The notes under the pieces were generated by a model, which saw only the letters and a list, made by a program, of their open reading frames with translations, had not been told where the DNA came from and searched no databases. The translations under genes and the position numbers were made by a program. Positions 1-50,872 of a stretch of 50,872 nucleotides of DNA are shown here, piece by piece. The stretch's first letter is position 1. The number at the start of each line of letters is the position of its first letter. The stretch is taken from positions 1-50,872 of the forward strand of contig JAYENX010000005.1 of NCBI GenBank assembly GCA_034722435.1, given 5' to 3'. Source of the DNA: Nanobdellota archaeon (lineage in GTDB: Archaea; Nanobdellota; Nanobdellia; Woesearchaeales; JAHWHD01).

Positions 1-3000
1 TCTCCTTCAGCACCAACAACTCCGTGCTCAATAAGCTTTCTTCTTTCATCAATATCGAACCATGCCAGTTCAAGAATTCTAGCTTTTTGTAACAGTTCTA
101 ATTCACTATAAGGGTTTATTGTACTTTTTTCATAAGTTCCATCTTCTTTTATAGGTCCGAGGACTCTACCATTTTCAAAACCTATTAGATGTGCTTTTCT
201 TAACGCCTTTGTTTCCCTTTCAGTAATTTTTCTATTTAAAACAATTGCAGCTTTTTTAGCTAATTCTTTTTCTTCATGATTTTTTACAACAAATATTACC
301 CATAAAGATTTTAATTTTTCATTTTCAATTGGAAATTCTTTTTCCCATTTTAAAGCTAAACTTTCAAATAATTTATTTGCTCTGCTAAGTTCATTATAAT
401 TCAATTGTGATAAGCTCTTTTTAAATTCTAAAACTGTATCACTTATACTCTTTGTGTCAACACCGTACAAATGTGCAACTCGTAAAGACGCAGTTTCAGA
501 TACCTCTAAATCATATATCGGTAAAAGCTTTGCATTTAATATTTCGTCTATAATTTCGTCTTCATTACCTATAACATCCATTTCTCCTAAATTTTGGAAA
601 TATCCTTCAATACTCGAATCGTAGCCACCCACAACAAAATGAACGTTTTTCATTCCTTGCGGGTTATTAAGTAACCACTCAAGTTCACGCGCAGTAGCTC
701 CTGCCTCAGAATGTGTGAATATATTTGAAGGAACAAAAAATACTACTTCTTCCTCCCGCTTAACTAATTCTTGCATAAACTCTTCTGTTTTTTCATCTGT
801 ACTTAATTGGAACCAGCTCCTATAAGCGTCTATCCAATTCCAATGACTACCTAATAATGAAAGTTCGGTATATGGACTTCCTGTTAATCCTAAGGATACA
901 CCTTGACTTTCCGCTTCTCCACTTTTTAATGCTTGCAAATATTGATATAAAGTCATCACACCTCGAGAATTCTGTTGCATTAGATTAATTTGATTAACAT
1001 CTATTCCAGTTTTACTTATCTCAGATTCAAGGTTTAATTCTAGTAAAGATATTTGATTATTCTTATCATCAACACTAACGCCCTTTCCACCCATCCTCAA
1101 CATCAATTCATTATCACTAAAATCTAAATCTCTTAATGTCTGAACTCTATCATCAGAATCTACTAATACCTTTAATTGTCCTTCATCAAGTGTAGGGAAG
1201 TTAGCCCTTAGAAAACCCTCTCCAAGTCCATTATACCACTGTTCTATTTCAGGCGTTATAGAAAAGTCATTAACAACATCAAATAGTGTAGCTGGTTTAG
1301 TATCGCCAATTTCATCTGCAATATCTTCAACCACATTATTTATTTCTTGTTTAGGTTCTATTTTTTCTAGTGCCAACACAACCTGTTCCTTCACTAAACT
1401 ATTTTTATCATCTAATGATCTAGTTAACTGTTCAGTTGCTCTATTATCGCCTATATTACCTAATGCTTGCGCAGCATACATTCTCTCTTCCCATTCACCA
1501 TATCTTAATGATTTAGTTAATGGTGTTATTGCCAACTCACCCATATTTTCTAGACTCTTTATGGCTTCTTGCTTTATTGTTAAATCTTCTTTCGCAATTA
1601 TTTTTTCTAACGGTTCTATTCCATAATTTCCTAAAGTTCCCAACTCATTAACAGCATTCTTTTTTTGCTGTTCTATATTAATAATTCCTGTAATTCCCAT
1701 GATTTTTTTAAACGTGCTATCCTCAAAAACGCTCTCTAATTCTTTTATTTTTTCTATAATTTCTGAATAAGTTTGCCCTTTAGAATTTGTGGGCATTTTC
1801 ATCTCACCTTTATTAATCGCAATGAATTCTTCTTTAGTTATCTCGCCTGCGTTAAGTAAATCATTAATAAATGAGAAATCATCATACTTTATTTGGCTAT
1901 TATAATAGACTGCTTCCCATAATCTTACATTCCTTAAATTATCATTTTTATAATCTGATATTGGATCTGGATGGATGATTGCTCGTCCAAAATCAATTAG
2001 TCTCGGCTCATTACCTTTGACTAATACTTGTTCATTATGAAGATCATTATTGCGAATTCCTTTTTCTCCCATTTCCCTAACAATTTCATCTAGCTTAGAA
2101 TAAAATTCAGGACTAACTGTTCCTGCCTCTTTTAAAGTAATTGTATCTGCAAAGTACTCTAATAAAATACCTGCAATTTTTCCTTGGGAATAATCATAAA
2201 TCAATTTTGCTGGTCTTGGAAAAAACCGTTTATATTCTTCAGGCATTTCTTCTTGAATAGTTTTTAACATATTGTATTCATGATCGAGTTCAAAATCTTT
2301 TTTATATTCATTAGGCGTTTTAAGAATATATTCTAGTCCTTTCTCATCTTTAACTAAAAAAGTATTTACTCCCCCTTTAGTGTACCACGCAACTATATTG
2401 TCATCTTTTTTAACACCCTCTAATTTAGTTTCTGCTTTAAGTGCCCGTATTAAATCAGGATACTTAGAATACTCACTATCTAAATTTTCATTTCTTATCT
2501 GTTGATTTTCAATATCTTTAACAAGCTCAGTTAATCCTTCATCCTTTACTTTTTGTAAATTCCCTAGTTGATACAACATATCATTTTTATTTTCTACATT
2601 AAGATTTATTATTGCATCAACATCATTAATTTTCATTAAAGCATACATTGCATTTATAGAACCTTCATTAGCAAATTGACTAAGTATTTGTACTGCCTTT
2701 TTATCCTTTATATTGCCTAATGCAGCCATTGCAATATGTCTAATATATTCATCTTCGTTAGATTCAACGATTTTAATTAAAGAATCAACTGCCTTTGATT
2801 CCTTAATATCTCCCAGTATTATTGCTGCGCCCGTTTGAACATATTTCTCTGGACTATTTAATGCATCTAATAGATATGGTGTACTTTTTTTACCGTGCTT
2901 ACTTAACGCACGCATCACTGGGTATTCGCCTGTTAGAACTTGATCAGATGTTAGAGTACTAAGTAATTCTCCTAACTCGGCTCTAGCTCTATCGCTATCA

Positions 3001-6000
3001 ATTCCTCCTAAACCTTCAATAGCAATTCTTTTCATCTGTGAAGGTTCTTGCGTATCTTTAATAATTGAGACTAAAAGATCTAATGATCTTTCATCTTCAA
3101 GTTCATTCAAAAGTTTTAGCAATTTTAATCTTCCGTAACGATCATTATCTTTATTTTTAATATGCTCTATTATCTCTGGTACTGCACCACTGGCTAAATT
3201 TTCTATTTGTTTTAACATTCTTAAACTATTAATCTCGTTGTAATCAAAATGCTTAACTAATATTGGCGCTGCAACATGCCCAATCTCTGCTAATTCTTCA
3301 ATAGCATCCCATTTTTGTTGGTCTCTATCAATTAATCTTAATCGATCTAATATATTTTTAAATACAGTATCTTCTAAAATACTGTCAAGCTCCTTAACCC
3401 TCTTCGCCACATCAACAGAAACCTCTCCCTCAACATCAACTCTCTTCCCACCCATCCTAATCAATATTTCATTATCACTAAAATCTAAATCTCTTAATGT
3501 CTGAACTCTATCATCAGAACCTATTAAGACTTTCATCTGAACTTCGGTCAGTGTGGGGAAGTTAGCCCTTAGAAAACCCTCTCCAAGTCCATTATACCAC
3601 TGTTCTATTTCTGGTGTTATTGTTGGAATAGTGCTAACTGATTCGGTTAGTGTTTGAGGTTTATCTTCAACTCCTGATATAAATTCTACACCTTCAAGTT
3701 TACCGCTCGCCATAGACTCAGATATAGTTTCTAATCTTTCTACATTATATTCGTTTATATCGTCTGTGTGGATAACGCCAAGAGCATCAACATAATATAA
3801 CAAATTAGATTTAGGGGCTGACAACTTAATTTGCTTATCTCCGTTTTTATAAACTTTAATACCTTTACTTTGCAACTTTTGCATCAACCTTTTTGCAGCA
3901 AAGTTTTGTGCAGTTGTACTTTCAACGTCTTGTGTATATAATTTATCTTCATTAAAAACCATAACAAAATTATTATCTGAATCATATAATCCGTGCGCAG
4001 TCTTAAATCCAATCATTTTGTTATTAGAATCATATAACCCTATCAATAACTGTGAACTATCACCTATAAAACCCATTAAGGCCTGAGAATAGCTTGACGC
4101 TCTATCACACTTTTGACAATTACCTTCGCTAGATCCTCCCGGACCATAATAACCTACGTGCAACGCATCTTCAAGCGAAGTTATAACTTTAGCAGTGGCA
4201 GTAGTTACTTCACTATTAACCCTTGCTCGTAAAACATTATTCAATAATGCAATAAAATCTCCATAATACTCTCTTGCTTCAGATTTAGATGTTGCTTTTT
4301 GTAAGTCCAATATTTTATTACTTAGACTTCCAATATCAAATTCAGATTTTATACTTTCTAATTCACTTAACATATCTTTTTCAACTAAACCATTTAAATT
4401 TTCGATTCTTTGTGCAATATCTTCAGATTGTTTAATCGTTGAGTAATACCCCGGTATTTTTTCAAGTATAGTTAATTGAGCTATAACCCCTGGAAGAATA
4501 TTTTTAATACTTTTTTCTTTAGAACTTGATAAAATCTTTTCAAGATCTTTCTTTTTTTCTTCAACATTATCTAGCGTAATATCGCTTACTGTATGTTTAA
4601 CTTCATCATTATCAATTCTTTCCGCTAAATATTTAATTTTCTCAACAATACCTGATTCGATATCCTTTTCTTCAACTTCTTTTCCAATTTGACTTTTATG
4701 CTGATGCATACTTGAAATTACTGTAGAAAAATATTCTGCGTATATATCGCTTCTATCCCTGATAGTTACAGTTTCAGATAACTCGCGAGCATTGAATAAT
4801 GTTTCATACAATTCATCAGGAATCTGTTCCTTGGAATTTTTAAACTTCTCTTTCCATAAACCTTCTTTCCCACCCTTTACAAATGCATTCATCAATTCTT
4901 TAAGTCTTTTTAATGCATTAGCATTATCTTGATATGTCAATACCAGAGTTACTGCATCAACTATAAAATCACTATTATCTAAAGCATGTGCAAAATCATT
5001 ATGAACTTCATCGCCCCCTATATCATACATTTGAAGTATTTTATATTTCATACTCTCTGCAAATAATTTTTCAGGGTCTTCCGATTTTAAAACATTCACA
5101 CTCTCTTCCAAGCTCAAATATCCACTATCAATTAAATTTAACATTACTGGCACTAAACTAAAAAAGTTTGAATTTGTTATAGAATCAAATAATACTTTTC
5201 TTCCTTCATTAAATTTTAAAGATTTAGTTAATGCTTCGATTATTTGTAACTTTTTTGCATTAGATTTAATTTTTCTACCTTTTTCAATAAAATCTAATCT
5301 ATCATTCTTTTCAATTTTTGAGAGCAAAAAGTCATAAACAAATAACCATCCTTTCTCTTTCGAATTAAACGAAACTAGTTCAGATACAATCTCTCGTGAA
5401 ATTCTTGAATCAGCAATAAACATATTTTGTATAACGTTTTGCATAAATATTTCATTATTCTTACTAATACCTCTTGCATGTAATGCTACTATTGGTAATT
5501 TTAAGATTGGATGAAGTTCATCAGGCAATGATGCATAAAACTGTCCTAATTCATGTTCTGGGTTTTTAGATGCAAGATTTAAAACATCACACATTACATC
5601 TTTTACAATAAAAGGGTCTGTTAACATCTCTATTAATGGTTCTATTGCACTTTCATCTCCAATCTTCGCTAACGAATTTACTACAGTCCGTCTTACATCT
5701 GAATTCTCATCTTTTAATGCTTGTATTAGTGCAGGCACTGCAGGTTTTCCTATTTCCACTAACGCCTCTCCCGCACTTTCTTTTACATCTGAATCCTCAT
5801 CCTTCAATGCTTGTATTAGTGCAGGTACTGCAGGTTCTCCTATCTCTCCTAACGCTCCTGCCGCATATGTTCTTACAGCTGAATTCTCATCTTTTAATGC
5901 TTGTATTAGTGCAGGTACTGCTGTTGAATCTTTTATCTTTCCTAACGCCCCTGCCGCATTCCTTCTTACATGCCAATTCTCATCTTTTAATGCTTGTATT

Positions 6001-7982
6001 AGTTCAGGCACTGCTGTTTGATCTTTTATCTTTCCTAACGCCTCTGCCACATTCCTTCTTACATTTGAATTCTCATCTTTTAATGCCTGTATTAGTGCAG
6101 GCACTGCAGGTTCTCCTATTTCCACTAACGCCTTTGCCGCACCCCCTCTTACATCTGATTCCTCATCTTTTAATGCTTGTATTAGTGCAGGCACTGCAGG
6201 TTCTCCTATTTTCACTAACGCCTCTGCCGCATCCACTCTTACACCTGGGTCCTCATCCTTCAATGCTTGTATTAGTGCAGGCACCGCTGTTTGATCTTTT
6301 ATCTTTCCTAACGCTCCTGCCGCATTCATTCTTACATGCCAATTCTCATCTTTTAATGCTTGTATTAGTGCAGGCACCGCTGTTTGATCTTTTATCTCTC
6401 CTAACGCCCTTGCCACATTCAGTCTTACATCTGATTCCTCATCTTTTAATGCTTGTATTAGTGCAGGCACCGCAGGTTCTCCCATTTCCACTAACGCCTT
6501 TGCCGCATATATTCTTACATCTGAATCCTCATCTTTTAATGCTTGTATTAGTGCAGGCACCGCAGGTTCTCCTATCTCTCCTAACGCCTTTGCCACATAT
6601 CTTCTTACATGTGATTCCTCATCTTTTAATGCTTGTATAAGCTGAGGCACTGCAGGTTTTCCTATTTCCACTAACGCCTCTGCCGCATATTTTTTTACAA
6701 ATGGGTTCTCATCTTCTAATGCTTGTATTAGTGCAGGTACTGCAGTTGGATCTTTTGTCCTTCCTAACGCCTTTGCCACATATCTTCTTACATGTGATTC
6801 CTCATCTTCTAATGCTTGTATTAGTGCAGGTACTGCAGTTGGATCTTTTGTCCTTCCTAACGCCTTTACTATATTCTCTCTTACACGCCAATTCTCATCT
6901 CCTAATATTTGTATTAGTGCAGGTACTGCAGGTTCTCCTATCTCTCCTAACGCCTTTACTATATTCTCTCTTACACGCCAATTCTCATCTCCTAATGCTT
7001 GTATTAGTGCAGGCACTGCTTTTGGATCTTTTATATTTCCTAACGCCTTTGCTGCATACCCTCTTACATATGATTCCTCATCTTTTAATGCCTGTATTAG
7101 TGCAGGTACTGCAGTTGAATCTTTTATCTCTCCTAACGTCTCTGCCGCATAACTTCTTACATGCGATTCATCATCCTTTAACAATTGTATTAGTACAGGT
7201 ACTGCAGTTGGATCTTTTATCTCTTCTAACGCCTTTGCCACACATATTTCTACAATCCAATCCTCATCTTTTAATGCCTGTATTAGTGCAGGTACTGCAG
7301 TTGAATCTTTTATCTCTCCTAACGCCTCTGCCGCATTCCGTCTTACAGCTGAATTCTCATCTTTTAATGCTTGTATTAGTGCAGGCACCGCTGTTGGATC
7401 TTTTATCTCTCCTAACGCCTCTGCCGCATTCCGTCTTACACCTGAATCCTCCTCTTTTAATGCTTGTATTAGTGCAATCACTGCTTTTGAATCTTTATCA
7501 TCAACACTAACGCCCTTTCCACCCATCCTAATTAATATTTCATTATCACTAAAATCTAAATCTCTTAATGTCTGAACTCTATCATCAGAATCTACTAATG
7601 CCTTTAATTGTCCTTCATCGAGCGTTGGGAAGTTAGCCCTTAGAAAACCCTCTCCAAGTCCATTATACCACTGTTCTATTTCAGGTGTTATTTCAACAGC
7701 AACCTTCTCTTCATCAACAACTTCCTCCAACTCCTGCTCTCTTACCCTTTCAATAATATTAACAGCCTGCTCCCTCGACAAACCTTGCCTATCAAAATCC
7801 TCTTTATTATTCTCATAATACCATGCAGCATAAATTTGATTATCAGTGGGTCTTTCTAAACCTTCATCTATTAACTTCTGCTTGTACACCTCTTTAGATA
7901 CGGACGTCATACACAAACCATTTACAGAACTAACCACTAGTATGAAAACTAATACAAAACTTAACAACTTCTCAAATTTCAT
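1..7982 (-). CDS. Giant secreted modular protein G1 (>2660 aa, 3' end outside window): signal peptide, ~20 HEAT repeats, atypical kinase-like domain, three near-identical linker domains
   Basis: ATG at 7982 overlaps the upstream TGA (ATGA). It starts MKFEKLLSFVLVFILVVSSVNG, a Sec-type signal peptide. By-eye translation stays in frame to the window edge (...WFDIDERRKLIEHGVVGAEG). Its absence from the ORF track fits the lack of an in-window stop. Confidence 0.9.
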   Translation of the reverse strand, partial: MKFEKLLSFVLVFILVVSSVNGLCMTSVSKEVYKQKLIDEGLERPTDNQIYAAWYYENNKEDFDRQGLSREQAVNIIERVREQELEEVVDEEKVAVEITPEIEQWYNGLGEGFLRANFPTLDEGQLKALVDSDDRVQTLRDLDFSDNEILIRMGGKGVSVDDKDSKAVIALIQALKEEDSGVRRNAAEALGEIKDPTAVPALIQALKDENSAVRRNAAEALGEIKDSTAVPALIQALKDEDWIVEICVAKALEEIKDPTAVPVLIQLLKDDESHVRSYAAETLGEIKDSTAVPALIQALKDEESYVRGYAAKALGNIKDPKAVPALIQALGDENWRVRENIVKALGEIGEPAVPALIQILGDENWRVRENIVKALGRTKDPTAVPALIQALEDEESHVRRYVAKALGRTKDPTAVPALIQALEDENPFVKKYAAEALVEIGKPAVPQLIQALKDEESHVRRYVAKALGEIGEPAVPALIQALKDEDSDVRIYAAKALVEMGEPAVPALIQALKDEESDVRLNVARALGEIKDQTAVPALIQALKDENWHVRMNAAGALGKIKDQTAVPALIQALKDEDPGVRVDAAEALVKIGEPAVPALIQALKDEESDVRGGAAKALVEIGEPAVPALIQALKDENSNVRRNVAEALGKIKDQTAVPELIQALKDENWHVRRNAAGALGKIKDSTAVPALIQALKDENSAVRTYAAGALGEIGEPAVPALIQALKDEDSDVKESAGEALVEIGKPAVPALIQALKDENSDVRRTVVNSLAKIGDESAIEPLIEMLTDPFIVKDVMCDVLNLASKNPEHELGQFYASLPDELHPILKLPIVALHARGISKNNEIFMQNVIQNMFIADSRISREIVSELVSFNSKEKGWLFVYDFLLSKIEKNDRLDFIEKGRKIKSNAKKLQIIEALTKSLKFNEGRKVLFDSITNSNFFSLVPVMLNLIDSGYLSLEESVNVLKSEDPEKLFAESMKYKILQMYDIGGDEVHNDFAHALDNSDFIVDAVTLVLTYQDNANALKRLKELMNAFVKGGKEGLWKEKFKNSKEQIPDELYETLFNARELSETVTIRDRSDIYAEYFSTVISSMHQHKSQIGKEVEEKDIESGIVEKIKYLAERIDNDEVKHTVSDITLDNVEEKKKDLEKILSSSKEKSIKNILPGVIAQLTILEKIPGYYSTIKQSEDIAQRIENLNGLVEKDMLSELESIKSEFDIGSLSNKILDLQKATSKSEAREYYGDFIALLNNVLRARVNSEVTTATAKVITSLEDALHVGYYGPGGSSEGNCQKCDRASSYSQALMGFIGDSSQLLIGLYDSNNKMIGFKTAHGLYDSDNNFVMVFNEDKLYTQDVESTTAQNFAAKRLMQKLQSKGIKVYKNGDKQIKLSAPKSNLLYYVDALGVIHTDDINEYNVERLETISESMASGKLEGVEFISGVEDKPQTLTESVSTIPTITPEIEQWYNGLGEGFLRANFPTLTEVQMKVLIGSDDRVQTLRDLDFSDNEILIRMGGKRVDVEGEVSVDVAKRVKELDSILEDTVFKNILDRLRLIDRDQQKWDAIEELAEIGHVAAPILVKHFDYNEINSLRMLKQIENLASGAVPEIIEHIKNKDNDRYGRLKLLKLLNELEDERSLDLLVSIIKDTQEPSQMKRIAIEGLGGIDSDRARAELGELLSTLTSDQVLTGEYPVMRALSKHGKKSTPYLLDALNSPEKYVQTGAAIILGDIKESKAVDSLIKIVESNEDEYIRHIAMAALGNIKDKKAVQILSQFANEGSINAMYALMKINDVDAIINLNVENKNDMLYQLGNLQKVKDEGLTELVKDIENQQIRNENLDSEYSKYPDLIRALKAETKLEGVKKDDNIVAWYTKGGVNTFLVKDEKGLEYILKTPNEYKKDFELDHEYNMLKTIQEEMPEEYKRFFPRPAKLIYDYSQGKIAGILLEYFADTITLKEAGTVSPEFYSKLDEIVREMGEKGIRNNDLHNEQVLVKGNEPRLIDFGRAIIHPDPISDYKNDNLRNVRLWEAVYYNSQIKYDDFSFINDLLNAGEITKEEFIAINKGEMKMPTNSKGQTYSEIIEKIKELESVFEDSTFKKIMGITGIINIEQQKKNAVNELGTLGNYGIEPLEKIIAKEDLTIKQEAIKSLENMGELAITPLTKSLRYGEWEERMYAAQALGNIGDNRATEQLTRSLDDKNSLVKEQVVLALEKIEPKQEINNVVEDIADEIGDTKPATLFDVVNDFSITPEIEQWYNGLGEGFLRANFPTLDEGQLKVLVDSDDRVQTLRDLDFSDNELMLRMGGKGVSVDDKNNQISLLELNLESEISKTGIDVNQINLMQQNSRGVMTLYQYLQALKSGEAESQGVSLGLTGSPYTELSLLGSHWNWIDAYRSWFQLSTDEKTEEFMQELVKREEEVVFFVPSNIFTHSEAGATARELEWLLNNPQGMKNVHFVVGGYDSSIEGYFQNLGEMDVIGNEDEIIDEILNAKLLPIYDLEVSETASLRVAHLYGVDTKSISDTVLEFKKSLSQLNYNELSRANKLFESLALKWEKEFPIENEKLKSLWVIFVVKNHEEKELAKKAAIVLNRKITERETKALRKAHLIGFENGRVLGPIKEDGTYEKSTINPYSELELLQKARILELAWFDIDERRKLIEHGVVGAEG
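1063..1259 (-). repeat. Linker-domain repeat copy 3 in G1 (ITPEIEQWYNGLGEGFLRANFPTL...DNELMLRMGGKGVSVDD)
   Basis: Shares identical 52-bp and 56-bp runs with the copies at ~3448-3620 and ~7494-7691. Confidence 0.95.
1960..2400 (-). other. Atypical (APH/RIO/Kdo-like) kinase-fold domain in G1
   Basis: YILKT (lysine), HEY (helix C Glu), LLEYF (hinge), NNDLHNEQ (catalytic-loop-like), LIDFGRA. Confidence 0.6.
3448..3620 (-). repeat. Linker-domain repeat copy 2 in G1
   Basis: Same 52-bp and 56-bp identical runs as copies 1 and 3. Confidence 0.95.
5630..7490 (-). repeat. Tandem array of ~20 HEAT (PBS-lyase-like) repeats, 90/93-bp units, within G1
   Basis: Recurrent AVPALIQALKDE-x-x-x-VR-x-x-AA-x-ALGEI-(KDxT|GEP); highly similar DNA units. 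Confidence 0.92.
7494..7691 (-). repeat. Linker-domain repeat copy 1 in G1
   Basis: Same identical runs as copies 2 and 3. Confidence 0.95.
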
Positions 7983-8428
7983 TTCTTCTCGGCTCTTCTA
8001 TAAATAGTCCATATGGTTCGATAATTCCTATGCAATAATTCAGCTACTTTTTTAAATGAAAACTTCATCTCGTCGTGCATATATCTAACAACTGATTCAA
8101 ACAATGTATATTTTGAAGAAAATACTTCTATAGGAATATAATGCTCAGATTTAATATTGAGAGTATCATGAAATTTCTTTTTAGCATTTCTATATGTAAC
8201 ACCTATAGGTCCTTCTTTCTTATATAATAATACAGCAATTTTCTTATAACTTAACTGATATTCTTCACGTAAGAACTTTACAATTGCTTCTGTAACACTC
8301 AACTCATTAGACAATATTGATACAGGAATAGCATAATTCTTTTTCTTTTCAAGACTAACATTATTCTGTTTAAGAAACTCAATAAACTTATCTACTAACA
8401 GTTTAACTTCTTTTTCCCCTAGATCCAT
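7979..8428 (-). CDS. Dual-HTH (sigma-70 region 4-like) putative DNA-binding protein, paralog 1
   Basis: Two internal repeats ending YKKIAVLL...TYRNAKKK and FKKVAELLHRNYRTIWTIYRRAEKK; clear paralog of 19359..19832. Confidence 0.75.
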   Translation of the reverse strand: MDLGEKEVKLLVDKFIEFLKQNNVSLEKKKNYAIPVSILSNELSVTEAIVKFLREEYQLSYKKIAVLLYKKEGPIGVTYRNAKKKFHDTLNIKSEHYIPIEVFSSKYTLFESVVRYMHDEMKFSFKKVAELLHRNYRTIWTIYRRAEKK

Positions 8429-8588
8429 TTTCTTCTTTTAAGTGCATGGCACCTTCATAGAAACCCTTGCTTGTCAAGACTTACGAATGCGTTCTGTCTC
8501 ATCAGACTGTGAGGTAGTTTTACTTATTATATGCTAAAAATACCTTCGCAAGAGGTTTTCTTTGTAATACTTTCAAATAATATGTAAT

Positions 8589-8605
8589 ACTATTTATATG
8601 TTTTA
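8589..8605 (-). promoter_or_regulatory. Putative BRE/TATA core TAAAACATATAAATAGT upstream of HTH-G1 operon
   Basis: 17-bp exact match to 19861..19877; archaeal TATA-like ATATAAATA. Confidence 0.65.
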
Positions 8606-8753
8606 CTATTATTTCTTCCTTATTTTAATCATTTTCAAATAACTTTTAATAATATCAGATATTGGTTAATACTTTATAAACTATTATTACTACTTAATAA
8701 TTCGAATAGATTACTAAATAAATACTAATTAATATTAAGAATTCTCTCGTATA

Positions 8754-8784
8754 TTTGTCACTAATGCTGGACAATCTTTATAAA
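8754..8784 (+). promoter_or_regulatory. Putative operator plus TATA: TTTGTCACT-N8-ACAA-N2-TTTATAAA
   Basis: Same motif and spacing at 20015..20045; TATA ends 35 nt before the ATG at 8820; SD-like GTGAGGGG. Confidence 0.65.
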
Positions 8785-8819
8785 ACTTTCACACATACAA
8801 AGAAAGTGAGGGGAAATAT

Positions 8820-9698
8820 ATGAAAATAGTAGCAGTTTCAGATTTACATATGCCGGGTAAGAACGATTTCAACCTATTTCATGCTTTGAAAGATTTACCT
8901 GCAGAAATAGATGTATTAGTACTGGGTGGCGATATTGCATCTTCTAGTGAACTACTGAGTCCTTCACTTCAAAAACTTGAAAAGATGTTAGATGATTACA
9001 ACATCACTGTTAAACACAGAGTTTTTGTTCCTGGTAATCACGAAATATACAAAAGAAAAGAATCTCAAAACCCTATACTAAAATTCTTAGGATTTGGAAA
9101 ACCTGATTCTGTTAAAGTGTATGAAGGTCTTGCTAGTATAGTCGCAGATCATGGATACCATATGTTAGACGAAAAACCTTTAGTAATCGACGGTGTAGCT
9201 TTTGTTGGTAATATTGGGTGGTACGATTATTCTTTTAGAAACAACACAGATCTCGAGGTCGTAGTAAATGGCAGATTAAAGAAATTAAAAGATTTTAAAG
9301 ATTCAGATTATGCATCAAAAAAAGCGCAAGATCCAAAATCTGGAAAAACCTTTGTCTGGCCAGACAAAAATACATTTAATGATAAAGAATTCACTGATCA
9401 ATGTTTAGAAAAACTTGAACAAGATCTGGAACAGGTAAAAGATTATAAAAATATTATTGTAGTAATGCATAATGTGCCTTTTAAACAAAACCTTTCTCGA
9501 TCAGGATCACCATTCATACAATTCACAACCGCATACATGGGCTCAGAAAGATTCGGAGAGTTAATCAGAAAATATCCTGTTAGAACCGTCATTCATGGTC
9601 ACGCACATTCAGGGTCGGGAGATTACAAAGTTGACGGTGTAGATTGCCATAATGTGGCATTTAAGAGAAAAATTAAAATAATTGATTACAGTAGGTAA
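8820..9698 (+). CDS. Calcineurin-like metallophosphoesterase
   Basis: Motifs SDLH, GGDIA, GNHE, HNVP, GHAH; no signal peptide. Confidence 0.9.
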   Translation: MKIVAVSDLHMPGKNDFNLFHALKDLPAEIDVLVLGGDIASSSELLSPSLQKLEKMLDDYNITVKHRVFVPGNHEIYKRKESQNPILKFLGFGKPDSVKVYEGLASIVADHGYHMLDEKPLVIDGVAFVGNIGWYDYSFRNNTDLEVVVNGRLKKLKDFKDSDYASKKAQDPKSGKTFVWPDKNTFNDKEFTDQCLEKLEQDLEQVKDYKNIIVVMHNVPFKQNLSRSGSPFIQFTTAYMGSERFGELIRKYPVRTVIHGHAHSGSGDYKVDGVDCHNVAFKRKIKIIDYSR

Positions 9699-9704
9699 AT
9701 TATA

Positions 9705-10412
9705 ATGTGGAGGGAACAAGTTGGGGAACTGGCAGATATTCTTCTAGATAGTTTTGACCCTAATAACGAGATCATGCATTACGATTTTTCAATTGAAAAT
9801 TTAAGAATTCTAGACTTTGCAGGCTCTAAAGCTCTACCTAAAACTGACCCCACTATTCTAAGTATACAAATAGGCGGAAACTACAAATCAGGTGCTTTGT
9901 TAAGTTATGAGGTAAAAGCAAGTTGCAAGGGCGAGATTTCAGAATTAGATTATTTTAAACAGAACTTGTATCCTATTCTAAAACAATACCATGAAAAACA
10001 AGACCATACTGAAGTTTTTAAACATCTTGCTTACTTAGAATATTTCTGGGATAAGAAGGGTATGCATCAACAACATTTCAGACCTACTAACTCCGCTCTA
10101 AGCCAGTTAAGAGACATTTTTAGCTCTAACAATTGTTATTGCAATATTGGGACTGATCAGACCCGCGCAGATCTTAACAGAATTCTCGCTGAAAGAAAAC
10201 CTGCAAGTTCTCTTCAACATCTTAAACGTATAGACGAGATAAAGATTTTTTCAAGATTCGGCGAACCTGATGTATTCTCCGGTTACAAAGAAGGTCCACT
10301 CTTTGATAGACAAGTAATTGAATCATACTTCAGAAGCCAACCAAAAATCATGTCACGAGCACATAAGATGATTATAAATTTTAGAATACCTTATAGTGTA
10401 GAGACTGCTTAA
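9705..10412 (+). CDS. Hypothetical protein (235 aa)
   Basis: Long ORF 6 nt after the phosphoesterase; no recognised motif. Confidence 0.7.
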   Translation: MWREQVGELADILLDSFDPNNEIMHYDFSIENLRILDFAGSKALPKTDPTILSIQIGGNYKSGALLSYEVKASCKGEISELDYFKQNLYPILKQYHEKQDHTEVFKHLAYLEYFWDKKGMHQQHFRPTNSALSQLRDIFSSNNCYCNIGTDQTRADLNRILAERKPASSLQHLKRIDEIKIFSRFGEPDVFSGYKEGPLFDRQVIESYFRSQPKIMSRAHKMIINFRIPYSVETA

Positions 10413-13400
10413 CATATCTCGCCTTTGATTTTCTTCATCAGACCTAAATTATTTACCGTTGCAGCTCTTCCCGTTATATCTATAAATATTTGATCTAGGT
10501 TAGTTTCTGAACTAAGCTTATCTTGGTATATTTTGTTAACATTATTTATATGCGACATGAAAGCCTCTATGAAGGTATCAGTATTTGTTACCAATTTTAA
10601 CTGCCTATTACTTTCGTAACCTATCTTATTATTTACTTGTTGAACAACATCTAACAAATTATTCTCTGTAAGATAAAATGTCTCTTCATCTAGATTTCTC
10701 CCAACAATTTCAAGTTCAGTCCTGACTACACTAAAGAATTCTAACGCGCTTTTTATCTGTTTAGCTTGTTGCTTTGTAAAATATCCCCTAATTACTAATT
10801 CATCTAATGTTTTATCTGTTGAAGGTTCGGTTATACTGAACAACGCTTTACCACTATTTATCAAATACTGGGTATGTCTGATAGTGAGGGGCCCTCTTTT
10901 AATATCTCCTGGCTGAAACTCTGGCTTAGAAATTGTTGTTTCTCCTCTTATAGCTCTTTCTGCAATAAATTTCATGTATAACTCAGTATCACTGACTAAT
11001 TGGTCACCTCGCCTGGACGTTTTTACGTACTGTTTTAAGAACATATCACTATCCTGTAAAGCTCTTTTTTGTAATTCTGTACCTAATTTTGTTTCGATAT
11101 CCTTTGCGAAAGTATTGCTCGACGTTTGCACAACTCTGGCATCTAACCCTTCACTTACTTGGAACAGTTCAAGATCTTTAATCTTTTTAATGTATTCATC
11201 TAAACTTAAAACATTAAAAGCCTTCTGCTGATATTTCTTAAACCTGTGTTCACTGATTAAACCCCTTTCTTCTACATTAAACCCTGCATTTGAAAGTATG
11301 GATGTAATCTCTATAGCCAATTTTTCAAAGTACACGTCATCAGGATTATCAAATAAAATATCTTGAAATTTTGCTTTTCTGTCATGCAATATTAATACCT
11401 CAAAATCAGAATCAATCCCTGTCTCACTTCTTGCCTGACTACCTGAAACTATCAATGAATAATCCTTATCAGTCTTATAACCTTCCATCTCCAACCTTTG
11501 CTTCGCGATTTCATGCGCTTTTAATAAAGCTACGTCCTGTGCGGCTGTCATAATTCTATTCACTTGCTGCACATCCTTATTGTTATCAAAATCTGCTATT
11601 GCAATATCCACAGCCGTTGTTTTCAATGTCGCCAAATCCTGTTCAGTTTTTAACCCTTCACTAAATTCATCAAAGAACTCTAATTGAGTTTTTTTCTCAG
11701 GGACTAACGATTCAAATATTCTTTTTAACTGTGCAGCCGATGGTCTCTCCGTAGGATTCTGGGATAAAGCTTTCTGTAGAACTCCAATTAAATCTTCAGA
11801 AATTCCTCTATCTCTTAATCTTTTAGTGTTAATTTGATACACTTCTGTCGAGTCTCTTAAACCTGCATATTTACCTGGTCCTGTTGTAGGAGTTTCCAAG
11901 GTTAACATTTCATATATCATCCATGCTGCTGCATACACATCAACATCAGTATCATCAAACTGATTAATATTGAAAATATCTCTGATTCTTGATGTTTCTG
12001 CAATCTCTGGAGCAGAATAAGTAATTGTTCCAACTTTTGGAATGTCCTTAATACGCAGTTTTTCCTTAGTTTTCACATCAAATCCTGCGAGTCCAAGATC
12101 AATAATTTTCAAAGTTCCGTCGCTCTGAACAATCATATTATCTGGTTTAATATCTCTATGGGCAACACCCTGATTATGCATGTACTCAAGTGCGTTGAAC
12201 AACTGGGCACTAATTCTTGCAACTTCATCAATATTCAAAGGCCTTCCTTTATCCATTTTATCTCTTATACTTTCTCCCGCGATATACTCCTGAGTAAAAT
12301 ACGGCATTTTTCCTTTGACTGCGTTGTCACCTCCTTTAGCAATATTGGGATGGTCAAGAATGTTTAGAACTTGAGCCTCTCTATCGAATAATGTGACAAA
12401 AACTCTATTCGCATTTTCTATCTTTAGAACTTTTAACGCCACTTTTTGACCATCTTTCTCAGCCACAAACACTGTTCCAGAAGCGCCTGAGCCAAGCTCA
12501 GCAATATTTTCATAACCCTCCTCTGCCAACTTACTTATTAATTCGGATACCTGTATTTCTCTTCTATTGTTATAGAGTTTTTCTAGATTTGGTTTAAGTG
12601 TATCGGATAAGATTTTAATCATGTCAATTCTATTACTCACTTCCCGTCCACTTTCTATCATATTAATTGTTGTTGCCACATACCTTCTAAGCAAGGTCCA
12701 TGTTCCTGTTTTTTTATCTGTAAGTTCATCACTACTATAAGAAGAAACTGGCGTCAAAAGATTTATTGCTTGATCAATTTCGTCCAACCTTAATTTCATC
12801 AATTCAGTATCTAATCCTTCTTTCACAAATAAATCAAATCTAGTTGTGGCTACAAGATCAGGAAGATTAATATCATTAATACCTTCATACCTTTTGCCAT
12901 TTACTGATAATTCGTAATCTAACAAGTTTTCAAATACTATCTTAATATTTCTCGGAACAGGTTTATCCTTGAAAATATTTTTGATACCTGCTTCCATATC
13001 ACTAATTATGTCGCTTAACGAAGCACCCCTTTCAAAACTTCTCTTTATCCTTCCTATTCTATCTGACTTCTCAAGGAATTCTGCAAGTATAGGTGTATCC
13101 CAAACAGGTTCGTTAAACATATCATCTATTGCCTTACTAATTAACTTATTCCTTTGTTGTTGATCAAACCTAAATATCCAGTCTGCCTGATTATCTGTCA
13201 ACGGACTAAATGTGGTAGGGTTCTTTTTCTCAAACAATGGTTTAACTTCAATAAAGAACCCTCCATTATTAACAACATCCTCAACACTATTTCCTAGTTT
13301 AACCTTTGCTTTTGAATTAGCTTTAATTATTTCACTCGCACCATCTGCAAGCGCATTAAGTTGAGCGGCATCTATTTGATTAAATTGTGACTTAACTGTA

Positions 13401-16400
13401 ACCATTCCAATACTTACTGATGGTTTCAATTCTTCACTGAATTTTCTGCCTGTGCTTATAATATAATCATTTAACTCTATATTTATCCTTCTTGATATTT
13501 CTTTATTGGATATATCTATATTTTTGATATTATTTTGTATTATTTTTAAAACTGTAATCTTAAGTGCATCTGCGAAGTCTGCACCATACCTTTGATTAGT
13601 TTTCCCAAAATTATTTATGTCAACCCTTGCAAATCTTACCTCTTCATTCCCACTAATGACAAATCCTATTTCGTCTCCGCCTACAATAAATGTCTGAGCG
13701 AACTTTTTTTCTCCTTGGTTATCTAATAATTTATTTGTTACAAGCTTAAACAGATTATTGCCATCTAAGAACCCTGCAAACTCCTGATTCAGTGAAGCTG
13801 TCTCCCATATTGCATCATCTAACGTGGCAACTCTATCTAAATCAGCATTAGCAATAGCTTCATCTCTTGCATCAAATATTTTTGTAACATCTACAGGTAC
13901 AATCTTTTCTCCAAAGAAATCATACTCATTAGCGTATAATTTTGGTACCAGCCTTGCCTCGCAACAATCATTTATACTGCTATATTGCACTACGCTAGTA
14001 CCTTTCAATCTCTTAAGTGTGTTTAATATTTCATCAAAATTTGCATCTTTATTAATCTGATTATTTGTCAGCCTCGACACAATATCTCTATCAACTATTT
14101 GACCTTCCTGTAATGCTATTGTAGTTTCTAAATCCAAATTTTCAAATTCTTCTATGTTTATCCCTGCAATATCTCTTAACTGTCCAGTTTTTCCTGCGAT
14201 TGTTGATTGGTCATTCAATTTTTGTGCCTGATGTAAATTTTTAATTCTGGTCTTTTCTGAAACTCCTGCATAAAAATTTAATTCATCAAGATCTAGCACT
14301 CTTTCATCGCCCTTCTTAGCTTCATCAGCATAAATGGGTTCGTCTACAATTTGATTTGGCACTTTTATTATTATATCTGCCCTAAACTCTTCGTCATTGA
14401 GGATATTCTCAAGATACGATGCAGGATTACTTCCGTCCCATTCATTTAAAGCCTTTTCTAGCCCTCGTCCTGTCTGCTTCAAGAAATCATCCCCTACTAT
14501 GTGGCCATATCTTGTATTTACTTGATTCTTAAAATCCTGAATATCTACTGTAGCAATCTGCACCTCTCCATCATCATGCTCAAACACTATTTTGAAAGTT
14601 TTACCTGCTTTATGGTGTACCGTCGCTGTCGGGGTAGTTGCAATTTTGCCCTCTGATATCTTCCAAAGATGATTGTGGTATGCTATTTTACTCCGTACGA
14701 AATGATAATCTCCTAACACATATTCTTTTAATGAATCAGTTATATCTTTTTCAACCTGTAGCGGATCATTTACACGTTGTGCAAAAGCAATATTATTAAG
14801 CTCTTTATTTACTATTGAATATTGATTAGTCTCCTGCAGAAGTTCTTGCAAAGTTCTCTTTGCAAAATATGATCCTGCAAGATGCCCTTGATCTGTATTT
14901 AGTTTAGCACCATCTGCAAGTATCTCGCCTAGCTCGTGAGCTATCATGGCTCTTAAGGCTGAAGTTCTCTGTGTTCCTTCTAATAATGGGAAAAACTGTC
15001 TTTGTAAATAATCTGTATCAATAACTATTTCCCATGTTCCATCATCTTGCTTTTTAGAGTATATTGGTCCAAGTTCCGGATCAGACCCCTTTTTTATTGG
15101 TATCTCGTTACCCTGGAATTCTATTTTCATATTTTCAGTTTGTAATTTATTTTGTTCAGGAGTTTTAGTTTTTATCACATTCAACGAATCCCATTTTACT
15201 TGCTTAACAGCATTGATTACTTGAACCTTCTCAACATTAACCTCTCCGAGTATATTCTTTAATTCGCTTTTAGCAATTTGTGAAGCTGGAATTTGTCTTA
15301 CAAATTGTCTTATATTACTGCTAGGTTCTTGTATGACTACTCGTACTGGAGTCTCCCCTTCAAATTCAGGTTCGGGCGAATTATCAATAATTCTTGGTGC
15401 GAGCTGATTTATCTCTCCCTCAACCCACTTAACTTCACCAATCTCATCACTAAAATCAGAAACACTTTTCTCAGAAATCAAATTCAAGATAAATAACGTT
15501 TTATCATGCGACAACTTTGATCTTGTTCTAAACGCTTCATACTTATCTGCAATAAGCAATTGCTTACCTTGTTTAGATATTTGTTTTTGTTCATCTGTTG
15601 CTTCTTCGGCGGGTATCCTTTTCAAAGTTTCAGCATCAACATCTAAATATAATACGAACGATTTATCTCCATAAACATCAACTCTATGATGCTGAGCAAC
15701 TGCTTCAACTATTTCTTTTTTAACATTTGCATTTTTTAATATTTGAACGCTCCATAAAGAATGTGAGTCCCAAAAATCGCCCATTGTATCAACAACAACA
15801 AAACTTCTTCCTGTAAACGGATTATCAACTATACTCAGAAGTTCTATTAACTCTATACCTTCTTCGTTACTTATTTTATTTTGTTCAACAGCATTTGTAA
15901 CGAATGTTTTAATTGTTGTATCTTTATTAACATCTTTAACTCCTTCTATGCTATACAATTTAGTTACTGCCATCGTAACTGCGCTATGTGCCAAATCAAG
16001 TCCTTTTGTAAACAAATTAGTTTGCTCTTGATTTAACCCTGTTGGGCCTGTTTTTCCTATATCGTGTAATAAACCTGCAATGTGTAAATCCCTATCTCCT
16101 GGATTCATTTGTTTTAGATAATCCATAACACCTTTTTCATAATGACCAGTATTTCTTTCTAGATAAGCGAGTCTTGTCGAGATAAGTTCTAGATCACCTT
16201 CAACCCCTAAACTTGTGAGTTCAAGATTAATTTCAGTTTTTCTTTTATCTAAAGAAGCATCTTCAAACGCATCATTAAAACTTTCTTCCGATTCAACATC
16301 TAACTCCTCCAACACTTCACTCGCGCCCTCTCCTATTTTACTTCCTATTTCATAATCTCCGATTACTTTAACATCTGCGTCTTTAAAACTATTCAACCTG

Positions 16401-22545: not shown

Positions 22546-25500
22546 CATTTTATCTCTTCTTTTATTTTAACAACGTTCTCTATAATGTTTGCAGTCGGTT
22601 GTATACCTATATGTTGTATCTGCTGACTGACTAATACAGAACTTCCTACAGATATTTCTTTATACTCTTTAGCAATTTCAATAACTCTTTTGAAATCAAC
22701 AGGTCTTCCCCCTTCTGCAAAATCTGTTATGAGATCTGTTTTAGAATTTGGATGTATCAATTTTAGATTCGATTCTTCTGTTATTAGCTTATCTAAAGCA
22801 ACATCCTTTTTAAATGTTTTAATAATTTCTTCTAAATTATTAACTGGCTGATTATCGGATAATTGAACCACTAGTTGTTCTATGCCTACCCCTATAAGCC
22901 CAGACTCTTTAGGTTTATAGATTCCTTCTTGTTGGAATATCTTCTTTAATAATCTTATTTGTTCTGCAATAAACTCTTTTGCAAGTTCTTGGTCGTTTGG
23001 CGAAAGTTTACTAACTATGTTATCCATTTGTCCTTCAAACCCTTGTTCTGTTCTATATAGATGAGTTGTATCTAAACTTAGTTGTCTTTGATTTCTTATG
23101 GTTACATCTATGCCAGTTATTTCATTATTTGCTCCATAACTTCCATCACTCTGTACTCCGTATACGCATCCACCACTACACAATCTTAAGAAAAATGTGT
23201 TACCATAATCTTCGCTTCCCGCAGGTCTTTGATCTAATTGAAGTTTCACATCATTACCATATATTTCTTGCAATTTCTGTTCCAGACTAGGAATAATTGC
23301 CCTTAGAGTATTTTCACTTTGTAAAACGCCTGACTCGCTTCTTAGTAAGAAATCAAAATCCCCTGGCATTCCTTGGCTAGATGGAACATACGTGTGCGAA
23401 GCTGATGAACCCGTTGACCAAACTTCCGCAGTTGCAAATGCTGTACTTAATGTTTGATGTATTTTTGATTCTAAATCACTGACTCGTCCCTTACTAGCTT
23501 CAGTCAAAGTAACTGTTGAAAGCAAAGCACCAGATTCTTTAATAGGTGCCGATTTTATAATTTCTTTTTCAACTTGAACCTCTGCTCCTAATTCTTTATT
23601 AATCTCATTTTCTAAAACATTCATAATTTCTGGATTCGCATCTTGATAATATAACAATTCAATCCTTTTTTTGTCTGGATTATATTGTTCAATTCTCAGA
23701 ACAGGATTATCACTTTCAATATCTTCAACAGCTAACATTATTTTATTACGTACATCTAATATTATCCGTACTACACCATCCTTGGCCATACTTGCATCGA
23801 ACTCTAATCCTATCATCGGAAAACCGAGAAGTTCTTGATCGCCTTGCTTAATTTTCATATTGATTCCTTCTTGTCTAAACTCATATCCAGGTATTTGTAT
23901 GTTTCCATTTAATAATTTATCAAGAACTTTAGTTTTTAATTCAGATCTAATATTTTCCCCTACTAATATTCCTTTAGCATCTTCAAACGTTAGTTCATAA
24001 CTTGCTTCTTCAACTTGACCTTCTTTAATCATTGTTGGAACAAGCTTTCCTGCTTTTACAGATGAAATACTAAATTCTATTAGTTTCATTGCAGATGAAT
24101 CACTCATGGAAATTTTTGTTAAACTTCTTACTCTTCCAACACCGCCCCCTATTGGAATTCCATCATCAGTGGCTGTTTTATACACCTCCTCTAATAATTT
24201 ATTAAAATCTCCAAACTCGGCTATTAAATTTTGAACATCTTGTTCTCCAATATCTTTAATGTTATGCCTCGTAAATAAAGTATTAACCATTGCTACTTCT
24301 GCATTTACAGGATCAACAATATTTGATTGAAGATTTTGTTTTCCATTAATTAAACTTGTATCCAACATATCTTGATTTACTTGTCCGGTATTATCTTTTA
24401 CTAACTTAATTTCTTTAATCATGTCAAAGTCAATTAGTCCTTTAAAGTTTAATTCTCTATCTTGATATTTTTTAACTTGGCCAGGTGTTACATATCCTAC
24501 AACATTCTCAGGATTATAATCTTCAATTACAATTACTACTCCTACTTGATTATCTAATAAATTTTCAAGGGCGAACTTTTCAGCAACCTCATCAGAAATA
24601 GATGATGACATAAATACAGTATCTTCAGGGTCTTGTTGTACGTGCTCTTCAAAAGCTGCTCTCTCGCTACCTGCTTCAGCTCCTGCAATTGATTGAGCTT
24701 TTGCAATTCGTTGATCTACGAATCTCGAAATAATCTCAGGATTCGTAATACCTGTACCTATAAACGCTCTTGATGTTATAACGCCTTGATCAACTAATGT
24801 CTGCAATTCATTTAATGTTAGTCTCATACCTCTATACAATGTTTTTGGTTTTCTATATGTTAAATCTTGATTCATACCAAGCATCACATTATTTACAAGA
24901 CCGGCAGCACTTTCATCATCAAGATTTTTTATATTGTCAATTAATCCAGGATTAGCTTCTAACACTTTAACTTGTGATTCAATATCTAAATCTCTTAAAA
25001 TAGTAAACAATCTGTTGGCATTGGTAAGGTCTGTTGTATATAATCTCATACTTAAAATACTTAATTTTTGTACTGCCAAAATTTTTTCATCGATTTTTGT
25101 CCCTTTACCTTGTAATCTGTCCATAATATTTAATTTATTCTTTTCTTTTTCTAATTCTTCCAGCATGAAATTAAGCAAGGTAAACCTGCTACTTCCTGAG
25201 ATGTCTTCACCAACAATGAAATCAGGATGTTCAACTTTTTGTTGGGCCTGATAAGCTTCATAAGCCGCCTGCGTTTCAGCAGTTACAGGCACACCTCCTG
25301 CTCTTATCGCAATATGATTCACTGTTAACTCTTCATCTTTTCCTAGTAAAGTAACTATTCTTAAATCTGAAGGGATATCCCAGAGCTCTTCTCTTGTTTC
25401 AAAAATCTGTCCTTCTCCAATCATTCCTTTAAAATTGTCTGCAAGGAACGGTTTGAAACTATCATCAGGATTTTCTATGAACTTTGCCAATTTTCTCAAT

Positions 25501-28500
25501 CCCTGCGGAGCTTCTCTAAGTTTCTCAATACCTCTTCTTATTACAACAAATTCATCCTGTAATTCTAGTGGCACACCATCTATCTTCGCAATCGCTTCAT
25601 CGTACTTATCTTGTTGAAGTAACCGTCCTACTTCTGATGTGATATCGCTTATTACTTTATTTTTTGCAACTTCAAACGATTTATCGATAAATGATAATAA
25701 ATTTTCCATATTTGTTTTCAAATAAGTATAGTCTGCATCAGCCATTTCAGATTCTTGATTTAGATTATTTAATATATCTCGATAAATTTCAGTATTCAAA
25801 TATTGTTTAGGTATAAATTCAGGCATTACATCAAGTAAAGCATTAACAGTATCACTCATTTCAATAAAATCGCGTTTTGCTTGTTCTTCTTCAAGACTTA
25901 GCTCAGGTTCAAACACATCTGAAAACTTGAAAATATTAGGATTATTCTCTTGCATACTTGCATACAACCTTGATTCCTGTTCATCATTTGCTCTAGCAGC
26001 ATCTTTCGCATCCACTCTAGCAGCAACACCTTCTGCTGTATCAACACTAGGTAAATCAAGACCCTCTCTAGCGTTCGTAAGGAACATTATACCCTCCTCG
26101 GGTGTTGTCTCCAAAAGTTTTGCTTTTATCTTTTCATCTTCTGAAACTTCAGGTTTTTCAGCTTCTTCAAGTTTATCTTTTAATTCTTTACTCAACTCTT
26201 CATATATCTCAAGATCAGCCTCTAAATCATCAGTTACTGCCGGAAACTCGTCTTTGAAAAGCTCATTACTTCTATCTAAGGCCATTCTTTGAAATTTTGC
26301 AGCATCATCCCATAATTGTATCGCCTTATCCAGTTTACCTTGTCTATTCAATTCTGATGCTTCCTTGTTTAACGCATTAGCTTTTATTTCCAGATTTACT
26401 GCTTGTGAAAAAGAAAGTAATTCATTTAAGAAGAATTCTAAATCATTAAATTGTTTTACTAATCCTTGAACTTTACTGTTAAATTCTACTTCTCCGAATA
26501 TTTCTTTTAACCCACTATCTTCAAGTTTAGCACTTATGAAATCTTCTGCATTCGCATATCCAAGTTCCCCTGATGCAAGTTTTCTATATATTTCAAGTTC
26601 AGCATTGAACTGCGCAATTCCTTTGTCGGGGTCGATGTGATTTAATTTAATTAATTGTTTAGATACTTCATATGGATTAGGTAAATAACCTTCTGTAACC
26701 CCTCCTTCAAAATCAATAAGCCAAACATTTCCTTGTGAATCTTTAAGATAATTACCTATATTTCTATCAATAATATAATTTCCAAGTCCGTCATATATTT
26801 CAACAGGACTCGCAAGTAAAACTGAAACTAGTGACCCTGACACTTTCTTTACATCTGCTGAACTAACTTTTTGAAGATTTGGAATGTACCTTGAGAACAA
26901 ATATTTTGTTCCTTCAATCTCTCCGTATACTAAACCAGGACTTGCATATCCCATTAACCTTGAAAATTCAGATCCAAGTATTTCTCTACTCATTGTCTCG
27001 GCTATAGTTTCTTTACCTATCAACAAATCACCATTTTGGTCAATTATTAAAGGTCTTCTAAGAACTTTTCCTGCACGGCTATGTAAAAAGAAATATGCAC
27101 CATCTACTTCTTCAATTGTTCCAGATTCGATTCCTTGTTGTACCATTTCCTTAGCAATAGGGTTGGCGTTTATCTCTGCAGCAGAAGTTATCGGTTCTAA
27201 TTCTTTATAGTTTATTGGTTTAGAATATTTATCAATCAAATCTTCAAGTTCAGGTTTTTCTATAATCTCTTCTTCTATAACTGGTCCTTCTACTTCTCTT
27301 TTACTTAACTGAACAAACCTATTCATAAGATCTTCATGAACGCTAGTCTTTAGTTCATCCGGTAATGCCGAAAGATAATCAACCATTCCTGTCGCTTCTT
27401 CATTTGTTAAACCGTCTCCAATTAAATCAACTAATGAGGTTCTTATACTTCTTGAAAGAAGATAATCTGATTGTGTTCTTGCTGTTAATACTCTAGTAGC
27501 TGAAGCAAGCTCCATTTCAGGTACAATATTTTTATCCACTGCATTTGCAACTACTGATGGGAGATTCCTTACAACCTCTGGAGCATCTTCCCCGCCTATA
27601 AATTTAATTACTGTTTTAAATCCATTATCTGTTAATACTCCGTTTTCTTTATTTAATTCCTGTAACTTCTGAACAACAATGCCTCTTCTATAGTCTCGTT
27701 CAGCTCTAAACCAGTTTTCTTCAGGACCTTTATCGTCAAACTCCGAATACGCACTAGCAATTTTAGTTTTTACAAAATATCTTGCAGTTTCTAATCCTCC
27801 GCCTTGTTCAACTGGAAGCATTGCAATAGCTTGCGCAACAACAACAGTTCTTTCACTCACTCCTAGCCTTGGATCAAGTTCTATTTGTGTAAGACCTGAT
27901 AAAGCTTGTACTTCTTCCTCTATAGATGGATTTTCTTGATTAGCTAATACTTGTTCACCTAATATAAAATTAAATTCATCCTCTCCTTCAGGCTGACCTC
28001 TTTCATCCCATACATTTGCGGCAATTGGCTTTCTTAAGTCAAGCTCACCAACTTCAATTGCAGATTTTTCTTCTTGAGTAAACTTAAAACCTTGTCCTAT
28101 AAATATTGAGGAAACAGGAATTTTTTCTTCTTCTTTTCCTTCTTCAACTTCAACTTTTTCATCTACCTCAGGTTCAGCTTCTTTTTCTATTTCTTGTTCA
28201 GCTTCAGTATCTGCAGTCGTTTCAACTTCTTGCACGGCCTCTGGTCTGCTTAATGGCTCGCCAGAAGTTTCAATAGGTATATCATCTTTACCTGTCGTCT
28301 CTCTAGTAATTCTGGCAACATCTTGTATAGACTGGGCATCAAGCAACGACTTTTTCCCTTCTAATGAAGCGCTACCGTCTTGTAACTCGAGACTGATCAG
28401 TTTACCATCTCCTATCATATTATCTAATATCGCTAACGACTCAAACGATAATTTTGATCTGATATTCGCATAGTCTCCTTGTCCATTCCTTACATTTTTC

Positions 28501-31500
28501 AAGAATTCAAGAGCACTGTTTAATCTATCCTGTAGATATTCTTCGCTGCTTCTATAACTTTTAGCCCCTACTGTTAAATCTTGGCCAGCCTTTACTTGCC
28601 ATTTACTTAATAATTCAGTGACATGTCCAGGATCTGTACTCAGACCCACTGCTGCACGTTCAGCCGTGCCTATATCTCTTATGGCTCTTGTAACAATATC
28701 TGAATACGCCCCTTCAATACCTTTGAGATTATTTTCTTTTTGGATCTTTTGCTCGTTTTGTCTTGCAATTCCACCTTCTGCAACCATATCGGCTAACGAA
28801 GTTCCAGTATCTGCTCCTAAAATAATTAAATGTCCGTTTGAATATTCTTCGCCGAACAAATTCTGCGACACACCTTTACCTCTATCTCTTAACCTTGCTT
28901 GTTCAATATCTGTAAACGTCGAACTTCTATCAGCCACTACAAACATATCTTCTGCAGTACCTCTTATTGCCAGATCGGTTCCAACATCTCGTCCTTTCTC
29001 ATATATTTTAACCAATCTAGGTCCTGCTTCATAATTTCTTGAGTTAAGATAATTTTTAAGTTTCCCTATATCTTCGAAATTTTCTTTTGAAACTTCTGTA
29101 CCCGCAGCATCATATTTTACACTTTCATAATTTCCGTTAGCCCTTACAAATATAACTTCTGAAGGATTACCTTTACCGACTTCCAGTTCTAATATTTTAG
29201 CCACAGCTAAAGGATTTGCCACCCTATCAGATGCAACAACCCACGTATGGTCTTTATTTGAATCTTGAGCAAGCCCTTCTAAAGACATCCCATTAACATT
29301 ATTAGCAACATTACTATCTACAAACTTTTCTTTTCCGCCTAAGAAATCAGTTGCTGTCTCGCTTCTAGTACTAACTCCAAGATTTCTTGCAATTTGATTC
29401 TGTACAAGTTCAGGAGTTCCTGAAAAACCATATACTTCTGAAAAAACGTCTGCAACCATCTCTTGAGTGGTTGTCTGTCTACTATCTAAACTAACTCCTG
29501 CTTTGTTCCAATCTGCTTCACCAATTGTAGTTGGATCTGTTGCAATTGATTTTAAAACATCCCTGCCTAACAATTCATAAGCAACAACTTCAGCTACAGA
29601 ACTATAATGTCTTCCACTATCTCTACCTTTACTTCTTGGAACAACTTCTCCCTCTTGTATTCCGTAATCAGTTTCTGGAGTCTCTGATAATACTCTTTGC
29701 ATAATATTTAGCATATTAACATCTTTAGCTAAACTAGGATTATTTACAACTTCAAGTTTAATTAATTCTTCAAGGTCGGCATTTGCGGGAACATTCACAT
29801 TATGTTTCGCGGCGAGTCTTAAATATAATGCATTTCTAATATCTTCTCTTAACTCTAAATCTTTTTTATTATTTTCAGTAAGCATACTCTCTCTGTCCAC
29901 TATACCTTCAAGACCAACTTGCTTTGCCGCTGAGTCAAGTAACCCTTTCAAAGACTCACCAACAGCTTTTTGCTCTTTTCCATTTTCAAGACTATTTATT
30001 GATTGTCTTGCTCCTTCTGTCATAGAATATCTGCCCATTAATTCAAGAGTACTTTGAGCTTCATCAGCTATTAATGCACTCCCTTTTCCAGATTTAAGAT
30101 TATCAATAAATCTCTTAGATTGAGACGTGGTTTTTACAAATTCAAAAAATAAATCTGTGTCAGCAATTATCACATCAGAATCTCCTTTAGGGTTCGCAGA
30201 ATCAAATACTTCTGCCGTTAAACCTTGTTCTGTAAAGAATTCTAAATTTTTCCCAATTTCCGGGAGCAGCTCGCCCTCGACACTTCCTTTCTTGAACAGA
30301 AGAACAACTTTCTTCCCGCTCATCTTAGATTTTAAAGCTGCTGCAAATGGTATCATTACGGACGTTTTTCCAGAACCTGCTTTAGATTTGAATATTCTGC
30401 CGTCAGTTGTTAATGCTTCTAATATAATTTCTGCTTGATTATCATTTGCAGTGTAGGCTGCTCCGACTGCTTTTCTTTTAGCCACGGTTGCAGCTTTCAT
30501 AATTTTATTGGCAGTTTCTGTAAGTTTCTTTACACTCTCTGAAGCACTCTCTGAAGCTGTGAGGAAATCCCCTTTAACTTCAAATGTTCCATCTTCATTT
30601 TCAATTAGTTCAGGTTTTGCATCAGCTTTACTTATCACAACACTGCCTGTGTTTATAGAATTTCTTAACTGTGCAAACTCTTCTGAATTATAACTTTCAG
30701 TCACTTGTTCAGTTTCCACACTTGATTCATCCTCAAACATACTATCATATTCGAAAACATTTGCATTATTTATGCGACTCGCTAAACCTCCTGTTTGAAT
30801 ATAATCTCCTTTAGCTAGTTGCCTTAAACCATGTTTAGCTCTGAAACTGGATATTTTTGCAATTGCATCTCCTGTTTTCAAAGATATTAATCTTGCAGCA
30901 ACCCTATCAGTTGTAGCTGCAGGAACCTCAATTTTTATACGATTACTATCACTTAAATATAAATTATTGAACTTTTGTCTCAAAGTTTTCAGCCCGTTGA
31001 GAAGATCATTTACATCAATCTTTCCTGATTCATAATCGCCGCGTAATCCTGAAGCTTTTAATGCAATACTTTCTAAGTAACTTGAAGGGTGCATAGGAAG
31101 AACTTTATTATCTGGATCTCTCATACCCTGAATTTCTTTTTTAAATTCACGAACCTCTTCTTGTATTTCAGGACTTTTGAACTTATTTCCCGCCCAGTCA
31201 AGTAATCCATTATCAATAGTAACCTCGTGCTTAATTCTTGCTTTTATTTCCTCCATTGTATCTTTATTAATTTTTTCAGAAGCTACTGCCACTTCAGGAT
31301 TATTTAATTGAAGTTCAATCTGTGCATTATCTACAGTTTCAATATCAGACCTTAGAGTTGCAGGTAAACCTTTCTCTTCATCAACTAGAGCAGTTTCTTC
31401 TCCTTTAACTTCAAAACCTTTACTTTGTTTTTCTTGCAATATTTTTCTTATTCTTGCAATATTATCAAGATTTGCTGCAAGTATACTTTTTTTAGCATCA

Positions 31501-34500
31501 AGGTTAGGATTATTTTCTGCATTATCCGCGGCCCTTTGTAGATTTGTAAGTTCCATATCTATTTTATTATTCAATCTTGCTTCATCAGCTTTTGTAGCTT
31601 CGTCCCCTGTTAAAGTTCTTGTTTGATCTTGTAATTGCATGTCTAGTTCAGTCATGGCATTTACATATCTGCTGAACCCGTCTCTACCTTCAGCAACTTT
31701 CTGAGTTTCATCTTGTTGCAACTTTTCTTTATTTTGTTCAAGTTTTTGTGCTTTATCATCTAACAAAGCTTTGTTCTGTTCCAAAGCTACAACTTTATCA
31801 TTTTCTCCAGCATCTTTTGCAGCATCAATTTGGGTACTAAGTTGGTTTACTTTACGATTATTATCTTCAATTAACTCATCAACTAACCGTTTATTTTCGC
31901 TTTCCATTTGGAATAATCTCTGCGTTCCCTGTTTAAGTTCCTGAAGTTTTTGTGTGAATTCATTACCTGTAGAAGTTGCTGCTTCACTTTCAAGCTGGCT
32001 AATTTCTTGTTCAAGATTTCTTGCAACTTTATTTTCCCATGCAATTTTTGCTTCGGCAGATGTTGCTACAGCTAAACTATTTGCTACCCCTCTTAATGTT
32101 GAACCGTCCCCTTGTCTGAAATTATCGAGTAAAGTATCTCTCTTAAACAATGTTTCAGAACTTGTTTGAAGATTTTTCATTCTATCATATTTTATACCAT
32201 CTACCGTAACAGTTTCAACATATGAGTATCTATTATTTACGGGGTCCGAATAAACTTCGCCACGTTTCAGAAGTATGGTTTCTTCACTCTTATCATTATC
32301 TCTGTCAGCGATTCTGTCGCTAGCTTCAAGGATGTCCTCGTTTAATTTCTGTGTTGCATCATCAACTGTCTTAAAATTCTGTTCAATCAAAATTTTCTTT
32401 TTAAGATTTAGTAAGTTTTGTCTGTTATAAAGCGCATTCACATCTTGAGTTAAAGCATTAATCTCTACATTTAACGAAAATAACCATTGCGCTTTTTGTT
32501 CATCATTAAGATCATCTCTTTTTTCAACTGATTCTTTATCAAGTTTAAGTTCAACCAGCCTTTGGTTCAAATCATTTATTTCTGCATTTCCTGCGTCACC
32601 TTCCCTTCTAGCTTCCCTTATTTGTTTTACTTGGGTAAGGTGCTCATTTTCCGCATCATCTAATTCTTCTCCGTTATCTACTTTTTGCAGAAATTCTTGT
32701 TCAAATTCTAAAGCTATTGCATAACTCTCTGCATCTTCAATTTGTTTATCAACGCTATTAATTCCCCTCTCAGCCTGTTTGAGTTTTTCCTGGTTTTCAT
32801 CACTTGGATTCTTCTTAAACTCTTCTTCCGCATTATTTCTTTCTTCTTCTCTTAGTTGTCTTTTATTATTTAATTGTTCTACCCTATTCTTTTCATATGC
32901 TAATTCTGCAGAAGAAATATCTCTATCTATTGAAACAGTATCGTGCCCTTTTATTTTTTCAGATTCTCTTTGTTTTTCTAAAGATTTAAGTTCATTTAAT
33001 CTTCTACTAGTTTCAAAATCTGTAGCAGCAATTCCATCTCCTTCATCTTGTGCAATCTTTGCCTGTTGAGAATTAATATCTGCTAACTTTTGATAATTTT
33101 CACTTTGCCCACTTAACTTTTCTGCAATCTTTGCTTTTCCTCTTACAGTGTCCGCATCTTGTTGTACAGTTTGTCCAATTGCTGATTGTTCACTTTGTAT
33201 TTTTATTACTAATTCATCTTTAGAATTTTGAAGATTCTCTTTAAATTCTTTAGCCAGTCCTTTTTCTTTTGCCTGTTCATAAACTTCATTATCGATAACT
33301 ACAGGACTTATTCCTGCTGCCGCCAATTCTACTCTATTATCTTGACCTTTTATATTTTGTATTGCTGCCTGCATATCTCCTAAGAACATGTTGTTAAGGT
33401 CGTGACTAACAATACCATTAGTAACAAATTTGGCTCCGCTTTTCAGTTCGTTCATTACAACGGCAGGATCCGCGCTAATTCTTACACTAACACCATTTGT
33501 TCTTTGTAACATTGCATCTCCATACACACCGCTACTTATCCTGGTATTATGTGTACTTTGAGCATTTCTTTTAACCTTAACATCACTATTTAATTTAATA
33601 TCAATATCAAATTTATCCCCTTTTAATTGCTTATAAAAATTAACCAAATCATCGCCTATACCATCACTTCTTGCACCGGGTTTTCTATCAGACCTTATGG
33701 TGATGCCTGCTTGAGATATTGCTTGCTCAGCAATATCTTCCCAAACTTCGTCCCATGCTTCGCCTGTTGGACTAAGCCATTCTTTAGGATTATAAAAAGT
33801 TGTAGAAAATTTCATATACTGTTTTAAACCTTCTGTCCATGCTTGTTTAGATGTTAGTTGACCGGTTAAAGAACTAACCGTTGGCACTTCAGCAACTCCT
33901 ATATATTTAGAAAGTCCAAGTTTCGCACCAACTGAACTATGTGCGAGCCATCTAACAGGTGTAGAGAACGCATAAAGCTGAGCCATTGCACCAACGCTGC
34001 CCGCAGTCTGTTCAGCTATACCTTTCATACCTTCAAAATTATCTTGCCAGTCAAGGGTATTCTGTAAACTATCATCTACTCCTTTGTATTTTTCAGGGTT
34101 TAACAAAGCAGCATCTTTAGAAAATTCTCTAGCAGATGTATAATCTTTATACACTAAAGCTTCATGTACTTTTGACATTTGAAGATCTGCAAGTGTACGC
34201 TTTTTATACTGTTCAAGTTCAGACCTTTTTTGTTCAATATCGGATTCAATATTTTTTCTTTGAGGGTCGTTTACTGAAAGCGATGCCAAGTTTTTAATTT
34301 TATCAGATATACTTTTTTCTTGTATTTGTATGCCTTGGTTTCTTGAAAACTCTCTATAACTTGGGTTAAGCATCATTGCTTTTTCATGTAAAGCTTTCAA
34401 ATCAGTATTTGCGATATTTTCCCCTTGTCCACGCGCAATCGCAAGTTCTTCTTTATTATTTTGTAATTCAATTATGAGTGAACTTTTATCTTCAAGAGCT

Positions 34501-50872: not shown

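Follow-up and report, generated by a model that had tools for sequence, protein, structure and literature searches.

We found that an archaeon of the Woesearchaeota (DPANN; tiny and of the symbiont type) encodes a giant protein, G2, which, with a probability of roughly one half, is a Sec-exported 'effector array' acting in a partner cell. As far as its sequence can tell, G2 is a strong yet unproven candidate for a tool that manipulates another cell. Its mature part consists almost wholly of catalytic modules, namely three intact kinases, a sugar transferase, enzymes of nucleotide signalling and one of the protein-nucleotidylating type. Since these modules need ATP, GTP or NDP-sugars, their expected place of action is one that supplies such substrates, the partner's cytoplasm being the most plausible, and delivery of G2 into another cytoplasm is the best available inference. 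We likewise infer export, cleavage, retention at the surface, entry into another cell, all of the substrates and the roles of the neighbouring genes.

Little is understood of the means by which DPANN archaea attach to their hosts, feed on them and control them, and to our knowledge a secreted effector enzyme from an archaeon has yet to be characterised. An exported family of kinases, glycosyltransferases, nucleotidyltransferases and cyclase-like modules would provide concrete candidates for expression and assay, and the shuffling of cassettes points to a way in which tiny genomes may diversify their tools for host contact.

Gene, signal peptide and topology

The window, i.e. the whole stretch of DNA analysed, has a length of 50,872 nucleotides. 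G2 occupies 10409..19357 on its minus strand as one uninterrupted ORF of 2,982 codons with zero in-frame stops (table 11), so the extent given by the first-pass annotation was correct in that it corresponds to a single minus-strand ORF of 2,982 aa. The GC content of the gene (34.9%) is native when compared with the genome (33.0%), and the contig bears core archaeal genes (Rpb7/RpoE, S24e, L10/P0, OapB/OapC and GTPases). The locus is chromosomal, located beside ribosomal and origin-associated genes and not in a phage or conjugative element. A mobile element or a mis-binned contig was considered as the source of G2 and was excluded by the core genes on the contig together with the native GC.

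Residues 1–22 (19292..19357, minus strand) are predicted to serve as a Sec signal peptide, MNFKK-IISLVFIFILVL-SVVSA, and to be cut between VSA and GD; Cys26 follows. The n-region carries a charge of +2, the h-region comprises 12 residues and the c-region has V at −3 and A at −1, and by these rules the segment is a predicted class I signal peptide with predicted cleavage. A lipobox, a Tat (RR) signal and a class III signal were also considered and rejected, their motifs being missing from the sequence. The whole of G2 was scanned by Kyte-Doolittle hydropathy with a window threshold of 1.6, and only residues 6–24 exceeded it (2.49), while the second-best window (1.37) was the DFG strand of kinase 1. 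Both the secretion signal and the lack of a long transmembrane anchor, as proposed from the first reading of the DNA, are therefore borne out at this level: the N-terminus behaves as a Sec-type signal with n/h/c architecture and an observed −3/−1 rule, and residues 6–24 are the only hydrophobic segment. A matching n/h/c pattern heads the clearly extracellular proteins of this genome (with fn3, Ig-like and M23 peptidase domains), and it also occurs in the giants G1 and G3 and in all seven full-length giants with the central module of G2. The genome encodes SecY and two archaeal signal peptidases I. In the proposed mechanism, the chain would be threaded through SecYEG, probably cut after Ala22, and would end outside the membrane, possibly held there by Cys26 and a conserved tail that ends in Cys.

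This tail, ...TVNNLGLMKKIKGEIC, whose end is Cys2982 (10412..10486, minus strand), was identified by tail comparison and is confined within this genome to G2 and G3; similar tails were found in the giants of the G001 genome (...NVIGRAIKELKQPC) and in the FT2_348 giant (...INIMEEARAASSCG).

The N-terminal flank of the hydrophobic segment has a charge of +2 and the 30 residues beyond it of about −3, and by the positive-inside rule the bulk of G2 should lie outside the membrane whether the signal is cleaved or not. This bears directly on the possibility that G2 is the archaeon's own cytoplasmic signalling hub, either through an N-out/C-in anchor or through translation starting at Met25, the second ATG of the gene (codon 25). 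The first-pass annotation had itself named, as the outcome contrary to export, an N-terminal anchor that stays uncleaved and leaves the cargo on the cytoplasmic side, and the positive-inside rule opposes it by giving N-in/C-out. A hub would fit the domains, all of which are classical cytoplasmic signalling enzymes, the ATG at codon 25, the phosphoesterase gene next door and the relative P0103, which has 1,222 aa and no signal peptide and combines an HD domain, a cNMP-binding domain and the same pair of palm domains as G2. Because P0103 lacks a signal, the central palm module can evidently function within a cytoplasm, a point counted against the effector array. We nevertheless regard the hub as unlikely, since the hydrophobic start and the small −3/−1 residues are kept in all full-length relatives, in G1 and in G3, the family of regulator-like genes found upstream of G2 mostly precedes genes starting with hydrophobic segments, sensor and receiver domains are absent from G2 (Pfam/NCBIfam), the genome has no further GGDEF match, and rapid module shuffling with restriction to one family is atypical of core signalling.

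Catalytic modules of G2

The domain order read from the sequence by the first-pass annotation, with kinases, GT2, HD, a GGDEF-like pair and a nucleotidyltransferase behind the signal, was recovered with Pfam and NCBIfam; all module coordinates below are on the minus strand. Bit scores of the kinases were taken from a genome-wide scan, in which the PF00069 cut-off was 31.7 bits. Kinase 1 (residues 153–420, 18098..18901; Pkinase 154 bits) and kinase 2 (residues 714–979, 16421..17218; 169 bits) are non-RD kinases, and kinase 3 (residues 2285–2546, 11720..12505; 156 bits) is a canonical RD kinase. The catalytic motifs are intact in kinase 1 (G160, K182, HQD273-275, DFG293, APE322), kinase 2 (G721, K743, HAD848-850, DWG868, AME896) and kinase 3 (G2289, K2309, HRD2400-2402, DLG2420, APE2449). 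All three are thus of the Hanks type (PF00069), with the variants HQD/HAD, DWG/DLG and AME, and the earlier description of them as Hanks/PknB-like agrees with the Pfam and NCBIfam matches.

G2 is distinct from the PknB/Stk1 PASTA kinases (NF033483), as it has neither a PASTA domain nor an internal transmembrane segment. Its NF033483 score of 498 bits is a sum over the three kinases and covers profile positions 9–264 of 563 only, and the topology is opposite to that of PASTA kinases, with the signal first and then the kinases. In the kinase tree, the kinases borne by giants formed a separate clade (95 SH-aLRT) apart from the signal-less standalone kinases of the genome and from the bacterial top matches; kinase 2 was the sister of kinase 1, while kinase 3 grouped with the first kinase of the FT2_348 giant (99 SH-aLRT; 50% identity).

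The kinase relic suspected at first reading proved real: DYEIGSKIGEGAS (residues 1001–1013, 16319..16357) aligned with the G-loops of the three G2 kinases, and the residues beyond it did not. Judged by this alignment, it looks like a scar at a cassette junction.

The GT2 glycosyltransferase lies at about residues 423–630 (17468..18091), where Glycos_transf_2 (PF00535) scored 62 bits on the segment against a cut-off of 23.3 bits, with DAD519-521 as the DxD motif and ED617-618. The nearest PDB sequences of this module were GT2 enzymes, e.g. TarP 6h1j (E 5e-4). At the C-terminal end, a nucleotidyltransferase of the DUF294/GlnD-GlnE type (residues 2590–2701) and a helical domain (2818–2943), together at 10529..11590, were matched by PF03445 (40.9 vs 21 bits) and PF08335, GlnD_UR_UTase-like (27.8 vs 21 bits), respectively. 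It has GS2639-2640 followed by DSD2650-2652 and is a putative protein-nucleotidylating enzyme. The search for this module gave no PDB sequence match, no homologues of 232–741 aa at E ≤ 1e-5, and none in 40 related genomes. In a contacted partner's cytoplasm, the kinases, the GT2 and the nucleotidyltransferase would phosphorylate, glycosylate and nucleotidylate host proteins, respectively.

The HD phosphohydrolase domain (about residues 1080–1230, 15668..16120) carries H1092, HD1098-1099 and HHRVD1223-1227 and belongs to the HD superfamily PF01966 (29 bits on the segment vs 22). It is not an HD-GYP c-di-GMP phosphodiesterase, as GYP is missing in G2 and HD_5 reached just 14.7 bits. Two palm domains follow, A at residues 1576–1700 (14258..14632) and B at residues 1885–1990 (13388..13705), with Pfam GGDEF scores of 24.6 bits at 1591–1639 and 23.7 bits at 1907–1949; both are borderline against the PF00990 cut-off of 23.8 bits and matched about profile positions 26–75. 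Palm A has GKTF in the position of GGDEF and keeps the DxxFK...GH strand and helix, and palm B has GGDEI, in which GGDE1893-1896 stands before VDINNFGKTN1912 in a permuted order. In both copies the hairpin precedes the DxxFK strand, while canonically it comes after. Homologues of palm A with the canonical order reached 43 bits over profile positions 22–117, and the palm B motif is invariant in the alignment A1 and was found in P0096, P0099, P0101 and P0103. With these variant motifs, the permuted hairpin and the borderline scores, the palm domains are relatives of GGDEF and not canonical diguanylate cyclases. The two GGDEF-like domains named earlier were recovered, with the correction that both are divergent (GKTF; GGDEI with a shifted hairpin).

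The GGDEF match in G2 is the sole one of this genome, and signalling by GGDEF and c-di-GMP is nearly confined to bacteria (PMC10249747), which makes a c-di-GMP network of the archaeon's own unlikely. In a partner cell, the GGDEF-like cyclase pair and the HD domain would disturb the nucleotide second-messenger pools.

Between the HD domain and palm A, residues 1392–1527 (14777..15184) gave an AF2 model with a weakly zincin-like fold. The motif is H1474-E-L-G-E1478...H1492, i.e. HELGE...H, and HEXXH is absent. The core had a pLDDT of 72–85 in a model made from a two-sequence alignment. The top VIA-wide matches were the minigluzincins selecase 4qhf (Z 5.8), jannalysin (5.5) and abylysin (5.4), followed by BepA, CapP and PprI, with further zincins among weak Foldseek rows; all fold matches had Z below 6. 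From this model, the region is a weak zincin-like candidate, possibly a processing peptidase, which may cut the G2 chain into pieces. The stretch 1320–1580 had no PDB sequence match. In the ESM Atlas, residues 1310–1570 (0.82–0.88) gave a sub-threshold lead to phage 'LPD23' polyvalent-protein domains and residues 2030–2285 (0.79–0.82) matched short unannotated clusters; Pfam backed none of these leads.

Apart from the similarity among the kinases, tandem or dispersed repeats were not found in G2, and no pore-forming, receptor-binding or translocation domain was recognised, which speaks against the effector array. The want of a translocation device suits a second explanation, in which G2 is exported and acts outside any cytoplasm as an enzyme platform at the surface or interface, modifying the archaeon's own envelope or the partner's surface. 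It would glycosylate or phosphorylate S-layer or matrix proteins with nucleotides leaked or concentrated at a tight cell-cell junction, and its size would serve as spacer or scaffold. The export evidence is the same as for an effector array, secreted ecto-kinases are known from other organisms, and further large proteins of this genome that start with a signal peptide clearly belong to the cell surface. However, seven distinct NTP- or NDP-sugar-dependent centres kept intact are hard to explain in surroundings poor in these substrates, a cyclase pair accompanied by an HD hydrolase would have little use outside a cytoplasm that holds receptors, and adhesion, Ig, fn3 and lectin domains are absent from G2 (Pfam). 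We consider such a surface platform rather unlikely and prefer action of the exported chain inside a partner cell.

Module shuffling and neighbouring genes

The central module of G2 is very rare, with 8 matches among 1.84 billion representatives. Full-length carriers numbered seven (G2, P0002, P0097, P0098, P0101, P0230 and P0231), all starting with a predicted signal peptide. Every carrier with a name is a Woesearchaeota archaeon, and P0097–P0103 are metagenomic. G2 residues 1339–2182 and kinase 3 showed 45–47% identity to the tail of the FT2_348 giant (Woesearchaeota), while the GT2 module has a counterpart of 54–59% identity in another giant from the same genus (G001, unpublished genome). 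By sequence comparison, modules are shuffled among giants with different heads in related genomes.

The gene upstream of G2 (19359..19832, minus strand) encodes a dual-HTH protein of 157 aa that resembles sigma-70 region 4 (Sigma70_r4_2, 33 bits). It is co-oriented with G2, its stop lying 1 nt ahead of the G2 start, and it is probably a regulator transcribed together with G2. The protein was 65% identical to its paralogue upstream of G1 and 64% identical to the one upstream of the FT2_348 giant. Its family was present in 204 of the 301 genomes of the order; at 26 of 27 usable loci an ORF started within −40 to +171 nt of the dual-HTH gene, and most of these ORFs begin with a hydrophobic segment.

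At the other end, a 235-aa gene of unassigned fold (9705..10412, plus strand) is convergent with G2, and the stops of the two genes overlap by 4 nt. Homologues were confined to this family (3 of the 301 genomes of the order), and in each of the four instances the gene runs convergently towards a giant with kinases and overlaps its 3' end. Pfam and PADLOC gave no match for the protein. AF2 reached a pLDDT of 80 in one of five models, for which Foldseek returned nothing at E ≤ 0.001 and the VIA-wide search returned generic helical matches (Z ≤ 8.2). It is a candidate partner of G2, namely an inhibitor, an immunity protein or a chaperone. Its convergent orientation is unlike that of classical immunity genes, which lie downstream in the same orientation, and was counted against the effector-array reading.

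The same convergent cluster contains a calcineurin-like metallophosphoesterase (8820..9698, plus strand; Metallophos 53 bits), which has no signal peptide and is cytoplasmic. In the P0098 giant a Metallophos domain is fused straight behind the GGDEF-like pair. Pairs of kinase and phosphoesterase are typical of ordinary signalling too, and this was also counted against the effector-array reading, in which the two cytoplasmic neighbours, the 235-aa protein and the phosphoesterase, may keep the cargo inactive or act as its chaperones until it is exported. By eye, the convergent neighbour of a G001 giant shows metallophosphoesterase-like motifs. The giant G3, near G2, adjoins ADP-ribosylglycohydrolase genes.

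A defence system was considered and rejected for this locus, as the PADLOC/NCBIfam matches (PD-T4-6, mad6, PglW and MkoA) reflect the general likeness of kinases, with scores that add up three domains and stay below the NCBIfam cut-offs (mad6 318 vs 460; PglW 211 vs 990). Among the neighbours of G2 there was no defence match but a weak Metallophos model. These matches also bear on the idea that G2 is an inter-microbial weapon of the polymorphic-toxin type or a defence component, with the 235-aa protein as immunity protein. The kinase domains of G2 are indeed matched by PD-T4-6, mad6 and PglW, the cargo is shuffled, a small neighbouring gene is conserved at the 3' end, and the surroundings of G3 would fit as well. 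We find this very unlikely, since such kinase matches are generic, Pfam found no RHS, HINT or LXG domain and none of the further domains by which polymorphic toxins are trafficked or released, the candidate immunity gene is convergent, the enzymes of G2 are modifiers and not nucleases, deaminases or pore formers, and archaea seldom have classical polymorphic toxins (PMC3482391).

Returning to an exported effector array, the modules are bacterial in flavour and an M23 peptidoglycan peptidase is encoded elsewhere in the genome, which hints that the partner may be a bacterium. In a cross-domain version of this reading, which we hold to be doubtful as a whole, Sec-exported G2 would be delivered into a peptidoglycan-bearing bacterial host, where the PknB-like kinases, the cyclase pair with HD and the nucleotidyltransferase would seize Ser/Thr phospho-signalling, cyclic-dinucleotide pools and PII-type regulation, respectively. 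The variant HExxE...H zincin would free the modules, recombination at kinase 'handles', with the G-loop relic as a scar, would exchange them, and Cys26 and Cys2982 would tether the protein to the cell or to neighbouring giants. A bacterial partner, if true, would make this an unusual cross-domain interaction.

Comparison with known systems

Legionella LegK and Xanthomonas XopAU are eukaryote-like Ser/Thr kinases that leave the producer and work in a different cell, as proposed here for G2. These effectors are single-domain proteins injected by type III or IV systems, whereas G2 has a Sec signal and no known injector, and the NCBIfam LegK1 and XopAU models matched G2 weakly (61 vs a cut-off of 550 and 40 vs 450, respectively). 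The MARTX toxins of Vibrio and relatives share with G2 unrelated effector modules in one chain, exchange of modules between strains and an internal peptidase candidate that could set the modules free. MARTX toxins use type I secretion, long glycine-rich repeats that form the translocator and an InsP6-activated cysteine protease, while G2 has a Sec signal and a weak zincin-like fold; neither glycine-rich repeats (repeat scan) nor a Peptidase_C80 match (Pfam) was found in it, and G2 is not a MARTX toxin.

The 'SPEARE' proteins of Nanohaloarchaeota, giant surface proteins described by Hamm et al. 2019 and La Cono et al. 2023 (PMC10266531), are also giant, strain-variable DPANN proteins with a Sec signal and a proposed role in host interaction. 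They are composed of adhesion domains such as Ig and fibronectin, are anchored in the membrane at the C-terminus and possess a VirB4/TraG-like ATPase; G2 shows none of these features. Polymorphic toxin systems (Zhang et al. 2012, PMC3482391) and polyvalent proteins (Iyer et al. 2017, PMC5512222) resemble G2 in shuffled kinase, glycosyltransferase and nucleotidyltransferase cargo and in a small gene tied to the cargo end. Pfam found no RHS, filamentous-haemagglutinin, HINT or T5–T7 secretion domains in G2, whose cargo is multiple and internal, whereas polymorphic toxins carry a single C-terminal toxin. With its partner gene convergent, G2 has only cargo shuffling in common with the classical polymorphic toxins, and unlike G2 the polyvalent proteins have no signal peptides.

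By analogy, the closest published counterpart of G2 appears to be the Archaeovorins, giant proteins from Omnitrophota that live as predators or episymbionts (West-Roberts et al., bioRxiv 10.1101/2023.11.21.568195). Like G2, an Archaeovorin is one very long chain with an N-terminal signal, made by an ultra-small prokaryote that depends on a host, and in both 'intracellular-type' enzymes are strung together, predicted to be extracellular and proposed to act on a partner cell. Glycosyltransferases, HEAT, TPR and GGDEF are among the frequent Archaeovorin domains (10.1101/2023.11.21.568195). Archaeovorins are bacterial, at least ten times longer (>10,000 aa) and rich in glycosyl hydrolases, peptidases, methyltransferases and NUDIX domains, with a C39/S8 peptidase near the N-terminus and type II/IV secretion and PilZ genes adjacent. 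Set against this published description, G2 stands apart by its archaeal origin, its wealth of kinases, the dual-HTH gene upstream of it and the 235-aa partner convergent with it.

The G2 gene and its domains

The giant protein G2 is encoded by one open frame of 2,982 codons (10409-19357, minus strand), and so long a frame without a stop presumably did not arise by chance, since stop codons are frequent in DNA of 35% G+C. The assembly (1.30 Mb, 94.5% complete) contains an archaeal 16S rRNA gene, and the window is its entire contig C5. Because core genes (Rpb7/RpoE, S24e, L10/P0, the origin-associated OapB and OapC, and GTPases) lie at the far contig end and the G+C content of G2 (34.9%) is near that of the genome (33.0%), the gene is chromosomal and compositionally native.

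Positions 1-39600 were syntenic, across two genera, with contig JAHWHG010000004.1 of the Woesearchaeota MAG FT2_348 (L010/L015). The order in both was YchF-like GTPase, 254/314-aa membrane protein, giant with a G3-type head, dual-HTH gene and giant with a G1-type head (G1 and G3 being the two other giants of the window), while the cargo modules were not alike. Adjoining OapB and OapC, the giant locus has the look of a fixed chromosomal "slot" whose content varies. The N-terminal third of G1 (5656-7577) was a HEAT array with a period of ~93 nt and 15 DNA-level copies (HEAT_2, 730 bits), and three 197-nt linker repeats were located at 1063, 3424 and 7495.

The domain list and order proposed for G2 in the first-pass annotation were recovered by profile searches. 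Kinase 1 (residues 153-420), GT2 (423-630), kinase 2 (714-979), HD (~1080-1230) and kinase 3 (2285-2546) were detected using Pfam and NCBIfam, and so were two GGDEF-like stretches (~1591-1639 and ~1907-1949), a DUF294 nucleotidyltransferase (NTase, 2590-2701) and a GlnD_UR_UTase-like helical domain (2818-2943). The kinase relic it had listed is a 13-residue G-loop remnant, DYEIGSKIGEGAS (1001-1013), whose alignment to the three kinases covers their starts and goes no further. In the alignment, each kinase retained the glycine loop, the VAIK lysine, the catalytic Asp and Asn, the Mg-binding Asp and an APE-like motif; kinases 1 (HQD) and 2 (HAD) are non-RD kinases, and kinase 3 (HRD) is canonical. 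The GT2 motif was DAD519-521, the HD motifs were H1092, HD1098-1099 and HHRVD1223-1227, and the NTase motifs were GS2639-2640 and DSD2650-2652. The NTase module had no match among 40 relatives, and no standalone homologue was found.

The GGDEF scores were borderline (24.6 and 23.7 bits, cut-off 23.8). Palm domain A has GKTF at the place of GGDEF, and palm domain B has GGDEI positioned ahead of the DxxFK strand. Since relatives with a canonical-order copy A reached 43 bits across most of the GGDEF profile, both domains are true GGDEF-palm relatives, not canonical cyclases. Within the family, the hairpin of palm domain A lies ahead of DxxFK in G2, P0002, P0096 and P0099 and behind it, in canonical order, in P0101 and P0103, a circular permutation polymorphism inside one family. 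In palm domain B, GGDE always precedes DINxFGKTN (the G2 pair is at 13388-14632).

Residues 1310-1575 had no match in Pfam or PDB sequences. An AlphaFold2 model built on a two-sequence alignment gave a core (1409-1524, pLDDT 72-85) with a small beta-sheet, then a long helix with H1474-E-L-G-E1478, and H1492 further downstream. The top three of the structural search (all vs representatives) were minimal zincins, namely selecase 4qhf (Z 5.8, 93 residues aligned), jannalysin (5.5) and abylysin (5.4), followed by BepA, CapP and PprI; zincins among the non-significant rows of Foldseek were BlaR1, the botulinum neurotoxin E light chain, SPRTN and snapalysin. The motif departs from HEXXH (HELGE...H) and the Z values are low, and the modelled stretch is a weak lead to a candidate processing peptidase.

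Predicted signal peptide and topology

As the first-pass annotation had noted, G2 has no long TM anchor: the sole strongly hydrophobic window was residues 6-24 (2.49), and the next (1.37) was a kinase strand. The N-terminus reads MNFKK, IISLVFIFILVL and SVVSA, then GD after the predicted cut. It has the makeup of a Sec-type signal: the n-region carries +2, the core spans 12 residues, and V and A occupy positions -3 and -1, while twin-arginine, lipobox and class III motifs are all absent. The net charge over the 30 residues behind the hydrophobic segment was ~ -3. By the positive-inside rule, these charges predict that the N-terminus is cytoplasmic and the bulk of G2 outside, whether the signal is cut or uncut. 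They speak against an uncleaved anchor with its cargo facing the cytoplasm, the scenario that the first-pass annotation had named as its refutation. That G2 serves as a cytoplasmic hub is quite unlikely. The central module (residues 1320-2280) does occur in a cytoplasmic setting too, as the sole short relative P0103 (1,222 aa; HD, cNMP-binding, palm pair), which has no signal, shows. An internal c-di-GMP network is unlikely, because the GGDEF matches of the genome are those of G2 alone and published work describes diguanylate cyclases and c-di-GMP as confined almost wholly to bacteria, with none detected in archaea (PMC10249747).

The genome encodes SecY and two archaeal signal peptidases I, and other large proteins with a similar start carry typical extracellular content (fn3, Ig-like, carboxypeptidase-regulatory-like and M23 peptidase domains). 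One of these, a 2,036-aa signal-peptide protein (G000:C22:14466-20576, L021), has fn3 and Ig-like domains and a C-terminal Peptidase_M23. M23 is a peptidoglycan-cutting peptidase family, which hints at contact with, or attack on, bacteria.

A tail of ~20 residues ending in Cys was common to giants of this family (...KIKGEIC, ...KIKEEIKC, ...IKELKQPC, ...ARAASSCG; G2, 10412-10486; G3, 22542-22640; L013:2500-2576; L019:1120-1198), and in G1-type heads a Cys follows the predicted cut by 2-4 residues (LC, AC, DC, GDMC). G2 has four Cys in 2,982 residues, two being the post-signal and tail Cys. Head-to-tail or giant-to-giant tethering via disulfide or thioester is conceivable.

Relatives and proposed function

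When residues 1320-2280 were searched against the complete set of 1.84 billion cluster representatives, eight proteins matched, the named ones all annotated 'Candidatus Woesearchaeota archaeon'. Among genomes sampled at one per prokaryotic species, the module was present in two further ones, both Woesearchaeota MAGs (JAHWHG01 isolate FT2_348 and PCVE01 CG11). A signal peptide with small -3/-1 residues heads all seven full-length carriers: G2, P0002 (MBW3015063.1, 4,364 aa), P0097 (7,281 aa), P0098 (4,742 aa), P0101 (MBW2999149.1, 2,082 aa), P0230 (5,627 aa) and P0231 (5,141 aa).

Residues 1339-2182 and kinase 3 shared 45-47% identity with the C-terminal third of the FT2_348 giant (MBW3015063.1, on the public 209,714-bp contig JAHWHG010000004.1), whose first 2,900 residues resemble the G3 head, not the G2 head. 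The GT2 module shared 54-59% identity with a module in a different giant of the same genus (G001, an unpublished genome which is also the source of two convergent-partner instances, the ...IKELKQPC tails and a metallophosphoesterase neighbour). In a quick maximum-likelihood tree, seven giant-borne kinase domains fell on one side of a branch with 95% SH-aLRT support, together with one very long-branched row whose placement is unreliable. The opposite side held the signal-less kinases of the genome and the best database matches (31-38% identity), the few named ones being bacterial (Zixibacteria, Gemmata, Planctomycetaceae, Blastocatellia). Kinases 1 and 2 were sisters, and the partner of kinase 3 was the first kinase domain in the FT2_348 giant (99% SH-aLRT). 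The module mosaics, the kinase tree and the G-loop relic suggest that cassettes may have been swapped by recombination, for which the kinase sequences are possible crossover sites. Four tandem genes (G000:C12:8900-13700; 438-526 aa), each with a divergent kinase domain and no signal peptide, formed their own tight long-branched clade (100 SH-aLRT), a separate paralogous cluster.

The best-supported account, with export resting on sequence rules and comparative data, is that G2 would be exported via its N-terminal signal as an effector array and would act inside another cell; we give the full account a probability of about 0.5. Action in another cell is suggested by the substrates that its seven intact catalytic centres require, by the lack of adhesion or sensor domains in G2 and by its conflict-like evolution. 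The hydrophobicity profile and repeat searches revealed no translocation device in G2, so entry into a partner, if any, would depend on some other factor; candidates are the heads of the G3 type, with their glycine-rich hydrophobic stretches, and a cytoplasmic bridge. Such bridges are described for some DPANN. An extracellular or interface enzyme platform would need no such entry and is an unlikely alternative, given the same substrate needs. A competitor-directed toxin, or a defence role, is very improbable; cargo shuffling is the sole feature that G2 has in common with classical polymorphic toxins, which are rare in archaea (PMC3482391).

For the exported effector array, the nearest published analogue appears to be the Archaeovorins of Omnitrophota, described as signal-peptide giants of an ultra-small predator with intracellular-type enzymes including GT, HEAT, TPR and GGDEF (10.1101/2023.11.21.568195). 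SPEARE-type nanohaloarchaeal giants (PMC10266531) resemble G2 in taxon and size but are adhesin-like, and MARTX toxins share the effector-array logic, whereas their repeats, protease and secretion route are not in G2. What is particular to this small G2 family is the array of kinase, GGDEF-like and NTase modules, together with its convergent partner.

Neighbouring genes

A 157-aa dual-HTH gene (Sigma70_r4_2-like) ends 1 nt before the G2 start. Its product shared 65% identity with that of the gene before G1 and 64% with that before another FT2_348 giant. Of the 301 genomes sampled from the order, 204 carried the family. In 26 of the 27 loci with downstream room, a gene of at least 100 aa started -40 to +171 nt from the HTH stop; one of the 30 dual-HTH loci (L052 of G133) is from an unpublished genome. 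About 20 of these downstream genes begin with a hydrophobic segment, and about half have a frame of at least 480 aa that was still open where the fetched stretch ended. Many dual-HTH genes across the order precede a secreted protein of 240-270 aa, not a giant (L033, L036, L039, L041, L044, L045, L048, L049). With a common motif just past the signal peptide (E/D-P-S-A-P-T-x-I or PTEPEGPTTLD), these appear to be an unannotated small exported family under the same regulator type.

A 235-aa gene is convergent to G2, and their stop codons share a 4-nt overlap. Searches with this query yielded homologues in this giant family alone (3 of 301 genomes), all four instances convergent and overlapping behind a kinase-bearing giant; a fold search with its predicted model gave no identification. 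A signal-less metallophosphoesterase gene adjoins it, and in P0098 a Metallophos domain is fused straight after the palm pair, which links this enzyme class to the central module. All giants examined but one showed exactly this 4-nt stop interlock with their convergent neighbour (TTAG/CTAA type; 10409-10412, 22542-22545, L010:17104-17107, L013:2573-2576, L019:1195-1198), irrespective of whether it belonged to the 235-aa family or, in the case of G3, was an ADP-ribosylglycohydrolase-like gene. The exception was that the giant on contig C93 of G001 and its metallophosphoesterase-like neighbour overlapped by 8 nt.

Follow-up and report, generated by a model that had tools for sequence, protein, structure and literature searches.

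A probable, very diverged SecA-type module inside a giant archaeal protein

It is considered here, with a probability of about 0.8, that residues ~2765-3533 of a giant protein of a Nanobdellota archaeon form a very diverged SecA-type module with a DEAD-like NBD1, a PPXD-like clamp, a second RecA-like domain and a scaffold-like helix. The module is encoded at 28227..30533 on the minus strand of the window (the whole stretch of 50,872 nucleotides that was analysed), as defined from hhalign, Foldseek and VIA-align comparisons and from the fact that it is the sole region common to otherwise dissimilar giant proteins. Being the only part which such dissimilar giants have in common, it behaves as a service module and not as cargo.

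The giant protein and its host

The SecA-like region is encompassed by an uninterrupted frame of 5,427 codons (P0001, 5,427 aa; 22542..38825, on the minus strand like all features given below) in a genome of 33% GC, and the module region of this ORF has homologues in other giant ORFs. Only one segment of the whole protein lies above a Kyte-Doolittle value of 1.6, namely the signal-like hydrophobic N-terminal stretch MRTISLLLIIILVMSTVSFAAEG (38733..38801), read as a signal peptide by inspection only; at the same threshold there is no membrane anchor beyond it. At the 3' end two ADP-ribosylglycohydrolase genes abut the giant gene, an arrangement which fits a cargo acting inside a cytoplasm. The window contains two other giant ORFs, and the module profile was matched nowhere else in the genome, thus both of them are devoid of the module, and giant proteins of this organism do not generally need one.

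It was initially stated that the module lies N-terminal to all recognisable catalytic cargo. This was not borne out, as HMM searches downstream of the module returned only a weak nucleotidyltransferase-palm match (E 0.094) and three downstream segments searched against PDB sequences gave no match. The organism is archaeal: the SSU rRNA scored 1395 bits with the archaeal model versus 1057 bits with the bacterial one, and the assembly of the giant ORF also encodes a thermosome and a GluRS of archaeal type. The initial annotation also held that archaea lack housekeeping SecA, which is false for this genome, whose contig C50 encodes a complete canonical SecA of 835 aa next to a thermosome gene. 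In three other module-bearing archaeal genomes no canonical SecA was found. Most archaea possess SecY and are devoid of SecA.

Motifs and parts of the module

The motifs listed at the outset (Walker A, DEAQ, GFSGT, GRDVGTD and EQAR..DRG) were all located, in the order known from SF2 enzymes and SecA. They are found at 28872-30446, within the originally proposed interval of 28500-30450, but the module proved somewhat larger (~28227-30533). Walker A (KAGSGKT, residues 2815-2821) was placed at 30363-30383 and Walker B (ADEAQS, residues 2920-2925) at 30051-30068, with DYGIQEGEVV at 29640-29669 and GRDSGRHYS at 29601-29627. Motif III, GFSGTPE (GMTGTA in SecA), occupies 29409-29429 in a region matching the SecA profile with E 2e-5, and both GRDVGTD (28974-28994) and EQARLRDRGKG (28872-28904) fall within the second RecA-like domain. 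All catalytic residues are intact in the module.

The N-terminal helix and the first half of NBD1 (30054..30533), with the conserved Q, Walker A and Walker B, match the SecA profile and carry the invariant residues Q48, G70, K71 and E173. Between motif II and motif III an insert of 209 aa (29427..30053) is found, described as PPXD-like from its separately predicted structure, followed by a second RecA-like domain resembling NBD2 (28797..29408), assigned from its predicted fold and the invariant G529, T556, Q560, R564 and R566. NBD2 with its motifs V and VI is common to all SF2 enzymes and thus not specific to SecA. Directly after it a helix of ~50 residues is predicted (H595-644 of the model; 28647..28796), similar to the SecA scaffold helix; SecA alignments pass through it to chain residues ~720-820, with moderate model confidence and no sequence signal at this place. 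The C-terminal part of the module (28275..28646), delimited by family conservation, is helical and ends at TGKDDIP, and an acidic low-complexity linker (28026..28226) closes the module. No cysteine occurs in residues 1-5000 of the giant protein, hence none in the module, which together with the terminal acidic linker means that the SEC-C zinc motif and SecB-binding tail are absent. No wing domain is evident in the module model, a 701-aa piece that reaches residue 3450 (window 28476).

Sequence evidence for the relationship to SecA

Curated models do not recognise the module. In hmmscan with E up to 10, the giant ORF was matched neither by the SecA families of Pfam (SecA_DEAD, SecA_PP_bind, P-loop_SecA, SecA_SW) nor by those of NCBIfam (TIGR00963, PRK12904), genome-wide SecA family searches up to the same E left the module undetected, and single-sequence searches of Pfam, NCBIfam and PDB gave weak DEAD/ResIII matches or none; searches of these kinds gave 386-937 bits for the true SecA of the genome. 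Profile comparison gave a different result. When the family alignment was compared by hhalign with 42 public SecA sequences, a probability of 96% and E 3.9e-9 were obtained over 330 collinear columns, running from the N-terminal helix through Walker A/B to motif III, and residues 1-180 of the 701-aa piece yielded 94.6% and E 6.9e-8 with the SecA N-terminal helix included. Genome G333 is excluded from these 42 sequences, whereas it is included in the count of 4 out of 151 genomes; an alignment of three SecA sequences gave 91.7% and E 7.7e-7 with one G333 sequence among them and E 0.015 without it.

In the same comparison with SecA by hhalign, the insert alone, NBD2 and the C-terminal helices were each not significant. 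For the insert this concerns the PPXD-like segment, which was originally pointed out from a likeness of its sequence (DYGIQEGEVV...GRHYS) to SecA: aligned with PPXD sequence it is collinear, but its E of 0.18-0.28 is not significant, and it is the predicted fold described below that upholds the assignment. Against 314 ORFs of the genome, taken as an empirical null, the insert profile gave a median score of 13 and a maximum of 21.2.

Motifs I-II taken by themselves are not diagnostic of SecA, since generic SF2 helicases give significant matches to the family profile there too. In the main competing explanation the module would be a delivered effector that works on nucleic acid as a helicase or translocase. 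It would then be an SF2 enzyme of the XPD/DinG or RIG-I kind, with an accessory insert, acting on RNA or DNA in the partner cell, and its likeness to SecA would reflect only common DEAD-motor ancestry. In favour of this, the only Pfam matches are weak ones to DEAD and ResIII; in the search of PDB sequences with the family profile SLH1 and Cas3 ranked first, over motifs I-II, and SecA came only at E 0.27; and among single-sequence templates the DEAD-box and Hef helicases of the genome outscored its own SecA against the family profile. The nearest ESM Atlas clusters belong to DEAD/ResIII/Helicase_C_2 families at 0.89, all scores being below 0.9 and serving as leads only. XPD and DinG, moreover, carry an accessory domain inserted between motifs II and III. 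Nevertheless, the SecA profile match extends to the N-terminal helix and motif III, no DEAD_2 or Helicase_C_2 matches were obtained, the alignment with the XPD of the genome was confined to 42 columns around motif II, and the cysteine-free module cannot hold an FeS cluster of the XPD type.

Predicted structure of the module and of the insert

The models of the whole module and of the insert were built from an 8-sequence alignment and are of moderate confidence (pLDDT ~70). In Foldseek, where the SecA-like nature of the region could be checked, the 23 top matches of the module model were all SecA or SecA2 chains (E 2e-11 to 5e-7, TM 0.40-0.50), and RIG-I-like helicases ranked after them with E 2e-6 or worse and TM ~0.26. 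VIA-align gave Z 14.3-16.7 for SecA over 420-556 aligned residues and Z 14.1 for DinG over 326 residues; the DinG score is near that of SecA, as the helicase explanation would have it, but the alignments of SecA exceed those of any helicase by 100-230 residues. Identity to SecA in the structural alignments amounts to 12-16%. The best structural match by VIA-align is SecA2 of M. tuberculosis (4uaq), a protein that is not known to have a wing domain.

The insert was also modelled alone (209 aa, pLDDT 70.7, pTM 0.71). Foldseek found no significant match for it, SecA chains appearing near E 0.8, but when the Foldseek candidates were rescored, Z of at least 5 was reached only by nine SecA/SecA2 chains, whose PPXD was the part aligned (Z 5.7-6.8), and the next match after them had Z 2.9. 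A search of 48,161 chains that was independent of Foldseek placed the SecA-PPXD chimera 5k94 and SecA2 4uaq at ranks 1 and 2. No Arch domain appears among the matches listed for the insert model, although absence from that list is no proof. The assignment of the insert as a probable PPXD thus rests on predicted structure. The initial annotation was to be abandoned if the module came closer to generic SF2 helicases and had no PPXD-like insert; what was found is an insert at the position it has in SecA, its predicted fold by itself matching only SecA PPXDs, together with Foldseek and VIA-align comparisons led by SecA and a significant hhalign match to the SecA profile. These results set the module apart from generic SF2 helicases, and a helicase effector is considered unlikely.

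Relatives and conservation

Among 1.84 billion cluster-representative proteins 14 relatives were found, all of them parts of giants from Woesearchaeota-like archaea or CPR bacteria. A family alignment search aimed at longer proteins added no further relatives, and a locus search with four sequences returned two loci only, both already known. In several relatives hydrophobic segments lie inside the protein, upstream of the module. The motifs recur in seven relatives with order and spacing unchanged, which is more than chance, and the G-K of Walker A, the E of Walker B, the G and P of motif III and the Q/R/R of motif VI do not vary within the family. Conservation across the whole family is highest in a block of the insert (DYG..G.V.PR..GR..GR.YS, window 29601-29669).

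It could be argued that the module is a structural relic, in which a fold derived from SecA is kept for its rigidity as a spacer, or as a platform for binding, and ATP turnover is no longer needed. In the relative G058 Walker A reads GKD and Walker B NEAQ, so the canonical Thr and Asp are lost and some members of the family may not hydrolyse ATP; the extreme divergence from SecA and a predicted extracellular location, where there is no ATP, point the same way. On the other hand, this protein and six of the seven aligned relatives retain K in Walker A and D-E in Walker B (five of those six also the Walker A T, L003 having PASGKT), and the residues of motifs III and VI named above are invariant despite an overall identity of only 20-35%. 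A relic is regarded as very improbable.

The distribution of the family bears on another explanation, in which the module is a host-directed effector that docks on the SecY of a partner and jams it or drives ectopic export, its own chain remaining unmoved. The SecA-like architecture with a predicted PPXD would suit such a role, as would likely archaeal hosts that mostly have SecY and no SecA, the fusion to a probable cytoplasm-acting cargo and the adjacent, immunity-like ADP-ribosylglycohydrolase genes. However, no parts contacting SecY are evident, no wing domain having been seen, and the module occurs also in CPR giants, whose likely bacterial hosts have SecA. Little probability is given to this explanation.

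Comparison with known systems

SecA DEAD domains and preprotein-binding domains embedded in giant proteins have been reported from Omnitrophota and Actinobacteriota, where they are proposed to serve the export of the giant itself (West-Roberts et al., bioRxiv 10.1101/2023.11.21.568195). In both cases a protein of several thousand residues harbours a diverged motor of SecA type, with a part for preprotein binding, which is separate from the normal-length SecA of the same genome and for which a role in the trafficking of the giant protein itself has been proposed. Unlike those bacterial giants, the host here is an archaeon, the closest relatives of the module belong to DPANN archaea and CPR bacteria, the Pfam SecA models miss the module entirely, and a single N-terminal hydrophobic segment stands in place of numerous transmembrane helices; a scaffold-like long helix is predicted here, and the bacterial domains were reported without scaffold and wing. 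It can be said that an embedded SecA-like motor is known from giant bacterial proteins and, in the literature searched, not from archaea, and that the archaeal module is a variant of an already known pattern.

With SecA and SecA2 (B. subtilis 1TF5, M. tuberculosis 4UAQ and the SecA of contig C50) the module shares, in this order, NBD1, a predicted PPXD between motifs II and III, NBD2 and, in the model, a long helix, together with Walker A/B, a GxxGT motif III, motifs V and VI and profile-level homology over NBD1. It differs from them in its low identity (12-16%), its incorporation in a giant protein, the missing SEC-C zinc motif and the silence of curated SecA HMMs. Secondary SecA_DEAD proteins were reported by Kamneva, Poudel & Ward (2015, PMC4452313) from some Planctomycetes, Verrucomicrobia, Proteobacteria, Nitrospirae and Chlorobi, as products of genes of their own that are associated with type I secretion-like proteins. 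They resemble the module as diverged SecA-derived ATPases other than the housekeeping SecA, but the module is fused inside an archaeal giant, and no cassette of the kind described there was seen beside the giant gene. Two RecA-like domains and an insertion between motifs II and III are shared with the SF2 helicases XPD and DinG, the latter reaching the Z given above against the module model; the module is distinguished from them by an insert matching the PPXD fold, by the lack of FeS cysteines and by the absence of DEAD_2 and Helicase_C_2 matches.

Possible function

The reading of the module as a polypeptide motor is tentative and is held at somewhat less than an even chance. According to it, the module would bind polypeptide and not nucleic acid, and would use ATP to move the chain of the giant protein itself through a membrane channel. 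Two versions of this motor can be envisaged and are roughly equal: the chain may be pushed out through the SecYEG of the producer, as has been proposed for bacterial giant proteins, or the C-terminal enzyme domains may be reeled into a partner cell once the module reaches ATP there. The lack of any anchor except the N-terminal signal and the lack of ATP outside the cell count against a motor. A far-reaching proposal, that DPANN archaea and CPR bacteria, as ultra-small episymbionts in their respective domains, share a horizontally exchanged, self-contained injection device in which a SecA-derived motor, built into a giant secreted protein, pulls the enzyme cargo of that protein into the host cytoplasm with no dedicated secretion system, is highly speculative and improbable.

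Significance

SecA-derived motors do occur in archaea. They are embedded in giant proteins, and this genome has in addition acquired a full canonical SecA horizontally, so that the textbook statement that archaea lack SecA is qualified. How DPANN and CPR exchange material with their hosts is an open question, for which giant surface proteins are prime suspects. A conserved SecA-type motor common to giants of both groups, and judging from its sequence apparently still active, would be a concrete and testable handle on this question.

Module architecture and conservation

The giant ORF occupies positions 22542-38825 of the window (minus strand) and comprises 5,427 uninterrupted codons. The encoded protein has one hydrophobic segment, which is N-terminal and signal-like. 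The genome (G000) is classified as archaeal because of the SSU rRNA score (1395 bits with the archaeal model versus 1057 with the bacterial one), a thermosome gene and an archaeal-type GluRS, and its size (1.3 Mb), GC content (~33%) and completeness (94.5%) are DPANN-like.

All the motifs named in the initial annotation were found at 28872-30446, in the order known for SF2/SecA. In BLAST comparisons, residues ~2765-3533 are common to the giant and its relatives, and this is the sole region that it has in common with any of them; the module is the single conserved part of otherwise unrelated giants. At its end stands a conserved TGKDDIP, and an acidic linker comes next. In the alignment of the 8 family sequences (20-35% overall identity) the G and K of Walker A, the E of Walker B, the G and P of motif III as well as Q, R and R of motif VI are invariant, and conservation across the family peaks in a block of the domain resembling the SecA preprotein-crosslinking domain (PPXD). 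The module has the architecture of a SecA-type ATPase with an intact active site.

SecA or generic SF2 helicase

Curated SecA models did not detect the module. Motifs I-II taken by themselves are not specific to SecA: over this stretch the family profile is also matched significantly by generic SF2 helicases, among them SLH1 and Cas3 from the PDB and the DEAD-box, Hef and XPD helicases of the same genome. One rival explanation of the module is a nucleic-acid helicase delivered to a partner. A profile of 42 public SecA sequences was built for comparison, since the first result, obtained with a small template alignment including a sequence from genome G333, was fragile. Profile-profile alignment of the family with it gave a probability of 96% and E 3.9e-9, with 330 aligned columns that begin at the SecA N-terminal helix, pass through both Walker motifs and the insert and reach motif III, all in collinear order. 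Taken alone, residues 1-180 of the module piece (E 6.9e-8) and the motif III region (E 2e-5) also match the SecA profile, and no signal was obtained for the second nucleotide-binding domain (NBD2) and C-terminal helices. In sequence, the PPXD likeness claimed for the insert, a 209-aa segment between motifs II and III, is not significant by itself: its best local match is collinear (DY..G.V...GR..GRR.S), but with E of only 0.18-0.28.

Predicted structures extend the comparison. With the whole-module model (701 aa, pLDDT 69), the Foldseek check proposed initially returned 23 chains on top which are all SecA or SecA2 (E 2e-11 to 5e-7, TM 0.40-0.50), followed by RIG-I-like helicases (E 2e-6 or worse, TM ~0.26). 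In VIA-align the module gave Z 14.3-16.7 with SecA (420-556 residues aligned) and Z 14.1 with DinG (326 residues). The margin in Z is modest, and in the model the 100-230 additional residues aligned with SecA correspond to accessory domains. A 50-residue helix is predicted directly after NBD2 and may be the counterpart of the SecA scaffold helix.

The decisive test between SecA and generic SF2 is the predicted fold of the insert alone (209 aa, pLDDT 71, pTM 0.71). Foldseek by itself found no significant match for this model. When 48,161 chains were searched independently of Foldseek, the MBP-SecA-PPXD chimera 5k94 ranked first (Z 6.5) and SecA2 4uaq second, through its PPXD region (Z 5.2). Among Foldseek's candidates, all nine with Z of at least 5 are SecA or SecA2 chains (Z 5.7-6.8), aligned on PPXD residues (e.g. 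B. subtilis 226-349) over ~120 residues at 3.8-4.8 Å, and the best candidate after them reached Z 2.9. The predicted insert fold matches SecA PPXDs, therefore a generic SF2 helicase lacking a PPXD-like insert, the outcome that would have spoken against the initial proposal, does not describe the module.

Canonical SecA in the same genome

It was initially assumed that archaea lack housekeeping SecA, which does not hold for this genome. A SecA of 835 aa was identified with NCBIfam and Pfam on another contig (C50:20119-22626, minus strand; L027:8120-10627 in the retrieved locus), scoring 937 bits with NCBIfam secA (cut-off 814) and containing all four Pfam SecA domains. The 62-kb contig, with the same GC as the genome, also carries a thermosome subunit, SRP54, FtsZ and an archaeal-type GluRS. 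The best match is 59% identical, and the other matches listed are SecAs (45-53%), the named ones bacterial; unlike nearly all listed relatives, the protein is missing the SEC-C motif. It is a full-length canonical SecA, and its type is bacterial. A single SecY is encoded at C58:21484-22608.

SecA_DEAD exceeded the cut-off in 4 of the 151 genomes of the order, counting G000 and the unpublished G333; searches of the three further genomes that carry the module (96-100% complete) did not find it. The embedded module thus occurs with and without canonical SecA. In G438, of the same genus as G000 and 89% complete, neither was found with the queries used; should this absence be genuine, the two would be accessory genes that were gained or lost inside the genus.

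Relatives of the module

When 1.84 billion representative proteins were searched exhaustively with HMMER, only 14 matched, and each of these is a giant protein or a piece of one. Within the phylum, 400 further genomes were covered, of which four have a match to the module; the ORFs concerned reach 12,045 aa. The named relatives belong to Woesearchaeota-like archaea (one close relative is recorded as "Candidatus Woesearchaeota archaeon") and CPR bacteria (Gottesmanbacteria, Parcubacteria, Beckwithbacteria), and are annotated as hypothetical proteins or DEAD/DEAH helicases.

In Candidatus Gottesmanbacteria (LCOY01000013.1; L013:1-14823) the module-bearing ORF of 2,940 aa overlaps both neighbours, of which the upstream one contains a PT-HINT (polymorphic-toxin Hint) domain and the downstream one (3,148 aa) FHA and YscD-like domains. 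The three ORFs may be a single giant gene called in pieces, and the presence of a Hint domain points to possible autoproteolytic processing. In the 11,421-aa ORF of genome G058 (module at L007:1489-3771, minus strand) Walker A reads GGGKD and Walker B ANEAQ, where GxGKT and DEAQ are canonical; this copy may be ATPase-dead or altered. The same ORF appears to be the one matched in CAYVYK010000013.1 (L025, match 22120-30372, which fits G058:C13), deposited as "uncultured Methanosarcinales archaeon", a label which looks wrong because G058 is placed in the same order as the DPANN-like G000.

Neighbouring genes and proposed function

Two ADP-ribosylglycohydrolase genes (20733-21716 and 21709-22545, plus strand; Pfam E 5e-71 and 8e-06) are oriented convergently with the giant ORF and extend exactly to its stop codon. 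Their products could be immunity proteins against a putative ADP-ribosyltransferase cargo domain. As to the initial proposal that the module precedes all recognisable catalytic cargo, HMM and PDB searches of the part downstream of it returned a weak nucleotidyltransferase-palm match and nothing else. On the other side, a 254-aa ORF with a pilin-like N-terminus (38825-39586, minus strand; KKGQ followed by a hydrophobic stretch) overlaps the start codon of the giant. Its family is matched at 5-12 places per genome. Two other genomes likewise have a member that precedes the giant ORF with the module and shares its strand (G168:C43:4523-5254, the best match in that genome with E 1e-29, and G058:C13:36417-37082).

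A SecA-type motor within a giant protein is already known from bacteria: in giant proteins of Omnitrophota and Actinobacteriota, SecA DEAD and preprotein-binding domains are embedded in a diverged form (10.1101/2023.11.21.568195). SecA-like helicase-related domains are listed among Amoebophilus effectors (PMC3482391), and secondary SecA_DEAD proteins also occur on their own (PMC4452313). No embedded SecA-like module was found for archaea in the literature search. The present case is set apart by its archaeal host, by invisibility of the module to Pfam, by the single N-terminal hydrophobic segment and by the apparent scaffold helix of the model. A second rival explanation is that the module is an effector aimed at host SecY. 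According to a third, it is an inactive relic; the active site here is intact, and the Walker motifs of one relative are degenerate.

The latter point also counts against a self-moving motor, as do the lack of ATP outside the cell, the giant protein being without a membrane anchor, and the failure to find a second module match anywhere in G000, which leaves the other giant ORFs of the window without a module. In favour of such a motor stands the location of the best conserved block in the PPXD-like domain; the ADP-ribosylglycohydrolase genes at the 3' end suggest a cargo dangerous inside the cytoplasm, and such a motor has also been put forward for bacterial giants. We infer that the module would be an ATP-driven motor which clamps polypeptide and works on the giant's own chain, moving it as the protein leaves the producer or as it enters a partner cell.
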